A DNA stretch of 64,000 bases, from contig CAVTCR010000019.1 in assembly GCA_963733195.1 (NCBI GenBank), positions 1 through 64,000 on the forward strand. Reading direction: 5' to 3'. Each line of letters opens with the position of its first letter. The first letter of the stretch is position 1. The notes beneath the pieces were generated by a model. It ran no database searches. It worked only from the letters and a program-made list of their open reading frames with translations, and was not told the origin of the DNA. Source of the stretch: an uncultured delta proteobacterium. Lineage in GTDB: Bacteria; Desulfobacterota; Binatia; Bin18. Shown here piece by piece: positions 1-64,000 of the stretch. The position numbers and the translations under genes are program-made.

Positions 1-64
1 CAGGGAGGGGGAGAAGGGGAAATGGTGACAGGTATTTTCTCCTTTGTTTCGTTGCCGAATTGTA

Positions 65-1393
65 TTACTGTGTCACTCGTTCCACGCATTCTCGAAATAT
101 CCTATGCCAGTTGGTAATGGTACGAAATTGATGGATATAAGAATCTAGCCCCCACAGCGCACGCACGAGAAACAAGCGGTGACCAGGCGCGTTGAGAATA
201 CGATTCTCTAAGCTAATATTCGTGATTTCCACCGTCTTGCCGACTGAGTCGAAATCATGCGGATCATACGCACGATCTTCCAACACCGGCTCGAAGATGA
301 GGTACATAATCTTCACCAACGGTGCTGGCTCTTCGTTGGGATTGAGATAACCAAGAGTCACAAAACATTCGGCCATCATGTTCTCATCGCGCTCAAGAAT
401 TGCTTTGACAAGATGAAGGTATCCCTTGCGGATTTCTTCGGGAAAAATGCGTACACTACCGAAGTCGAGCATCGCAATTTTCGGATGATAGGTCACCAAA
501 TAGTTCCCTGGGTGTGGGTCAGTGTGTAAAATGCCGAATTCAATAATTTGTCGCCACGTCATCTGGAAGTATTTGACTGCAATCCAGTCTTTGAGCGATT
601 GATCCACTCCTGCAGAGAACATATCTTGGAGCTTATAACCTTCGACATGCTGCATGGTCAGCACACGGCGCGAGGAGAAATCCGGATACACCTGTGGAAT
701 AATGACTTCGTCGTCATCCGCAAACAGTCGCTGAAACAACGCGAGTTTATTAGCTTCATTCACGTAGTCCAATTCTTCCCGCAGGCGTTCTTCCATCTCC
801 TGATAAACCTCGCTGGCATCAAACTTCTGCCGCAGCACATCGCGCGCCATCGTAGTGAACACCTGCAAGAGTGCCTTCAAGTTCTTGAGGTCCTGCTCGA
901 CAGTTTCATCCACGCCAGGATACTGGACTTTGACGACCACGGATTTGCCATTCTTGAGCGTCGCTTTGTGTACTTGCCCAAGCGACGCAGCAGCAAACGC
1001 ATCGCGTTCAAAGTTCTTAAATACTTGTTCAGGATACTTGCCTAATTCACTTTTGATTTGGTCACGAATAAGGTCGTACTCCATCGGCGGAACAGAGGAC
1101 TGGACAACTGAAAGAATGCTGAGTGCCTCGGCCGGGAACATGTCGTCGCGCATGCTGAGCATCTGCACGAGTTTCATGAAAGCACCGCGCAGTTCGCGTG
1201 AGCGTTCGACTATACGGAATGCGTTCTTGAGATGGAGGTCGAACAGTTCTTGATCTTTCGTCGCGGTAGACTGAAAGGGACGTTTCAGTGCATGCCACAC
1301 GTAGCTACTGCCAACCGAGGTGGTCAATGAACCAACCTGCAGTGCACGTTTAGCACGACCTTTAGTGATCCGAGCCTTCGGTTTTTCAGGCAT
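65..1393 (-). CDS. ABC1/AarF/UbiB family atypical kinase
   Basis: AAASLGQVHKA, VVKVQYPG, HTDPHPGN, LDFG motifs; start moved to MPEKPK because the upstream extension is a translated heptamer repeat. Confidence 0.9.
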   Translation of the reverse strand: MPEKPKARITKGRAKRALQVGSLTTSVGSSYVWHALKRPFQSTATKDQELFDLHLKNAFRIVERSRELRGAFMKLVQMLSMRDDMFPAEALSILSVVQSSVPPMEYDLIRDQIKSELGKYPEQVFKNFERDAFAAASLGQVHKATLKNGKSVVVKVQYPGVDETVEQDLKNLKALLQVFTTMARDVLRQKFDASEVYQEMEERLREELDYVNEANKLALFQRLFADDDEVIIPQVYPDFSSRRVLTMQHVEGYKLQDMFSAGVDQSLKDWIAVKYFQMTWRQIIEFGILHTDPHPGNYLVTYHPKIAMLDFGSVRIFPEEIRKGYLHLVKAILERDENMMAECFVTLGYLNPNEEPAPLVKIMYLIFEPVLEDRAYDPHDFDSVGKTVEITNISLENRILNAPGHRLFLVRALWGLDSYIHQFRTITNWHRIFRECVERVTQ

Positions 1394-1402
1394 AGTAGAA
1401 TC

Positions 1403-1485
1403 GCGGAATGCGAATTGTAGATTGCGGATTGGAAGACGAGGCTTGTGCAGATTCCATAGTCCGCAATCAGCATTCCGCAATCTAT
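1403..1485. repeat. heptamer-periodic inverted repeat
   Basis: gcggaat/gcgaatt/gtagatt/gcggatt, then agtccgc/aatcagc/attccgc/aatctat. Confidence 0.8.
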
Positions 1486-2238
1486 AGTCGCTTACGGTTC
1501 ATCAGCGTTGCGGCCGCAGCGGCACCGAAGCCATTATCGATGTTGACAACCGTCACACCGGCTGCACACGAATTGAGCATGGCAAGCAACGCCGCCAAGC
1601 CGTTGAAACTCGCACCGTATCCGATGCTCGTTGGTACGGCGATGACAGGACGATCAACGAGTCCTCCAATGACACTGGGCAAGGCACCTTCCATACCAGC
1701 GATAACGATCACGACCGATGCGGCATCGTAGTTTCTCCACGCTGCCCAGCAACCGATGCAAGCCAGCCACACCAACATCGTATAATCGATCAACCTTGTT
1801 CGCCATGAGTTCAGCCGTGATTACAGCTTCCTCAGCGACCGGGAGGTCAGCCGTACCCGCAGCGACAACGAGAATCGTCCCCTGGTCAACGGGAGGAATA
1901 GGAGGTTCTCCAAGCGCACCAATCCGACCATCTGGATAATAGCGAAGGGCAGGAATCGAGGCTTGCACTTCTTGCGCCTTCTGCTCCTCCAGGCGGGTAA
2001 TCATGGCGTTTTGCCCGTTGGCTGCTATGCGTCGTGCGATCTCGCTAATCTGTCGTGCAGTTTTCCCTTGCCCGAAAATCATTTCAGGAAAGCCTTTACG
2101 GAGTGCACGGTGATGGTCGATGCGAGCAAACCCGAGATCCTCAAACGGCAACGTCTTGAGGGTATTCAGGGCGTGTTCGACATCTACTGTCCCATCTCGC
2201 ACTTGCGTGAGTAATTCGTGAAGCCGCGCGCGGTCCAT
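1482..2238 (-). CDS. larB: nickel pincer cofactor biosynthesis protein LarB (frameshift near 1730)
   Basis: [37 protein letters not shown] in one frame; [28 protein letters not shown] in the next. Confidence 0.9.
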
Positions 2239-2241
2239 AGC

Positions 2242-3223
2242 TCACTCTGTACGAAAGTGGTCGTATCCTGCCTGTGTCGGAGTGTATACACTCCCATCGG
2301 TGGCATGCACGCGGATTCCCTGCGAATGCGTGGTGACCCGACCAATACGGGTAATCGTCGAGTGCGTGGCGTGGGCGATCTCGGCAATCGTGGCACGCTG
2401 TGTCATCGGTGCCGTAAAAAGCAATTCATAATCCTCACCACCAGTAAGTGCAAGATCCCACTCGTGCTCCCCACGCAACGCGCAATAGCTGGGAGACAGG
2501 GGAAGCCGTTCTCCTTCGATCTCTGCGCCAACTTTGCTCGCTTCACAGATGTGGCCAAGATCTTGGAGGAGTCCGTCGCTGACATCGATCATCGCAGTAG
2601 CAAGATGCTGAGTTGCAAGGGATCGACTGATCTCGATGCGACTCGTAGGGCACAGAAAACGCGCTTTTGCTTCTTCAGCATGTGCATCACTTCGCCCTTC
2701 TTGCAGAACTCGTAAGCCCAACGCAGCATCACCCAGCGTACCCGTAACGTACACATCATCGCCAAGCTGGGCTCCAGATCGAGTGATGAGGCCGTGTAGG
2801 GCATGTCCTAGGAGTGTCACGGCGATCATCCAACATGGTGCGGCGCTCATATTGCCGCCGATCAACGCCGTATTACAGCTTCCAGCCCCACGTAGGAACC
2901 CGTCAAAAAATGCATCAAGATCTTCAACCTCAGTGTCTTGTGGTACACTCAGACTCAACAACGCGAATGTTGGTTCTCCGCCCATAGCAGCGATGTCACT
3001 GGCATTGACCGCAAATGCCTTTTCGCCAAGGAGGGAAAGGGTAGTCCACTCACGACGAAAGTGGACGTTCTCTACTAATGTATCGATCGTTAGTAAAGTC
3101 GTGCCAGGAAAAACCAGCGCGGCACAATCGTCACCAATGCCGAGCTGAACACGCGTATCACGCAGGCACACGTTCCTGCAGACGGCGAAGAAAAGGGAAC
3201 TCGCCGAAATCGCGTAGCTTCAT
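2242..3223 (-). CDS. thiL: thiamine-monophosphate kinase (frameshift near 3170)
   Basis: GIGDDCA, NASDIAAMGG, IDVSDGL, GGEDYELLFT; N-terminus MKLRDFGEFPFL in another frame from 3223. Confidence 0.9.
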
Positions 3224-3229
3224 GTGAGA

Positions 3230-4354
3230 TTAGCCAAAGAGTTCTTTCACTTTCTCGAAGAACCCTTTGCTCATCGGATGCACATCGGCTCCGTCCAAGC
3301 GTGCAAATTCTTCTAGTAACTCACGCTGCCGTGCACTGAGCTTTTTGGGTGTTTCGACCAGGACACGAACCAATTGATCGCCGCGTCCGCTGCTCTGGAG
3401 ATCTTGAATACCTTTACCGCGCAGACGAAAAACGTTTCCTGATTGTGTCCCAGCAGGAATTTTCAGTTTGATCTTTCCTTCCAGGGTAGGAACTTCCATC
3501 TCAGTACCAAGTGCTGCGTGCGGAAAGCTAATCGGAATATCACAGATGACAGTCGTGTCTTGTCGCTTGAAGAGTGGATGCTCCCGCACATGAATCAGGA
3601 TGTATAAATCGCCCGGTGCACCACCACCAGGAGCAGCTTCGCCTTCTCCTCGCAGCTTCAGACGTGCCCCATTGTCCACGCCAGCGGGAATCTTTACTTG
3701 TAGTGTGGCCGTCTTTCGTATCGCTCCAGCACCACGGCATGTTTCACAGGGATCGGTGACAACGGACCCTTGTCCTCCACACTGATTACAGGTACGTGCG
3801 ACAGTGAAAAACCCCTGTTGGAAGCGGACTTGGCCACTACCACGACACATGCCGCAGGTTTTTGGCGTTGTTCCTGGTTTCGCGCCTTTGCCTTGGCAGG
3901 TTTCACAAATCGCAGCGCGCGGTACCGAGATGGTTTTCTCCGCACCAAACGCTGCCTCCTCAAAGGAGATCTCCATGCTGTAACTGAGATCTTCGCCACG
4001 TCGGGCACGTCGCCGTCCACCACGGGCCCCCCCACCAAAGATGTCGCCAAAAATATCACCAAAGAGGTCTTCAAAGTTTCCCGAAAAATCAAATCCTCCT
4101 TGAAAGCCGCCCGGCCCACCACCTTGCTCGAAAGCCGCATGCCCGAAGCGGTCGTACCGTGCCCGCTTCTCCTGGTCAGAAAGGACTTGATAGGCCTCAG
4201 ACAGTTCTTTGAATTTCTCTTCTGCTTTTTTGTCTCCCGGATTACGATCAGGGTGATGACGCATCGCGGCCTTGCGATACGCCTTTTTCAGTTCGTCGTC
4301 GCCCACATTCCGGTTTACACCCAGCAGTTCGTAGTAATCGGCTTTGTTTGCCAT
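3230..4354 (-). CDS. dnaJ: chaperone DnaJ
   Basis: J domain with HPD, G/F-rich region, four CxxCxGxG repeats. Confidence 0.97.
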
Positions 4355-4377
4355 ATCCCGCGCTCATTTCCCCTATA

Positions 4378-4419
4378 ACAAAAAAACCCCCACTCTTCCA
4401 ATGTAAGAAAAGTGGGGGT
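4378..4419 (-). terminator. intrinsic terminator after dnaK
   Basis: acccccact...agtgggggt stem followed by a T-run on the minus strand. Confidence 0.65.
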
Positions 4420-4451
4420 AGAGAGACGGGTCTGTCAATGCATCCTTCCGG

Positions 4452-6375
4452 TTACTTCACCTCTTCGAAGTCAGCATCAACTACATTCTCTTTGTCTTGC
4501 GGTTTGCTATTGCCACCAGCAGCCCCTGCTTGCCCATCACCATCAGCTCCCGCCGCTTGCTGTTCTTTCGCCACTCGTGCATACATCGCTTCAGCAAGTT
4601 TATGCGACGCTTGGGTCAACTCTTCTTGTGCCGCTTTGATCGCCTCTACGTCGTCACCTTCCATCGCTTTTTTGGCTTTTTCCAATGCTGCGTCAATAGT
4701 GCTCGCGGCAGCTTCATCTACCTCACTGCGATGGTCTTTGAGTGACTTTTCGGTTGAGTAGATAAGGGTATCAAGATGGTTACGCGCTTCGATGCGCTCT
4801 TTTTTCTTCTTGTCCTCTTCCGCATGCGCCTCGGCATCTTTCACCATATTCTTGATCTCACTCTCAGAGAGACCACTCGACGCGGTGATGCGGATCGACT
4901 GTTCTTTCCCTGTTCCAAGATCTTTGGCATTCACGTGTACGATACCATTAGCATCGATATCGAACGTTACCTCAACCTGTGGAACGCCACGCGCAGCAGG
5001 CGGAATACCAACAAGGTCAAACTGACCTAATAGTTTGTTATCTGCCGCCATGTCACGCTCACCTTGGAAGACTCGGATCGTCACTGCGGTTTGATTATCC
5101 GCTGCGGTCGAAAATACCTGGCTCTTTTTTGTCGGAATGGTAGTGTTACGGTCAATGAGCCGGGTAAATACTCCGCCAAGCGTTTCGATCCCAAGGGAAA
5201 GTGGCGTCACATCCAACAAGAGAACGTCTTTCGACTTCTCCTTTGAGGACTGCGCCTTGGATCGCGGCGCCAATTGCCACCACTTCGTCGGGATTCACTC
5301 CTTTGTGCGGTTCTTTGCCAAAGATCTTGCGCACGCGCTCTTGTACTGCCGGCATGCGGATCATGCCACCGACCAGAACGACTTCGTCGATCTGGCGGGT
5401 TGATAAGCCAGAATCCTTTAACGCTGCCAAGCACGGCGCTTCAAGCCGATCAAGCAGGTCGGAACAGAGCGCTTCGAGCTTTGCTCGAGTGAGTTTCATC
5501 GTGAGATGCTTCGGACCACTCTGGTCAGCAGTAATAAATGGGAGATTGACTTCGGTTTCCATGGATGACGACAGCTCAATCTTCGCCTTCTCTGCTGCTT
5601 CTTTGAGACGCTGCAGAGCCATCCGATCTTTGCGCAGATCAACCCCTTGGTCTTTCTTAAATTCATCGGCGAGATAATCGATGATCCGCTGATCAAAATC
5701 ATCACCACCCAGGAAAGTATCACCGTTGGTGGATTTGACTTCAAACACTCCGTCGCCGACTTCGAGAATGGAGACATCGAACGTGCCACCACCAAGATCA
5801 AAGACCGCAATCTTTTCGTCCTTCTTCTTATCTAGTCCATATGCAAGCGAGGCGGCGGTCGGTTCGTTGATGATGCGTAGAACATTGAGTCCGGCGATGC
5901 GTCCAGCATCTTTCGTCGCTTGCCGCTGCGAGTCGTTAAAGTAGGCAGGAACAGTAATGACGGCATCGGTCACCGTTTCACCCAAGTAATCTTCTGCGGT
6001 TTGCTTCATTTTCTGTAAAATAAACGCAGAAACTTCTGGCGAACTATATTTTTTCCCGCGGCTCTCTACCCACGCGTCACCATTATCAGCCTTAACCACT
6101 TTGTAGGGAAGAATCTTGGTCGCCTTCACAACCTGAGCATCCTCAAAGCGGCGACCAATCAATCGCTTAATTGAAAAAATCGTATTTTCTGGATTCGTTA
6201 CCGCCTGACGACGAGCAATCTGACCAACCAACCGCTCCCCACTGTCGGTAAACGCGACCACCGAAGGTGTAATGCGACTACCTTCAGAGTTGGTGATGAC
6301 TTTGGGATCGCCCCCTTCCATAATTGCTACCACCGAATTCGTCGTCCCCAGGTCAATACCAATAACTTTTGCCAT
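4452..6375 (-). CDS. dnaK: chaperone DnaK (frameshift near 5235)
   Basis: [29 protein letters not shown]-terminal VVDADFEEV. Confidence 0.97.
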
Positions 6376-6456
6376 ATACATGCTCCTTACGAAAACCGTC
6401 GACCTTATCGGCCCTTACACAGGATCTGTAATCATCCCTTCATCGCTGTGCAACCT

Positions 6457-7063
6457 TTAAGCGTCAGATTTTTTCTCTTCGGTTGGCGCTTTAGCAACAG
6501 TTACCAATGCAGGTCGTAGTAAACGGTCGTGCAGCATATACGCCGGAGTGTATTCATCAACTACAGTATTCGATGCCACTTCCGTACTGTCGACTTGCGC
6601 CATAGCTTCGTGCTTAGTTGGATCAAAGGGTTGCCCTTTGGCGCTCACTCGGCTCACTCCATGCTTTTCGAGCGTCTCAAGAAACGCGCGCGCCACCAGT
6701 GTTACCCCATCCACAAGCGATTGCCCCCCACTTCCACCTTGCGCATGGGCAAGTGCTCGTTCTAGATTATCAAGCACCGGGAGGATGTCGCGAACAAGAG
6801 GTTCATTGGCAAAACGTAAAGCTTCGGATTTATCCCGTTGCATGCGCCGCTTAAAGTTCTCGTTTTCCGCTCGTTCACGCAGAAAGAGATCGTAATTCGC
6901 CTTTGCCTCCCTGAGATTTTTCCTCGACTTGCAGGCGGAGTGCGGCTAGTTCGTCGACCGCTGACTCTGTTTGCGGGTTTTCCTCTGTAGGCTCTTGCGA
7001 CACAGATGGATCGGGCTGTCCTTCCGTAGATGCCAGTCCGTTTTCCTGTTCTGATGTACTCAT
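6457..7063 (-). CDS. grpE: nucleotide exchange factor GrpE (frameshift near 6910)
   Basis: LPVLDNLERAL, FDPTKHEA, DRLLRPALV; directly upstream of dnaK. Confidence 0.93.
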
Positions 7064-7131
7064 GTAATGACCCCCTGCCCTTGTGAAAAGATCGGTCTCT
7101 CGTATTCTATCTATAGAGACGCTGTCCTCAA

Positions 7132-7160
7132 AATCTAAGAACCACCTGCTTGAGTGTCAA
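7132..7160 (-). promoter_or_regulatory. sigma70-type promoter for grpE-dnaK-dnaJ
   Basis: TTGACA-17 nt-TAGATT on the minus strand. Confidence 0.5.
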
Positions 7161-7176
7161 GATAAAAATTATACGT

Positions 7177-7992
7177 ATGGTTGAAGAACGAACGCCAGCA
7201 ATTGTTCTGCGAGGACGGGCTCATGGTGAGTCCGACAAAATTGTCACTTTTCTCACACGAAATTGGGGCAAAGTGACAGGAATCGCAAAAGGAGCGAAAC
7301 GTTCCCAACGACGATTTGTCAATGTACTCGAACCCTTTACCCATGTGCAGCTACGATTTCGACCCGTCCGTGCCGACGAACTTGCCTTCATCTTTGGCTG
7401 CGACTTGCTGCGAAGTTTCCGCGCCCCAAGCCGTGACCTGCAACGCTACGGATTTGCAAGCTATCTCACGGAACTCATTGATGTGATGGTCGCTGGACGG
7501 GAGTCTGGGCCGGAACTCTACGAGTTGTTGCTCCAGGGTTTGACCATACTTGAAGAGTATACGAAACTACCGTCGTTGTTTCTCTCGGCCTTCGAGTTGT
7601 TGCTCCTCGTGCATACTGGCTATGCCCCAAATATCGCAGGCTGCCAGCGGTGCGGACTTCCTATCCCTATCCCTCATTTACCCACAGTAGCAGACCCGTC
7701 TGTCATGTTCTCCCCGAGCCTCGGCGGGTTGCTGTGCTTACGCTGTCGCGATAAAGGAGGAGCAACCGTTCGCCTCTCACCTGAAACTCTTCGTCTCTTA
7801 GAGAACCCGCAATCCACGCGACCTGGCACGCTCTTGTTCTCCCATGCGGCACCACAAACGTGTCGAGAGCTACGAGCAATAGTCACCGGACTACTCATGC
7901 GTCACCTGACGCGGCCACTGAAGTCTCGAGCATTCCTCGAACAAGCTGGACTCCTTACAGATTCTCTCGTTGACGACCCTGTAGGGGAATGA
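7177..7992 (+). CDS. recO: DNA repair protein RecO
   Basis: GESDKIVTFLT, AKGAKRS, LEPF, C4 zinc motif. Confidence 0.93.
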   Translation: MVEERTPAIVLRGRAHGESDKIVTFLTRNWGKVTGIAKGAKRSQRRFVNVLEPFTHVQLRFRPVRADELAFIFGCDLLRSFRAPSRDLQRYGFASYLTELIDVMVAGRESGPELYELLLQGLTILEEYTKLPSLFLSAFELLLLVHTGYAPNIAGCQRCGLPIPIPHLPTVADPSVMFSPSLGGLLCLRCRDKGGATVRLSPETLRLLENPQSTRPGTLLFSHAAPQTCRELRAIVTGLLMRHLTRPLKSRAFLEQAGLLTDSLVDDPVGE

Positions 7993-8007
7993 TACGGCTC
8001 CACACCT

Positions 8008-9321
8008 ATGACAGTGACAATGGACAAGATCGTCAACCTGTGTAAACGGCGCGGATTTGTCTTTCCTTCCAGTGAAATTTACGGCGGCTTTGCCAGCACC
8101 TGGGACTACGGACCGCTAGGGGTTGAACTCAAGAGGAACATCCGTGAAGCGTGGTGGCGTTACATGGTGACCTCGCGTGAAAACATCGTCGGCATCGAGA
8201 GTGCCATTCTCATGCACCCCCGCGTGTGGGAAGCCTCAGGACACATCGCAGGCTTCTCAGATCCGTTGGTCGACTGTCGTAACTGCAAGCGTCGCTTTCG
8301 TGCGGACCATATTCCTGCCAAAGCCGACCGCCAATGCCCTAAAGGCATGGAATGCGATCTCACCGAAGCACGTCAATTCAATCTGATGTTCAAGACTTTT
8401 GTCGGACCGGTGGAAGAAGACGCAGCGGTAGCATTTCTGCGACCAGAAACGGCGCAAGGGATATTCGTTAATTTCCTAAACGTCCAGCAAGCGAGCCGGC
8501 TGAAGCCGCCATTTGGCATCGCACAAATTGGTAAATCGTTCCGCAATGAAATTACACCAGGGAATTTCATCTTCCGCACCCGTGAATTTGAGCAGATGGA
8601 AATGGAGTTCTTCGTCAAACCCGGTACAGAGGATGAATGGTTCGACTATTGGCGTGAACAGCGCATGCGGTGGTACACTGATTGGCTCGGCGTCAAGTCC
8701 GCAAACCTTCGCCTCTATGATCATCCTCAGGAGGATTTAGCACACTACTCGAAGGCGACGACGGACATCGAATACCAGTATCCATTTGGTTGGGGAGAAC
8801 TAGAAGGTGTCGCCAGTCGTACCGATTTCGATCTTAGACAACATGCCGAATCTAGCGGCAAAGATCTCACGTTTTTTGACGAAGAGACGCGAGAACGGTA
8901 CAAACCGTATGTGATTGAACCTGCGGCCGGCGTCGATCGTATTTTGCTCGTCACACTCCTCGACGCCTACGACGAGGACGTACAAGACAACGAGCCGCGG
9001 ATTGTGCTGCGCCTTAAGCCAAGACTAGCACCAATCAAGGTTGGTATTTTTCCCCTCCTCCGTAAAGATGGACATCCGGAGAAAGCTCAGGAAATTCGCG
9101 ATCTGCTCAAGCAACGCTTCGCAGTCTTTTATGATCAAGCTGGGTCTATTGGTCGCCGCTATCGGCGCCAGGATGAAGTTGGCACACCGTTTTGTTTGAC
9201 AATTGACCATCAAACGATGCAAGACAACACTGTAACACTGCGTGATCGGGATTCACTCGAACAGATCCGTCTTCCTATCGATCGTTTGATTCCCGAGCTT
9301 GTGACCCGAATCGAGTTATAG
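8008..9321 (+). CDS. glyS: glycine--tRNA ligase, alpha2 type
   Basis: [37 protein letters not shown] anticodon domain. Confidence 0.95.
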
Positions 9322-9434
9322 ACTCACGCGCTGGAACTTCTCCTCAATAGTTTTCTAGATGATACAAGGGCAACAGCAAAAGTTGCCTTCCTAAATCAGA
9401 GAATATTGACAACCGAAACTCTTAAGGTGGATAT

Positions 9435-12266
9435 ATGGCAGAACAAACAGTGAACGGACAGGCACGAAGAGCTCGTAAGGCACGATACGTCTATTCATTT
9501 GGCGGTGGTAAAGCCGACGGCAACACTAGTATGAACTGGCTGCTCGGCGGCAAAGGCGCAAATCTCGCCGAAATGGCAGGACTCGGACTCCCTGTTCCTC
9601 CAGGAATGACGATTAGTACAGAAGTCTGTACCTATTATTATGCCAACGGTCGCAACTATCCAGATGAATTAAAACAGCAAGTGCAGAAAGGACTATCGCG
9701 CATCGAAAAGATTATGCGTCGGCGTTTCGGTGATGCGAAGAACCCCTTACTGTTGTCAGTTCGCTCTGGTGCACGTGTGTCCATGCCTGGCATGATGGAC
9801 ACGGTGTTGAACCTCGGGCTGAATGACGACACCGTTGAAGGGCTCATTAAGCAGTCGGGCAACCCACGTTTCGCCTATGACTGCTACCGTCGTTTCGTGC
9901 AGATGTACGGCGATGTGGTGCTTGGTCTCAAACCAGAGTCCAAAACTGAACGCGATCCATTTGAAAAGATCCTTGAGGAGAAGAAAGCCGCAAAGGGTAT
10001 CGAACTCGATACGCAACTGAGTGTCGATGATCTACGTGAGTTAGTCGCTGAGTTCAAAGCAACCATTTACGATCGTCTCCACATCAAATTCCCTGACAAT
10101 CCCCAAGAGCAATTATGGGGCGCGATTGGTGCAGTATTTGGTTCGTGGAATAACCCACGCGCCATTACTTACCGCAAGATCGAGAATATCCCAGACGCAT
10201 GGGGAACTGCAGTGACGGTTCAGGCCATGGTCTTTGGCAATCTCGGAGAGGACTGCTCCACTGGAGTTGCTTTTACCCGAGATCTCTCAACCGGTGAGAA
10301 TGCCCTCAATGGCGACTTCCTGATTAACGCCCAAGGAGAAGACGTGGTTGCTGGTATCCGCACGCCACAGCAAATTACTCTGCATGCGTCACGTGAACGC
10401 GCGTCGCGTGAAGGGCGTTCAGATGACGAACGAGCACAATTGTATCCCTCTCTGGAAGAACGCATGCCAGAGAGTTTCGCCACCTTGCAGCAGATCGCGA
10501 ACACGCTAGAAACGCATTACAAAGACGCGCAGGATATTGAGTTTACGGTCCAAGGCGGTCAGTTGTGGATGCTACAAACCCGAGCAGGCAAGCGCACTAC
10601 CGCCGCCGCCATGAAAATTGCGGTTGATATGGTTCACGCTGGCATCATTGACGAACGGACTGCCGTCTTACGGGTTGCACCCTCACAACTTGATCAACTG
10701 CTTCATCCGACACTCGACCCCAATGCTCCGAAGGAACGAATCGCCCGTGGTTTACCAGCCTCCCCAGGTGCAGTCACTGGCAAGGTCGTCTTTTCCGCCG
10801 AAGACGCAGAGGCTGCAGCTAATGATGGACAGAAAGTGATCTTGGTACGGATTGAAACCTCACCAGATGACATCAACGGCATGCACGCAGCACAAGGAAT
10901 TCTTACCGCCCGTGGTGGCGCGAGTTCGCACGCTGCACTCGTCAGCCGTGGTATGGGGAAATGTGCCGTGGTTGGGTGTGAAGCCTTAGAAGTTGATTAT
11001 GATCGCCAACAGTTTGGTGTTCGCGGCTCGACTACCATCATTCGCGCCGGGGAATGGATCACGCTTGAAGGTTCAACCGGAGAAGTCTTTCGCGGTCAAG
11101 TGCCAACACGTGATCCTAACCCAGACACACCTGAGTTTAAGGAGTTTATGGGCTGGGCAGACCGATTCCGCCGCTTACGTGTACGGGCCAACGCTGACAC
11201 GCCGCATGATGCACAGGTGGCCCGTGCCTTTGGAGCAGAAGGGATTGGTCTCTGCCGCACCGAGCATATGTTCTTTGAGGGTGATCGCATCGATGCCGTC
11301 CGCGAGATGATCCTGGCAGACGACACTGCTGGGCGCATACGCGCATTGGAAAAGATTCTCCCAATGCAGAAAGGTGACTTTGTCGGCATTCTGCGAGCGA
11401 TGGCCGGACTTCCAGTAACGATTCGTTTGCTTGATCCGCCACTCCACGAATTTCTTCCTCACACTGAAGAGGAAATTCACGATCTTGCCGCTAAACTTGG
11501 CGTCTCAGCCGATCGTCTGCGTGCGAAGCGTAATGCGTTGCATGAAGCCAACCCGATGCTAGGCCATCGCGGATGTCGCCTCGGTGTCACTTTCCCTGAA
11601 ATTTATGAAGTCCAAGCGCGCGCCATCATGGAAGCCGCATGTGACCTCAGTCGTCAAGGCTTGCAGGTTATCCCAGAGATTATGGTGCCACTGGTTGGCT
11701 TCAAGCGCGAATTAGAGATGTTACGCGAACGGATCGTCCATGTGTGTACAGAAGTCGCACAGGCACGTGGTATAACCGTGCCGTTTACCGTCGGAACGAT
11801 GATCGAAGTGCCACGTGCGGCTGTAGTCGCAGATACTATCGCCGAAACTGCCGAGTTCTTTTCGTTTGGCACCAATGACCTCACGCAGATGACACTCGGA
11901 GTGAGCCGTGATGACGCGGGCAAATTCCTTCCTGCCTACCTCACCCAAGGAATCTTCGCGCAAGACCCGTTTGTCTCACTGGATCAGAGCGGCGTTGGTC
12001 AGCTTATCGACCTCGCCGTCCACAAGGGACGAGCAGTACGAACAAACCTGAAGATTGGCATTTGTGGAGAGCATGGTGGCGATCCAGCGTCCGTTGATTT
12101 CTGCCACCGCACTGGATTGGATTACGTCTCTTGTTCACCTTATCGCGTGCCAATTGCACGACTTGCAGCAGCTCATGCTGCGTTGCGATCACCACAAGCG
12201 GTGAAAAAGCCGCGGGCACCTCGGAGGAAGAGGACTGAAAGCGCTGTCACAACAGCTTCCGCATGA
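9435..12266 (+). CDS. ppdK: pyruvate phosphate dikinase
   Basis: LGGKGANLAEM, SVRSGA, SHAA phospho-His, GIGLCRTEHMF, GICGEHGG. Confidence 0.97.
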   Translation: MAEQTVNGQARRARKARYVYSFGGGKADGNTSMNWLLGGKGANLAEMAGLGLPVPPGMTISTEVCTYYYANGRNYPDELKQQVQKGLSRIEKIMRRRFGDAKNPLLLSVRSGARVSMPGMMDTVLNLGLNDDTVEGLIKQSGNPRFAYDCYRRFVQMYGDVVLGLKPESKTERDPFEKILEEKKAAKGIELDTQLSVDDLRELVAEFKATIYDRLHIKFPDNPQEQLWGAIGAVFGSWNNPRAITYRKIENIPDAWGTAVTVQAMVFGNLGEDCSTGVAFTRDLSTGENALNGDFLINAQGEDVVAGIRTPQQITLHASRERASREGRSDDERAQLYPSLEERMPESFATLQQIANTLETHYKDAQDIEFTVQGGQLWMLQTRAGKRTTAAAMKIAVDMVHAGIIDERTAVLRVAPSQLDQLLHPTLDPNAPKERIARGLPASPGAVTGKVVFSAEDAEAAANDGQKVILVRIETSPDDINGMHAAQGILTARGGASSHAALVSRGMGKCAVVGCEALEVDYDRQQFGVRGSTTIIRAGEWITLEGSTGEVFRGQVPTRDPNPDTPEFKEFMGWADRFRRLRVRANADTPHDAQVARAFGAEGIGLCRTEHMFFEGDRIDAVREMILADDTAGRIRALEKILPMQKGDFVGILRAMAGLPVTIRLLDPPLHEFLPHTEEEIHDLAAKLGVSADRLRAKRNALHEANPMLGHRGCRLGVTFPEIYEVQARAIMEAACDLSRQGLQVIPEIMVPLVGFKRELEMLRERIVHVCTEVAQARGITVPFTVGTMIEVPRAAVVADTIAETAEFFSFGTNDLTQMTLGVSRDDAGKFLPAYLTQGIFAQDPFVSLDQSGVGQLIDLAVHKGRAVRTNLKIGICGEHGGDPASVDFCHRTGLDYVSCSPYRVPIARLAAAHAALRSPQAVKKPRAPRRKRTESAVTTASA

Positions 12267-12333
12267 AGTCAGAGCAAAGGGACCTCACAGGCCCAATTGG
12301 TTATTTACCTTTTACACTGCCAGGCGATAGGTT

Positions 12334-12369
12334 CCCTCTCTCCTTGAGGGAGAGGGCTAGGGTGAGGGG
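12334..12369. repeat. REP-like hairpin of the CCCTCTCC...GGGAGAGGG-GGGTGAGGG type
   Basis: ccctctctccttgagggagagggctagggtgagggg. Confidence 0.65.
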
Positions 12370-12372
12370 CGA

Positions 12373-13275
12373 ATGGGAGCCAAGCTCCGGTTCAGTAAAG
12401 AAACGAGACACAGCAGAACGTCACAACTCATCAGCGGGCAAACGCGGATCGTCGGCATCTTTGGTGATCCGATTGCCCATACACGCTCACCAGCAATGCA
12501 GAATGCCGCGTTTCAGGCACGTAACCTCCCCTACGTGTATGTGCCCTACTTAGTCCGCCCCAGTGAGCTTTCTAGAGCGGTGCAAGGTATTCGTGCTCTC
12601 AATCTCGCAGGAATTAATGTCACAGTACCACACAAAGAGCGCATCGTTCGCTATCTCGATTCGTTGAGTGAGGAAGCCAAGCTGTGTGGAGCAGTCAATA
12701 CGATCGTTAATTGCGAGGGTCACCTGTTCGGAGATAATACTGACGGTCGTGGCTTTCTGCAATCACTGCAAGAGTATGGACTGTCACCGGAACAAGGAGA
12801 GGTCGTGCTGATCGGCGCTGGCGGATCAGCACGTGCCGTGTTGGTGTCGCTACTGCGTGCAGGGTATGGGCCAATCACGATTGTTAATCGCACGGTGGCC
12901 AACGCAAAATCGCTCGCGCGAGATTACCGCAATCTCGGCAAAACTGAGGTGGGCGCGTTACCTCTCGATGCTCTGCAAAACCCACAGCTGTTGAAACGTG
13001 CTTCGCTAATCATAAACAGCACCTCTGTCGGGCTGCACGGCGAAGACTTTTTTCCGCTCGCCTACGACGCTACTCCGCGCAATTGTATATTTTACGATCT
13101 CCTATACAGGTCGAAGCCTACGTCATTCCTGTGCAGAGCACAAAAGGTGCGTCGCGCCATCATCGATGGACGAGAGATGCTTCTACATCAAGGAGCGCTA
13201 GCGTTTTCGCTCTGGACAGGAGTTCTTGCGCCATTACGAATAATGAAGCAAGCGTTAAGTCGAGCACTTCAGTAG
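12373..13275 (+). CDS. aroE: shikimate dehydrogenase
   Basis: SPAMQN, NVTVPHK, GAVNT, GDNTDG, GAGGSAR, DLLY. Confidence 0.93.
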   Translation: MGAKLRFSKETRHSRTSQLISGQTRIVGIFGDPIAHTRSPAMQNAAFQARNLPYVYVPYLVRPSELSRAVQGIRALNLAGINVTVPHKERIVRYLDSLSEEAKLCGAVNTIVNCEGHLFGDNTDGRGFLQSLQEYGLSPEQGEVVLIGAGGSARAVLVSLLRAGYGPITIVNRTVANAKSLARDYRNLGKTEVGALPLDALQNPQLLKRASLIINSTSVGLHGEDFFPLAYDATPRNCIFYDLLYRSKPTSFLCRAQKVRRAIIDGREMLLHQGALAFSLWTGVLAPLRIMKQALSRALQ

Positions 13276-13504
13276 TGCTCTTTCTGGGCCTTGTGCTCGC
13301 TCAATTTCCGTCCTGACTTTCCGATTACGTCTGTAGGAAGAAGTTCCTTCCGATACTTTGCTATTTTCCTCAAAACTCTTGCCTTCCCGGTTCTTTCCGT
13401 TGTAAGGGACAGGGTAAGGAGTGCGCCTCCGCCATGCTAAAGGAACACCTCACTTCTCCCGATACAGGAACCATCACCTACTACTTCCAGAATCCGAGGT
13501 ATTT

Positions 13505-14725
13505 ATGGCAATTTTCATTTGGCAAGGGGTTGGCCCGAACGGCGAGTCCGTACAAGGGGAGATGGAAGCAGCGTCGCGCGACGCTGTAGTTTCTCGCCTT
13601 CGCGCCCAACGTATTCGCCCGAAGACGAATAAGATCAGAGCAAAGGGCAAATTCGACCAGGACATCAAAATCCCTGGGTTTGGCGAGAAAGTCGCACCCA
13701 AAGATATCGTGATCTTCACCCGCCAGCTTGCAACCATGATCGATGCTGGGTTGCCAATTGTGCAATCGCTCGACGTCCTCGCCCAGCAAAGTGAGAACAA
13801 AACTTTCAGCAAGATTATTAAACAGATTAAGCATGACGTAGAAAGTGGAACTACCTTTTCCGATGCCCTCCGTAAGCATAGTAAGCAGTTTGACGACCTC
13901 TATACCAACATGGTTCATGCCGGTGAGATCGGCGGTATCCTTGATACTATTCTCGCTCGCCTATCCGGCTATATGGAAAAGGCGATCAAACTGAAAGCAA
14001 AAATTAAGGGAGCGATGATCTATCCGATCAGTATCGTTTCTGTCGCGATCATCGTCACCGGAATCTTATTGATCTTTGTTATCCCTACTTTCTCAGACAT
14101 GTTTTCCAGCTTCGGCAAGGCTCTCCCGCTGCCGACACAAATTGCCATCAACTTGAGTTACGTCACTATCGCCTATCTCAAGTACATTATTGCCTTCTGG
14201 ATAGCGCTCGTTATGGCTGTACGTATGTGGTACAAGACCGAAAAAGGGCGCTATGCCATTGATGGGTTCTTGCTGAAACTGCCAATCTTCGGTCAACTTC
14301 TGCGCAAAGCCGCAGTCGCGAGATTCACGCGGACCCTGGCAACATTACTCTCCTCCGGCGTCCCAGTTCTCGACTCTCTCTTGATCACGGGAAAAACCGC
14401 AGGAAATAAGGTTGTTGAGAAAGCAATCCTCAATGCACGTCAGAGTATCAGTGAAGGCAAAACATTGACCGAACCGCTGCTCGCTAGCAATGTATTCCCT
14501 CCTATGGTTTGCCAAATGATTAACGTCGGCGAGACAACAGGTGCGCTCGATTCGATGCTCAACAAAATTGCCGACTTCTATGATGACGAAGTAGATAACG
14601 CCGTCAGTAACTTGACTGCCCTGATGGAACCATTAGTGATTGCGTTTCTCGGTATAGTCATCGGTGGTCTCGTTGTTGCCATGTATATGCCGATCTTCAA
14701 AATGGGCTCTATTATTAACGGTTAA
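13505..14725 (+). CDS. pilC: type IV pilus platform protein PilC
   Basis: FTRQLATMIDAG, GEIGGILD, GETTGALD, LMEP..MYMPIF. Confidence 0.93.
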   Translation: MAIFIWQGVGPNGESVQGEMEAASRDAVVSRLRAQRIRPKTNKIRAKGKFDQDIKIPGFGEKVAPKDIVIFTRQLATMIDAGLPIVQSLDVLAQQSENKTFSKIIKQIKHDVESGTTFSDALRKHSKQFDDLYTNMVHAGEIGGILDTILARLSGYMEKAIKLKAKIKGAMIYPISIVSVAIIVTGILLIFVIPTFSDMFSSFGKALPLPTQIAINLSYVTIAYLKYIIAFWIALVMAVRMWYKTEKGRYAIDGFLLKLPIFGQLLRKAAVARFTRTLATLLSSGVPVLDSLLITGKTAGNKVVEKAILNARQSISEGKTLTEPLLASNVFPPMVCQMINVGETTGALDSMLNKIADFYDDEVDNAVSNLTALMEPLVIAFLGIVIGGLVVAMYMPIFKMGSIING

Positions 14726-14731
14726 GAATCC

Positions 14732-16744
14732 ATGTCTGATTCGCAGACCGCTCTGCGCCAGCGCTTCACGTGGTTTCTGCTTCTCCGAGTCGGAATCACC
14801 ACTTGCCTGCTTGGGGCGGTCTTTCTTTCTTACCAACATGGGAGTTTCGCTACACCTTCCGAGCGCATGCTCCTCGGTGTTATCGTCTTCACAAACCTCG
14901 TCTCTCTGACCTCAGGTCTCCTGCTCACTCGAGTGCGGAATCTTGCTGTATTGGCGTACACTCAGGTATTTTTTGATCCACTTTTCGTTACGGGGATTAT
15001 CTTACTCACAGGTGGGATCGAGAGCCCCTTCGCTTTTCTCTACCATCTCGCCATCCTCAATGCCGCCTTTCTTCTCTTTCGCCGTGGCGCACTCGTTGCT
15101 GCGACTATGGCAGCATTGTGTTACGGAAGCGCGGTTGATTTGCTGTATTACGGTATCTTGCCCTACTCGGAATTCAGTGCTTCGGTCTTTTTGCTCGCAA
15201 GTCCAACTCCTGGCCTTGCTCTGACCGTGCGCCTCGCCGCAACCCTCGTCTCTTTCTATCTCATCGCTTTTCTCGGCAGTTATCTCACTCATCGACTATT
15301 TCAAATCGAAATGCTTTTGGCAGCACGGAATCTAGAGTTCGGGCACCTTTCATCTCTCTATCAAGGAATCATCCAACATCTCGAAAGTGGACTACTCATC
15401 ACGAACAACAGGGGTGTTATCGAGTATGCAAATGGCGCAATAGCAGAGATCTCTGGGATTCAAGCAGCCACGTTACTCGGGAAAGCTGTGGCTGACTGCT
15501 TTCCTGTACTACGTGACACGAAAGCTGCTGGGGAACCATTCGAGTTCACCTTTCGTGGGCAAGAGGATCCTGTCGAACGAGTCCTCCGCCTGACGTGCTC
15601 TCCACTGAGCGATACATACGGCAATGGGATCGGCGTGCTGTACAGCGTGCAGGATATTACGAGCGTGAAAACACTCGAACGTAGCTTACAGGCAGTTCAG
15701 GAGACTGAGTATGTTGATTTGCAGAAAGAAGAAGAGGCTGTAGAGACGTTTGCCGGCCTTGTTGGACGGAGCGCAGTGATGAACAAGGTGTACCAGCTCA
15801 TCGCCAAAGTCGCAGGCAGCACAAGCACGGTGCTTATCATCGGCGAGAGTGGTACCGGGAAAGAGCTGGTAGCACGTGCAATTCACGACAAGGGACCGCG
15901 CGCCAAGCGCCCATTTATCCCGGTCAATTGTGGAGCGATTCCAGAGTCACTCATGGAGAGTGAACTTTTTGGTCATGTCAAGGGCGCTTTCACTGGAGCC
16001 GTCAATAATCGATTAGGACTATTTCGAGAAGCTGACGGCGGTACCCTCTTTCTAGACGAAATTGGCGAACTCCCTTTACCCCTACAAGTGAAGCTCCTTC
16101 GTGTCCTCCAAGAACGAGAAGTGACTCCGATCGGTAGCAATAAAGGAGTGCATGTTGATGTCCGAGTTATCGCAGCAACCAATCGCGATCTTGAAGCGGA
16201 AGTTGCAGCAGGACGGTTTCGTCAAGATCTTTTTTATCGACTTAATGTCATCTCCATCTTCGTCCCACCCCTGCGGGACCGCATTGGTGACTTACCGCTC
16301 TTGATCCATCATTTTCTCGTCCGGTTCGCTACCGCAAGTGGAAAGGCTCCTCACCAACTTTCTCCACAAGCAATGCGGGTATTACTCGACTACCATTATC
16401 CAGGCAATATTCGCGAGTTAGAAAATATTATCCAGCATGCGGTCACGATGGCCGAAGAAGACACCATTCGCAGTAAAGACTTTCCGGCACATCTACACAC
16501 GCCGGTTCTTCCCCGCACAGAAAATTCTTCCAAGGGTGGAGAACAGAACGGTAATAGAGCTGAAGCATCTACCGACTTCTTCAGTAAAGGGGTCAGTTTA
16601 GATGCCGAGCTAGAAGCGTACGAGCAGAACATCCTTCGCGCCGCACTCGAAAAGGCCGGTGGAGTCCAAAAGAAGGCCGCCGAAGTCCTTGGCATCAATT
16701 ATCGCTCCCTCCGCCATCGTTTACAAAAGTATCGCTTGCCGTGA
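14732..16744 (+). CDS. membrane-anchored sigma54 activator: PilS-like TM region + PAS + AAA+ + Fis HTH
   Basis: Hydrophobic helices with TGGIESPF, PAS domain (ESGLLITN..VQDIT), GESGTGKE, GAFTGA, LFLDEIGE, FRQDLFYRL, C-terminal HTH; no H-box and no receiver domain. Confidence 0.88.
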   Translation: MSDSQTALRQRFTWFLLLRVGITTCLLGAVFLSYQHGSFATPSERMLLGVIVFTNLVSLTSGLLLTRVRNLAVLAYTQVFFDPLFVTGIILLTGGIESPFAFLYHLAILNAAFLLFRRGALVAATMAALCYGSAVDLLYYGILPYSEFSASVFLLASPTPGLALTVRLAATLVSFYLIAFLGSYLTHRLFQIEMLLAARNLEFGHLSSLYQGIIQHLESGLLITNNRGVIEYANGAIAEISGIQAATLLGKAVADCFPVLRDTKAAGEPFEFTFRGQEDPVERVLRLTCSPLSDTYGNGIGVLYSVQDITSVKTLERSLQAVQETEYVDLQKEEEAVETFAGLVGRSAVMNKVYQLIAKVAGSTSTVLIIGESGTGKELVARAIHDKGPRAKRPFIPVNCGAIPESLMESELFGHVKGAFTGAVNNRLGLFREADGGTLFLDEIGELPLPLQVKLLRVLQEREVTPIGSNKGVHVDVRVIAATNRDLEAEVAAGRFRQDLFYRLNVISIFVPPLRDRIGDLPLLIHHFLVRFATASGKAPHQLSPQAMRVLLDYHYPGNIRELENIIQHAVTMAEEDTIRSKDFPAHLHTPVLPRTENSSKGGEQNGNRAEASTDFFSKGVSLDAELEAYEQNILRAALEKAGGVQKKAAEVLGINYRSLRHRLQKYRLP

Positions 16745-16906
16745 AAGGTTTCACGACAAGCGCTATTACACCATCAGTCGAAGAGTCTCGCGCAAAGGAT
16801 CTCTAATCTTACGAGACAGTGAAGGCCGACAGCTTTGGAAACAAGAACCCGGTCTGTTTCATATTCATATTCTTCCGATAAGCGGGATCGCTCGCCGCTA
16901 AATGGC

Positions 16907-16937
16907 TCCACACTGGATGGAAAGTGCTAATTTTTTT
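16907..16937 (+). repeat. direct repeat, copy 1, upstream of pilin 1
   Basis: tccacactggatggaaagtgctaatttttt, matches 17917-17946. Confidence 0.8.
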
Positions 16938-17073
16938 GAGGGCGACCAGACAAGGCTGTCAATCGCCCTCCGTACTGCTAACAGACGCAGGCTTCCATCA
17001 TCCGTCACGCCTAGTACTTTTCGTTCATTGTAGTTTTATTTAGATGAGAAAACGACGAAACAATCACTCTTAA

Positions 17074-17088
17074 TGCCATAAAATGTCA
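17074..17088 (+). promoter_or_regulatory. candidate enhancer (UAS) TGCC-N6-TGTCA for pilin 1
   Basis: tgccataaaatgtca; same motif at similar spacing before pilin 2. Confidence 0.5.
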
Positions 17089-17204
17089 TTTCTTCCATTC
17101 TGGGTTCTGCACTTATATGGAACTGACAATGAAGTCTCACTTTCTCAATAGCGAAAGTATGTGAATTCTCAGTAAATTGTTTTTCTTTTCAGAAATTTCA
17201 CATC

Positions 17205-17220
17205 TGGCATATACCTTGCT
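17205..17220 (+). promoter_or_regulatory. sigma54 -24/-12 promoter of pilin 1
   Basis: TGGCAT-ATACC-TTGCT fits TGGCAC-N5-TTGCW. Confidence 0.85.
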
Positions 17221-17414
17221 CAAGCAACCTAGCAAGAAAATGCAACTCAGAAAAAAGAGTTAAACCGAGAAAGGAGACTGCCGATATAAAAGACAACGAG
17301 CGTGCTAGGTAGCAACAGAAGGCATGCTCTAAAAGGCAAAAACAGAGTTGGAAGGTAACTTTGGAACATAACCTGTAGCTAAGATTCGTAATTTATTCAG
17401 AGGAGGTCTTCATC

Positions 17415-17777
17415 ATGGTCCTAAAGAGTCAAAAGGGTTTTACTCTCATCGAATTGCTGGTCGTGGTTGCCATCATCGGTATTCTGGCCGCAATTGCTAT
17501 CCCGCAGTTTGCTGCATATCGGAAACAGGCGTTCTGCAGTCGGGTTGAGTCGGATGTGAAAAACGCTGTCACGACGCTTGAAGCCCAATATGCTGCAACT
17601 GAAGACTATACTGGAGCAACCATCAATAGCAGCACTGGTGTAACCGTAACCCCTACCACTGCAACAGACTCAATTACCAGTGTCACTGGAACACATGCGA
17701 ACTGTGATCACGATGCCGACGGTACCTCTGGTGACACATTCACGTTTACGGGTGCCACTGGTCAATACTCCTGGTAA
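17415..17777 (+). CDS. pilA: type IVa major pilin
   Basis: KG|FTLIELLVVVAIIGILAAIAIPQF; RBS aggagg; own promoter and terminator. Confidence 0.92.
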   Translation: MVLKSQKGFTLIELLVVVAIIGILAAIAIPQFAAYRKQAFCSRVESDVKNAVTTLEAQYAATEDYTGATINSSTGVTVTPTTATDSITSVTGTHANCDHDADGTSGDTFTFTGATGQYSW

Positions 17778-17808
17778 TAACAGGCAGTAGCTGAGAGGGA
17801 AGAAACAG

Positions 17809-17852
17809 ACGGCGGGTGTTATCTTACTGATAGCACCCGCCGTTTTGCTCTT
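17809..17852 (+). terminator. intrinsic terminator after pilin 1
   Basis: acggcgggtgttatc-loop-gatagcacccgccgt followed by tttgctctt. Confidence 0.8.
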
Positions 17853-17916
17853 GGTGGCGACTAATCCCCCCAAAGTGCATATGCAACAGGAAGACAATTC
17901 ACCCCAGTACAATAAG

Positions 17917-17946
17917 TCCACATTCGATGGAAAGTGCTAATTTTTT
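17917..17946 (+). repeat. direct repeat, copy 2
   Basis: tccacattcgatggaaagtgctaatttttt. Confidence 0.8.
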
Positions 17947-18099
17947 AACTGATGACCGTCAAGCTATCAGCCGCGTCATGAGAGGGTCGCTCCAGTATCT
18001 GGGACGTCGACATTTCCTTCACGTAGAATTCCATACTTCAGACAGTGGACGACTAAAGTCAGCTATGGCTTAACCTAGTCTGCCCAAAAGTATTCATCT

Positions 18100-18420
18100 A
18101 ACGTCTCCCGTTTCTGGCTGGAATATCAACTCTTGGGTCTTTGACCAACCGGTTATCACCTGGTCAATGTTTTGCTCCACGGAGGCAACGCACTCCTCTT
18201 GTGGGCTGTTCTTCGGACTCTTGCTATTCCGGGAGCATGGCTGGCTGCCGCATATGCTGTCAGACTGGAAGGTTTCGAGATGCTGCTGAGCACCGCTCAG
18301 AGTGCAGCCAGCTTAGCAAGCGCACAGGGCAGGCCAGACTTTGCCCAAAGAATCATGGCTCGTCTCCAGCTTTACCAAGCAGGCAGGCCATACCACGCAC
18401 TGCCTTCAAATCTGAGGCAA
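18100..18420 (+). pseudogene. internally deleted TMTC-like (GT-C/TPR) membrane protein relic
   Basis: [46 protein letters not shown] joined to a TPR-type C-terminus ending [11 protein letters not shown]. Confidence 0.65.
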
Positions 18421-18498
18421 AGAGAAGATAGTCCCGATCATGGGCAGGACATTCTTTCCTGAATTCAATCAAATAAAAGAAGCCTTATTTTTTCGCTG

Positions 18499-18554
18499 TG
18501 CCGAAATCTGTCACTACGACATTTCTCGAATCTGTCGTGTGTCGTTTTTTGGCA
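18499..18554 (+). promoter_or_regulatory. candidate enhancer sites for pilin 2
   Basis: tgccgaaatctgtca at 18499-18513; inverted tgtcgttttttggca at 18540-18554; repeated (C/G)TGTC. Confidence 0.5.
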
Positions 18555-18617
18555 ACTGCCTCCCCTTCGTAGCGGAATATCATCAAATTATCTCCCTTAG
18601 TTCATATCAATTCTTAG

Positions 18618-18633
18618 TGGTACTCTTTTTGCT
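18618..18633 (+). promoter_or_regulatory. sigma54 promoter of pilin 2
   Basis: TGGTAC-TCTTT-TTGCT. Confidence 0.75.
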
Positions 18634-18693
18634 TATACAGCTTATACAAAAGAGCTGTTATGGCGGTGTAGATTATCGAAAGGCGCATCCACT

Positions 18694-19074
18694 ATGATAC
18701 AGAATACTAAGGGGTTTACTCTTATTGAATTACTCGTTGTAGTCGCCATAGTAGGAATTCTGAGTATGATTAGTATTTATCAATATGCTTACTTTCGAGA
18801 GGGTTCTTTCTGTGCTCGTGTTGAATCTGATGTTCATAATACAGTTTCAGCTCTCGAGTCTAGATACGCAGCCTTCTACACCTATGCTGGGGTTTCCGCA
18901 ATCCAGACCCAAAGCAACGGTATTGTAATTAACGTTAGTGCAACAGATGACCAGATTACAAATGTCAAAGGCAATCATCCTCGCTGTAAGAAAGGGGATT
19001 TCACTTTTGACCCTCTCGTAAATCCGACATTTCAATGGACTACCCTAATCATCCGGGAAAGTAGCTCCCTTTGA
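18694..19074 (+). CDS. second type IV pilin, paralog of pilin 1
   Basis: KG|FTLIELLVVVAIVG; shares FCxRVESDVxNxV and GxHxxC with pilin 1. Confidence 0.88.
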   Translation: MIQNTKGFTLIELLVVVAIVGILSMISIYQYAYFREGSFCARVESDVHNTVSALESRYAAFYTYAGVSAIQTQSNGIVINVSATDDQITNVKGNHPRCKKGDFTFDPLVNPTFQWTTLIIRESSSL

Positions 19075-19085
19075 AGATGACTTTG

Positions 19086-20471
19086 TCAATTCAGCTCTCG
19101 AATGATCTCTAACAATGAGCGAGCACCTGTCCACAAGCTAGCTAACGGAACTCGCTCATTCGTCCCGTGAACCCGGCGGGTATCATCTTCTGCAAGGGAC
19201 AAACCCGTAAAGCCGTAGCTCACAATCCCTTTGCGGCGGAAGTAATGCGCGTCGGTAAACCCACCAAGGACAGCAGGCACGACAGGAGCTTGAGGATCGT
19301 GCTTCTCTGCCACCGTCCGAATCGCACGAAACAGGTCAGTTTCGACCTCCGATGCTAGTGGAGGAAAATTCAAAAGGATAGAAAAACGGACTTCAGGATC
19401 GCCCACCACTTTCTCCAACATCGTCACGAACTGTTGTGGATCTTCACCAGGCAGGAGGCGACAATCGAGTTGCGCACGTGCGTGCGACGGAATAACGTTC
19501 GTCTTGTTACTTCCTTCAAGCACGGTCGGCGAGATAGTGTTGCGGATCAGAGCGTTGTGCGCTGGATTATTGGTAAATTCTTTAAAAAATTTCGGATCAG
19601 CTAACGCACGTTCGAGATTACGGTATTGGTCCGCTTTCGTTGGTTCTTCTCGCTCAGCGAGTGCCGAGAAGTACGCCTGAACCGCGGGGATCACTTTCAC
19701 TTCGGTTTCATGGTGGCGTATTTTTTCCAGTGCACGGATCAAGCGAGTGACTGCGGTTTCCGGCAGTGGCATCGAACCGTGCCCGGCTGGGCCATGGGCA
19801 TCAAGTTGCAGCCAACAGGGGGCTTTCTCCGCGATATCGACATTGTATGACCGCTGGCCATTGTGAACACGAATCCCTCCACCTTCGGTCAGCAAGAATT
19901 CCGCATCAGCAATAAGATCGGAGTGATTCTCCACAAACCACCCTGCCCCACTGTGCCCGCCAGTTTCCTCGTCAGCAGTACCAAGGAAGATAATATCTCG
20001 CTTCAGCGGCAACCTAAGACGTTTGAGTAGGGCAAGCGCCATAAACTGGGCGACGGCGACGCCTTTACAGTCTATCGCTCCACGCCCATAGACGTAACCA
20101 TCTTTGATTATTCCGCCAAATGGCTCAATTTCCCAGTCGGTCTTCACTGCGGGAACAACGTCGAGATGATGTAACAGGATGAGTGCTTTTTTTTCTCCGC
20201 TACCTTTGAGGCGCGCGTACACGACTCCACGACCGGGTTGGGATTCAAAGACTTGAGCATCCAGCCCGTCTTTCGCCAGCACCTCCTTCCAGAAGAGCGC
20301 GGCAGCAATTTCATTGCCTGGTGGGTTGGTTGTATCAACCCGAATATACCGACTGAGAAGATCTCCCGCCTCCTGCTCGACAGCTGCCCAATCTACCTCT
20401 ATAGCCCAACTTTGGGTCGTCAGGATGAAGAGAAGAGGAAAAAGTAAGAGCCGTCGAAGGAAGCGAATCAC
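19086..20471 (-). CDS. M20 family metallopeptidase with signal peptide
   Basis: DTTNPPGNE, HLDVVP, GRGAIDCKG, DEE, GHGS, HGTNER. Confidence 0.9.
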   Translation of the reverse strand: MIRFLRRLLLFPLLFILTTQSWAIEVDWAAVEQEAGDLLSRYIRVDTTNPPGNEIAAALFWKEVLAKDGLDAQVFESQPGRGVVYARLKGSGEKKALILLHHLDVVPAVKTDWEIEPFGGIIKDGYVYGRGAIDCKGVAVAQFMALALLKRLRLPLKRDIIFLGTADEETGGHSGAGWFVENHSDLIADAEFLLTEGGGIRVHNGQRSYNVDIAEKAPCWLQLDAHGPAGHGSMPLPETAVTRLIRALEKIRHHETEVKVIPAVQAYFSALAEREEPTKADQYRNLERALADPKFFKEFTNNPAHNALIRNTISPTVLEGSNKTNVIPSHARAQLDCRLLPGEDPQQFVTMLEKVVGDPEVRFSILLNFPPLASEVETDLFRAIRTVAEKHDPQAPVVPAVLGGFTDAHYFRRKGIVSYGFTGLSLAEDDTRRVHGTNERVPLASLWTGARSLLEIIRELN

Positions 20472-20541
20472 AAAACCACAATCCACAGTCCGCACTAGAT
20501 CGCCTCTCTTCCGAACACACCCCATGTCCTGGCATCATGTA

Positions 20542-21426
20542 TCATTGAGAAGGAACAAACAACGCTTCGGCTTCTCGTCGATCGACCACGTACTGTTCAT
20601 TGCAGAATTCACATGTGACGGACACGTTGGTCTCTTTTGTCAGTAAGTCCTGAATCTCTTCCTGTCCGAGAGCAACTAGCGTACCTAGAACGCGCTCACG
20701 TGAACAACGACAGCCAAAACGAACAGGCATCTCACCAACCGTGACTGGGGCAAAGCCTTTGAGCACATGAGCGAGAATATCTGTCGGCGTAGCTCCTTCA
20801 CGTACGAGTTGACTCACCGGTGTCGCTCGGGCGACATTGGCCTCGAGCTGCGCAATGGTTTCTTCATTCGCGCCAGGCATCACTTGTACAACGAATCCAC
20901 CTGCGGCTGCAATTGTCTCATCCGGCCTCACAAACACACCGAGACTAACTGCTGAAGGAATCTGCTCTGAATTTAACAAATAGTGAGCAACATCAGCCCC
21001 AATCTCTCCAGAGACGAGAGGAAGGATGCTGCGATACGGATCTTTTCTCCATGGTTGGTCACGGATCACAGTCAGAGTCCCTGCTCCAACTGCACCACCT
21101 ACATCAAGTTTCCCTTTTCTCAGCGGCAAGTGCGTACGAGGATAGTAGACGAATCCACGAACATCGCCCTGCGCATTCGCTTCGGCAAAAATCCCCTTTA
21201 ATGGACCATTACCGAGAAACTGTAAGGACAGACGTTCTTCTTCTTTCATCGTGCTGCTGAGCAGCAAGCTTGCGGTCAGCGCACGCCCTAATGCCGCGCT
21301 CGCCGTGGGTGCTGTCTGATGGCGTACTCGTGCTTCGTCCGCCAACCGCGTCGTAACAGCGACAGCCGCACGAATAGTTTTCTCTGCCGCTGTCGCCTTC
21401 ACCAGAACATCATCAGAGGATACCAT
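20542..21426 (-). CDS. hslO: Hsp33 redox-regulated chaperone
   Basis: SEQIPSAV, AAGGF, CxC and CEFC zinc motif. Confidence 0.95.
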   Translation of the reverse strand: MVSSDDVLVKATAAEKTIRAAVAVTTRLADEARVRHQTAPTASAALGRALTASLLLSSTMKEEERLSLQFLGNGPLKGIFAEANAQGDVRGFVYYPRTHLPLRKGKLDVGGAVGAGTLTVIRDQPWRKDPYRSILPLVSGEIGADVAHYLLNSEQIPSAVSLGVFVRPDETIAAAGGFVVQVMPGANEETIAQLEANVARATPVSQLVREGATPTDILAHVLKGFAPVTVGEMPVRFGCRCSRERVLGTLVALGQEEIQDLLTKETNVSVTCEFCNEQYVVDRREAEALFVPSQ

Positions 21427-21434
21427 ATTATCTC

Positions 21435-22667
21435 TTAGGCAGAGACGCGCGTTGCACGCGACCCCTTTTTTGTTGCCGGGGTATGCTCAGGTTCTATCCC
21501 ATTGAGAGGGACACATTCGACAATTTCTAAGCCATAGCCAGGGAGACTCACAAGGCGGCGCGGATAGTTTGTTAAGAGACGAATCTTGCGCGCTCCAATG
21601 TCCCGCAGAATTTGTGCCCCAATCCCGTAATCACGGAAATCACGAACTTGTGAGCCGGGGTTAGTACTCGGGCGACGCGGCTCATGATGAGGGCGCCTCT
21701 GAGAACGATGTTGGTCACGAAACAGATACGCGCCTTGTCCTTCCTGTCGGAGGTATAAAATCACCCCCTTTCCCTCTGCTGCAATCATTTCCATGGACTG
21801 TCGCAATAAGGCGCTGGTATTACTCTGAGTGTAACTAAACACATCGCCGGGAACGTATTCTGCATGCGCCCGGACGAGCACCGGCTCATCAGGAGAAATA
21901 TGTCCTTTCACCAGTACCACATGTTCTTCTTCGTCAACACCGCTCGTGTAGACATGCGCAACGAAATCTCCGCCCCAGCGAGTGGGAAGTCGGGCTTCGG
22001 CAACACGTTGAATCAGAGAATCATGTTGCAAGCGGTATTGGATGAGATCAGCAATCGTAGCGATCTTAATCCCATACTTTACTGAAAACTCCTCCAAGTC
22101 GGGCAAGCGCGCCATAGTCCCATCGTCTCGCATGATCTCACAAATCACACCCGCTGGCTTGAGATCAGCAAGTCGAGATAAATCGACCGCTCCTTCGGTT
22201 TGCCCGGTTCGTACTAACACTCCGCCACGACGCGCACGAAGCGGAAAGATATGGCCTGGAATGACGAGATCCTCGGGGCGTACATCATCACGAACACAGG
22301 TTAGAATCGTTGTAGATCGATCTTCTGCCGCTATGCCGTGGGTAATCCCATACCGTGCATCAATCGACACAGTAAAGGCAGTACCAAGTGGGGCAGTGTT
22401 CTTCGCCACCATCATTGGTAACCCTAAGGCGTCAATCATCTCTTCAGCCATGGGCAAACAGATGAGCCCACGCCCATAGCTGGCCATGAAGTTGATGGCT
22501 TCCGGGGTAACCTTCTCGGCAGCCATGTAGAGATCCCCTTCATTCTCTCGGTCTTCATCATCCATGAGGATAATCATGCGACCGGCGCGGATCTCTTCAA
22601 TCGCCTCCTCAGTCGAGACGACGTAAGGACTTTTTCGTACGGGGGTTGATGAGGGTGTAGAAAACAT
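21435..22667 (-). CDS. ribB: DHBP synthase fused to a degenerate GTP cyclohydrolase II domain (RibBX-like)
   Basis: DDEDRENEGD, AFTVSIDA, GQTEG; the GCH II zinc cysteines are absent (RAHAEYVPGDVFSY). Confidence 0.88.
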   Translation of the reverse strand: MFSTPSSTPVRKSPYVVSTEEAIEEIRAGRMIILMDDEDRENEGDLYMAAEKVTPEAINFMASYGRGLICLPMAEEMIDALGLPMMVAKNTAPLGTAFTVSIDARYGITHGIAAEDRSTTILTCVRDDVRPEDLVIPGHIFPLRARRGGVLVRTGQTEGAVDLSRLADLKPAGVICEIMRDDGTMARLPDLEEFSVKYGIKIATIADLIQYRLQHDSLIQRVAEARLPTRWGGDFVAHVYTSGVDEEEHVVLVKGHISPDEPVLVRAHAEYVPGDVFSYTQSNTSALLRQSMEMIAAEGKGVILYLRQEGQGAYLFRDQHRSQRRPHHEPRRPSTNPGSQVRDFRDYGIGAQILRDIGARKIRLLTNYPRRLVSLPGYGLEIVECVPLNGIEPEHTPATKKGSRATRVSA

Positions 22668-23004
22668 GACTTGTGTCCTCTCGCTCACCGCGTTGAGCGG
22701 ATGGAATCGCTTATAGCCGTTTGGCTCACGTGATGTAAAGTAGAGTACCTGAGCCCTCCTGCATGTTTGTAACAGCGATACAGCAAAGTAGTAGCTTTCT
22801 GCATTTTTTATGATGTATCCTCCGAAGATTCCAGCATCGCTGCTTGACCACTCGTTTAAGGACAGGTAAATGGGAGATGCATTTTTTCTGAAAGAGGGAC
22901 AGAGAAAACGCGTCTGAAGGGAGAGACTCCCTTCAGGATCGTTGTGGGCAGGAAAGAAAGGGGACAAGATTCTTTACCTCCCACTTGTGTTAAGGAGAGA
23001 GTTG

Positions 23005-23418
23005 ATGCCAAACGTCACTATTGAGGGACCTGTTGACCTACGCCAGATTGTCATCCGTCGACCGGAAATGTTTCTCCGTGATCAGGATGGGATCAAGCGA
23101 GTGAGTGAATATTATATCAACACGGACTGCAGCAAACTCCTGCTAGAAGCCCTCGTTATCGAACCGGGGAAGAAGCAGCAATTTTTCTTCCAGGTCTGCA
23201 AAAAGACAAATGGAGCAATCATCCGTCTTGAACCAATAAGCGAAGCTGAAAAGACCCCCGGAGTCAAACGCTTGATGGGCCAAGTAGCTTTTGCGATTCG
23301 ATCGTTGTTTCCCGGCTCTCGCTACGGCAAAACCAATATTTCTGACTTCCTACCAGACAATGACGGAGCTACAAGCAGTTCGCGTGGCGGCGGGAAGAAA
23401 CTCCGTGCAGTCGCTTAG
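23005..23418 (+). CDS. hypothetical protein
   Basis: RBS aaggag before MPNVTIEG; globular-looking ORF. Confidence 0.65.
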   Translation: MPNVTIEGPVDLRQIVIRRPEMFLRDQDGIKRVSEYYINTDCSKLLLEALVIEPGKKQQFFFQVCKKTNGAIIRLEPISEAEKTPGVKRLMGQVAFAIRSLFPGSRYGKTNISDFLPDNDGATSSSRGGGKKLRAVA

Positions 23419-23565
23419 TAAGTCATCAGCTCAAAAAGCTGCCATTCCTGCAGAAATGGGAATGGCCCTTCAACAACGACTCTCTTCTCCATCCTGGACG
23501 TGCGGATGTGCAAGTTCTTCTTTGTCTCTCTGATCAAGGCAAACGGGCGTTACCAGAGAAATCCG

Positions 23566-23763
23566 CTATCGAGTCCCTTTTTGCCCTCTCCATCCAGAGT
23601 CAGCTTTCGGTACCGGATTTTCGGCCTGGTATCTGTCTGACTCTTGCTGTAACCAACCAAGTCCAGCATTCAGGTATTGTTCACCAAAAAAAGTGTAAAA
23701 GTACAACCCTCCTGCACCAAAAAGAAAACCAATCAGGAAGTGCCGCCATTTGTGATTCTTCAT
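23566..23763 (-). CDS. small single-TM protein
   Basis: 65 aa with an N-terminal hydrophobic helix; follows hpnD co-directionally. Confidence 0.55.
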   Translation of the reverse strand: MKNHKWRHFLIGFLFGAGGLYFYTFFGEQYLNAGLGWLQQESDRYQAENPVPKADSGWRGQKGTR

Positions 23764-23798
23764 AGGTATCTAATATGATCGGTCCTTCCCGTCACTTC

Positions 23799-24749
23799 TT
23801 AAGGCCTTCTCTCCTGCAGAAGTCCAACCCAGCCACGTGCCCAGGCCTGGAACGCCAGTTGCGCTTTCCGTGATGAGGGTAACGTCACGCGAGAACTGAG
23901 TACGTTGAAGTTCCGTTGGACGAGGGTATCGAGCAAGCGGCTATAGATGAGACGCATAGCCTCAGCCGCTACCAGAGAACGCTGATCCTCAGGTGCACGA
24001 CTCCGTAGAGCTCGGTTGTAATACTCTCGGGCGCGATTACTCTCGAAGGTCATGAGACGGACAAATGCGTCATTGTAAATCTCATTCCGTAAGTCCTGCT
24101 CGGCATAGCCAAACCGCACGAGATCTTCTTCTGGAAGATATACCCGTCCCCGTTGGGCATCTTCTCCCACATCACGCAGAATGTTGGTTAGCTGAAAAGC
24201 AATTCCGAGATCGACAGCGTACTCTCGCGCACTCGGGTTGCGGTAACCAAAAATCTCGATACACGCGAGTCCGACCAATGAAGCGACATGATAACAATAA
24301 TCGTAGAGCTCCTCGAAAGTGCGATAGTGAGTGCGTTTGAGATCCATCTCTACACCGTCGATGATCCCAGCAAGATGTATCTGCTGAATCGGAAACCTTT
24401 GGACAGTGTCAGACAAGGCTAGAGAAATAGGATGCTGAGGAGTTCCTCCGTAGCATTGGCGTAACTCCTCACGCCAGGCATTTAGTAATATCTCAAGTTG
24501 TTCTTTCTTTCCCCTGCCTTGAAGTGAAGACACTCCGATTGTCGGTTGGTCGGCAATGTCATCCATGAAGCGGCAGAAAGCATAGAGTGCACAGAGAGCG
24601 TTGTGGCGTTCCGCAGGAAGTAAACGAAACGCAAAGTAGAAATTTGAAGAACTTTTCCGGGTAATCTGTCGACAGTAGACATATGCGTCGGTCAAAGACC
24701 CCAGTGGTAGATGTGAAGCGTAGGGCGACAATTCTATGGTTGGTTCCAC
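23799..24749 (-). CDS. hpnD: squalene/phytoene synthase, HpnD-like
   Basis: SNFYFAF, YAFCRFMDDIAD, FQLTNILRDVGED, GRVYLP; GTG start after GGAGG. Confidence 0.8.
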   Translation of the reverse strand: MEPTIELSPYASHLPLGSLTDAYVYCRQITRKSSSNFYFAFRLLPAERHNALCALYAFCRFMDDIADQPTIGVSSLQGRGKKEQLEILLNAWREELRQCYGGTPQHPISLALSDTVQRFPIQQIHLAGIIDGVEMDLKRTHYRTFEELYDYCYHVASLVGLACIEIFGYRNPSAREYAVDLGIAFQLTNILRDVGEDAQRGRVYLPEEDLVRFGYAEQDLRNEIYNDAFVRLMTFESNRAREYYNRALRSRAPEDQRSLVAAEAMRLIYSRLLDTLVQRNFNVLSSRVTLPSSRKAQLAFQAWARGWVGLLQERRP

Positions 24750-24775
24750 ATCTCCCCTCCTTCTCCCTATGACTT

Positions 24776-25957
24776 TTAGGCTGACACCACGCTCCGCGTT
24801 GCACGTTGGCTCAGGAACGTGCGCGCCTGGGCCCGAGCCCATTCATCTGCCGCAACAAGTCCGTCAAGATCTCTCACTGTTTGTGCGCTATGAGCGTCCA
24901 GTACCCGGTTATTGAGTACTGAGATATCAGTGAACCGAACCTGACCGGCAAGGAAACTCTCGACCGCAATTTCATTGGTGGCATTGAGCACGGCGGGATA
25001 GGTATCGCCTCGCGTTAGCACTTCATATGCAAGTTGTAAACAAGGAAACTTTCCAAAATCCGGCGGGAAAAACGTCAACTGCTGCGCTGCCGCTAGGTCG
25101 AGAGAGGGCAAGTGTGTTAACGGCAGACGCTCTGGATATGCCAAGATATATGAAATGGGGATCGTCATATCAGGAATGCCCAGCTGGGCAAGCACCGATC
25201 CGTCAATGTATTCAACCATCGAATGAACGATGCTCTGAGGGTGAATAATGACGGAGACTTGTTCGGGAGGCAAATCGAACAACCATCGAGCTTCTATGAC
25301 TTCGAGTCCCTTATTCATCAAGGTTGCCGAATCAATCGTGATCTTACTTCCCATCTTCCAGGTAGGGTGCTTGAGAGCTTCCTCAACCCGTACTGTAGCA
25401 AGCTCTTCTGCAGGGCGGTGTAAGAATGGTCCACCTGACGCTGTGAGAATAATACGTTTGACTTGGTCACGTCGGTGTCCATGTAATGCTTGGAAGATAG
25501 CATTGTGTTCACTATCTACAGGAAGAATCTGCACGCCATACTTTTTCGCCTCGCGGGTCATCAACTCACCAGAGATCACCAGCGCCTCTTTATTGGCTAA
25601 GGCAATCGTCTTCCTCGCGCGAATCGCGGCAAGCGTCGGCGCAAGACCAGCTGCACCAACCAAAGCAGCCATCACCATTTCAGCATCTGGGTGGGTTGCA
25701 ACTGCAAATAAGCCTTCGGTTCCGTATAGAATCTCGCCACGGAAGTCTGGGAGTTGGGCACGCAAATCTTGCGCATCAGCGACACTCGCGACAGAAACAA
25801 GCGTGGGCCTAAACTGAAGGACTTGCTCCTTGAGCTTGATAAGGTTCTTCCCCGCCGCAAGAGCGACGGCCTGAAACTGGTCTGGAAATTGTTGAACAAT
25901 CGAAAGGGTAGAAACGCCGATTGATCCCGTCGAGCCCAAGACTGCAAGTTTTTTCAT
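24776..25957 (-). CDS. dxr: 1-deoxy-D-xylulose 5-phosphate reductoisomerase
   Basis: LGSTGSIG, LANKE, PVDSEH, LTASGGPF, HPTWKMG, MNKGLE. Confidence 0.96.
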   Translation of the reverse strand: MKKLAVLGSTGSIGVSTLSIVQQFPDQFQAVALAAGKNLIKLKEQVLQFRPTLVSVASVADAQDLRAQLPDFRGEILYGTEGLFAVATHPDAEMVMAALVGAAGLAPTLAAIRARKTIALANKEALVISGELMTREAKKYGVQILPVDSEHNAIFQALHGHRRDQVKRIILTASGGPFLHRPAEELATVRVEEALKHPTWKMGSKITIDSATLMNKGLEVIEARWLFDLPPEQVSVIIHPQSIVHSMVEYIDGSVLAQLGIPDMTIPISYILAYPERLPLTHLPSLDLAAAQQLTFFPPDFGKFPCLQLAYEVLTRGDTYPAVLNATNEIAVESFLAGQVRFTDISVLNNRVLDAHSAQTVRDLDGLVAADEWARAQARTFLSQRATRSVVSA

Positions 25958-26469
25958 CCCATGTCCCCATTCCGTGGGAGCACACGGGTATGCCTGTTCC
26001 CAGTCTCCCATTCGTGGAGAACCGGCAGATGTGTGCTTACTCCCTCACCCATGAACTGCATACGTAGCGAACGTGGGCGGGGGCCGTCAAGCTCAGCAAA
26101 GATGATGCGCTGAAACTGCCCAAGAACCAATCGGCCCTCTTCAACTTGCAGCGCGAGGGATCCCCCAAGAAGCATTGCGCGTAAGTGAGCTGCAGCATTC
26201 TTCCGTTCACAATCCGAAAATCGCGAGTCGTTGTGTTTATAGTCAGCGGTCTCTGTCGCCAGCTTCTGTAGGAAGGTCTCGACATCTTCCCATAACGCGT
26301 CTTGTGTTTCAGTAAAAAAGATCGCCGTCGTCGTGTGAAGAGTAGACACTACTCCCATACCGTTCCACACTCCGGATTCGGCGAGGAATCCTTTCACTTC
26401 TTGAGTAATATCGAACATCTGCACTTTCTGTGCAGTCTTGATCGTGATCGTCTTTGCTTGGATTCTCAC
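25954..26469 (-). CDS. YjbQ (UPF0047) family protein
   Basis: HTT, YKHND, NAAAHL, LGQFQ, ELDGPRPR. Confidence 0.88.
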   Translation of the reverse strand: MRIQAKTITIKTAQKVQMFDITQEVKGFLAESGVWNGMGVVSTLHTTTAIFFTETQDALWEDVETFLQKLATETADYKHNDSRFSDCERKNAAAHLRAMLLGGSLALQVEEGRLVLGQFQRIIFAELDGPRPRSLRMQFMGEGVSTHLPVLHEWETGNRHTRVLPRNGDMG

Positions 26470-26482
26470 AGCGGCGTTCCTC

Positions 26483-28465
26483 CTAGTAGCAGTCCTCCAA
26501 ACTCATCGTCCTGCCGTTGTGCGCGAGCGTTCGCACGCGGGTACGAAATTGTCCTAAGGCCATCAGTGGGAAATAGTTACAGTATCCGTAGTACCGCAGA
26601 TAGAAATGCTGCGGGAACCCAGTGCCGGTAAAAAGAGATTCAGACCATGAACCTGAGGTCTCTTGGTGTGACAAAAGATAGGCAATCCCTTGCATCACGG
26701 CCGGGCTCGGCTCTTCTTCCGCGGCTAACAGGCCCAACACCGCCCATGCGGTCTGCGATGGGGTACTGTCTCCCTTGCCAGCCTTATTTTGGTCCCAGTA
26801 CGAAAGGCAGTCTTCTCCCCATCCGCCATCTTCATTCTGCCGCTCTTTGAGCCACTGTACCGCCCGCAGGACATAGGGAAGCGCCATGTCTTCACCAATA
26901 GCGCGAAGCCCCATTAGCACAGACCACGTGCCGTAGATGTAATTGACTCCCCACCGCCCCCACCATGAGCCATCAGATTCCTGCTCTTCGTGCAGAAACT
27001 TAATCGCTCGTTGAGCACGACCGAAGTCTTTTTCGTACCCAAACGTTCCCATCATCTCCAATAAGCGACCAGCAAGATCTGCCGTGGGCGGATCAATCAT
27101 TGCCTTCATGTCACCAAAGGGCATCTGGTTCCATAGATCCAGCGTGTTATCAGTATCAAACGCTCCCCATCCGCCGTTGCGACTTTGCATACCGAGCGTC
27201 CAGTTGAGACCACGAGCAAGCGCACGGTCTTTTTTCTGTTCATCCAGACCCGTAACACGCTTGAGGGTGTAGAGAATCACTGCTGAATCATCGACGTCGG
27301 GATACCAGTCGTTGGCAAACTCAAAAGCCCAGCCACCGGGTTCTAACTCTGGATTCTTTACCTGCCAATCACCAGGCTTGAAGATCTGCTGATCGATAAT
27401 CCAGTCCGCAGCCTGAACTACAACAGGGTGGTCAGTCGGAAAGTCAGCATCCAGCAAAGCTTTTACCACCCAAACCGTATCCCATACCGGGGAAACGCAA
27501 GGTTGGAACAAGAGGTGTCCTCCGGTTTCCATAAGAAAATCCTCAATGGCTTGAATGCCTTTCGCCACTGCTGGGTGATCATCTGGATAACCAAGACTGT
27601 GAAGCGCCATAACAGAGTTCAGCATCGCTGGCTGAATCCCTCCCCACCCGCCGTTGACATCCTGATGGTCAAGTACCCAGCGTTCGGCCTTTTTGAGCGC
27701 TCGAGGCCGCAACGGTTTTATCGGACTTTTTCCAAGGAGATTGAGAAGGTGATCGGCGGTAATAAAGAAGTTTTCCCACGACCACATTTTCGATGACCGT
27801 GGAAAACTCAGGTCCGAATGTTCAGGGGAATCTTTCCACAATTCAGCGACTCCCTGCTCTTTTGAGATTGGAATATAGGGCTGGTGGGCAAGAATGATAC
27901 TTAAAGGTACGACTGTTCCGCGTGCCCAACTCGACATTTCATAGATATTCACAGGAAACCACGATGGAAGGAGGTTTAACTCGACGGGTACAGCCGGCAC
28001 CCCGTTCCAGGGGAATTGACCAAAATACGCAAGGAAAATTCGCGTAAATACTTGGGCCTTGGCTAACCCACCGTGATTAAGGATAAATTGCCGTGCTTTC
28101 TTTAACGCGGGATGATCAGGGGGATACCCAGTTAGCTTGAGAGCAAAGTAGGCTTCAATCGTGTTGCCGAGATGTCCGGGTCCCTTGTAAAAGAGAGACC
28201 AAGCGCCATTTTCTTCCTGAACCGCTAACATGTGCTCACAGAGCCGCTTGTTCTTCTTTTCATCCACTCGACCCATAAAGTGACTGTAAAAGATATATTC
28301 GGCATCCATTGTGGCATTGGCTTCCAGCGGGTAATACCAATACCCATTCGGCGTTCGTTCACGCAGGAAGTATTCCTGAGACCGAAGGATTGCGTTGTTG
28401 ACGCCTTGAAGAAGCTCTGTGTCAGCAGGCACAACCGTGAGAGAAAACTGCCCGTGTTCTACCAC
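26483..28465 (-). CDS. shc: squalene-hopene cyclase
   Basis: YPDVDDSA (DxDD), QW repeats, GTGFP. Confidence 0.95.
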   Translation of the reverse strand: MVEHGQFSLTVVPADTELLQGVNNAILRSQEYFLRERTPNGYWYYPLEANATMDAEYIFYSHFMGRVDEKKNKRLCEHMLAVQEENGAWSLFYKGPGHLGNTIEAYFALKLTGYPPDHPALKKARQFILNHGGLAKAQVFTRIFLAYFGQFPWNGVPAVPVELNLLPSWFPVNIYEMSSWARGTVVPLSIILAHQPYIPISKEQGVAELWKDSPEHSDLSFPRSSKMWSWENFFITADHLLNLLGKSPIKPLRPRALKKAERWVLDHQDVNGGWGGIQPAMLNSVMALHSLGYPDDHPAVAKGIQAIEDFLMETGGHLLFQPCVSPVWDTVWVVKALLDADFPTDHPVVVQAADWIIDQQIFKPGDWQVKNPELEPGGWAFEFANDWYPDVDDSAVILYTLKRVTGLDEQKKDRALARGLNWTLGMQSRNGGWGAFDTDNTLDLWNQMPFGDMKAMIDPPTADLAGRLLEMMGTFGYEKDFGRAQRAIKFLHEEQESDGSWWGRWGVNYIYGTWSVLMGLRAIGEDMALPYVLRAVQWLKERQNEDGGWGEDCLSYWDQNKAGKGDSTPSQTAWAVLGLLAAEEEPSPAVMQGIAYLLSHQETSGSWSESLFTGTGFPQHFYLRYYGYCNYFPLMALGQFRTRVRTLAHNGRTMSLEDCY

Positions 28466-28578
28466 TGCCTCTACCTTCCACCCCCGCTACCTCCCATTCA
28501 TTAACCGATCGGTCAGGCAGCGGTAAAAAAATAAGAGAACTGCTTCTCTTATTTTATAGACCTTGCGGACCCAAGATC

Positions 28579-28607
28579 GTTATACGGCTTGCTAAAAATG
28601 GTGTCAA
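28579..28607 (-). promoter_or_regulatory. sigma70 promoter of the shc operon
   Basis: TTGACA-17 nt-TATAAC on the minus strand. Confidence 0.65.
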
Positions 28608-28689
28608 CGTACTACGAAGAATTGACGTTACCCCGAAGGAACAGTTTCGTCTGGGAACAAACTTTGTTATCGTCGGGTTTGTCGGTTGT

Positions 28690-29976
28690 ATGGAGGAATC
28701 GTACATGGGTCAAAAGTTGTTCGTCTACTGGTTTGCTCTGGGGGTGAGCTTCTTTCTCCCGTCCCTTGTACACGCGGGAACGAACTTGATCGCCTACATA
28801 GGCGGAGAGGGAGCGCTGTACACCATCCAGCCAGACGGCAACGGGAAACGGAAGTTGGCGTCTGGTGAACTCCTGCAAACGATCGCTTTTTCTCCCCAAC
28901 GCGTTCAAAACGGCCGAGATTTTTACAGTTGGCCGGTATGGTCGCGTGATAGCAGTCGTCTCGCGTGTTTCCACATCGTTATTGCGGAGGCTGGTCAAAC
29001 CGATGGGCTCTATATTTTTGACGTAGCAAATTCCCAAGTGCTTCATTCCTATAAAGCCCAAGGGTTACAGCCTATCTACGCCTATTGGGCACCAAATAGT
29101 AAACAGCTTGCGATATTACTCGGTGGCGGCGGACCATTATCTCTCGGGTTGTGGCCAACCACTGACGGCAAACAACCAAAAGCCATTGCTCAGGGTGTCC
29201 CATTCTATTTCGATTGGCGTGCAGACGCGCAAGCTTTACTCATGCATGTCGGGGGAGATACTGAGGCGAAGGAAGGTCATTCCGTCAGTTTGTTTGATAT
29301 CACCAATGGCAAACGTACTATGGTCTCTCGTTCACCCTCTGTATTTGGTCCCCCTTCCTGGTCATCCAACGGCAAATGGTTGGCATATGGCGATACGGCC
29401 AAGGATCAAGAGAAAACGGCGCTTATGATCGCCGCAGCTGATGGTGCTACGCCGAAATCTTTCGGCACGTTTCCCGCGAGAATCACCATGGAATGGTCTC
29501 CTACTCAGCCGCTTTTGGCGGTTGCTTCCAGTTCTTTCCCTGGGGATCCGTTAATCGAAAACTTGCAACTCGTCGACATCGCCTCTGGGAAAACCCGTCA
29601 ACTCGTGAAGGGCAATTTTGCCGCCTATTTTTGGTCACCTGATGGCAAATACATTCTGTATGCCAAACGCAAACCGAATAGCTTGTTGTGGACGTGGTCA
29701 GTCGTCGATGTAGAAGACGGCAAAAATCACGAAGTTACAGACTTCATTCCATCCCGACCATTACTCCTCGTCTTCCAATATTTTGACCAATACGCGCTGT
29801 CACACCGATTGTGGTCTCCTGATAGCAAACGTTTCGTGTTCACTGGGAGTGCTGGCTCAGAGATCCACCCAGCAGTCGCCGCCCAGAACCCTTCCATGTA
29901 CGTCATTGAAGCCAAAGACAAGGCGTCTCCCCAGTCACTCGCAGACGGACACATTGCCTTTTGGTCGCCGCAATAG
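28690..29976 (+). CDS. secreted TolB-like beta-propeller protein
   Basis: signal peptide; repeated WSPDG/WSP (PD40-like) motifs. Confidence 0.8.
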   Translation: MEESYMGQKLFVYWFALGVSFFLPSLVHAGTNLIAYIGGEGALYTIQPDGNGKRKLASGELLQTIAFSPQRVQNGRDFYSWPVWSRDSSRLACFHIVIAEAGQTDGLYIFDVANSQVLHSYKAQGLQPIYAYWAPNSKQLAILLGGGGPLSLGLWPTTDGKQPKAIAQGVPFYFDWRADAQALLMHVGGDTEAKEGHSVSLFDITNGKRTMVSRSPSVFGPPSWSSNGKWLAYGDTAKDQEKTALMIAAADGATPKSFGTFPARITMEWSPTQPLLAVASSSFPGDPLIENLQLVDIASGKTRQLVKGNFAAYFWSPDGKYILYAKRKPNSLLWTWSVVDVEDGKNHEVTDFIPSRPLLLVFQYFDQYALSHRLWSPDSKRFVFTGSAGSEIHPAVAAQNPSMYVIEAKDKASPQSLADGHIAFWSPQ

Positions 29977-29983
29977 CACGCGT

Positions 29984-30753
29984 ATGGAACTCCATTACGA
30001 ACGCTATGGACAGGGTCATCCCCTCATTATTCTTCATGGACTGTTTGGTTCTTTAGAAAATTGGCGAACGCTGAGCAAGACGTTTGCTCAGTCTTTTGCC
30101 GTTTTCGCTCTTGATCAGCGCAACCACGGACATTCCCCTCATAGTGAGGTCTTCAACTATTACGCAATGATGGAAGACGTCCGAGAATTCATACAGCGAC
30201 ACGAACTTATACCTGCTCATGTACTGGGTCATTCTATGGGCGGAAAAGTCGCCATGCAGTTTGCCGTCACCTATCCCGACATGGTCGACAAACTCGTCAT
30301 TGTCGACATCGCGCCGAAAGTGTATCCCCCCGGTCATGACGATGTGTTTGCGGGATTGTATGCGTTAAATCTCACTACCTTGCGAAGTCGTCAGGAAGCG
30401 GAGGTCGGTCTCGCACTACATTTCCCAACCTCGCCCTGCGGCAATTTCTGCTCAAGAATCTGGAACGTGAGGACTCTGGCTCTTTCAGATGGCGCATCAA
30501 TCTCGATGGTATCCATCGTAACTACCATGAGATGTTGAAAACGTTCGCAGCAAGCAGGCAGTTTCCCAAACCCGCGTTGTTCATACGTGGAGCAGATTCA
30601 GGCTACATTCGCGACAACGATCTCTTCACTATTAGAGATATTTTTCCTGCCGCTCAACTCACGACGATCCCCAACACTGGCCATTGGGTGCATGCCGAGG
30701 TCCCGCAGGAGTTTGCAGGAATCGTATCGAGCTTCCTGCAACAGTCAAGGTAA
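29984..30753 (+). CDS. alpha/beta hydrolase, YbfF-like (frameshift near 30425)
   Basis: LHGLFGS, DQRNHG, GHSMGGK, GHWVHAE. Confidence 0.88.
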
Positions 30754-30788
30754 ATCGGGTTTCCGACTAGCCCCCTTTGCGAACTCCT

Positions 30789-32027
30789 TTATCCAATGAC
30801 CCCGGACGCTCGTAGCTGTGCAATCTCCACTGAACTCACTCCGATCCCGGCGAGGATCTCCTCTGTGTGCTGTCCAAGTATGGGTGGCGGGCTTTGAACT
30901 TGTGCTGGAGTATCGGCGAGACGCCAGACTGGACCAATGGTCTTGAATGTTCCAGCGGTCGGATGGTCGATCTCTTGTATTACTTTTAGTTCTTGTACTT
31001 GGGGATGAGTCATAAGGGCAGGATAATCTAGAAATGAGACGGCATCGCCGTTGAACTCATGAATCAGTTTGATTACTTCCTCGTTGGTCATTTCCTTAAA
31101 TGCATCTTCCCAGATCGGTTTCACTTCCGGTGCGTAACGACCAATGCTCGTCGCTTGTCGCCCAAAATCGGCAAATCGCGGATCACTGAGTTGCTCAGTC
31201 ATACCAAGGGTAATCAACAATCGATCCCAATCTTCACTGTCACCACGGCGGAGACCGAAGTAGATACGCCCGTCTTTGGTTTTATAACCGTAATCTGGGG
31301 GCTTGGTGTAGTTATCAAGGTGGAAACCATACCAGTCATCAGGATCACTCATCGCGGTCCACATAATGCCACGCATGTGCAGCAAGGTACCAAGCATACT
31401 GACAGATACCCGCTGCCCTTCACCTTTACGCATCCGATGGAACAACGCAGCAGTGACAGCTTGTGAAGCAAAAATGCCAGTATTCATGCTGGCAACATCA
31501 GTCCCCAGTCTCACAGGCGGTTCACCAATGCGACCGAGAGAGTTCGTGTAATCTGCCATCGCTTGGATCACCAACTCAGCGCCAGGCAGGTTCCGTAACG
31601 GTCCTTCCTCACCAAATGCACTGATGGCGCAGTATACTAATTTTGGATTCACCTTCTGGAGATCCGTATAACCAAGGCCTAATTTCTCTGCTTCGCCAGG
31701 TCCGAGATCTTCCAACAACACATCAGCCTTCGCTACCAACCGCCGCACGATGTCCTGCCCTTCAGGCGTATCGATGTCGAGGGCAAGGCTTTTCTTATTG
31801 CGATTGAGGCTGAGAAAGACCATACTCTCGTCACCGATGAACGGAGGTCCCATCGTGCGCGACGAGTCACCAGTTCGCGGCTCGATCTTGAGAATTTCCG
31901 CTCCAGCATCCCCGAGACGCATCGAGCCAAACGGCCCACAAAGACCTTGTGTAAGATCAACGACAGTGAATCCAGCCAACGCTCCACTCATACAGTCACT
32001 TTTGCCTTTTGACTTTTTCTTTCGCAC
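30789..32027 (-). CDS. class III CoA-transferase (CaiB/BaiF)
   Basis: LNRNKKS, PPILGQHT; catalytic Asp position reads PGAELVIQA. Confidence 0.88.
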   Translation of the reverse strand: MRKKKSKGKSDCMSGALAGFTVVDLTQGLCGPFGSMRLGDAGAEILKIEPRTGDSSRTMGPPFIGDESMVFLSLNRNKKSLALDIDTPEGQDIVRRLVAKADVLLEDLGPGEAEKLGLGYTDLQKVNPKLVYCAISAFGEEGPLRNLPGAELVIQAMADYTNSLGRIGEPPVRLGTDVASMNTGIFASQAVTAALFHRMRKGEGQRVSVSMLGTLLHMRGIMWTAMSDPDDWYGFHLDNYTKPPDYGYKTKDGRIYFGLRRGDSEDWDRLLITLGMTEQLSDPRFADFGRQATSIGRYAPEVKPIWEDAFKEMTNEEVIKLIHEFNGDAVSFLDYPALMTHPQVQELKVIQEIDHPTAGTFKTIGPVWRLADTPAQVQSPPPILGQHTEEILAGIGVSSVEIAQLRASGVIG

Positions 32028-32034
32028 GACTTCG

Positions 32035-33183
32035 TTATAGTATGCCTAATTGTCGCAAAACCTCCTCCGTATGCTCCCCCTTGAGACCGCCGGGACGCAC
32101 CGGACCAGCCGGAGTTTTCTCGAAGTTCCACGGTATCCCGTCAACCGCAAGAGTTCCCCAGTGTGGCGTGTCAAGGTTCACAATCTGTTGATTCTGCGTC
32201 ACCTGCGGATGATATCGCAATGCCTCGAAATCGCCGATTCTGCTATTCGGCACTGCTTCCTTGGTAAGACGAATTACCCACCAAGCCGCTGGCTTCGTAC
32301 GCAATCGTTCTTCCAGCAATGGAATCAGTTCTGCCCGATGTTCAACACGTTTGGGATTGGTTGCAAAACGTGGATCGTCACAGAGCGCCTCTAATTTCAC
32401 AGCACGACAAAACCGCGGCCATTGGTCTTCACTGACTACCCCAACTGCAATGTACTTTTTGTCTTCACAAAGAAACGCTTGATGCGGGACCGTTGTTGGA
32501 GCTGCACTGCCCATCGGTTGCGGTTGCTGATTGGTTGCGAAATATTCTGCTAAGCGAGTACTTTGCAGCGACAGTGCTGCCGAAAGCATTTCGATTTCAA
32601 TCTTCTGTCCTTTGCCGGTGCGCTCGCGAGCCAACAATGCTTGCAACACAGCTTCGACGATCATCGTGCTGGTGGAAATATCCAAGTGTGCCAGGTGGCG
32701 GAACATCTCCCCCTGGCTCCCTGGTTGCCCAGTAATGCTACACCACCCACACAGTGCTTGGAGGTTCGGATCAATACCTGCCTCTTTCGCCATCGGCCCC
32801 GTGCGACCGTACGCAGACGATGCCACGTAGACGATACGTGGATTTACTTGTGACACAACGTCATAACCAAGCCCTAAACGCTCGACCGCACCGGGTCGCA
32901 TGTTTTGAATGAATACGTCACTCTTCTCGATAATCTTCAGTGCTGTCGCCCGATCACCTTCTTGTTTCAGATCAAGCACGATGTGGCGTTTGTTGAAATT
33001 AGCAGAAATGTACAACACCGCAGTACCTTTGATCGGCGGCGGAATGACGTGCGAGAGTTCTCCCTCTGGGGCCTCAATCTTTATGACATCAGCTCCCATT
33101 TCACCCAAAAGTTTTGACGCCCACGGCCCCACCGCCGCAATCGTCAGATCAAACACGCGAATACCATCGAGAATGCCTGCCAT
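32035..33183 (-). CDS. class III CoA-transferase (CaiB/BaiF)
   Basis: GADVIKIE, QNMRPG, AGIDPNLQA, GEHT. Confidence 0.88.
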   Translation of the reverse strand: MAGILDGIRVFDLTIAAVGPWASKLLGEMGADVIKIEAPEGELSHVIPPPIKGTAVLYISANFNKRHIVLDLKQEGDRATALKIIEKSDVFIQNMRPGAVERLGLGYDVVSQVNPRIVYVASSAYGRTGPMAKEAGIDPNLQALCGWCSITGQPGSQGEMFRHLAHLDISTSTMIVEAVLQALLARERTGKGQKIEIEMLSAALSLQSTRLAEYFATNQQPQPMGSAAPTTVPHQAFLCEDKKYIAVGVVSEDQWPRFCRAVKLEALCDDPRFATNPKRVEHRAELIPLLEERLRTKPAAWWVIRLTKEAVPNSRIGDFEALRYHPQVTQNQQIVNLDTPHWGTLAVDGIPWNFEKTPAGPVRPGGLKGEHTEEVLRQLGIL

Positions 33184-33203
33184 GAGACCTCCACAAAACG
33201 CAC

Positions 33204-33314
33204 ATGAAACGTGGTGCGTAATACGTAAAGAATAACTATCCCACTATTCTTACGTTTTACGTGTTACGCTTTATTCTTTCCCTTATATTACTCGTGACTC
33301 ATTACTCGTTACTG
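33204..33314. repeat. heptamer-periodic repeats/palindrome
   Basis: tgaaacg tggtgcg taatacg / ttacgtt ttacgtg ttacgct; ttactcg tgactca ttactcg. Confidence 0.7.
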
Positions 33315-33722
33315 CCGAATAGGCCTAAACTTCGCCAACGTCACATCCTCGGTCACATCGTCAAACACCACTTCCACTGACATGCCGATTTTGATGTCGG
33401 CGTTGTCTATTCCTACGAGATTGGTCAATAGACGTGGACCTTCATCCAACTCAACCTCGGCGACATTGTAGGGAATCTCATCTTTGACTGCGGAAAAATA
33501 CGCTTGGTGGAACACGACCCAGGAATTGATCTTTCCTCGGCCACTCAGCTTTTCCCAAGTGAAATTACGCGACCAACAGTTTGGACAAAATGGTCCCGGT
33601 GGATACCACAAGTTGTGACAACTATCGCAACGTGGGAGCTTGACTTCGCGTTGCCTGAGCCCATCCCAATATGGGCTGTTCAAGGACGAGATCGCCGGCA
33701 AAGGTTTTTTGTATTCAGCCAC
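33309..33722 (-). CDS. Zn-ribbon/OB-fold (DUF35) protein
   Basis: CxxC..CPxC, VELDEGPRL. Confidence 0.9.
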   Translation of the reverse strand: MAEYKKPLPAISSLNSPYWDGLRQREVKLPRCDSCHNLWYPPGPFCPNCWSRNFTWEKLSGRGKINSWVVFHQAYFSAVKDEIPYNVAEVELDEGPRLLTNLVGIDNADIKIGMSVEVVFDDVTEDVTLAKFRPIRQ

Positions 33723-33726
33723 GATG

Positions 33727-34905
33727 TTATCCTCTCCGATAGATCAGTGAGTCGCCATAGGCATTCGCCCATTGAATGACTTCAGCGTTTGCAACCTGCC
33801 TCGGTCCACATTCGCCGCGCAACTGACGAATAATCTCTACTTGATGGTTCCAACCCATAATGTGGGCTTCGGAAATCAACCCACCATTAGTATTGATTGG
33901 AAGTTCGCCCCCCACCTCAATGCGCCCATTCTGCGTAAATGCTGCTGCCTCTCCAGGTTTACAGAATCCCCAGCGTTCGAGCGCGGTCCAAACGAGGATG
34001 GAGAATGCATCATACGTAAACAAAGCGTCAATATCTTTATGGGTAACACCCGCCATCTCATACACAGGTTGCAGCCCTGCCTTGTAGTCAAACACACTTT
34101 GCTGCGAGGTGCCAAAGCCTGGATATGTCCAGATGAACTCCTCTCGTCCTGCTGGTAGTCCTTGCATACCGCTGATGTAGACTGGGCGCTTTTTCAGATT
34201 ACGCGCCTGATCACTACTACTCACGATCACACACGCCGCCCCGTCATTGATCTGGCAGTAATCAAGCAAATGCAGTGGTTCGCAAACAAAGCGGGAGTTC
34301 TGATGATCTTCGACCGTAATCGGGTTACGCATGATTGCTGTGGGATTAAGTGAGGCATGTTTACGTTCCGCTACTGCAACTGCAGCAAGCTGGCGACTGG
34401 TGGCGCCATATTTCGCAAAATACTTTTGTGCGACCAGCGCGGCTCCAGCTCCAGGAGAGGTCATCCCATACACCGGATCTTCGCCGTGTCCTCCACCACC
34501 TTCACGTGCACCTTCGCTATCTCCCACTCCACCCATCATCGGTTTACGGAAGCCGGAGAAACTAATCGAAGCCAGACACGCAACATAATTTGCCAAGCCA
34601 GCACTGACTGCCATTGCAGCATTTTGGATGCAGGTGGCGGTAAACCGTCCATGCGCCCAGGTTTGATTATACATTTTCAGCTTGAGCCCTAGTGCATACG
34701 CGAGCGTATCTGCATCGGCACCGATCGGCGTGCCGAAACTCACAATCAGTCCGTCAAGATCATCGCGGGTCAACCCCGCATCGTCGAGGGCGTTACGAAT
34801 CGCTTCACCGGCAAGGTCAATCGTACTCCGGTTAAGTCGTTTGCCATAAGGTGAATGTCCGACCCCGCAGATCGCGGCTTTATCTTTAAGATCCCATGCA
34901 GGCAT
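33727..34905 (-). CDS. SCP2-type thiolase-like protein (Ltp2-like)
   Basis: HASLNP, CQINDGA, YDAFS, NTNGGLISEAH; paired with DUF35. Confidence 0.85.
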   Translation of the reverse strand: MPAWDLKDKAAICGVGHSPYGKRLNRSTIDLAGEAIRNALDDAGLTRDDLDGLIVSFGTPIGADADTLAYALGLKLKMYNQTWAHGRFTATCIQNAAMAVSAGLANYVACLASISFSGFRKPMMGGVGDSEGAREGGGGHGEDPVYGMTSPGAGAALVAQKYFAKYGATSRQLAAVAVAERKHASLNPTAIMRNPITVEDHQNSRFVCEPLHLLDYCQINDGAACVIVSSSDQARNLKKRPVYISGMQGLPAGREEFIWTYPGFGTSQQSVFDYKAGLQPVYEMAGVTHKDIDALFTYDAFSILVWTALERWGFCKPGEAAAFTQNGRIEVGGELPINTNGGLISEAHIMGWNHQVEIIRQLRGECGPRQVANAEVIQWANAYGDSLIYRRG

Positions 34906-35010
34906 CGCCTGTCCCTCCCTGCGCGATACAGTAGGATAGAAGAACGACGTGTGTCAACTGAACATATGCACTCTCTTGACCCGTTCCAGAGGGCTGGATA
35001 CTACAGCCTT

Positions 35011-36222
35011 ATGAATACATACGCGCCATTACGCTTTGGGATCTTCCTTCCCCCCATGCATCCTGTGGGACAAAATCCAACCCTTACCATGCAGCGTGAC
35101 CTCGAATTGATGGAGCACCTCGATCGTCTCGGTTTTGATGAAGCATGGATCGGTGAGCATCACTCTGCTGGTTATGAAACGATTGCATCACCGGAAGTGT
35201 TTATTGGTGCGGCTTCGCAACGCACTCGTCACATCAAGCTTGGCACTGGAGTGAATTCGTTGCCGTATCACCACCCGTTAATCCTCGCCGATCGAATTGT
35301 CATGCTTGATCATCTCACTCGCGGACGAACAATGTTCGGGGTCGGTCCTGGCCAGCTCACGTCTGATGCCTTCATGCTCGGTATCCAACCAGATAACCAA
35401 CGACGCATGATGCAAGAAAGTTTTGAAGTGATCATGGCCTTGTTCAACGGAGAGACGGTGACCCGCAAGACGGACTGGTTCACTATCCAAGAAGGAGTCT
35501 TGCAGTTACGACCATACACTCACCCCTGCTTTGACATCGCGGTCGCAGCCTCTATCTCGCCTTCCGGGGCTACTCTTGCTGGCCGGTTTGGCGTTGGTCT
35601 TCTTTCTCTTGCGGCCACGAATCCACTCGGCTTTCAGATGCTACACGACCACTGGCAAGTCGCTGAGGAACAAGCAGCAAAGAATGGAAAGACAGTCGAT
35701 CGTCGCAACTGGCGTATGGTCGGCCCGATGCATGTGGCAGAAACAGAGAAGCAAGCGTTGGAAGATTGTCGCTATGGCTTTCTCAACGTGATGACGTATA
35801 TTTCCCATATCCTCCCGATGGGACCGTCCACCGCCACGACCTATGAAGAGGTCGTCAAAGAAGTCAATGAAACCGGCGCCGGGGTGATCGGTACACCAGA
35901 GATGGCGATTGCGCAGATTGAACGACTACTGAAGCAGTCCGGCGGGTTTGGCTGTTACCTGTCGATCGGAGCCGACTTTGCCGACTGGCAAGCCACGCTG
36001 CGTTCGTACGAACTCATTTCACAGTACGTGATGCCGCATTTCAAAGGGCAACTAGCCCTACCTCAAGCTTCCTACGATCGTATTATCAAAGCCGGAGATA
36101 AGTTTGTCTCGGCCACAGCTCATGCCATCGAAAAGGCCATCAAAGAGTACGATAGTACTACTTCGTTAAGTAGGCTGATAGACTATGGACAGGTGAGTAA
36201 CAAGGGTGGGCATGGGCAGTGA
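35011..36222 (+). CDS. LLM flavin monooxygenase (limonene 1,2-monooxygenase-like); 3' end reads into an IS relic
   Basis: RFGIFLPPMHP, AWIGEHHSAG, LDHLTRGR. Confidence 0.85.
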   Translation: MNTYAPLRFGIFLPPMHPVGQNPTLTMQRDLELMEHLDRLGFDEAWIGEHHSAGYETIASPEVFIGAASQRTRHIKLGTGVNSLPYHHPLILADRIVMLDHLTRGRTMFGVGPGQLTSDAFMLGIQPDNQRRMMQESFEVIMALFNGETVTRKTDWFTIQEGVLQLRPYTHPCFDIAVAASISPSGATLAGRFGVGLLSLAATNPLGFQMLHDHWQVAEEQAAKNGKTVDRRNWRMVGPMHVAETEKQALEDCRYGFLNVMTYISHILPMGPSTATTYEEVVKEVNETGAGVIGTPEMAIAQIERLLKQSGGFGCYLSIGADFADWQATLRSYELISQYVMPHFKGQLALPQASYDRIIKAGDKFVSATAHAIEKAIKEYDSTTSLSRLIDYGQVSNKGGHGQ

Positions 36223-36625
36223 AGGTATCTGACATAAAGAGAGTCGAGAAGGAGTTGGGAGCCTTTGTTGAGGACTTTGCCCCAGAGTTCGGGCGGACGG
36301 AACGGCGGTACTGGTGCAAGAGGTATCTGACGGGGTTGTTGCTGGATGGGGAGCGGAAGTCGATTGAACCGTTAGCCCAGCGAGTACCGGGGGCAATGCG
36401 CAAGCCCTGCAGCAGTTTGTCAACCAAAGTCCGTGGGCGCATGAGCCGGTGCAGGACAAGCTCTCGCGGCGGCTGGTGCGTCGGAGCGGCAAGGGGAGAG
36501 GGGTCCTAGTCTTGGATGACACGACGCTCCCCAAGAAAGGCAACGCATCGGTGGGGGTGGCTCGGCAGTAGTGTGGGGCATTAGGGAAAGTCACCAATTG
36601 TCAGGCCATTGTCACCTGGCATTAG
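36153..36625 (+). mobile_element. truncated IS701-family transposase relic
   Basis: [50 protein letters not shown]; frameshift and stops; left end approximate. Confidence 0.85.
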
Positions 36626-36633
36626 GTCGTTTT

Positions 36634-36783
36634 TCAGATGTGTTGATAACGGGCTACAAGCTTTTGATTTTTAATGTCTTTTAAGAAAGCCAGCAACAAT
36701 TCTGCGACACTACCCGCGGTTCCCGCCAAGGTCATCCCCAGAAACTCCCGCCGGCTCCAACTTTCAGTGTGTCGTCTATGCAT
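36634..36783 (-). pseudogene. N-terminal fragment of a Tat-exported binding protein
   Basis: MHRRHTESWSRREFLGMTLAG, then an abrupt break. Confidence 0.45.
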
Positions 36784-36940
36784 GGAAATCTCCCTTTCCT
36801 TAGGGGTCATGATCTGTATAGAAGGTGAGGGTGCTGACCTTAATCTCACCTCAGTCCGTCGTCAACATTTTCCTGCTTGACCGGGTCTCCAGGGAACGTA
36901 TAGTTTTATCGCATAACAAATGAGCGCTCGGAGATGTTCG

Positions 36941-37423
36941 ATGGCGGTCAAGACTATTCCCCTCAGTGAGGTGCGGCAGAAGCTGAAAGACATCCTGGCC
37001 ACCTTGGAGGCAACAGGCGAGCTGTATCTCATTACGCAACACCACCGTCCGAAGGCGGTCCTGGTCCGCTATGAGGATTACACTACGCTGGTCGAGCAGA
37101 CAGCCGAGGGACATCCTCACATCGTTCGCCGCCCTACTATTAGTGGAGGCGAGCCTATCATCCGTGGCGCCCGCATTTCCGTTCGTCACATCATCGAACG
37201 CATTCAGGCCGGTCAATCAGTAGAGGATATTCTGGCTGCCCTCCCCCATCTAACCGTCGCCCAGGTCTATGACGCCCTCTCGTACTACCATGACCACCAA
37301 GCTGAGATGAACCGACTTATAGAGGAAAGCCGGCCTGAGCGGGTGATCGCAGCGCAGGGCCTGAAGGTTGAAAAGATTGCCGAAGGGGTTGCCGTAGCAC
37401 ACGATCAGCGGGGGCGATGGTAG
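36941..37423 (+). CDS. Phd/YefM-DUF433 fused antitoxin
   Basis: LSEVRQKL..ITQHHRPKAVL (Phd) plus GGEPIIRGARISV..YDALSYY (DUF433). Confidence 0.85.
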   Translation: MAVKTIPLSEVRQKLKDILATLEATGELYLITQHHRPKAVLVRYEDYTTLVEQTAEGHPHIVRRPTISGGEPIIRGARISVRHIIERIQAGQSVEDILAALPHLTVAQVYDALSYYHDHQAEMNRLIEESRPERVIAAQGLKVEKIAEGVAVAHDQRGRW

Positions 37424-37512
37424 AGCCGTCCCCGCCCCGCCTTGCCCGGTTGTACTTTGATGAGAAGGACTGCTTACTATTCCTCGGCGCTGAGTACGAT
37501 TCTCCAACTTGA
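37417..37512 (+). pseudogene. truncated DUF5615/PIN-like toxin
   Basis: overlapping ATG, RLYFDE start motif, stop after 31 codons. Confidence 0.5.
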
Positions 37513-37577
37513 TGCCGCTGTAGATTGAGGCCCGTAAAGAAAAGGTTTCATAGCCCTGAGGCAATCTACGAATCAGC

Positions 37578-37660
37578 AAGACAGAGATAGAGACCAAAAA
37601 ACAGACAGAGATAGAGATCACCCTACCCTTCTCTGTCTCTATCTCAAATTTCTGTCTGTT
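37578..37660. repeat. hexamer-periodic inverted repeat
   Basis: agacagagatagaga twice / tctctgtctctatctc. Confidence 0.7.
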
Positions 37661-37665
37661 ATGGC

Positions 37666-37760
37666 TTACCCCTTCAACTCCTTCCTAATTTCATTAAGAA
37701 AGCGCCAGTCCGTGCCCTCGGCGATGATCTTCTGTGGAGTGCTCTTGATCTTCCGCAGAT
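37666..37760 (-). pseudogene. C-terminal fragment of an ABC substrate-binding protein
   Basis: KIKSTPQKIIAEGTDWRFLNEIRKELKG. Confidence 0.5.
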
Positions 37761-37935
37761 ATTCTCTTGCCGTTATTGTCAAGGTAACTACATTTGATGG
37801 ATAAGGGTGGGGTGATGAAACCCGGTGTCGGAGAGGAATGGAACCGATGACTCGCTCGTAGGCAAGACGCCGCCAAGACGATAAAACATAAAAGCATCGT
37901 CTTGCCGTGACAGAGATAGGTGGAGGAGACAATTT

Positions 37936-38954
37936 ATGGCTAAATTCGATTACTCTGCGTATTACCGTCGTCTCCAGGACCTCAAGAAACTACAGATCCC
38001 AACAGAGTCGGTTTGCTGGACCGAGCAGTATCGTCCGCCGGAGCGAACGTATGACATTGTTCTGTATCTCGGCTGCAATATTTTACGCACGCCGGATGTG
38101 GCGGCTGATGTTGTCACTGTGTTCCGGGCGCTGGGGCTCGATTTCATCGCGGTGGCTGGGGTGCAGTTCTGTTGCGGGATCACCTGGGATCGGTTTGGCA
38201 ATGTCGCCAAGGGACAGACTGTGGCGGATTTGACGATTGAGCGACTCGCCTCATACAAGGCGCGGGTCGTCGTCCACTGGTGTCCGTCGTGTGACGTGCA
38301 TTTCTCTGATGTCGTCACTGGACGGGATGCGAAAACAATTCCCTTTGAGGTAACTGATGCACCAGCATTCTTAGCCGCACTCAGTCAGCGCGGGCAGATA
38401 CCGTGGCGTCATGCCGTCGCCGGTCGCGTGGCACTTCATAGCCACAGCGGACGAGAAGGCCACGAGGCCGGCCAGCGGCGCGCACACGCCGATCAAGAGC
38501 ATGTCAGTTATCTTCTGTCGCAGATTCCCGGCCTGCACTTCCTTGGCGCGGTTACGGCTCCAGGAGAGTTTGATTACGATTGTGGTCCCAGTTCAATACG
38601 CGTAGAGCGCGCGCGTTGGCTCGCGCGCGTGCGGAACAATTGGGCACCGTGCGGCGACTTGGCGCGGAGACGTTGGTGACAGTCTCGCATGCGTGCCAAC
38701 GTGAATGGTGCGATGTGAGTGACAACACGCTGACCGTACGTAACTACATCTCTCTTGTAGCTGAAGCAATTGGCTGCACCCGGAGTTACGAGAGTGATAC
38801 ATTAGGGCGTTTGAAGCACCTGGGGGACCTTGACGCTCTTGTTGAGAGTACCCAGGCCAATTGGACGAGTCATGGATTAAGCAAAGAACAGGCAGAAGAG
38901 ATTGCCCACAAGTATTCCTGGGCCACTCCAGCGCCGCGCTCGTCGGCACCGTAA
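37936..38954 (+). CDS. CCG-domain Fe-S protein (frameshift near 38632)
   Basis: YLGC, QFCCG, WCPSC, DCG, SHAC. Confidence 0.7.
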
Positions 38955-39173
38955 GGGAAGCCCGCTGCTGCATAAAAGGAGGTTGTCAGCAGGCAGCGTG
39001 AACAATGAATCATACGGACTCTCTGTGAGGCCTATTCATTTCCGCATGCTTCGACTCCGCTACCGCCGCAGCGTACCTTGAGCCCTGAGACCTGTATGAT
39101 GGATGTTGAGCTGAACAGCGAGTGCTCTTGTACATGGTGGCAAAGCCCACCAGAGCGGCCAGGAGGCACGACG

Positions 39174-40260
39174 ATGAACAGCGCAGCATTCATTCCGATG
39201 GAATACGATATTTTTGCAGGACTCGATGTGGACAAGCGACGGTATAGCGGTGACGTTTACCGATCACCAAGGAGGAATGCGCTCGGTGGGAATGCCCTAT
39301 AAGGTGGACCATTTGGTAAACTATGTCCGCAAACATTTTCCCGACAAGAAAGTGGCCTTTGCCTATGGAGCTGGACCGACGGGGTATGGATTGCATGATG
39401 GGCTGGAGGCGCAAGCCTATCGGTGTGTGATCGCCTCGCCCGCGATGATTCCACAAGCACCGGGACAACGTGTGAAGACTAATCGCCTCGACAGCCGCAA
39501 ACTGGCAGAGAGTTTGCGGGGAGGACAACTCAAACCGATTCACGTGCCCTCCGGCCCGTATCGAGAACTGCGGCATCTGACCCAGTTGCGCGATGCCTTT
39601 GTCAGTGAACTGGTAGGGATGAAGCAACGGATCAAATCGTTGCTGTTGGTGGAAGGGCTGGAGTTTCCGCCCGCCCCCGCGGGCAGTCAGTGGTCGGGGC
39701 GTGTCAAACAGCAATTGCGCCAGTTGCCCTGTACACTGACGGTGCGGTTCAAACTCGATCAATTGCTGGACAGTGTGGAGTTTACCGAAAAACAGGTGGT
39801 CAAAACCACCCGCGAGATTCGCCGGTTTTGCCAGACCGAGCCCGAGTTGGCGCAGTGTCTCCACTATCTGATGAGCATCAGTGGCATTGGCTGGATTGTG
39901 GGGACGCAATTGTTGGCGCGTATCGGGGATTGGCGCGAGTTGAAAAATATCCGTCAGTTGGCAGGCTTTCTGGGCTTGGTCCCGACCGAGCATTCCACGG
40001 GCGAGAAAACCGTGCGGGGCTCGATTACCCACAGCGGCGATCCGCGGCTCCGCAGTAAACTCATCCAAGCCGGCGTGGTCGGCGATCCGTCAAGACGGGG
40101 AGTTGCGCGAATTCTATCGCTCCGTCTGTCACACCCATCCCCGCCATCTCGCCGCGCGAGTGGCCATTGTCGCCGTGGCCCGCAAACTCAGCGTGCGCAT
40201 TGCTGTAGTCCTGATGCAACAACGCCCTTATGAGGTCCGCAAAAAAGTTGTGTTTGACTC
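39174..40260 (+). CDS. IS110 DEDD recombinase (frameshifted)
   Basis: AGLDVDK, AYGAGPTG, KTNRLDS, GLVPTEHSTG, AVARKL; end approximate. Confidence 0.88.
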
Positions 40261-40495
40261 CGTTGACCCAAGAGGAGACCGCGCCCCAGGGCACGACTCG
40301 ACAACAAGCAGAAACAGGAGAGAATCTCTCCTAACGGTTCGCTCCTTGAGACAGAGAGCCCGGGGCCGCAGGCCCATGAGAGGGGCGCATCCCATGTCAG
40401 TGTGACGGCCGTCGTGCCGTGCCACGTATAGCAGCCAGTCTCTCTTTGGTCAGACGGTACAGAGTCATAAAAAAAGAGACCTCGTATGTTTGTAC
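40260..40495 (+). ncRNA. candidate bridge/seek RNA in the 3' non-coding end of the IS
   Basis: donor-matching atagcag (40428-40434) and tacag (40458-40462) around a hairpin; target-matching tcgacaa (40298-40304). Confidence 0.55.
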
Positions 40496-40546
40496 CTTGA
40501 CATCCACATAGCAGCTTGTCGAAGGGGCGAAGGGGAAGTCGAAGGC

Positions 40547-41555
40547 TCATCCAATCGCGTGGTCTCCAAGAGTAAGCACGATCTTGCCAATTTGGGCATC
40601 GCTGAGCATGTAGGCATGCGCCTCGGCAATCTGCTTGAACGGGAACGTACGGTCGAGTACGGGTTTAAGTGCACCCGTAGAAAAAGCACCCAGCAGGTCA
40701 GCGGCGCAGCGCTCACTACAAACTAATGCTTCTTCTGGCGTGCGAGTACGAAACGTAACGCCAATAATACTCGCACGTTTACGCGCAACCTCATCGAGGT
40801 TACAGTCGCCAACCTGGCCGGCGTTGCGTCCGACGCTCACTAACCGCCCCTTAATCCCCAGCACGCGAATATTATCGGCGAGCATCGGCCCACCGACTTG
40901 GTCGATAATCACATCAATGCCATGCTGGCCTGTCGCGGTGAGAACAGCCTCAACCCAACCTGCTTGACTGGTGTCGATGATCTCAGTGCGCACCAAGCGC
41001 ACGCAGAGCACCCCCTTTGGCCGCTGACCTTGTCGTGGCCATCACCGGATGTGCGCCGAAGTAGCGTGCGATCTGAATCGCCGCTGTGCCGACTCCTGAT
41101 GAACCAGCAGTGACCAGCACGGACTCGCCTGGTTTGATCGCAGCATTGCTGACTATGGCATCATGTGCAGTAACGAAGACATTGGGAATAGCGGCAGCTT
41201 CGGCCCATGACATGCCATCGGGAATCCGCATTAAGGCGCGCTGAGATACTACCGTGTACTCGGCGTAACCAGCACCGCGGGCCATGATACGATCCCCGGT
41301 TGTCCATCCGCTTACTCCCTGACCGAGCGCGACGATTTCACCAGCGAATTCAATACCCGTGCGCATCGGTTTGGCTGCCGGATTGTCTGACCGTAGAAGC
41401 GGGCGCGCAAGCAGTTCGCCGCGATTAGTCCCTGCAGCACGTACAGCCACAAGGACCTCACCAGGCCCTGGAGTTGGCACGGGGATTTGACGGAATTCGT
41501 ACACTCCACCCTCAGGACCGGGAACAACAAACAATGCCTGCATGGTTTGGGTCAT
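40547..41555 (-). CDS. MDR-family quinone oxidoreductase (frameshift near 40990)
   Basis: GIEFAG, FVTAHDA, AGSSGVG, GKIVL. Confidence 0.85.
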
Positions 41556-41607
41556 GATGAAATCTCCTCTTTTTTCAAGAAAGGTGCGTCGGCAACGCAA
41601 CTCGGTC

Positions 41608-42588
41608 TTACGTCTCGCGAAACGCCGGCATCACCTCTTTGGCAAAGCGGCTCAGAAGCTTTCGCTCGGTCGGAGCGAGCGAGATCGTAAAATGGCGAAT
41701 ACCAATATCAGCGAGCGCCTGAATCTGACGGCGTAACTCCTCTGTCGGTCCGTTCAATTGCGCTGAACGCAAGGAGATTGCCTTTTCGACTTCAGCCGGA
41801 TCACGATTTATCTTGCGACAAAGGTCGTCAAAGGTGGTACAAAGCTTCTTGATCTGCTCTGGCTCAACCTCTCGCACCCGTAGGTGCCAGATATTCGCAT
41901 GTCGAGCAATCACTGGCAGGATGAGCTTTGGCCCCTGACCACCAATCAAGATGGGGGGATACGGTTTTTGCACTGTTCTGGGTTGAAACGGCGCATCCTT
42001 GAGTTGGTAGTATTTCCCTGTGTACGTGCTCTTCTCCTGCGTAAACAACAGCTTCATCACCTCTAGAGCTTCGCCAAGCCGTCGCGCCCGGCCACCGTTC
42101 GTAGAGAAGGGAATGCCATAGGCTGTATGCTCCAACTCAAACCATCCGGCCCCAATCCCCAAGATGAGCCGCCCCTGACTCACATGATCCACAGTCGCCG
42201 CCATCTTGGCTAAGACCGCAGGATTGCGATAGGTGTTACTGGTGACCAGCAAACCCACCCGCACTCGCTTGGTCTGCGCGGCCAGAGCGGAAAGCAGCGT
42301 CCACCCTTCAAGACAGGGACCAGTGGGATCAGAGTAGATGGGGATAAAATGGTCAAAAACAAAGGCGGAATCAAATCCTAACTCGTCCGCCTCCTGCCAG
42401 ACTGAGACGAGATCACTATAAGTTACATGCTGAGGAGGAGTCTGTATACCAAAACGCAACTTTCCTGTGGGAGCCGCAACGGCCCACGCCGCCCTCGGCG
42501 CTGGCGCTCGCTCGGTCAGTACGGTAGCGGCCGCTACTGTCCCTACACCCTTCAGAAAGCTTCTTCGCGATACCGAATTGACTGCCAT
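41608..42588 (-). CDS. LLM class probable F420-dependent oxidoreductase with Tat signal
   Basis: SRRSFLK; FDHF, YRNPAVLAKMAATVD, GIGAGW. Confidence 0.85.
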   Translation of the reverse strand: MAVNSVSRRSFLKGVGTVAAATVLTERAPAPRAAWAVAAPTGKLRFGIQTPPQHVTYSDLVSVWQEADELGFDSAFVFDHFIPIYSDPTGPCLEGWTLLSALAAQTKRVRVGLLVTSNTYRNPAVLAKMAATVDHVSQGRLILGIGAGWFELEHTAYGIPFSTNGGRARRLGEALEVMKLLFTQEKSTYTGKYYQLKDAPFQPRTVQKPYPPILIGGQGPKLILPVIARHANIWHLRVREVEPEQIKKLCTTFDDLCRKINRDPAEVEKAISLRSAQLNGPTEELRRQIQALADIGIRHFTISLAPTERKLLSRFAKEVMPAFRET

Positions 42589-42599
42589 GTATTTCTCCT

Positions 42600-43040
42600 T
42601 CAACTCTTGGCCAGGGTGCGGTCGATGGACCACTTCCCGCCACCGTGGATCATAATGGCGAGGGCGAGGCCGACCGCCAAGATATGGAACTCGAATCCTT
42701 CTCGTACCGGCTGACCGGCCCAATTCATAAAGAAACCAAACTGCCAGTGAACAAAAAATATGGCTCCGAGCATGATGATGCCAATCCCAGCGGCGGAGAC
42801 CCGTGTGAGAAAACCGACGAGCAAACCGAGCCCACCGAAAAACTCACCGATAGTCACCAGTACGGCAATGATGGTCGAAAATCCAAGCTGATGAAAGAGA
42901 TCGATCGTGCCGAAGAATCCTCGACCGCCGAACCAGCCGAGCAGTTTCTGCGCACCGTGCGGGAACATCACAATCCCCAGCGCTAAACGTAACACGAGCG
43001 CCGTTATCGTATCGTCCGTCCGTGTGAGTTGTTGCCACAT
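42600..43040 (-). CDS. DoxX family membrane protein
   Basis: FPHGAQKLLGWFGG, GFEFH, GGGKWSID. Confidence 0.92.
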   Translation of the reverse strand: MWQQLTRTDDTITALVLRLALGIVMFPHGAQKLLGWFGGRGFFGTIDLFHQLGFSTIIAVLVTIGEFFGGLGLLVGFLTRVSAAGIGIIMLGAIFFVHWQFGFFMNWAGQPVREGFEFHILAVGLALAIMIHGGGKWSIDRTLAKS

Positions 43041-43314
43041 GGGTCCCTCCTTTTGTCCCTACTTATTGCCAGGATGGCCTAGAAATCAACTAGGGCGGTC
43101 TTCCCGAGCAAGGGGAAACCGAGTTAGTGAAGCAAGACCCTAGAGATTACGGTCCTCCTTCTTCTCCCACGATGAGTTCTATGCGTACGATCGGCGTGCC
43201 AACAGCTCACAGCACGCAGAGGCTGTAAGGTTTCCTCGAATCAGCCAGCGTAGAAAAGCTAGCGATGCGGCACAGTGGAGGGCAAAGAACAGAGCATCTG
43301 TCCTTCCTTAAAAA

Positions 43315-43345
43315 GAGATTCTTCGGCCTCCAGCCTCAGAATGAC
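43315..43345. repeat. REP-like half element
   Basis: gagattcttcggcctccagcctcagaatgac. Confidence 0.55.
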
Positions 43346-43372
43346 TACCCCACAAATCTGTGAGGATATCGG

Positions 43373-43726
43373 TCACGCAGCCGCCGGGCTTTTCCCTTTG
43401 GTTTTCTCGCAGGTCGTACAGAGATTATTCACGTTGTCGGGGTCTTCGATCAGCCCCTCATCAAGGTTGTGGCAGATCTTTTTGCACGCTGCACAAATAA
43501 AGTAGATTCCCTCAATCGTTTTGTTGATACGTTCCCGATTGAGCACGCGACCTTTGAGCTTTTCGATCCGGATGCCGAGCAGTTCTTCATAGCGTTTCTT
43601 GATCTTTTTTCGCCCGGCTTCGTCTTTAGGTAGCTCTTCTTCTGAGGCTTCTTCTGTGGGCTCTTCGTCGAAAAGGTTGAGATCTTTTGCTTCTTTGTCT
43701 TTCTTGCGTGTTCGCGGCATGGTCAC
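43373..43726 (-). CDS. hypothetical protein with acidic N-terminus and two CxxC motifs
   Basis: CAAC..CTTC; RBS gaggt. Confidence 0.7.
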   Translation of the reverse strand: MTMPRTRKKDKEAKDLNLFDEEPTEEASEEELPKDEAGRKKIKKRYEELLGIRIEKLKGRVLNRERINKTIEGIYFICAACKKICHNLDEGLIEDPDNVNNLCTTCEKTKGKSPAAA

Positions 43727-43738
43727 CTCTCTTGGGGA

Positions 43739-43909
43739 CTAGCGAGTTCGGCTGACATGGTCAGGATTCTTGTCACACACCCAGAAGAAGCCTTTCATTT
43801 GTCCAAAGCCAGCATATTGCACCACTTTGCTATCACCACCACAGACAGGACATACACGTTTCGTCCGCGACGCGTCGGCCTTTTGCGCGGTTTTTGCTTT
43901 TTCAGCCAC
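43739..43909 (-). CDS. 56-aa zinc-ribbon microprotein (absent from the ORF track)
   Basis: GGAGGAG RBS, GTG start, MAEKAK..CPVCGG..FFWVCDKNPDH. Confidence 0.65.
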   Translation of the reverse strand: MAEKAKTAQKADASRTKRVCPVCGGDSKVVQYAGFGQMKGFFWVCDKNPDHVSRTR

Positions 43910-44074
43910 GAGTCTCCTCCAAAAGTAAAAATAATACGGTAGGAATTTTTTTTGTCAGAATGAATCTATCCAGGATAGGAAGGATAGCTTTTACTGTCAA
44001 GGGTTCTTGTCGGTCTAGAGACTGCATGGTACGGTGCGCCGCGCCTTGTAACAGGACGTAAGAGTGAACTCATT

Positions 44075-44929
44075 ATGTCTGACCGCTCGCTGCTCCGCAC
44101 CGGAGAGTCCGTTCTTTTTATCGACACCAAGGAGCGTGAGTATCTCCGTACTCTCAAAGCCGGCAATCGGATTTCCTTGCATGGAGGCTTGTTACCAGCA
44201 GATAACATCATCGGTATTCCCGAAGGCAGTCTCGTACGCAACTCAACTAATGACGCCTTTTGGGTGTTTCGCCCGACTTATGCCCACCTGATACCGAACC
44301 TCCCCCGTCGCGCTCAGGTCATCTACCCGAAAGACGTTGGTATCATGTTGTTATGGGGTGATGTGTTTCCCGGAGCTTCAGTGGTCGAAGTCGGTGCTGG
44401 CCCTGGCTCACTTGCAATTGCACTCTTGCGTGCGATTGGCCCAACCGGCAAACTGACTACCGTCGAAATTCGTGAAGATCACTGTGATATGGCGCGTGAG
44501 AACGTGGCAAAATTCTTTGGTGAAGCGCCCAACTGGACCCTCGTGATCGGTGATGCCTACACCAGTATTGATGTTCAGGACGCGGATCGCCTCTTTATCG
44601 ATGTTCCTGAGCCGTGGCGGGTACTCCCACATGCAGCTCAGGCGCTACGACCAGGTGGGGTGGTGGTTGGCTACAGCCCAACTGTCATCCAGGTAAAGTC
44701 GTTTGTCGATGAACTTCGCTCTTCTCCGTGCTTCACGGCAATCGAGGTCATGGAAAATCTTGTGCGCGGGTGGCACATCAAAGGGCTCTCAGTTCGTCCA
44801 GATCATCGCATGGTCGCGCATACTGGATTCCTTGTTATTGCGCGGCGTACGAGCCTCGATCCGACGAGTACTGAAGTTCTGCCAAATCTTTTGGATGACC
44901 CTGAACCACCTGACGAATTAGAAGAGTAA
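44075..44929 (+). CDS. trmI: tRNA (adenine58-N1)-methyltransferase
   Basis: RRAQVIYPKD, EVGAGPG, DVPEPW, RPDHRMVAHTGFL. Confidence 0.9.
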   Translation: MSDRSLLRTGESVLFIDTKEREYLRTLKAGNRISLHGGLLPADNIIGIPEGSLVRNSTNDAFWVFRPTYAHLIPNLPRRAQVIYPKDVGIMLLWGDVFPGASVVEVGAGPGSLAIALLRAIGPTGKLTTVEIREDHCDMARENVAKFFGEAPNWTLVIGDAYTSIDVQDADRLFIDVPEPWRVLPHAAQALRPGGVVVGYSPTVIQVKSFVDELRSSPCFTAIEVMENLVRGWHIKGLSVRPDHRMVAHTGFLVIARRTSLDPTSTEVLPNLLDDPEPPDELEE

Positions 44930-44934
44930 CGATC

Positions 44935-46209
44935 ATGCCCCAGCGCCGCATCATTCACCTCGATATGGATGCGTTCTATGCGGCGATCGAACAGCGCGAC
45001 TTTCCGGAGCTGCGCGGTAAACCAGTGCTCGTTGGTGGCGACCGGGCACGGGGTGTTGTCGCGACTGCCTCTTATGAAGCTCGACCCTACGGTGTTCATT
45101 CCGCCATGCCGATGGCGCAAGCGCTTAAACTCTGTCCTCAGGCTATCGTGGTTCCGCCACGACGGGAGAAATACCTTGAAGTCTCGCGGCACGTGTTTAC
45201 TATCCTTCGATCATTCACTCCGTTAGTTGAGCCGCTCTCTCTTGACGAGGCGTTTCTCGATGTGACAGCGAGTGAACAACTCTTCGGCACCGCACGTACA
45301 ATCGCTCGTACCATCAAGGAACAGATTTACAGCAACACACAACTCACGGCATCAGCGGGAATAGCATCAACGAAGTTTGTCGCCAAAATTGCGAGTGACA
45401 TGCAAAAGCCGAATGGCTTGGTAGAAGTACGGGATGAAGACGCGTTGTCCTTTCTTCATCCTCTTCCCGTCACGCGATTGTGGGGAGTTGGAAAAGTCAC
45501 CGCTCAATCGCTATCGAACATGGGTATTCGCACGATTGGTGACCTCGCCCGTTGGCCTCGTGAGACATTAGTCTCTCGTTATGGAGCGAATGGTGAGCAC
45601 CTCTTTCAACTAGCCCACGGCATCGACCCGCGCCCAGTTGATCCAAACCAAGAGATGAAATCAATCGGTGAGGAGGAGACGTTCTCACAAGATCTCGATC
45701 AGGACACAGAAGTCCATGCCGCGCTCCTTCGCTACGCACAAACGGTTGCGCGACGGTTGCGTTCGCGGAAGCTGATGGGGCGTACGGTAACAGTAAAGAT
45801 TAAGACCGCCGAACGCTTGGGAGAAGGGCGATTTCGTCTGTATACACGGAGTCACACCCTTCCCTCTCCAACAAACGACGAACAAGAGATCTATCAGACG
45901 GCTCTCGCGCTCTATGCCGTCGTCCCCCGTCGCAGTCAAAAAGTCCGTCTCGCAGGAATCTACGTTAGTAGCATTGAGTCAGAAACGCAGACCCAACAGT
46001 TGTCGTTGTTCACTCCACCGACACATCAGAACGACAAGCGGCAACAGCTCGGCAAACTGATTGACCAACTCACTTCACGTTATGGCAAGAACGTCATCCG
46101 CCTTGGCGAAACACCAAGTACCAGCAAATCGCGACAGCCTGATCCGGGATCGTTTAAAAAAGAAGAACTCTTGGTGGATCCGTTGACGGAAGGGAAGAAA
46201 GGGCGATAA
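44935..46209 (+). CDS. dinB: DNA polymerase IV
   Basis: HLDMDAFYA, ASYEAR, SLDEAFLD, KPNG. Confidence 0.95.
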   Translation: MPQRRIIHLDMDAFYAAIEQRDFPELRGKPVLVGGDRARGVVATASYEARPYGVHSAMPMAQALKLCPQAIVVPPRREKYLEVSRHVFTILRSFTPLVEPLSLDEAFLDVTASEQLFGTARTIARTIKEQIYSNTQLTASAGIASTKFVAKIASDMQKPNGLVEVRDEDALSFLHPLPVTRLWGVGKVTAQSLSNMGIRTIGDLARWPRETLVSRYGANGEHLFQLAHGIDPRPVDPNQEMKSIGEEETFSQDLDQDTEVHAALLRYAQTVARRLRSRKLMGRTVTVKIKTAERLGEGRFRLYTRSHTLPSPTNDEQEIYQTALALYAVVPRRSQKVRLAGIYVSSIESETQTQQLSLFTPPTHQNDKRQQLGKLIDQLTSRYGKNVIRLGETPSTSKSRQPDPGSFKKEELLVDPLTEGKKGR

Positions 46210-46237
46210 ATCACACTGAATTGGTGAGTCGAAAACA

Positions 46238-46352
46238 GAAAGGGGCGAAATGGGGAAACGGGTAAATGGGGAAACGGGGAGGAAAAGAAGACTTTCTCTT
46301 CCTTTCGCCTTTTCGCCTCCCACTGTCTCTGTCTCCCCTTCGCCCATTCGTT
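46238..46352. repeat. octamer-periodic inverted repeat
   Basis: aaatgggg aaacgggt aaatgggg aaacgggg / tttcgcct tttcgcct..ttcgcccattc. Confidence 0.7.
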
Positions 46353-46400
46353 CCGCGTGACAAGGCATACAGTGGTATTACAAGAAGGAGGGCATAAGTA

Positions 46401-47159
46401 ATGAAGGTCCTATTCGAGAAAAAGGGTCACATCGCCTACGTGACCATCAACCGCCCTGAGCGACTCAATGCGTGCGACTTTGAAACATACGAAACATTAG
46501 CAAAGGTCTGGCGCGAGTTTCGCGATGATCCCGCGCTCCGCGTCGCTATTCTCACCGGCGTAGGCGAGCGGGCGTTTTCTGCTGGTAGCGATATCAAAGC
46601 GAACTATGTCGAACGACCAGGCGAGGAACCGCAGAATATTCTCTTTCCCTTACTCTTTGATCTTTACAAACCCATTATCGCCGCAATCAACGGGCACGCG
46701 AATGGTGGTGGGCTCGAACAGGCGCTGTGTTGCGATATTCGTGTCGCTGCTGAGCATGCACAGTTCGGCTTAGGTGAAGTACGCCTCGGCTGGCTGCCCG
46801 GTGCGGGTGGAACGCAACGACTGCCACGGCTGATTCCGCTCGGTCGTGCCTTAGAAATGCTCTATACCGGAAATCGCATCGGCGCACAGGAGGCGTTACG
46901 TCTGGGATTGGTGGATTATGTGGTCCCGATGAGTCAACTAATGAGCAAGTGCGAGGAGATTGCCACGGAGATCTGCAAAAGCGCACCTTTGGCTGTGCAG
47001 AAGATCAAACAAGCAGCGTTGCGTGGCCTTGACATGTCACTCGCTGACGGGCTCAAACTAGAGCGCGAGTTGTACAACTGGCTGCAAGGAACAGAGGATG
47101 CACGCGAAGGCGCAAAGGCGTTTGCAGAGAAACGATCGCCGCAGTGGCAGGCAAAATAA
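46401..47159 (+). CDS. enoyl-CoA hydratase/isomerase
   Basis: FSAGSD, AAING, GGGLE, GLGEV, GAGGTQRL. Confidence 0.92.
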   Translation: MKVLFEKKGHIAYVTINRPERLNACDFETYETLAKVWREFRDDPALRVAILTGVGERAFSAGSDIKANYVERPGEEPQNILFPLLFDLYKPIIAAINGHANGGGLEQALCCDIRVAAEHAQFGLGEVRLGWLPGAGGTQRLPRLIPLGRALEMLYTGNRIGAQEALRLGLVDYVVPMSQLMSKCEEIATEICKSAPLAVQKIKQAALRGLDMSLADGLKLERELYNWLQGTEDAREGAKAFAEKRSPQWQAK

Positions 47160-47175
47160 TAAAGAGGGGCGAACT

Positions 47176-47958
47176 ATGACAACAACATCTCAGGCCGATG
47201 CCATCCGCGAAGCAGCGCGCCTTCTCCTTTCGTCGAAGTATGTCATGGCGCTCACCGGCGCGGGGATTTCGGTGGAGAGCGGGATCCCGCCGTTTCGTGG
47301 TCCAGGTGGGCTATGGACCAAGTACGGCGAGCCACCAATGAATGGCTACGAGATTTTTCTCCGCGATCCTAAGAAAGCCTGGGAGGAGCGATTATCGCCT
47401 AAAGGACCAACCAAAGAAATTTGGTCTGCTCTCAGCACTGCCGATCCCAATCCCGGCCATCATGCTTTTGTGGAGCTAGAACAGATGGGCATTCTGCGCA
47501 GTATGATCACACAGAACGTCGATAATCTGCACAAGCGAGCAGGCAGTCAAAATCTGATCGAGATTCATGGAAATTTCTCATTGATTCGATGTATCGAATG
47601 CAATTCGCGTTACCCCGCCGCAGAGGTCCCATTGAAAGTGCTTCCACCTCCTTGCCCACAGTGCGATGGAATCCTCAAGGCAGATACCGTCTCTTTTGGT
47701 GAGCCGATTCCTCGTGATGCACTCGATGCGTGCTTCCGTGAAGCAGAGCAGTGTGACTGCTTTATCGTTGCCGGGACTTCCGCTACGGTATACCCAGCGG
47801 CATCGTTCCCTCTGGCGGTACGCGAACGAGGCGGCACGCTCATCGAAGTGAACTTATATGAAAGTGAGCTGACCCCGCTTTGCACCTTGAGTTTGCGCGG
47901 CGGATCTGCCGAAGTGATGCCCCAATTGCTCGCCGCGGTGAAAGAGTTACGTCAATGA
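47176..47958 (+). CDS. cobB: NAD-dependent deacylase (sirtuin)
   Basis: GAGISVESG, TQNVDNLH, HG, C4 zinc, GTS. Confidence 0.9.
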   Translation: MTTTSQADAIREAARLLLSSKYVMALTGAGISVESGIPPFRGPGGLWTKYGEPPMNGYEIFLRDPKKAWEERLSPKGPTKEIWSALSTADPNPGHHAFVELEQMGILRSMITQNVDNLHKRAGSQNLIEIHGNFSLIRCIECNSRYPAAEVPLKVLPPPCPQCDGILKADTVSFGEPIPRDALDACFREAEQCDCFIVAGTSATVYPAASFPLAVRERGGTLIEVNLYESELTPLCTLSLRGGSAEVMPQLLAAVKELRQ

Positions 47959-48506
47959 AGAAATGGTTCGCCTTGTCTGCAATTGCTCAGGATCATCCAG
48001 GAATCGTTGCCGATCTCGCTGAACTCATTTACGAATGTGATTGTAACCTCGAAGAGTCGAGCATGACTGTCCTAGGCAGTGAGTTTGCGGTGTTACTGCT
48101 TCTGTCTGGGCAGGGTGTTGATCTGGAGCGTCGTGTGTCCTCGGCGTGTAAACGACTGGAGTGGGAAAAACGCGTCACGGTTTTTCTGCGTCCGCTTGAG
48201 GGAGAGCCCTCTCATTATCGTCCCGGCGAACGCAGCTCCCAATACGAATTGCATGCGACTGGTGTCGACAAAGCTGGAATCGTTGCCCGTATAGCTCGCT
48301 GCTTAGCGGATCACGGAATTAACATTACTGAAATGCACACGCACACGCGCCCGGAACCAGGTAGTGGCACCGCCATCTACACGATGCAGATTCACATGGA
48401 CGTGCCAATGACGGTAGGCATGGTAGCATTCCAAGATCGTCTCGAACACATTGCCGATGAGTTACACATTCATATCGATCTAGTCCCAGATACGAGAAAC
48501 GGGTAG
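47955..48506 (+). CDS. tandem ACT-domain protein, GcvR-like
   Basis: DHPGIVA, DKAGIVA. Confidence 0.8.
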   Translation: MKKWFALSAIAQDHPGIVADLAELIYECDCNLEESSMTVLGSEFAVLLLLSGQGVDLERRVSSACKRLEWEKRVTVFLRPLEGEPSHYRPGERSSQYELHATGVDKAGIVARIARCLADHGINITEMHTHTRPEPGSGTAIYTMQIHMDVPMTVGMVAFQDRLEHIADELHIHIDLVPDTRNG

Positions 48507-48605
48507 AGAACACGAACACGCAACACGTAATACGCAACACGTCACACGTAATATGTCAGGTAAAAGGATAAAAGGATAAAGGAAAAGGGGAAACGAAAAA
48601 CATGG
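48507..48605. repeat. heptamer and octamer tandem repeats
   Basis: aacacgc aacacgt aatacgc aacacgt; aaaaggat repeats. Confidence 0.7.
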
Positions 48606-48635
48606 GGCGTGATCGTAGAAGAAGGAGGAGTCTCA

Positions 48636-49532
48636 ATGAACGTCGGATTTATTGGTGTTGGCAATATGGGGAACCCAATGGCAGCAAACCTGCTAAAAGC
48701 TGGCCATGCGATGAAGGTCACTGATCTTCGCCGCGAAGCAGCGAAGAATCTAGAAGAGGCGGGAGCAACGTGGGTTAGTAGTGCAAAAGAAGCAGCCACT
48801 GATGTTGATTATGTATTTCTCTCCTTGCCAATGCCTAAAGACGTTGAGAACGTTGTTCTTTCTGAGAATGGCGTGCTCGCGGTAATGAAAAGCGGCAGCA
48901 CTATCGTTGATATGAGCACCAACTCACCAACTGTGGTACGGGGTCTTGCCGAAAAAACCAAGGCTAAAGGCGTTCACTTTCTCGATGCGCCGGTCAGCGG
49001 TGGTGTTCGTGGAGCACGCAATGCTACGTTGGCAATCATGGCAGGAGGGGAGAAAGCGATTTACGACAAATGTGAACCTCTACTCAAAGCGATGGGCGCA
49101 AATGTTTTCTATTGCGGAGATATCGGTGCTGGTAACGTCGTAAAACTGGTGAACAACATGTTAGCCTTCATCCACATGATGGGTGCGGCAGAAGCGGTAG
49201 TGCTTGGCGCGAAGGCTGGTGTCGATCCCAACGTTATCTGGCAAGCGGTGAAAGCCAGCAGTGGCGGCAGTTTCGTCTGGGAATCTGGCACTCGCGCTAT
49301 CTTGCGCGACAAACTCGCTCCTACCTTCACAATTGATCTCGCTCGTAAGGACATCGGCCTTGCAACACAACTCGCGAAAGAGTTTGATGTCCCGCTCACG
49401 ATGGGCAGTGCCGCCGAAGGTCTTATCGATAACTACCAGAAAAATGGCTATGCGAAAGAAGACGTGCTTGCAACAGTGAAAGAGTTAGAAAAACTTGCTG
49501 GTGTCACTGTCCGCGGGACGTGGAAGGAGTAA
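48636..49532 (+). CDS. beta-hydroxyacid dehydrogenase (3-hydroxyisobutyrate DH family)
   Basis: GVGNMG, DAPVSGG, KLVNN. Confidence 0.9.
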   Translation: MNVGFIGVGNMGNPMAANLLKAGHAMKVTDLRREAAKNLEEAGATWVSSAKEAATDVDYVFLSLPMPKDVENVVLSENGVLAVMKSGSTIVDMSTNSPTVVRGLAEKTKAKGVHFLDAPVSGGVRGARNATLAIMAGGEKAIYDKCEPLLKAMGANVFYCGDIGAGNVVKLVNNMLAFIHMMGAAEAVVLGAKAGVDPNVIWQAVKASSGGSFVWESGTRAILRDKLAPTFTIDLARKDIGLATQLAKEFDVPLTMGSAAEGLIDNYQKNGYAKEDVLATVKELEKLAGVTVRGTWKE

Positions 49533-49543
49533 GGAAGATTACA

Positions 49544-49616
49544 AGGAATTGGGAGTTGGGAGTTAGGCTTTAGTCTGAAAAACCTAAATCCATAGATCCC
49601 AACATCCCAACTCCTC
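49544..49616. repeat. heptamer-periodic inverted repeat
   Basis: ggaattg ggagttg ggagtta / cccaaca tcccaactcc. Confidence 0.65.
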
Positions 49617-49631
49617 CGCGGAGCGGAACAC

Positions 49632-50717
49632 ATGCGTCAAACCAACAATCTTCATGTCGTTGATACAACACCGTTAATCACCCCCACGGAACTGAAAGCT
49701 GAACTGCCAATCAGCGAACGTGCAGCGGAAACAGTTGCGTCAACTCGCGATGCGATTCGCGACATCTTGCAGGGTAAAGATCCTCGCCTGATTGCAGTGG
49801 TCGGCCCGTGCTCTATCCACGACGTTGAGGCAGCGCGGGATTATGCCAGTCATCTCATTAAAATCCAGCGAGAGCTGGCTGACCGCCTGTTAGTCATCAT
49901 GCGGGTTTACTTTGAGAAGCCACGCACTACCACAGGATGGAAAGGGTTAATCAATGACCCACATCTCGACGACACCTACGATATGGCAACCGGCCTACGA
50001 TTGGCGCGGAACTTGTTGTTAGACCTTGCCCAAGAAGGATTGCCAGCGGCAACAGAGATGCTCGATCCGATCACGCCGCAATATCTTGCTGAACTGGTCA
50101 CCTGGACTGGCATCGGCGCACGCACTAGTGAGAGTCAAACACATCGTGAGATGGCCTCCGGCTTGTCAATGCCGGTAGGCTTCAAGAACGGGACCGATGG
50201 CAGTATCGCTCCCGCGGTGAATGCTATAAGTTCGGCTCAGCAACCGCACCGTTTTCTTGGCATCGACGGAGAGGGACAGGTCAGCATCGTCAACACCACA
50301 GGTAATCCCGATTGCCATCTAGTGTTACGTGGCGGATCAAACGCACCGAACTATGATCCTGAAAGCGTGAGCATTGCCGAAACCGTCCTCAAACAAGCTC
50401 ATCTCTGCACCCGTATCATGATCGATTGCAGTCATGGCAATTGTCAGAAAGACTTTCGGAAACAGCCACAGGCTCTCTCTAGCGTGGCTTCCCAGATTCG
50501 TGCAGGAAACTCTAGCCTTGGAGGCGTAATGATCGAGAGCAACCTCGTCGCCGGCAAGCAATCGTTTCCTATTCCACGCCATCAACTCGTCTACGGCCAG
50601 AGCATCACCGACCCGTGTGTGGATTTCCCCACGACCGTCACCATGTTGCGAGAATTAGCAGAAGCAACCCAGATGCCGATAAGGAGCAACACAAAGAGTT
50701 TGACGAGAAGTTACTGA
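49632..50717 (+). CDS. aroF: class I DAHP synthase
   Basis: GPCSIHD, EKPRT, IGART, DCSHGN, SITD. Confidence 0.9.
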   Translation: MRQTNNLHVVDTTPLITPTELKAELPISERAAETVASTRDAIRDILQGKDPRLIAVVGPCSIHDVEAARDYASHLIKIQRELADRLLVIMRVYFEKPRTTTGWKGLINDPHLDDTYDMATGLRLARNLLLDLAQEGLPAATEMLDPITPQYLAELVTWTGIGARTSESQTHREMASGLSMPVGFKNGTDGSIAPAVNAISSAQQPHRFLGIDGEGQVSIVNTTGNPDCHLVLRGGSNAPNYDPESVSIAETVLKQAHLCTRIMIDCSHGNCQKDFRKQPQALSSVASQIRAGNSSLGGVMIESNLVAGKQSFPIPRHQLVYGQSITDPCVDFPTTVTMLRELAEATQMPIRSNTKSLTRSY

Positions 50718-50742
50718 ACATACCGATGAAGGATGGCAAGCT

Positions 50743-51156
50743 ATGCGCAGCTCAGACCACTACAAATCACTCGTCCGCCGCTGGATTACTGAACTGTGGA
50801 ACAAAGGGAACCTCGCGGTGGCAAGCGACGTTTTTGCTTCGACGTATATCCACCGTACTCCGGTAGCGACGTTTCCTGATCTCGCTGCCTTTCTTCAGAT
50901 GATGAGCGACTTTCGCGCTGGAGTACCAGATGTCCAAGTCGCCATTCAGGATTTGTTTGCTGAGGATGATAGGGTCGTGTTTCGCTGGCTGCTCACCGGC
51001 ACTCATCGCGGTACCCTGTTTGGTATTGCCCCGACCAACAAGGCAATCACACACAGTGGGATGACCATTCAACGTGTTGAGAACGGCAAGATCGTCGAAG
51101 CCTGGGCAGAGTTTAATGCCGGCGGGCTGCGGCAGTATTTGCTTGAGGCTTCGTAA
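50743..51156 (+). CDS. SnoaL-like ester cyclase family protein
   Basis: GTHRG, ENGKIVE. Confidence 0.85.
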   Translation: MRSSDHYKSLVRRWITELWNKGNLAVASDVFASTYIHRTPVATFPDLAAFLQMMSDFRAGVPDVQVAIQDLFAEDDRVVFRWLLTGTHRGTLFGIAPTNKAITHSGMTIQRVENGKIVEAWAEFNAGGLRQYLLEAS

Positions 51157-51276
51157 CCCGCTTCACGAAGATTCGCGCGGCGGTGTGGACTTTCATAATT
51201 CTCTTTCCTTGTCTGGCCTCGCTATTTTTGCCGAACAATCAATTTCTCATGGCACAAACATACAACCGAGACCAGA

Positions 51277-51762
51277 TCACGACTGTTTCGCCTGATACAC
51301 TTGATCGGCGCGTTTGCCACGATAGACACGCAGTTCGATTGCCCGCCATACTTCCGGGTTGATGCGAAACAGCATCCGCGGTTCGGTGCGCCAGATCGCT
51401 TTGAACTGGTCGATACTTCCAGCACTGGAAACTTTTCCACCACCCAAATACTTCTCAGCTAACAGGTCGTGAATTGGCCAAATATCAAATTTGTCCTGCG
51501 TGAGGGGCTCAGCCTGACCATCGACTTCGGCATGAGCAGGAAACGGGTCCATCGCTTCGATACACAGTGAACAGCGTGGGTCACGTAGCAGTTGCTTACA
51601 CCACACGCGGGTAGTCGTTCCGGTGAGCCAAAAATAGCCATCTTTCCACAGCCAGAATACGGGCACGGTGTACGGTCGCCCATCTTTCCTCAGCGTTGCA
51701 ATCACACCGATATGGGGTTGTTTGAGAAACTCCTCTAACATTTCTCCGCGCATACGGCCCAT
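51277..51762 (-). CDS. pyridoxamine 5'-phosphate oxidase-like split-barrel protein
   Basis: ATLRKDGRP, RDPRCSL. Confidence 0.8.
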   Translation of the reverse strand: MGRMRGEMLEEFLKQPHIGVIATLRKDGRPYTVPVFWLWKDGYFWLTGTTTRVWCKQLLRDPRCSLCIEAMDPFPAHAEVDGQAEPLTQDKFDIWPIHDLLAEKYLGGGKVSSAGSIDQFKAIWRTEPRMLFRINPEVWRAIELRVYRGKRADQVYQAKQS

Positions 51763-51771
51763 ACAGAACTC

Positions 51772-51927
51772 CAGTAACGAGTAATGAGTATTAAGCGACT
51801 AGACATAACACGCAACATGTAACTCGTGATATATGATGCGGGTGCGTGGTACGTGATACATGAGGCGTGACCATCTTTCTCTCTCCTTACGTTTCACGCT
51901 TCACGCTCCACGTTTTACGTTTCACGT
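51772..51927. repeat. compound heptamer-periodic palindrome
   Basis: agtaacg agtaatg; cgtggta cgtgata catgagg cgtga / ttacgt ttcacgc ttcacgc tccacgt. Confidence 0.75.
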
Positions 51928-54286
51928 TTTTGCCCGCTCAATTGCCTGCAATACACGCTCCGGCGTTATCGGGACCTCATTGATGCGTACCCCAAACGGC
52001 GCCAAGGCATCCGCTACCGCATTGGCAATCGCCGCCGGTGGTGCAATCGCTCCGCCCTCGCCCATACCTTTGATGCCAGTTGGGGTATATGGAGACGGGC
52101 TTTCAATATGACCAATTTCTACCCGTGGAACGTCAACCGCAGTCGGCACGAGATAGTCCATCAAGGTCCCAGTAAGAAACTGTCCGTTCTCGTCGTACAG
52201 CGCTTGCTCATACAAGGCCGTGCCAATGCCTTGCGCCACACCACCTTGAATCTGCCCATCAACTACCATCGGGTTGATAATCGTGCCGCAGTCTTCCACC
52301 ACGATGTAGCGCAGCAACTTCACTTGTCCGGTTTCACTATCGACCTCAACGGTGGCAACATGCGTCGCGTTGGAGTGCGTGGATGGCGGTGGTTCGTAGT
52401 GCGAGGTCGCCTCAAGCCCTGGTTCTTCTCCGACAAACTGCGCATAGAGAATACGCTGGGCAATGTCTTTGATCGGCACTACTGTCGCTCCGTCTTGTTT
52501 TCGTTGCACCATACCGTCAGCCAATTGCAAATCATCAGACGGTACTTCACTGAGCCGAGAAGCAGCCCGCAGCAATTTCTCTCGCACTTTGCGTGAGGCA
52601 AAAATCGTTGCCCCGCCTCCAGTAACAGCACTGCGACTTCCCCATGTCCCCCAACCATACGGTATAGCCATCGTGTCACCTTCAATCACCTTCACATCAG
52701 CCAACGGCACCCCCAGTTCATCCGCCGCTATCTGTGCGAACGTCGTTTCGTGACTTTGGCCATGAGAATGGGTTCCAACCAACACGGTCACCTTGCCGTT
52801 GACATCCATGCGAACAGTGGCGGATTCATAGCCACCTACCGGCGCTCCCATCGCCTGAAACGCTTGAGAACTGGGCGCGGTTCCTTCAATGTAGCAACCG
52901 ACACCTAAGCCAATGTACTTTCCCTGCTCACGCAAGCGTTGTTGTTGCGTACGAAACTCCTCGTGACCAACCATCTCCAACGCCATACGCAGAGCTTCTT
53001 GATGACTGCCACTTTCAACCTCTGCCCCTGTGATCGTGGTATATGGGTGATCAGCCTTGCGGATCATGTTGCGCAGTCGTAACTCCATTCGATCAATCCC
53101 GAGTTTCTGCGCTGCCAGATCCATGAGACGTTCCATCGTAAGCACTGCGATCGGCAAGCCGACACCACGATACGGGCCAATAGTCGTTTTGTTGGTCGCT
53201 ACCGACAACGCCTCGAAACGATAAGCTGGAACCTTGTACGGTCCGGGCATCGCCGAGGCAGCGTGCCCAGCCTCCAAAGCCGAGCCCCACGGATAATCCG
53301 AATAGGCTCCAACATCACTAATATAGCGGCCAGTGATTCCGAGTATCGTCCCGTCCTTTTTGAGCGCGAGTTCACCGTACACAACTTGGTGTTTAGCATG
53401 GAGCGAGGCAGTCAGGTGCTCTCGGCGATCTTCGATCCATTTCACCGGTCGATTTAACCGACGGCTAAGGAATGCGGCCAATACCTCTTCACCAAACAGG
53501 TGGGCTTTGAGGCCAAATCCACCACCCACATCAGGAGCAATCACACGAATGTGGTGTTCAGGAAAATTGATCGCACGCGCGAGGTGAGTACGGACGACAT
53601 GCGGAGTTTGCGTCGAAGACCATACCGTCAGCGAATCCGTAGCAGCTTCAAAACTGGCAGACACAGCCGCGCGTCTCCATCGGCATGGCCATGTGTCGGC
53701 CTGTCACAAAACGTTCGGCTACCACACAATCGGCGGCTTGAAAGGCTTTGCTCACCTCGCCGATCTCGACTTTGATCTCCTGCATGAGGTTGTCACCCCA
53801 CTCGTCATGCACAAGAACCGTCTCAGCGGTCAGCGCTTTCTCGACATCCCACACCGTATCAAGAGGGTCATATTCTACGTCGATCAGATTCGCCGCATCT
53901 TCAGCAACGTAGCGATTGACGGCGACGACCACAGCCACAGGTTCCCCAACAAAACGTACTTTTCCGTGTGCCAGTACCGGCCAATCACATGATTTGTGAC
54001 GTGGGGCTCGTGTCGCATCGTACTCAACTCGTAATGGTGGAATTTCGCTGGCGATGTCCGCACCGCTGAGCACGGCCAGCACTCCTGGGTGTGACTTCGC
54101 TGCACTCACATCGACCTGCGTGATTTTCGCATGCGCATACGGGCTACGCACAAATGCCATCGCCACCGTGCCGGGAAGCTGAACATCGTCCACGTAACGA
54201 CTCTTCCCTAACAGCACCCGTGGGTCTTCAACGCGCCTGACCTCGGCTCCTACCATTTTACCTGTACCAACGAGACTCGTTGCCAT
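51922..54286 (-). CDS. xanthine dehydrogenase-family Mo-binding subunit, CoxL-like (frameshift near 53665)
   Basis: DVGGGFGLK, PYRGVG, GQSHET, GQIQGG, KGMGEGG. Confidence 0.9.
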
Positions 54287-54297
54287 ATGTAGCTCCG

Positions 54298-54365
54298 CAA
54301 TTAAGAATTAAAAATTAAGAGTGAAGAGTTTTTCATTCTTTGCATTCTTCATTCTTCATTTTGCA
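54298..54365. repeat. heptamer-periodic inverted repeat
   Basis: aattaag aattaaa aattaag agtgaag / attcttc attcttc. Confidence 0.7.
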
Positions 54366-54853
54366 CTCTTCATTGTCTCTGCTGTTGCCATCACCGCCTT
54401 CACAATGTTCGCATACCCCGTACAGCGGCACAGGTTACCCGAAAGACCATGACGCACCTCTTCTTCTGTTGGCTTGGGATTCTTCTGTAACAGGTCATAT
54501 GCACTCATCAAAAAACCGGAAGTGCAGAAACCACACTGGAGCGCATGATTATCCCAGAACGACTGTTGCAGTGGATGCATCTGTCCATCCTTCGCCAATC
54601 CCTCGACAGTCAGCAGCTCTCCACCATCAGCTTGCACGGCAAACAGCAAGCACGAACGTACACTCTCGCCATTGAGGTTCACTGTGCATGCACCGCATAC
54701 GCCATGCTCACAGCCAAGATGAGTAGCGGTCAGTCCAAGATCCTCACGAATAAAGTCAGCGAGCAGTTTTCGTACCTCGACCTCACGCTCGACCTCCTGG
54801 CCGTTGACACGACAGCGGACGACTTGCCGTTCAATGAATTGAGCATGCTCCAT
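54356..54853 (-). CDS. 2Fe-2S subunit, CoxS-like
   Basis: GCEHGVCGAC, QCGFC, CRCTGY. Confidence 0.92.
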   Translation of the reverse strand: MEHAQFIERQVVRCRVNGQEVEREVEVRKLLADFIREDLGLTATHLGCEHGVCGACTVNLNGESVRSCLLFAVQADGGELLTVEGLAKDGQMHPLQQSFWDNHALQCGFCTSGFLMSAYDLLQKNPKPTEEEVRHGLSGNLCRCTGYANIVKAVMATAETMKSAK

Positions 54854-54882
54854 GTGTCTTCTCCTCATTCAGCGAGACCAAC

Positions 54883-55045
54883 CAGGAGAAATGGGGAAAT
54901 GGACAAACGGATAAATGGAAGGGAAAGACGCTTCTTATTATTTTTCCTTTCCTTTTCCCCTTTTCCCCGTTTCTCCATTTATCCCCTCCTCTTTTATCAT
55001 CCCCCTATAGCCTTACGCCTACAGCCTAAAGCCTTTTCCCTAAGC
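54883..55045. repeat. octamer palindrome plus heptamer run
   Basis: aaatgggg aaatggac aaacggat / ttttcccc gtttctcc atttatcc; tatagcc ttacgcc tacagcc taaagcc. Confidence 0.75.
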
Positions 55046-55904
55046 TTTTCCCCATGCCTCTTTGAGCGCCCGCACCGTCAATACTCGTACCATCTGCCGA
55101 CGAAACTCAGACGAGCCATGGACATCTGACGGTGGTTCCACAGCCTTCGCTGCAATCTCTGCTGCCGCCTTCAGCGCATCCTCTTCACCACGGCTGCCTT
55201 TGAGGGTTTTTTCGACCTCCCCAATATACAACGGGGTCGAGTGTGCACCTCCAACTGCTAGTGATGCTGCCGTGCAAGCCTTGTTTTGATCAAGTGTCAA
55301 TTGGCACGCAACTGCGGCAAGTGCGAAATCTCCTGGACGGCGACAAAGTTCTTGAAATCCCCACCCAGCCGGAGTCGAAGGCACAGGAAAATGGATCTCA
55401 CACAACAGCTCGTTAGATTGGATCGCTGTTGTCAGTGGCGCAAGAAAGAAATCACGTGCAGCAACCGTCCGCGACCCGTTGTGTGAACGAAGGATAAACT
55501 GAGCATTCAGCGTCACTGCAACCAGCGGCCATTCAGCAGCTGGATCGGCATGGACGAGACTTCCGCCGATCGTCCCACGATTACGAATCGCCAGATGACC
55601 AACCTCAGAAGCCGCACGTGCAAGCAAGGGGTGTGTAGCACGAACCTCGGTAGATACTTCCAAGTTGTCGATGCCGCGTCAGCGCCCCAACACGGAGCAG
55701 TCCGTTTTCACGCTTGATAAACGACAGGTCGTTGAGTCGGTTTACATCGATTAAAGCACTGACTTCGGCCATCCGTAGATTGAGCAACGGCACCAGGCTT
55801 TGGCCACCGGCAAGAATCTTCGTTCCCTCATTGCCTTGTGCTAGGAGAGAAAGCACCTCATCAACTGACTGCGGACATGCATAGGTGAATTTTGCGGGTT
55901 TCAT
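55040..55904 (-). CDS. FAD-binding subunit, CoxM-like (frameshift near 55660)
   Basis: LAGGQSL, IRNRGTIGGSL, DPAAE. Confidence 0.9.
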
Positions 55905-56077
55905 AGTGCGGTCAGCTATCAGCTTTCACCACCAAGCGCAAACATGGCAAAGCTAACCGTTGGCAACCCTTCCAAGGTATTACACGAAGAAAATTAACCA
56001 GGTCTCTGGTTCTTCGAGATGGTTTGAACCCGATCTTATCAGCTTGATCCTCTGCTTGGACGGAGTATATTTATAGT

Positions 56078-56307
56078 ATGAAAGTCAAGACTTCTATCAC
56101 ACTCTCTGAAGATCTTCTGAAAGCCATTGACCAATTCTCGGGCAATATAAGAACCGCTCTGACTTTATTGAGACAGCGGTGTGGGCATTGATTACGCAAA
56201 TGCTTCGAGATGCACAAAACACCAAAGATCTAACGATTCTTAATCGACGGGCTGACGCTCTCAATCGTGAAGCTGCGGACGTCCTCACTTATCAGGTTGT
56301 GCGATGA
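56078..56307 (+). CDS. ribbon-helix-helix antitoxin (frameshift near 56145)
   Basis: [30 protein letters not shown]; ATGA overlap with the toxin. Confidence 0.75.
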
Positions 56308-56633
56308 AACGAGGGGAGCTATATCGAGTGGCGAATCCTTCGGCGCGAGATCCGAAAAAATTCCGCGTTTTTGTGATCGTCAGCCGCCAGGTAGTAATCG
56401 AGTCACGGTTTTCCACGGTTATCTGTGCTCCAATTTACTCAGCGTATGATGGCTTATCCACGCAAGTGCCGGTTGGCATTGATGAAGGCTTAAAGCACGA
56501 CAGCAGCATCCACTGCGACGAACTGGTGAGCTTGCTCAAGTCGGTCTTGACCAACTTTGTTGGCACGCTGTCTGGGCAAAAAATCCACGCTTTGAACCAA
56601 GCCCTCGCTCTGGCTTTAGATCTTCCAGAGTAG
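56304..56633 (+). CDS. MazF/PemK family toxin
   Basis: MKRGELY, VIVSR, CAPI, ALALAL. Confidence 0.85.
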
Positions 56634-56656
56634 TTAGTTCCTCGGAAGACAAGAGA

Positions 56657-59600
56657 TCAAGAGGAAAACAGCGCCAGATTCTCAGCTAACTGGTCCAGCA
56701 GTGCCTTCGCCTCTTGCAAGTCCTTGGTGTCAAACCCTTCGGTGAACCAGTTGTAGATCTCTGACAACATCTTGTGAGCTTCGGTTCGCTTGCCTTGCTG
56801 CTGCCAGAGGCGAGCGAGGCTTGTTGTCGCCCGTAGCTCCCAGCGACTTGGCTTGCTGCTTTCGGGCAATCTCGATGGCTTTGAGAAAACACGCTTCGGC
56901 TTCGCTCTTGGGGGTCGGGGTGTCAGAGGTCGGGGGTTGGTAACTGACAACTTGAGAACTGATGACTGCATAACTTTTGTAAGATGAGTTCCCCCTTGAG
57001 GCGGTAGAGCTCGGCTTCGTTCCAGCGTTCCCCATTCTTCTCCACCATGGCCAGCGCTTCAGCGATCACCCTCAGCCCTTCTTCTGCCTGGCCGCCTTGC
57101 GCATAGGCCTGGGCCAACGCGCCCAGAAATAGTGGGACATACATCTCTGCCCCGGTGGCCTGCCAGGCAGCCAAGCCCTGGCGTATCTGGGCAATGCCTT
57201 TTTCGGCTTCGTCCCCGTTCGGCCAACGCCCAGCCTTGCAGGATAGTCCCCATTGCCAACCAGATCGGAAATCCTTGCTCGGCACAGAGGGCAATCGGCT
57301 GCTTCTGCCCGCTCTTGGGCCGCCTGTCCCTCTCGGCGGAGCTGATGGAGCACGAGGGCATAGGCCAGGGCAAGAGCCAAACTATGGGAGTGAGACAACT
57401 CCTGGGCCAGGGTCAATGCCTCGTGGCTGCTCTTGAGAGCCTGGTCCGGATAGCCCAGAGCCCACAGAGCCCTCGCCATATAGCCCCGGCAGGACACTCC
57501 AGGATCATACCCGCCGTAGAGGAGCGCGTGGGAGCGGTGCTGCGCAGGATTGTACAGGGTCAGCCCCTGCTCCAGGTGCTTGCGGGCGGGACAAACTCTC
57601 CTAACGGCACCAAAGTCTGCCATTGGGCACTATGGGCCTCCAGGAGACAGCGCCGAGTCGTGTCCACGCTGAGCGAGGGTGAGCAGCTCGTTGGCGAGTT
57701 CACGCGCGGTTTCTAACTCCCCCCGTATTTGATAAAACTCCCACAGGCCGCGCAGCGCGGGGAACAGCTGAGGGGTTTCTCCCACCTGCCGGCACAGTGC
57801 CCGAGCGCGGGTGTAGGCGGTTCCCACTTCTGGGGCCCCCGCGACTTTGGTGGCCATCAAAGCCGGCCCCAGGGTGAGATGCAGCGTGAGTTCTTGCTGG
57901 GTCCGTGCGGGACTATCAGGCAGGGTCTGGAGCAGCTCTAAGGCTGTGGTGAGGTGGGTGATCGCTTCCGTATTGGCCGACCGCTGCACGGCCTGTTGTC
58001 CAGCCAGATGGAGATAGGTGATGGCCTTCTCGGTGTTGGCGCTGCGGCTGTAGTGATGGGCTAAGTCGCTGTAGTGCTCAGGTCAATGTCGCGGCGTACA
58101 CGGTTTCCAACGCCTGGCCGGTGCGCTCGTGTAACAGCTTGCGCTGCTCTTGCAGCACCGTGCCATAGGCGACTTCCTGCGTCAGCGCGTGCTTGAAGAT
58201 GTACTCCACTTCGGGAAACGCGGGCTGCTCGTAGAGAAACTCTTTGCGCTGGAGGGAGGCAAGGAGGCGATAGAGTTCGTCTTCGGGCTGGGCAATCACC
58301 TGGCGGATCAGACTCACCGGGAACTCGCGACCGATCACCGCGAGCTGTTGCAGCAGGGCTTTCTCTTCCGGGCAGGCGGTCAATGCGGGCGGCCAGCACG
58401 CCTTGCACGGTGGTCGGAATATGCAGATCGCCGTGGGTGGCGCGCACGAGCGCCCTGGAGAACCAGGCCGAAGCCGTGCCCCTACACCGTCGCGCACAAG
58501 CACCCCTTGCTCCACCAACTCCTGGACAATCTCTTCCATGAAGAACGGCGTGCCTTCGGTCTTTTCCAAGATCAAGTGTTTGAGGGCTGTGGAGGGGCGC
58601 ACCGATGTGTGCGTCCGGTCCCTGTGGGCCGACACTCAGGTCGGCCCCTACAGAAAGACCAGGAGCACGTCAAGGAATTCTTCCGCTTCCGCTTTGCCGA
58701 ATGGCGCCAAGCGCAATTGGGTGTAGTACGTCTTCTGCCCCCACTCCTGGCGGTATTCAGGCCGGTAGTTCACCAGCAACAGAATCCGCGCGCTGGCCAC
58801 ACTCTCACTCAGCACATCGAGAAATCCCTGGGTCTCATTGTCGATCCAATGCAGGTCTTCAAAGATCAAGATCAACGGTTGATTGAGACTCTCGCGCAGG
58901 AAGAGTTTCTTGAGCGCCTCAAACGTCCGCCGCCGCCGAATCTGCGGGTCCATCTGTGCAAAGGTCGAGGGCTGGTCTTCAATGCCCAGCAGGCAAACAG
59001 ATACGGCAGAGTATCTTCCAAGCTGCGGTCGAGCGTCGAGGACCTTGCCAGTGATCTTCTCTCGGCGTTTACGTTCATCATCTTGGGCCTGGATGTCGAA
59101 GTAACTTTTCAGCAGTTCAATCACTGGCAGATACGGCGAGGCTTTGCCATGCGAGACTGAGTAGGCTTCTAATCGTAAGAGTAGGGGCGTATTGCGATAC
59201 GCCCCTACAAATTCGTGAAACAACCGCGACTTGCCTAACCCCGGCTCACCCATCACGCCGACGATTTGCCCATGTCCGGCTTTCACTTGCTCAAGGCCCG
59301 CTGTAGCTGGTCCATCTCACTCTGTCGCCCGACGAAGCGGGTGAGCCCCCGTCTGGCCGCCACTTGCAACTTCGTGCGTAATGGTCCTGCCCCCAGCACT
59401 TCGTAGACGTGGAGCGGCTCTTCCACCCCTTTGATCTGCGTCTTGCCTAAATTCTTGAACTCGAAGTAGCCGTCTGTGAGCTTATGGGTGTAGGCGGTCA
59501 CCAGAATCGAGCCGGGCGCGGCGAGTTGTTCCATCCGGGCGGCCAAGTTGGTCGAGTGGCCCACGGGGACATAATCCGCATGCAAGTCATCTTTGCGAAT

Positions 59601-60287
59601 GGAGCGCAGCACCACCTCGCCAGTGTTAATGCCGACGCGCATGAGCAGGGGCGGATAGCCTTTCGCTCGCAGCGTATCGGCATAGCGGCGCATCTCCTCT
59701 TGCATGCGCAGTGCGGCATAGAGCGCGCGCTGGGGATGATCCTCGTGTGCCAGCGGAGCACCAAACAGCGCGAAGATGCCATCGCCGAGCGCTTGGGCGA
59801 CATAGCCGTCATAGCGATGCACCGCATCCATCATCAGCTGGAGCGCCGGGTCAATAATCGCTCGCGCCTCTTCGGGGTCGAGCCCTTCGATCAGGGCGGT
59901 GGAGCCTTTGAGATCAGCAAACAAGGCCGTGATCGTCTTGCGCTCGCCGTCCGTAAGCCCGCGCGCTTCCATCGCCGCTTGCTCGGCACGGATGCGCTCG
60001 GCGAGATGTGGTGGAGTATAGCTGCTTGGGGGTTGGGGATTAGGGGTTGGGGACTGGGTAGGACTCGGAACTCGGGGCTCAGAACTCGGAACTGGCGCGG
60101 CGCCTGTCCAGACCAGCACTTTTCCGTCCTCATCGAGCGCCAGCCGCTTGGCATCGATGAGATCGGCTTTGAGGTCTTCGACGTATTCGTCGTCAATACC
60201 GAACCGGCGCTTCAGCACACGATAGGCGACTCGTCCTTCGTGTTGGAGCAGCTCAGTCACTTGGGCTAGGATTTCATCAAATGTCAT
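56657..60287 (-). CDS. class III nucleotide cyclase-AAA/STAND ATPase-TPR protein (many frameshifts)
   Basis: [19 protein letters not shown]; [14 protein letters not shown]; C-terminal [11 protein letters not shown]. Confidence 0.85.
58433..58485. repeat. GTAG-type REP doublet inside the cyclase gene
   Basis: gtgggtggcgcgcacgagcgccc / ggccgaagccgtgcccctac. Confidence 0.65.
58589..58651. repeat. GTAG-type REP doublet inside the cyclase gene
   Basis: ggggcgcaccgatgtgtgcgtcc / gggccgacactcaggtcggcccctac. Confidence 0.75.
59181..59208. repeat. perfect GTAG REP palindrome, in frame
   Basis: gtaggggcgtat-tgcg-atacgcccctac, encodes VGAYRNTPL. Confidence 0.85.
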
Positions 60288-60385
60288 CGTCGCCTCCCCA
60301 CTCTGCGCCGTTTCTCACCGGATGTCCTCGCTTTTCATAGCTGCCCTGTTTACAATTCTCAATCTGCGTTAGGGGACAAACCGCT

Positions 60386-61457
60386 ATGACACTCCTCGAT
60401 CACAACGCTCTCGAAGAAATTGCCCTCGGCGCGACCGTGCTTGGCACCGGCGGTGGCGGTGATCCGACCCTCGGCAAACTCATGGCACAGCAGGCCATGG
60501 CAAAGCATGGCCCGGTGCAATTGCTCCCACTCGACGAAGTGCTAGATGACGGCTGGATCATTCCCACAGCAATGATGGGCGCGCCCACTGTTCTGGTCGA
60601 AAAAATTCCCAGCGGTACGGAAGTGCTCGACGCGTACCGTATGCTGGAGCAACGACTGCAATGTCGTGCAATAGCGACTGTCTCAGCCGAGGCTGGTGGC
60701 GTCAACTCGATGATTCCGATAGTTGTCGCAGCAACTCTCAAGGTCCCACTCGTCGATGCCGATGGTATGGGCCGTGCCTTTCCAGAAATTCAAATGGTCA
60801 CCCCTACCCTCCACGGTGTGTCGGCAACCCCAATGGCAATTGCCGATGAAAAAGGGAACCGGGTGTTACTAGAAACCCCGGACAACTTTTGGACTGAGCG
60901 TCTCGCACGAACGACCACCATACAGATGGGCTGCTCTGCCTGTGTTGCACTATATGCAATGCCCGGCAAAGTTGCCAAGAAAGCATTGGTAAAAGGGACG
61001 ATCTCCTTGGCACGAGAGATCGGACGCACGCTCCGGACCGGTCGTGAGCAGAAACGCGATCCCATTGAAGCATTGACGACGCTGATTACAAGGCCGACGC
61101 TTGTGTGAGGGCAAGATTGTTGACGTACGACGACGCACGGAGCGGGGATTCGCTCGTGGAGAAATGGACATCGTTGGCACCGGGCGAGATGCAGGCTCGC
61201 AGTTCAAGATTTCTTTTCAGAACGAAAATCTGGTCTTTTGGCATGATGGTCAACCGAAAGTCACCACACCTGATTTGATCACTGTGGTCGACGACCAAAC
61301 TGGATTGCCTATCACTACCGAAGCCTTGAAATACGGTCTGCGGGTTGTTGTCCTCGGCTTTCCGTGTCATCCGCAATGGCGGACACCACAGGGTTTGAAA
61401 CTGGTGGGGCCACGGTATTTTGGTTATGAGATCGAGTATGCACCTTTAGAGAAATGA
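60386..61457 (+). CDS. DUF917 family protein (frameshift near 61085)
   Basis: LGTGGGGD, EAGGVNS, DGMGRAFPE, FQNENL, PDLI. Confidence 0.88.
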
Positions 61458-61560
61458 TGAACGATTAACGCGGAATGCGGAATGACGAATGGGGAAGGAG
61501 GGCTGACGACTTTAGGATCCTCATGCCTTCCCTTTAGCCTTCAGCCTGTGGCCTATAGCT
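61455..61560. repeat. heptamer-periodic repeats
   Basis: gcggaat gcggaat gacgaat; tttagcc ttcagcc tgtggcc tatagc. Confidence 0.65.
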
Positions 61561-61604
61561 TTTTTCCGTTACATCATCTCATCAGCTTCAGTATTGAGAG
61601 AAAA

Positions 61605-63177
61605 ATGGACTCTGAGAATTCTCCCAAAAGTTTCCGTCTTGGTATCGACGTCGGTGGCACCAACACTGATGCGGTTATTCTCGATGCTACTGACCAGGTC
61701 ATCGCCAAAATCAAGTCGCCAACAACGCGGATGTCACTACCGGTATAGTCAACGCGTTGCAAGCAGTTCTCGCGGCTTCGCGACTATCACCCCAGACCAT
61801 CGGCTACGCCATGCTGGGCACCACTCATTGTACCAACGCGATTGTGACGCGTCAGGGACTTACCGCTGTCGGTGTCATTCGTCTTGGGTGCTCCCGCAAC
61901 TCGTCTGTGGAACCCTTGCTCACCTGGCCTCAAGATCTGCGACAGATGGTTTGCCCCAAGCATTCATTCTCCGCGGCGGCCATGAATACAATGGTGAACC
62001 TCTTGCTGCCCTTGATCCACAAGAGGTTCAGCAACACACTTCGGCAGATGAAGGGGAAGTCCAGGCTAGTCGCCATCACTGGCGTTTTCTCGCCAGTAAA
62101 TCCAGAACACGAACTACGAGTTCGCGATCTCGTTCACGAAGAGTTAGGTACAGAGATGCCTGTGAGCCTCTCCAGTGAAATCGGTAGCGTCAGCTGCTGG
62201 AGCGAGAGAATGCAACAGTGTCTGAACGCGGCACTGATCGCGGTCGCACGGACAGCAATTGAGAGGTTTTGCCCATGCGATTCACCAACTCAAATTCCCG
62301 CTACCTTTTTCTTAGGACAGAACGATGGGAGCTTGATGTCCGTTGACTATGCTCTCCATTATCCCATCTTCACTATCGCTTCAGGTCCAGCGAACAGCAT
62401 TCGTGGCGCAGCGTATTTAAGCCAAGTGCGCGACGCAATCGTGATCGATATCGGGGGGACGACTACTGACATTGGCATTTTGCAGAAAGGATTTCCTCGT
62501 GAGTCAGCTCTCGCTGTGGAGATTGGTGGCGTACGAACAAATTTCCGCATGCCGGATCTGTTATCCATCGGTTTGGGAGGTGGCAGTCGTGTTCACCAGG
62601 AGGACTGAATTCCGTAGGGCCGGACAGCGTTGGGTACCGCCTGACTGAGGAAGCCCTCGTGTTTGGTGGCCAGCAGATGACCGCGACTGACTTGGCTGTC
62701 GCTGCGGGTCAAGCACAACTGGGCGATCCTGCCCGTGTCAGCATCTCTCCCGATGAGTTTGCGCGAAGCAGGACTTGCCTATATCAGTCGCTGCCTTGCG
62801 GATCAGTATTGATCGCATGAAACTCACTGCTGATCCCGTACCGGTTATTGTCGTTGGTGGTGGAAGTATCCTCTGTCCCGAACAGCTACCCGGTGTGTCA
62901 GAAATCATCCGACCCACCACACCATGATGTCGCCAATGCTATTGGTGTTGCGATAGCCCAGGTCAGTGGAACGATCGACCGGGTCTTTGCGTTAGACAAT
63001 ATGAGCCGTACGCAGGCACTCGACGAAGCCTCGCGTCTCGCAAAGGAACGTGCCTGTAGCGCTGGGGCCGCACCCGAGAGTGTTGAGCTGGTTGACCTGG
63101 AAGAGATTCCCCTTGCCTATTTGCCTGGCAATGCCGTCCGTATCAAGGCGAAAGCCGCAGGAGCATTAAAGTTGTGA
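61605..63177 (+). CDS. hydantoinase/oxoprolinase family protein (several frameshifts)
   Basis: GIDVGGTNTDA, SGPANS, DIGGTTTD, VANAIG. Confidence 0.88.
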
Positions 63178-63190
63178 GACGCACTGGAAA

Positions 63191-63561
63191 ATGAAAACCG
63201 ACTCGCTCTTCTACCGCCGCTGAGTCGGGAGGAGATCCAAGCCATGCTCGAATTGACAGATACCGATTTGAAGCAGACGCGGTTTTATCAAGACGTGTTT
63301 ACAGAAGGCGAAAGAACTGGGCGGCAAGAAGGGCGGCAAGAAGAAGGGCGGCAAGAAGGGCGGCAAGAAGGGCGGCAAGAAGAAGGCGTCACGCTAATCC
63401 TCCGCCAACTCCAACGCCGGTGTGGCGAGCTAGCAGCGCCGATGCAGGAACAGATTGCCCGTTTGCGTTTGCCGCAACTGGAAGCCTTAGGAGAGGCGTT
63501 ACTGGACTTCCGTGGGCCAGCAGATCTGGAGCAGTGGTTGGCGAGCCATGGGCGAGAGTAA
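63191..63561 (+). pseudogene. internally deleted Rpn-family (DUF2887/DUF4351) gene; C-terminal ORF 63244-63561 intact
   Basis: MKTDSLFYR joined to LSREEIQAML..TRFYQ..EGRQE repeats..LGEALLDF. Confidence 0.8.
63319..63384 (+). repeat. 12-nt tandem repeat, five copies
   Basis: gggcggcaagaa x5 with two extra gaa. Confidence 0.9.
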
Positions 63562-63604
63562 AGCAGAGCCCCTCGCCACACAACTTCACCCATGCCTCAA
63601 TCAC

Positions 63605-64000
63605 TCAATGACTCAATTCTTCGAGTAGCACCTTCGCCTCTTGCAAATCCTTGGTGTCAAACCCCTCGGTGAACCAGTTGTAGACCTCAGATAACATTCT
63701 GTGTTCTTTGTCGAGACTAACACGTGTTTCGTGTTGCGTGGTACGTGATTCGGGCTGCACCGCTTGTCGTTGCCGCAGTCGAACGAGGCTCATCACCGCG
63801 CGGAGTTCCCAGGATTTGGCTTGCTGCTTCCTGAGCGATGTCGATGGCCTTCAGAAAACACTCCTCCGCCTTGGGCCGCCAGTGGGGGTTGGGACTGTTC
63901 TCTGTGACTCCGGACCCTTGGACTCCGGACTTTGCTTTCATGCGACTAATTCCCCCTTGAGTCGATACAGCTCCGCCGTGTAATAACCCTCTTTATTCTT
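63605..64000 (-). CDS. C-terminus of a second cyclase-ATPase-TPR paralog (runs off the window, frameshifted)
   Basis: [34 protein letters not shown]; near-identical to 56700-56770. Confidence 0.8.

Follow-up and report, generated by a model that had tools for sequence, protein, structure and literature searches.

In the stretch of DNA analysed here (the window, 64,000 nucleotides), one gene combines the sensor part of PilS with the sigma-54 activator part of PilR. The fused pilS-pilR gene (14732–16744; all genes, domains and motifs given here lie on the + strand) is one open reading frame of 670 amino acids with an ATG start and no internal stops in its translation. Judged from its sequence, the product is a membrane protein from which the whole phosphorelay has been deleted. 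We put the probability that this single polypeptide works as a PilS-PilR regulator without a phosphorelay at roughly 0.6, with targets, DNA site, signal and sign, and oligomeric mechanism that we infer. The regulator would comprise an inner-membrane six-helix and PAS module, a linker of ~30 residues and a PilR-type AAA+/HTH module, and the conformation or oligomeric state of its membrane/PAS part would set activity directly, in place of phosphotransfer.

A first-pass annotation of the window had described an uninterrupted 670-aa frame between pilC and the pilin genes, running from a PilS-like multi-TM segment and PAS domain into AAA+ and HTH domains. The ORF listing, the translation and the Pfam neighbours bear out the frame and its position, and a Pfam scan bears out the domain order: 6TM_PilS (PF25323) at residues 3–193 (45.4 bits, cut-off 27), PAS_4 at 216–313, Sigma54_activat (PF00158) at 343–509 (246.5 bits), AAA_lid_14 (PF25601) at 515–591 and HTH_8, a Fis-type HTH, at 627–667 (45.2 bits). 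The junction stretch quoted there, VQDITSVKTLERSL...ETFAGLVGRS, is found in the translation at about residues 305–347, and the AAA+ domain begins directly past the linker, with no receiver between. The annotation was also right that HisKA, HATPase and receiver domains are absent, as HisKA, HATPase_c and Response_reg have no match in the 670-aa protein at E ≤ 0.01. Without DHp/HisKA, HATPase and receiver domains, a phosphotransfer or phosphatase step is impossible in the fusion. No NCBIfam model, equivalogs included, reaches its cut-off on this protein. Combining membrane spans with a DNA-binding domain in a single chain, and lacking transmitter and receiver, the fusion belongs among the transmembrane transcription regulators, its membrane location being predicted.

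The sensor half derives from a PilS kinase. Its membrane domain (residues 3–193; 14738–15310) matches PF25323, carries canonical PilS motifs and has six hydrophobic spans, placed by a hydropathy script at about residues 15–33, 47–65, 73–94, 98–116, 120–138 and 162–180. The same script finds Lys and Arg residues at the N terminus and in the loops 66–72 and 116–119. With six spans, this placement fits an N-in/C-in topology, in which the PAS, AAA+ and HTH domains are predicted to lie on the cytoplasmic side. The PAS domain (residues 209–313; 15356–15670) is matched by PAS_4, PAS and PAS_9, and the predicted structure has PAS-type strands at residues 219–308. When residues 1–342 are used as query, they align across about 5–322 with proteins of 530–600 aa at ~30% identity. 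All three of the relatives that were scanned are 6TM_PilS + HisKA + HATPase kinases, two of them with PAS above threshold. A comparison of consensus sequences from 30 kinases and 106 fusions reveals common motifs, namely W..LRV, FAY.Q...D, TGG..S.F.FLY, RRG and YG....L.YYG.L. The alignments with PilS end at fusion residues 316–324, ahead of the DRLAA...HE box of PilS. Measured against a PilS kinase, the fusion has the six-helix PF25323 domain and the PAS domain, and is devoid of the HisKA/DHp phospho-histidine and the HATPase domain. In a PDB search, no solved structure matches residues 1–311.

The output half consists of a sigma-54 interaction AAA+ domain with its lid (residues 343–591; 15758–16504), recognised by PF00158, PF25601, its motifs and matches to bEBP structures, and the HTH_8 DNA-binding domain (residues 627–667; 16610–16732). 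The ATPase motifs are intact, with Walker A GESGTGKE at residue 371, GAFTGA at 418 and Walker B DEIGE at 442, and across 106 aligned homologs each of them is either invariant or conserved in no fewer than 90%. For residues 312–668, the best-matching PDB and NCBIfam entries are NifA, ZraR, FleQ and NtrC, solved bEBP structures among them. In two trees the AAA+/HTH region forms a clade with PilR genes that adjoin canonical pilS (SH-aLRT 98 and 99). All fusions fall in this clade. It also holds 11 of the 12 PilR rows of the first tree and all 16 of the second, and in both trees it leaves out all 20 sigma-54 paralogs of the window's own genome. Many fusion homologs bear the name PilR in the JGI annotation. 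By clade placement the output half is derived from PilR, shorn of the N-terminal receiver with its phospho-accepting aspartate. Its Walker A/B and GAFTGA-bearing AAA+ domain and Fis-type HTH, in a genome with rpoN, mark it as a predicted bacterial enhancer-binding protein (bEBP). The sensor alignments to PilS kinases and the output-half trees together uphold the PilS and PilR origin first proposed for the two halves.

Fusions of this kind form a conserved family of genes among uncultured soil bacteria, and the one in the window is not a one-off accident. Among the best 120 protein clusters, 116 have the architecture at 44–92% identity; these list PF25323 together with PF00158, and none of them lists HisKA, HATPase or a receiver. 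Related genomes carry the gene in 18 of 31 cases (15 full length, 2 cut at contig ends and 1 split), and in each of these 18 the fusion gene is where 6TM_PilS scores above cut-off. A deletion confined to one strain had been named beforehand as refuting the proposal, and these many independent assemblies dispose of it. Averaged across 105 homologs, identity to the window protein stands at 0.51 in the membrane domain, 0.46 in PAS, 0.32 in the linker, 0.70 in AAA+ and 0.77 in HTH. That the gene is a decaying, functionless pilS-pilR remnant, as proposed for the gonococcal fusion Rsp, is hardly credible given this conservation. The available text of PMC6528607 and PMC10269533 does treat Rsp as a remnant, and there the two papers differ, one denying it any part in pilE transcription and the other having it repress. 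Two genomes also point towards decay: the same-genus genome G002, counted among the 15 full-length cases, has an in-frame TAA at codon 148 of the fusion gene, and in G013 the gene is divided between two frames. Against this stand 106 aligned homologs with full-length open frames and preserved catalytic motifs at identities down to 39%, the conserved synteny and sigma-54 promoter motifs of the locus, and the presence of rpoN.

The likeliest origin of the fusion is a deletion, in frame, across neighbouring pilS and pilR genes, with loss of the DHp and catalytic domains from the first and of the receiver from the second. Such deletions between adjacent pilS and pilR may have produced the design more than once. 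An AU test does not reject a single clade that unites all fusions (p-AU 0.222; 31 rows, LG+G4), for a tested group that was chosen after the tree was seen. A further candidate, L109, from a MAG labelled Thermodesulfobacteriota, is rejected as a fusion, since its pilS is a gene of its own that comes after a pilR-like gene.

The junction linker (residues 314–342; 15671–15757) opens with the start of the PilS post-PAS helix and continues as a variable acidic stretch. PilR alignments start at fusion residues 339–343. In the structure model a helix spans residues 310–332, and pLDDT falls below 50 at 326–337. The first ~17 linker residues are conserved and helical in the window's clade and the remainder is variable; among fusion homologs as a whole, linker sequence and length vary widely. 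As the distal half is variable and acidic, with Pro and Gly, a rigid helical coupling of PAS to AAA+ is not evident in the window's clade. Outside the class, the fusion L189 carries a K/E-rich linker that runs for ~38 residues without interruption and is similar to the linkers of PilR. We sampled coverage of the junction in four public runs of short Logan contigs, the best of which has 0.29 of the sampled words. The nearest records are record 26 of X3 (15333–15714) and record 3 of X1 (15760–16288). No record in these four runs of short contigs bridges 15704–15745, and the sample is thus silent either way on the junction.

The flexible look of the distal linker bears on two other explanations. 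In one, loss of the receiver has left a constitutive membrane-anchored activator, its AAA+ domain always on, and output is set by protein amount or by location at the pilus machine. NtrC1/DctD-type activators do become constitutive on receiver deletion, and the fusion starts 6 nt past the pilC stop with no strong ribosome-binding site visible ahead of its start codon, so co-translation with pilC is possible. We consider this improbable, since PilS motifs and PAS are conserved at 44–92% overall identity, which is unexpected for a plain anchor. In the other, to which we give an even smaller chance, the protein is latent: the tether keeps AAA+/HTH off DNA until a protease cuts the flexible, acidic linker and releases a soluble activator. 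Its parallel is the bEBP RedR2, switched off by membrane sequestration through BtdS (available text of PMC10084136), and the variability of the linker and its low model confidence at 326–337 would suit it. The wide differences in linker sequence and length among homologs argue against a conserved cleavage site, and neither a protease gene nor a recognisable cleavage motif is seen at the locus.

The surroundings of the gene are those of a type IV pilus locus and favour a working regulator. The gene immediately upstream, pilC (13421–14725), encodes the pilus platform protein (T2SSF, E 4e-72; among NCBIfam models PilC scores best, short of its cut-off). It lies directly 5' of the fusion in all 13 related loci examined and in all 3 out-of-class loci. 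Canonical loci have the order pilC-pilS-pilR, and the fusion does sit in the pilS/pilR slot, as the first reading of the window held. Downstream are two pilin genes. Pilin gene 1 (17415–17777; 120 aa, N_methyl) is preceded by a sigma-54 type -24/-12 promoter motif, TGGCATATACCTTGCT (17205–17220, a pattern match), and followed by an inverted repeat with a T-rich tail, a likely terminator (17800–17852). Pilin gene 2 (18694–19074; 126 aa, N_methyl) has E5 and a Tyr at position 22 in the alignment, and a second such pattern match, TGGTACTCTTTTTGCT, lies ahead of it at 18618–18633. The pattern TGGYAY-N5-TTGCW has only two matches in the 64 kb, one 5' of each pilin gene. It was relaxed after the sequence was read, the strict TGGCAC-N5-TTGC having 0 matches in the window, and the 4 of 100 shuffles that reach two matches are hence a post hoc estimate. 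Of 11 loci, 6 (the window included) have it 5' of their first pilin gene, and the other 5 have near-matches picked by eye. A candidate upstream activator site, TGCCA-N5-TGTCA (17074–17088), lies 121 nt ahead of the -24 element of pilin gene 1, and 7 of 11 loci have a YGTCA motif 107–126 nt 5' of the -24 element. The genome has one copy of rpoN (contig C62; Sigma54_DBD, E 8.5e-64), and it also encodes pilus ATPases, secretins and prepilin peptidases.

From this arrangement, the fusion protein would bind the upstream site about 120 bp ahead of the -24/-12 promoter of the first pilin gene, where its ATP-driven oligomer would remodel sigma-54 RNA polymerase. The second pilin gene is perhaps a further target. 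A 30-nt direct repeat that flanks pilin gene 1 was considered as an enhancer and rejected; a third copy, with an inverted partner, lies beside an integrase-like ORF on contig C66. Separately, contigs from soil RNA runs fall on pilin gene 1 (17314–17800); they possibly come from relatives and do not indicate a transcript start.

The input to the regulator, by analogy with Pseudomonas PilS, would most likely be the membrane pilin pool, acting in negative feedback. At least 90% of the 106 fusions keep the TM1 arginine, R19, and all 30 canonical PilS kinases have an arginine in this TM1 motif. Mature pilin 1 has E5 and P22 in the alignment, residues common to most type IVa pilins, for which reason their presence says little. 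PilS R24 and PilA E5 and P22 matter for the PilS–PilA interaction (PMC6528607, in the text available). A co-fold of two copies of residues 1–200 with mature pilin 1, run with alignments supplied and without control folds, scores 0.00, a value that speaks neither for nor against pilin binding. It is unlikely that the signal is something other than pilin, for a protein of the same architecture and targets, with control through the PAS domain (a cytoplasmic ligand, redox or energy state) or through the state of the membrane, and a membrane domain that mainly anchors or localises the protein. Conservation extends to the PAS domain (mean identity 0.46), which lies between the membrane and AAA+ domains. 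Soluble one-component sigma-54 activators that sense through PAS/GAF are common, and in Clostridiales 387 of 431 are one-component (available text of PMC6615313). What tells against such a signal is that the membrane domain retains specific PilS motifs beyond mere hydrophobicity, and that the same PAS domain also occurs in canonical PilS kinases.

If pilin is the input, the fusions could form a natural class of integral-membrane sigma-54 bEBPs, possibly of multiple origins, in which intramembrane pilin gates the AAA+ ring without phosphorylation and the promoter is activated at the membrane. This proposal is tentative and, in our estimate, falls short of even odds. A six-subunit ring with 36 membrane helices, DNA-bound at the membrane, has no precedent among characterised sigma-54 activators in the literature searched.

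The fusion wires the PilS membrane module straight to the ATPase/DNA output, and both the kinase/phosphatase balance and the second protein are gone. How the membrane domain of PilS converts pilin binding into a cytoplasmic signal is a question approachable with the fusion, where signal and output could be measured in one purified membrane protein or one reporter strain. If our reading is true, this would be the first studied sigma-54 activator that oligomerises and contacts its enhancer while membrane-embedded, which bears on how membrane-bound regulators reach DNA. The fusion also offers a clear example from nature of a two-component system that has collapsed into one component, already suggested as an origin of transmembrane regulators in the available text of PMC10269533.

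The first-pass annotation knew of no description of this architecture, and on this point it is contradicted. Rsp of Neisseria gonorrhoeae (Carrick, Fyfe and Davies 2000, FEMS Microbiol Lett 186:197) is cited as a PilS-PilR fusion, with an N-terminal membrane receptor from a PilS homolog and a C-terminal DNA-binding part from a PilR homolog (PMC6528607 and PMC10269533, in the portions available). Compared by description only, Rsp resembles the window protein in joining a PilS membrane N-terminus to a PilR C-terminus, whereas the window family, again set against a description, is conserved and has intact ATPase motifs, adjacent sigma-54 promoter motifs and rpoN in the genome. To our knowledge, gonococci are without a functional sigma-54. 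A search of mostly open-access literature for membrane-bound sigma-54 activators or PilS-PilR fusions found only Rsp. The kind of fusion is thus already known from Rsp, and a description of a conserved, apparently functional family was not found in the literature searched.

The closest comparison is with PilS-PilR itself, in Pseudomonas aeruginosa and in loci of the Geobacter and Myxococcus type. The fusion has the same six-helix and PAS sensor, an output half of the same AAA+/HTH clade, the same slot past pilC adjoining a pilin gene, and sigma-54 type pilin promoters; it differs in being one polypeptide and a predicted integral-membrane activator. NifA, NorR, DmpR/XylR, PrpR and TyrR likewise have a fused sensory domain that controls AAA+ without phosphorylation, but these proteins are soluble, whereas the sensor of the fusion is a six-helix membrane domain. 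ToxR, CadC and TcpP are regulators of the sigma-70 type with a winged-helix or similar domain, mostly one membrane span and a periplasmic sensor. They share with the fusion a one-component design and, as predicted for the fusion, DNA binding while anchored in the inner membrane (available text of PMC10269533). Unlike them, the fusion would be an ATP-driven enhancer-binding protein obliged to oligomerise. In negative control of the NtrC1/DctD type, exerted through a helical linker between receiver and AAA+, a dimeric N-terminal module holds AAA+ as an inactive dimer, and the N-terminal module and helix of the fusion could do the same, with the difference that its regulatory module is a PAS and membrane domain and not a receiver.

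The fused pilS-pilR gene (14732..16744, + strand) is a single ORF of 670 aa with an ATG start and, in translation, no internal stops. Pfam assigns to it a 6TM_PilS membrane domain (PF25323, residues 3-193; 45.4 bits, cut-off 27), PAS_4 (residues 216-313), Sigma54_activat (PF00158, residues 343-509; 246.5 bits), AAA_lid_14 (residues 515-591) and HTH_8 (residues 627-667), and finds no HisKA, HATPase_c or Response_reg in the protein at E≤0.01. Walker A, GAFTGA and Walker B lie at residues 371, 418 and 442. The first-pass annotation had described a single-ORF PilS-PilR fusion lacking phosphorelay domains, and every detail that can be checked against the ORF list, the translation and Pfam is correct: 6TM_PilS, PAS, AAA+ and HTH are all present, and a hydropathy script finds six hydrophobic spans. 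The N terminus, the second loop and the fourth loop carry basic residues, which fits an N-in/C-in topology; the PAS, AAA+ and HTH domains would then be cytoplasmic. In an AlphaFold2 model built from a 106-sequence alignment (mean pLDDT 80.4, pTM 0.45), helix 6 extends from the membrane (residue 160) to residue 216, continuous into the PAS fold (219-308). Past it come a helix (310-332), a stretch of low confidence (326-337), the AAA+ domain, a disordered segment (593-617) and the HTH. Residues 1-311 have no match among solved structures. Of the 106 homologs, 66 have a linker (T310 to G342) of 32-33 residues and 20 have one of 40, with the remainder spanning 12 to 42; the first ~17 linker residues are conserved and the rest is variable and acidic, with P and G.

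A search of 5.8 billion proteins, with 8000 candidates scored, shows that this architecture is not confined to one strain. PF25323 and PF00158 occur in one protein in 116 of the best 120 clusters (561-725 aa; 44-92% identity to the query), and no HisKA, HATPase or receiver family is listed for any of the 120. The remaining four (P0045, P0070, P0071 and P0076; 385-522 aa) have no membrane domain and appear truncated at the N terminus. Sources of the best 120 are MAGs named 'Deltaproteobacteria', 'Candidatus Binatia', 'Thermodesulfobacteriota' and 'Methylomirabilota', and PilR is a frequent JGI name for these homologs. We also surveyed 31 genomes, the window's own and 30 relatives. A full-length, single-frame match is found in 15, one of which (G002) carries a TAA codon; the gene is cut by a contig end in two (G003, G014), split across two frames in one (G013) and absent from 13. 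PF25323 exceeds its cut-off in the same 18 genomes at the position of the fusion gene, which is the only match in the window's own genome, and once more among the 31, in a 731-aa frame (G023:C1). In the 13 genomes lacking the fusion nothing exceeds the PF25323 cut-off, and weaker matches occur in G027 and G028 only. The 116 clusters and 18 of 31 genomes refute the idea of a deletion in one strain. Given this conservation, we find it scarcely credible that the gene is a dead remnant. The TAA in G002, a same-genus genome rated 100% complete, replaces GAA (E148 in the window) at codon 148 (locus L027, G002:C17), in the loop before helix 6. Either the membrane domain is truly truncated in this genome or the assembly is wrong at this codon; a later start call on the G002 gene may account for the 505-aa cluster P0045.

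The placement of the fusion between pilC and pilin, claimed from sequence reading, is confirmed by Pfam: pilC (13421-14725) ends 6 nt ahead of the start codon, and two pilin genes (17415-17777 and 18694-19074) lie downstream. The same arrangement recurs in relatives, with pilC directly upstream in 13 of 13 loci fetched and a pilin downstream in 11 (tblastn), of which L023 matches over a 37-residue piece only. L026 has no downstream pilin, and the flank of L027 is only 536 nt long. A class III signal motif is present in 10 of the 13. In Nitrospirota, Acidobacteriota, Polyangia and others the canonical order is pilC-pilS-pilR, and the fusion fills exactly that slot. The gap from aroE to pilC is 145 nt in the window (13275-13421) and 1-2.2 kb in several relatives (among L016, L019, L020 and L026; tblastn coordinates), where it perhaps holds pilB or pilT. 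The own genome has 12 T2SSE matches (pilus/secretion ATPases; 10 over cut-off), the best ~70 kb further on the same contig (C19:84244-85407), together with four secretins and two prepilin peptidases. Between the pilin genes (18141-18697) are ORFs of 96 and 85 aa with no Pfam match. A 30-nt direct repeat, 93% identical (16907-16936 and 17917-17946), flanks pilin gene 1 and its promoter. Its sole further genomic copy, on contig C66 near 46464, neighbours an integrase-like ORF, with an inverted partner ~110 nt away; the repeat may serve as a recombination site or mark where a mobile element ends.

Residues 1-342, searched as a sensor query against 1.84 billion representatives, give 2268 matches at E≤1e-3 and 850 at E≤1e-10. 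The best 150 are mostly 530-600 aa and align at ~30% identity over about residues 5-322. Twelve of these were scanned with Pfam: three (530-600 aa) are 6TM_PilS + HisKA + HATPase kinases, two of them with PAS above threshold; six (650-775 aa) have the same fusion architecture as the window's gene; the others are a PilS-type module carrying HisKA plus an additional PAS, a 6TM_PilS-PAS-beta-lactamase and a fragment. A BLAST sort of the best 150 with one kinase and one AAA+ probe classes 124 as kinase-type, 10 as AAA+-type and 16 as neither (mostly short fragments), with at least one kinase-type call (P0180) wrong by Pfam. P0180 (751 aa, on a 308 kb metagenome contig) joins a PilS-type six-helix + PAS module to a beta-lactamase/transpeptidase-like domain, with no kinase, and is a second example of a PilS sensor module wired to another output.

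The output half groups with PilR. In a 49-row AAA+/HTH tree, all 17 fusions fall into one clade (SH-aLRT 98) together with 11 of 12 PilR genes from beside canonical pilS and with none of 20 sigma-54 paralogs from the own genome; the twelfth PilR is a long branch outside it. A 59-row tree gives the same result, with 23 fusions and 16 PilR genes in a clade of support 99 and the 20 paralogs across a branch supported at 99. PilS alignments stop at fusion residues 316-324, where canonical PilS runs on into its DRLAA...HE box, and PilR alignments start at 339-343; in canonical PilR a helical linker leads to the AAA+ domain. These breakpoints are most simply read as an in-frame loss of everything between the beginning of the pilS DHp and the end of the pilR receiver or of its linker. 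A MAG locus labelled Thermodesulfobacteriota (L109) appeared to be a fusion through merged BLAST pieces and is really two genes in reversed order, pilR-like then directly pilS. MAGs labelled Binatia include both forms: in L045, from a MAG labelled Candidatus Binataceae, the gene after pilC is a PilS of canonical length, in a 521-aa frame at the end of its contig.

Across 151 genomes sampled evenly over the phylum, 121 have PF25323, most in frames of 500-640 aa, the length of canonical PilS. Five longer frames were tested with the whole fusion protein (G114 left out): G059, G069 and G053 are full-length fusions outside the window's class (39-43% identity), and G146 and G077 are not fusions. Each of the three fusions directly follows pilC, and a pilin lies inside the 1.5 kb flank of two of them. 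In a 52-row tree of the sensor half, a branch of support 99 divides 21 fusions (the window, 12 in-class and 8 metagenome representatives) from 27 PilS kinases and four fusions (L189, L190, L191 and P0190), with L189 inside a support-97 clade alongside four kinases. Branches with ≥95% support force at least two architecture changes. The output-half tree agrees on the grouping, more weakly (support 93). Junctions also differ by lineage: 33 residues in the window, 12 in P0190 and ~38, K/E-rich and uninterrupted, in L189. Together these data suggest more than one origin, and only suggest it, since an AU test (reduced 31 rows, LG+G4) does not reject a single clade of all fusions (p 0.222).

The own genome encodes one rpoN. 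In the 64 kb the pattern TGGYAY-N5-TTGCW matches twice, each time on the + strand: at 17205-17220, which is 210 nt ahead of pilin gene 1, and at 18618-18633, whose end is 60 nt ahead of pilin gene 2. With 0.27 matches expected and two reached in 4 of 100 shuffles, this chance estimate is post hoc, as the pattern was relaxed after a strict one failed and the sequence had been read. Six of 11 loci, window included, have the pattern upstream of their first pilin, and the other five have GG-N10-GC near-matches chosen by eye; the relatives' loci are independent support for putative sigma-54 type pilin promoters. In 7 of 11 loci YGTCA stands 107-126 nt ahead of the -24 element, mostly as the second half of YGMCR-N5-YGTCA, with a candidate site in the window at 17074-17088. 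In Pseudomonas, PilR binds tandem repeats that end in TGTC. Contigs of a soil metatranscriptome run map to pilin gene 1 (17314-17800) with few differences (record 10: 1 difference/143 nt), a hint that close relatives express it in soil; the N terminus common to all pilins inflates the depth at 17404-17507.

We propose, with a probability of roughly 60%, that the fusion acts on the adjacent pilin genes as a membrane-anchored activator of the PilR type and that its PilS-type module sets its activity, with pilin as the likeliest signal. The module would act directly on the ATPase and oligomer state of the activator, and membrane pilin would exert negative feedback by analogy with Pseudomonas. The first-pass interpretation is partly supported. 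The consensus sequences of 30 kinases and of 106 fusions have membrane motifs in common, the helix 1 arginine included. A constitutive membrane-anchored activator is an unlikely alternative beside these shared motifs, and an activator released by proteolysis is slightly less likely again. For the proposed pilin-responsive activator, published passages describe the PilS-PilA interaction and name PilS R24 and PilA E5 and P22 (PMC6058289, PMC6528607). The TM1 arginine is conserved in the fusions, and pilin 1 has E5 and P22. As these pilin residues are, to our knowledge, near universal, the match argues only weakly for a pilin signal; a signal other than pilin is the strongest of the rivals, if still doubtful.

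The closest system to the fusion is PilS-PilR itself. The full-text literature searched, which mostly excludes subscription journals, yielded no account of such a conserved fusion family and no description of an integral-membrane sigma-54 activator. The first-pass annotation knew of no description of the architecture, yet a PilS-PilR fusion is already in print: Neisseria gonorrhoeae Rsp (Carrick, Fyfe and Davies 2000), the closest published architecture as far as passages citing it convey (PMC6528607, PMC10269533). In those passages Rsp is regarded as a remnant, whereas the fusion family described here is conserved and intact, and sigma-54 promoter motifs accompany it.

Follow-up and report, generated by a model that had tools for sequence, protein, structure and literature searches.

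A probably decayed IS110-family, IS1111-type insertion sequence in a REP-like repeat of a Binatia genome, and the putative guide RNA of its relatives

What interrupts a REP-like repeat in this contig of an uncultured Binatia bacterium, and how would it have found that site? The window (the whole 64,000-nucleotide stretch that was analysed) had been annotated initially as holding an IS110-family element with readable ends that targets a REP. We regard this element as very probably a decayed IS110-family insertion sequence of the RNA-guided, IS1111 type; its intact relatives would be directed to their sites by RNA. The element and the two halves of its target are as follows:

39088..40514, + strand: whole element, with copies of the AG core at 39088-39089 and 40513-40514 and ends that match those of relatives
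39083..39087, + strand: left target half CCCTG, within the REP-like repeat; CCTG occurs in 8/8 relatives' left junctions
40515..40526, + strand: right target half CTTGTCGAAGGG, within the REP-like repeat

The element is 1427 bp long, and the AG core at each junction can be read directly. It starts with AGACCTGTATGATGGATGT at 39088 and ends with ...CTTGACATCCACATAGCAG at 40514; the left flank ends in ...GAGCCCTG, the right flank begins with CTTGTCGAAGGGG, and the site is a REP-like repeat, CCTG-AG-CTTGTCGAAGG. Taking out the element together with one AG restores CCCTG-AG-CTTGTCGAAGGG, just as first proposed, and an uninterrupted paralogue of the site at C22:28797, on another contig of the source genome, reads like this reconstructed empty site. 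Both of the features expected of the IS110 family at this level are present: AG stands at both element junctions but is single in the uninterrupted paralogous sites, and there are no terminal inverted repeats at the extreme ends of the element. The target sequence is a true genomic repeat, with 19 exact copies of CTTGTCGAAGGG in the source genome and 115 at no more than one mismatch. Moreover, this genome holds 57 sites of the form CCTGAG-N3-8-TCGAAGG, in which the commonest spacer, CTTG (11 sites), is exactly the target of the window element.

Relatives in other genomes and metagenomes have the same ends as the window element, and those with both ends measure 1424-1488 bp. In the first set of relatives, the left flanks end in CCTG in all eight cases and eight of the nine right junctions are REP-type (TCGAAGG); more widely, TCGAAG is found in 82 of 131 distinct right flanks, and CTG ends 25 of 42 distinct left flanks. 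A further 25 copies lie in named MAG records, and the records of the relatives as a whole are those of Binatia, 'Deltaproteobacteria', Nitrospira and Acidobacteriota MAGs. There are also mini elements, of 168-169 bp and 320 bp, which keep the ends and part or all of the RNA region described below. Different ends, non-REP targets or guides that do not covary with their targets had been named at the outset as observations that would speak against the annotation; the ends proved to be the same, the targets are mostly of the same REP type, and the guide positions do covary with the flanks. The junctions, the genomic repeats and the relatives thus all bear out an element with readable ends that targets a REP.

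At the protein level, 4792 homologues at E ≤ 0.001 were found among 8000 candidates scored, many of them ~80% identical; they come from soil and groundwater metagenomes, where the clade is abundant. Across the phylum, 17 of 401 genomes gave matches at E ≤ 1e-30, the source genome included, and all matches outside the source genome are 29-35% identical, too distant for RNA alignment. Nothing in a plasmid collection exceeds 35% identity to the clade. The decayed copies L045 and L047, which contain stops, were omitted from the protein alignment. In metagenome contigs from four runs, parts of 38700-40900 outside the element are without cover.

The transposase gene occupies most of the element:

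39174..40334, + strand: transposase reading frame, with ATG at 39174, GGAGG (39162-39166) upstream and the stop codon TAA at 40332-40334

The main ORF of the window matches PF01548 (DEDD_Tnp_IS110, E 4.7e-10) and PF02371 (Transposase_20, E 5.6e-18), and both domains are present in 120/120 homologues among the matches listed. The intact relative P0001 (375 aa) carries the motifs AYEAG, KTNRLD and EHSTG. In the window copy, single extra letters at 39243, 40070 and 40248 each break the frame, and the first motif reads AYGAG, with GGA (Gly, 39367-39369) where relatives have GAA (Glu); the catalytic residues expected of the family (D, E, D/N, D and a Ser/Thr-Gly loop) are, therefore, incomplete. 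The Gly codon and frameshifts had been noted initially. Soil metagenome copies that are ~98% identical are free of the three extra letters and have the GAA codon; they also have a perfect guide, with G at 40303 where the window has A. With three frame breaks, Gly in place of the catalytic Glu and one guide change, the window copy cannot act as assembled, and it looks dead. A second copy in the source genome (C87) is truncated and frame-shifted, and no intact copy was found in this genome, which is 93% complete.

It could be argued that the copy is not decayed at all, and that local assembly errors in a working element account for its three frame changes and possibly for the Gly codon. Frame changes also divide the genes on either side: positions 1-36 and 36-119 of the ADH_zinc_N profile map to separate ORFs (40983-41600 and 40547-41011, respectively), and a CCG-domain gene is interrupted near 38580-38679. 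That the near-identical soil copies are without exactly these three letters would fit as well. We consider this unlikely, however: the assembly overall is not indel-ridden (62 stop-to-stop frames of at least 1000 aa and 698 of at least 500 aa), the extra letter at 39243 lies outside any letter run, two functional sites, the Glu codon and the guide, have substitutions as well, and the only other copy in the source genome is likewise truncated and frame-shifted. We, therefore, retain decay as the preferred reading of the window copy.

The features that bear on targeting lie towards the 3' end of the element:

40285..40449, + strand: predicted guide RNA core, from CCCAGGG to TCTTTGG; a block conserved in 58 relatives
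40299..40309, + strand: right-target guide, which reads CGACAACAAGC and is the antisense of G+CTTGTCG in the target; covariation
40317..40331, + strand: hairpin 1, GGAGAG-aatc-TCTCC, between the target guides; four pairs with compensatory changes
40344..40352, + strand: candidate left-target guide CCTTGAG + AC, sense to CC(C)TG+AG with one unpaired letter

The right-target guide, CGAC(G/A)ACAAGC, is placed within the final codons of the transposase gene and not in non-coding DNA. The initial annotation had picked out TCGACAA as the complement of the right target, in non-coding sequence after a hairpin; the match holds (40298-40304, overlapping the guide), whereas its placement does not, as it is inside the 3' end of the ORF and before the hairpin. 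Across 79 unique guide/flank pairs, with 39 distinct guide segments, this segment tracks the right flank: the mean longest antisense match is 5.25 nt, as against 2.81 nt after shuffling (maximum 3.44), and 0/2000 shuffles reach the observed match, although the sequences in this and the other shuffle tests are related, and their independence is thereby overstated. Among 36 distinct variable parts of the guide, 21 match an own flank over at least 7 nt and 15 have no own flank that does so. The matches include non-REP targets (CGCCGCAC with TGCGGTG, and CGTTGCGC with CGCAACG), and other soil metagenome contigs diverge exactly at the variable part of this guide. In copy C87, the right flank fits its own guide poorly.

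For the left side, where the guide had initially been left unclear, CCTTGAG (40344-40350) is most likely the missing word. The AC that follows corresponds to the first two letters of the left end past the core. With 58 unique pairs and a model that admits a one-letter bulge, the mean match to the left flank is 3.52, versus 2.67 when shuffled (0/2000 shuffles reach the observed value), a weaker tracking than that of the right flank by 40299-40309. In the window element and its relatives alike, the antisense word is 5' of the sense word; words for both target strands are, therefore, present in the order of IS1111-type seekRNAs or bridge RNAs, and the covariation across homologues that had been suggested as a check was found for each of them.

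Two other explanations have to be set against this evidence. Possibly the transposase alone finds a folded REP, and the matches in the RNA region are by-products, such as carried REP fragments. The site does lie within a palindromic repeat (with a folding energy of -46.4 kcal/mol for the reconstructed empty site), the left flank hardly varies (CCTG), which would allow protein or structure to share in recognition, and, in the part of a preprint on ISPpu10 cited here (10.64898/2026.03.19.712850), the target stem-loop adds specificity beyond base pairing. Nonetheless, the antisense word has a constant position, with conserved RNA blocks on both sides, and changes with the flank in many lineages, including at targets outside this REP type, and a REP fragment picked up by the element would not follow non-REP sites; recognition by protein alone is, thus, very improbable. 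More improbable still is that the conserved 3' block is mainly a coding tail with a transcription or translation signal, the covarying word being read as amino acids. It is true that, in most relatives, the frame is open through the guide and hairpin 1, with the stop at CTCC-TGA/TAA. However, L003/L020 stop inside the guide, giving the 375-aa protein, and yet have perfect element ends and target, from which it follows that the protein tail is dispensable; moreover, the variable letters base-pair with flanking DNA, which coding constraint does not predict, and the conserved block extends 115 nt past the stop codon. An RNA that guides the recombinase in intact relatives remains our preferred explanation.

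Further features of this RNA concern its fold and the ends of the element itself:

40400..40425, + strand: hairpin 3, GTG-ACGGC ... GCCGT-GC-CAC; two pairs with compensatory changes
40428..40435, + strand: candidate left-donor guide ATAGCAG + C, a sense copy of the right terminus plus the core
40437..40442, + strand: AGTCTC, which complements AGACT at ACTTG-type left ends and GAGAC of the RNA (40348-40352)

The word ATAGCAG, first annotated as left donor plus core, is present at 40428-40434 and again at the element terminus (40508-40514), and it is invariant or nearly so in 58 sequences; the right termini of the relatives themselves barely vary, and the metagenome loci were picked by a 19-mer that includes this word. 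In named copies with a changed terminus (L021, ...GCAA; L023, ...GTAG), the RNA word is unchanged. The letter after ATAGCAG is a third covarying position, beside the two target words: it equals the first letter of the right flank in 58/60 unique combinations, or 34/34 when counted per guide, a value that 0/5000 shuffles reach.

No convincing RNA guide was found for the left end of the element, and no conserved antisense word for it beyond AGTCT. The pentamer TACAG (40458-40462), originally proposed as the right-donor guide, is not conserved in relatives: those with the same left end read GTACAAAC, GATAAAGAAG, GTACGAGAG, GGATAAGAG and others, and it was set aside. Likewise rejected were CAAGT in the segment that separates hairpins 2 and 3, the ACAG that follows the left-target word, and the loop of hairpin 3, none of which tracks the left-end variants ACCTG, ACTTG, ACAAG and ACTTA. 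The second letter after ATAGCAG does show some relation to left-end type, with C accompanying ACCTG 11 times and A accompanying ACTTG 24 times, but C also accompanies ACTTG eight times, and the letters are not pairing partners. AGTCTC (40437-40442) may be either the right-donor guide or one strand of a stem.

In alignments of 58 and 24 sequences, compensatory changes are seen only in hairpins 1 and 3; in the latter, GC is replaced by AU in three sequences and CG by UA in one. The long-range pairings differ between the two alignments: the stems GAGAC/GTCTC and CCCAGGGA/TCTTTGG appear with 58 sequences, are absent from the alignment of 24, which has a divergent lineage, and were not retained. 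An Rfam scan of 38800-40800 gave five chance-level matches (E 2.7-7.2, all far below gathering scores), with none inside the conserved block 40285-40449. Contigs of two metatranscriptome libraries cover 40201-40460 and 40261-40411; these carry neither strand nor ends, and may be DNA carry-over.

The junction that would form on circularization presents two further features:

39095..39106, + strand: left subterminal inverted repeat TATGATGGATGT, whose first six letters, TATGAT, are the -10 half of the predicted promoter
40497..40510, + strand: -35 half TTGACA (40497-40502) and right subterminal repeat ACATCCACATA (40500-40510), overlapping

From TTGACA there are 12 nt to the element end, and 7 nt of the left end precede TATGAT (39095-39100), which gives a spacer of 17 nt across joined ends with one shared AG. 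The promoter motif that the initial annotation expected of the circle is, therefore, there in the sequence, and both halves are conserved: TTGACA is kept in 8/9 right ends of one set of relatives and in all listed right ends of a second, and TATGAT in 8/8 and 20/25 left ends, respectively, the five exceptions being TATGAG (4) and TGTGAT (1). The subterminal inverted repeats mentioned in the same annotation were also recovered. TATGATGGATGT (39095-39106) pairs with ACATCCACATA (40500-40510), with seven perfect base pairs, or 11/12 with one gap, and this is kept in relatives; the left arm is inset by 7 nt and the right arm by 4 nt from the respective element ends. The one-letter gap is the reason why an automated repeat search did not list them. 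A promoter scan inside the element gave one 9-of-12 match, at 40298-40325, where shuffles average 0.5; it was left out of the model.

Taken by class, the element is supported as a member of the IS1111-type seekRNA/bridge-RNA elements that target REPs, and this is an already known kind, published, in the portions cited here, in PMC11187229 and PMC11208160. The background on which the initial annotation drew, that IS110/IS1111 elements use bridge or seek RNAs and that some target REPs, agrees with the same portions; its 'new programmable recombinase/RNA pair' stands as a further member, but not as a new kind. We found no literature linking Binatia and IS110. The subterminal inverted repeats of about 7-17 bp that characterize the IS1111 group in the cited part of PMC11208160 are represented here by TATGATGGATGT and ACATCCACATA, and the layout is that of the group, with 86 nt upstream of the ATG, 180 nt downstream of the stop and the RNA block in the right end. 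IS1111-group transposases are described, in the excerpted text of PMC11187229, as 330-350 aa long with the motif GL-P----S(t)G; the relatives have GLVPTEHSTG but are longer, at 375-386 aa, and lengths of 385-386 aa dominate among the 120 homologues listed. IS5075, the only named member of the group that was aligned, shares K(T/S)N..D, GLVP....STG and the domain order, but has 334 aa and a different target, and aligns over 81% of the length with just 24-26% identity.

One close parallel is ISPa11 of Pseudomonas aeruginosa (IS1111 group), compared here through its description in the cited sections of PMC11187229. It targets a REP, has a non-coding region downstream of tnp, and its seekRNA co-purifies with the transposase and carries the complement of the top strand 5' of the bottom-strand match, the top-strand complement coming first in IS1111-type seekRNAs as published there; guide order and layout are those of our element. 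The REP, host lineage and termini differ, however, and in our element the first guide is inside the end of the reading frame. In ISEc11, of the same group and from the same paper, the circle junction makes an active promoter and the downstream non-coding region is essential; our element resembles it in its predicted junction promoter (TTGACA and TATGAT, 17 nt apart), whereas the target of ISEc11 is a short linear one and not a REP. ISPpu9 and ISPpu10 of Pseudomonas putida KT2440 are IS110-family elements inserted in REPs, according to the cited part of PMC12288879. In that account, tnp of ISPpu9 is followed by an sRNA gene, and sRNA modules also occur on their own; the latter, as described, resemble the mini elements of 168-169 bp and 320 bp. 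ISPpu10 circles are said there to have a strong hybrid promoter; ISPpu9 differs in that its sRNA, Ssr9, is reported there as not required for transposition and its circles as lacking a hybrid promoter.

IS621 (IS110 group; PDB 8wt6) shares with our element, by the cited description in PMC11208158, a DEDD RuvC-like domain, a Tnp domain with a Ser-Gly loop, a two-letter core, a sense left-arm guide with the core and an antisense right-arm guide, as well as extra 'handshake' letters that match partner DNA. Its RNA is in the left end and reads left-then-right, whereas ours is in the right end and reads right-then-left; moreover, the IS621 handshake letters adjoin antisense guides, whereas our covarying letter adjoins the sense donor word. 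The sequence match is weak (E 2.7e-8) and mainly in the C-terminal domain. S241 of IS621 aligns with T of EHSTG in the relatives, and one of two Asp in KTDTVDA (D102, by chain-numbering count) aligns with Asn.

In the mechanism that we favour for intact relatives, the element would excise as a circle, its right end joined to its left end through a single AG, and this junction would assemble a TTGACA-17-TATGAT promoter from which transcription would pass through the transposase gene to the RNA region. The RNA would start inside the reading frame, no more than ~50 nt before its end, and carry, in turn, an ~8-nt antisense word for the right target side; past a hairpin, a sense word for the left target side with the AG core; and, further along, a sense copy of the right terminus and core (ATAGC-AG) followed by one target-matching letter. 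A DEDD-type recombinase with a Ser/Thr-Gly nucleophile loop would exchange strands at AG, and the element would thereby come to lie in a REP-like repeat with AG on both sides. Of this scheme, the ends, the target, the conserved promoter halves, the three RNA positions or segments that covary with the flanks and the family motifs of the protein were observed, and we infer RNA production and the limits of the RNA, the circle, catalysis and recognition of the left end (the right donor arm).

Tentatively, the clade could have a guide-RNA architecture not yet described for IS1111-type elements, a possibility that we would rate well below even and that is raised by four features. The right-target guide is embedded in the last transposase codons. 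The target guides flank the hairpin in a junction and are not opposed within a single loop. Letters that match partner DNA (AC, and the first target letter) accompany the sense guides and not the antisense guides, such that the RNA would mimic both post-insertion junctions. Finally, RNA guidance of the left end is slight or absent, and the protein may read the subterminal repeat there. If this were true, strand order or excision control may differ from that of IS621.

Taken alone, the copy in the window is a dead insertion of an ordinary sort, and the wider interest lies with its relatives, of which L003/L020 is an intact orthologue. RNA-guided recombinases of the IS110/IS1111 kind are under development as genome-writing tools, and this clade is far from the characterized members (no more than 35% identity in the plasmid collection and 24% to IS5075). 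Its guide occurs in 36 distinct variants, many of them accompanied by their own flanks; these form a natural retargeting series, from which rules for which RNA letters specify the insertion site can be read. A REP-like repeat family of an uncultured lineage serves here as the landing pad, and the guide of the element is matched to the repeat variant that is most frequent in its host, the one with the CTTG spacer.

The element spans 1427 bp (window 39088-40514, plus strand), opening with AGACCTGTATGATGGATGT and closing with CTTGACATCCACATAGCAG, and its main ORF matches both Pfam DEDD_Tnp_IS110 (PF01548) and Transposase_20 (PF02371), in keeping with the IS110-family identity proposed in the initial annotation. 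The left flank closes with CCCTG and the right flank opens with CTTGTCGAAGGGG, with AG at each junction. These flanks are part of a dispersed repeat of the host assembly (6.9 Mb, 87 contigs): CTTGTCGAAGGG has 19 exact occurrences, or 115 when one mismatch is allowed, usually in the context ...CCTGAGCTTGTCGAAGGG..., and CCTGAG-N3-8-TCGAAGG is found at 57 sites, where CTTG, the spacer seen most often (11 sites), is the very one that the element splits. An uninterrupted paralogous unit (C22:28797) reads as an empty site would, and the modelled empty site is strongly palindromic; the short palindromic repeat (REP) target suggested earlier is thus upheld. Three near-identical stretches of ~70 nt in the same assembly (C10:4266, C11:11028 and C46:43000) contain GAGCTTGTCGAAGTTCGCCC, and are a different repeated element with the REP-word core in common.

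The second and only other copy in this assembly, at C87:13281-14283 (minus strand), is 85% identical to the window element, lacks the first 427 nt, is frame-shifted and has a right flank that is not REP-like; no further left or right element ends were found in the assembly beyond these two copies. Within C87:11781-15783, this copy starts abruptly at element position 428 beside unrelated sequence, its -35 word is TTCACA, and its right flank, CCTGGCAAGAAG, matches its own guide at few places only. Among 61 genomes (60 relatives and the host assembly), seven have DNA matches to the element, and the ends agree when the copies are aligned, a check that had been proposed from the sequence: with ^ marking the junction, all eight left junctions read ...CCTG^AGAC(C/T)TGTATGATGG, and eight of nine right junctions read ...CACATAGCAG^N3-5-TCGAAGG, the exception being the C87 copy. 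Searching species-representative genomes by protein turned up 29 loci, in records titled Candidatus Binatia, 'Deltaproteobacteria', Nitrospira, Acidobacteriota and similar MAGs, with identical copies at different sites within several genomes; in metagenomes, the 19-nt right end used as query matched at least 120 stretches. TCGAAG is present in 82 of the 131 distinct right flanks from all collected copies, including the metagenome matches listed; some of the others are quite different targets. Five loci (L049, L053, L102, L119 and L145) represent a divergent lineage with left end AGACAAGTATG(T/C)TGG and a different hairpin 1 sequence; their targets are GC-rich palindromes such as TGCGGTGACCTGTCACCGC, not of the REP type, and their guide words match them.

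The location of both target guides, and of one partner-matching letter, is fixed by this natural guide/target series. In an alignment of 58 distinct copies over their final ~240 nt, long invariant blocks are broken by short hypervariable words. The first of these, directly 3' of CTCGACG (CGACAACAAGC at 40299-40309 in the window), is the reverse complement of the right flank immediately past the AG core:

First variable word and right flank in natural copies
ACAAG, right flank CTTGT
ACAGG, right flank CCTGT
ATAAA, right flank TTTAT
ATAGA, right flank TCTAT
ACTTTG, right flank CAAAGT
AGAGCC, right flank GCTCT
TTGCGC, right flank CGCAA
CCGCAC, right flank TGCGG

The longest antisense match averages 5.25 nt over 79 unique pairs, against 2.81 nt in shuffled pairings (sd 0.14, maximum 3.44; 0/2000 reach 5.25); 21 of 36 distinct variable words match an own flank across 7 nt or more, and the other 15 fall short of this. 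In the window guide, the A at 40303 (G in near-identical copies) disrupts CGACAAGC and incidentally generates TCGACAA, the word read in the initial annotation as the right-target guide: the word does belong to the guide, but in a slightly different register and inside the transposase reading frame. In most copies the frame is open across this guide and hairpin 1 and stops at CTCC-TGA/TAA, and at L003 and L020, loci of the intact natural relative, the stop codon lies inside the guide. Some soil and rhizosphere contigs match the conserved block to 40302 and then carry other guide words; therefore, several guide variants coexist in single samples.

The second variable word follows hairpin 1 and GGTTCG, ends in (T/G/A)GAG and is followed by AC (CCTTGAG at 40344-40350 in the window). 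It has the same sense as the left flank plus core, a fit that requires one unpaired RNA letter, four letters from the 3' end:

Second variable word and left flank plus core
CC-T-TGAG, flank CC-TG^AG
GC-T-TGAG, flank GC-TG^AG
GCGC-T-AGAG, flank GCGC-AG^AG
GCGAT-T-TGAG, flank GCGAT-TG^AG

With the bulge, the contiguous match over 58 unique pairs is 3.52, versus 2.67 when shuffled (0/2000 reach it), and without it 2.14 versus 1.94 (3/2000). The signal is weaker than for the right-target guide, and there is little variation in the left flank; the guide/target covariation put forward as a check is nevertheless seen on both sides. The guide order, antisense and then sense, is that of IS1111-type seekRNAs, whereas the IS110 type has the reverse order, according to PMC11187229.

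On the donor side, ATAGCAG at 40428-40434, after hairpin 3, repeats the final seven letters of the element and shows little or no variation across the 58 aligned sequences; it is a putative guide for left donor plus core, as assigned at the outset. The right termini hardly vary, and in two named copies with an altered terminus the RNA word did not change along. The letter after ATAGCAG covaries with the one that opens the right flank, read in the same sense (58/60 unique combinations, 34/34 per guide; 0/5000 shuffles), and the two sense words therefore read as post-insertion junctions: target-AG-AC and ATAGC-AG-first target letter. The 'handshake' letters of IS621 adjoin the antisense guides (PMC11208158), whereas here the covarying letter lies beside the sense donor word; because of this, its placement may represent a mechanistic difference from IS621, or may bear on excision (cf. 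PMC13626964 and 10.64898/2026.08.31.748434). TACAG, proposed earlier as the complement of the right donor, was rejected, as it is not conserved in relatives. The search for an antisense guide to the left end yielded no convincing candidate; AGTCT(C) at 40437-40442 is complementary to AGACT, found in the left-end type that occurs more often, but equally to the RNA's own GAGAC.

Compensatory changes, with the divergent lineage included, occur at four pairs of hairpin 1 (40317-40331) and two pairs of hairpin 3 (40400-40425); long-range stems disagree between two alignments, and Rfam holds no family matching the region.

TTGACA (40497-40502) lies 12 nt before the right end, and TATGAT (39095-39100) 7 nt in from the left end; joining the ends at a single AG gives TTGACA-17 nt-TATGAT, which confirms at the sequence level the promoter first noticed in the window, and we infer that the circle junction would form it. 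Both halves are conserved: TTGACA in 8/9 right ends from the related genomes and all those of the species-representative loci (metagenome loci were not counted, because the search word itself contains TTGACA), and TATGAT in 8/8 and 20/25 left ends, respectively, the remaining five having TATGAG (4) or TGTGAT (1). Junction promoters of the same kind are described for ISEc11 and ISPpu10 (PMC11187229 and PMC12288879, respectively). The subterminal inverted repeats noted previously are also present (TATGATGGATGT / ACATCCACATA; 7 bp perfect, 11/12 matched with one gap).

An intact 375-aa relative (P0001) has GLDVDK, AYEAG, KTNRLD and GLVPTEHSTG, and matches the solved structures of ISCro4 (E 1.5e-9) and IS621 (E 2.7e-8), chiefly in the C-terminal domain; its KTNRLDS aligns with KTDTVDA of IS621, and the Thr of its STG with S241. 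The same Asn and S-T-G are found in IS5075, a named IS1111-group member, and in a Mesorhizobium plasmid homologue, and are therefore traits of that family wing rather than defects. When the subterminal repeats, the guide order and the unequal ends (short on the left, long on the right) are considered as well, these traits would place the element with the IS1111 type, with the caution that IS5075 is only 24-26% identical to the present transposase and that the group is quoted at 330-350 aa, whereas the present clade has 375-386 aa. Among 8000 candidates scored, 4792 proteins are homologous at E <= 0.001, of which the 120 best show 77-100% identity, most with a length of 385-386 aa. Beyond the clade, similarity falls sharply: 17 of 401 genomes in a phylum sample match at E <= 1e-30, all except the host assembly at 29-35% identity, and the best match in a plasmid collection has 35% identity (IS5075, 24%). 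REP targeting is already known for ISPa11, ISPpu9 and ISPpu10, subterminal repeats with a downstream RNA for the IS1111 group, and programmable guide words from seekRNA and bridge RNA. Thus, of the new programmable recombinase/RNA pair initially proposed, the element is new and its clade distant, but each feature is already known for the family: it is a further example of the known IS110/IS1111 kind, in a clade far from the characterized ones. A literature search for IS110 elements in Binatia found no paper; the clade may be in the supplementary tables of two 2024 papers.

Contigs from four public soil and rhizosphere runs, aligned to the window, carry copies ~98% identical to the window copy; one contig of 1512 nt, in a different REP unit, differs across the full element by 29 letters and 5 gaps. 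These copies are without one letter each at 39243, 40070 and 40248, have A at 39368, giving GAA (Glu) where the window has GGA (Gly), and have G at 40303, with a perfect guide. By these five differences, the window copy has three frame breaks and a catalytic and a guide substitution, as the initial annotation had recognized for the Gly and the frameshifts, and it is a fossil. Caution is due in that the frame breaks may reflect a local assembly problem: both genes flanking the element are also split by frame changes, although the assembly overall has many long open frames, 62 of them reaching 1000 aa or more. The flanking genes are as follows:

37936-38954, plus strand: CCG-domain (cysteine-rich) gene, seemingly in two frames overlapping at 38580-38679; Pfam match in the first part only, the second resembling, by eye, the missing second-CCG end
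40547-41600, minus strand: zinc-type dehydrogenase gene in two overlapping frames, split near 40983-41011 (first ORF, ADH_N and ADH_zinc_N positions 1-36; next ORF, ADH_zinc_N 36-119 and ADH_zinc_N_2); the split marks a pseudogene or a local indel in the assembly

Beyond the fossil copy itself, metatranscriptome contigs from two libraries cover parts of the transposase gene and 40201-40460, a weak hint that close relatives are transcribed.

Mini elements that lack a transposase account for four of the 112 right ends preceded by 330 nt or more of sequence:

L010, ~1473-1640: 168-169 bp, left end joined to the last ~150 nt
L011, minus strand, right end at locus position 280: 169 bp, left end joined to the last ~150 nt
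L090, minus strand: 169 bp, left end joined to the last ~150 nt
L059, minus strand: 320 bp, entire RNA region kept

Each of the four has correct end sequences, and the usual REP-type flanks surround three of them; in L059, the left flank closes with TTTG instead of CCTG. They recall the free-standing ssr9 modules of ISPpu9, as described in PMC12288879. At locus L025 (3838-3956), a full copy runs directly into a partial repeat, which begins within the RNA region at TCAGTGTGACGG and gives a second right end 118 bp downstream; the REP-type flank comes only after it. Additionally, at the right junctions of L055, L033, L105 and L117, the guide-matching stretch is separated from ...ATAGCAG by an additional CAG (or CAGC), which looks like a slipped or duplicated cut.
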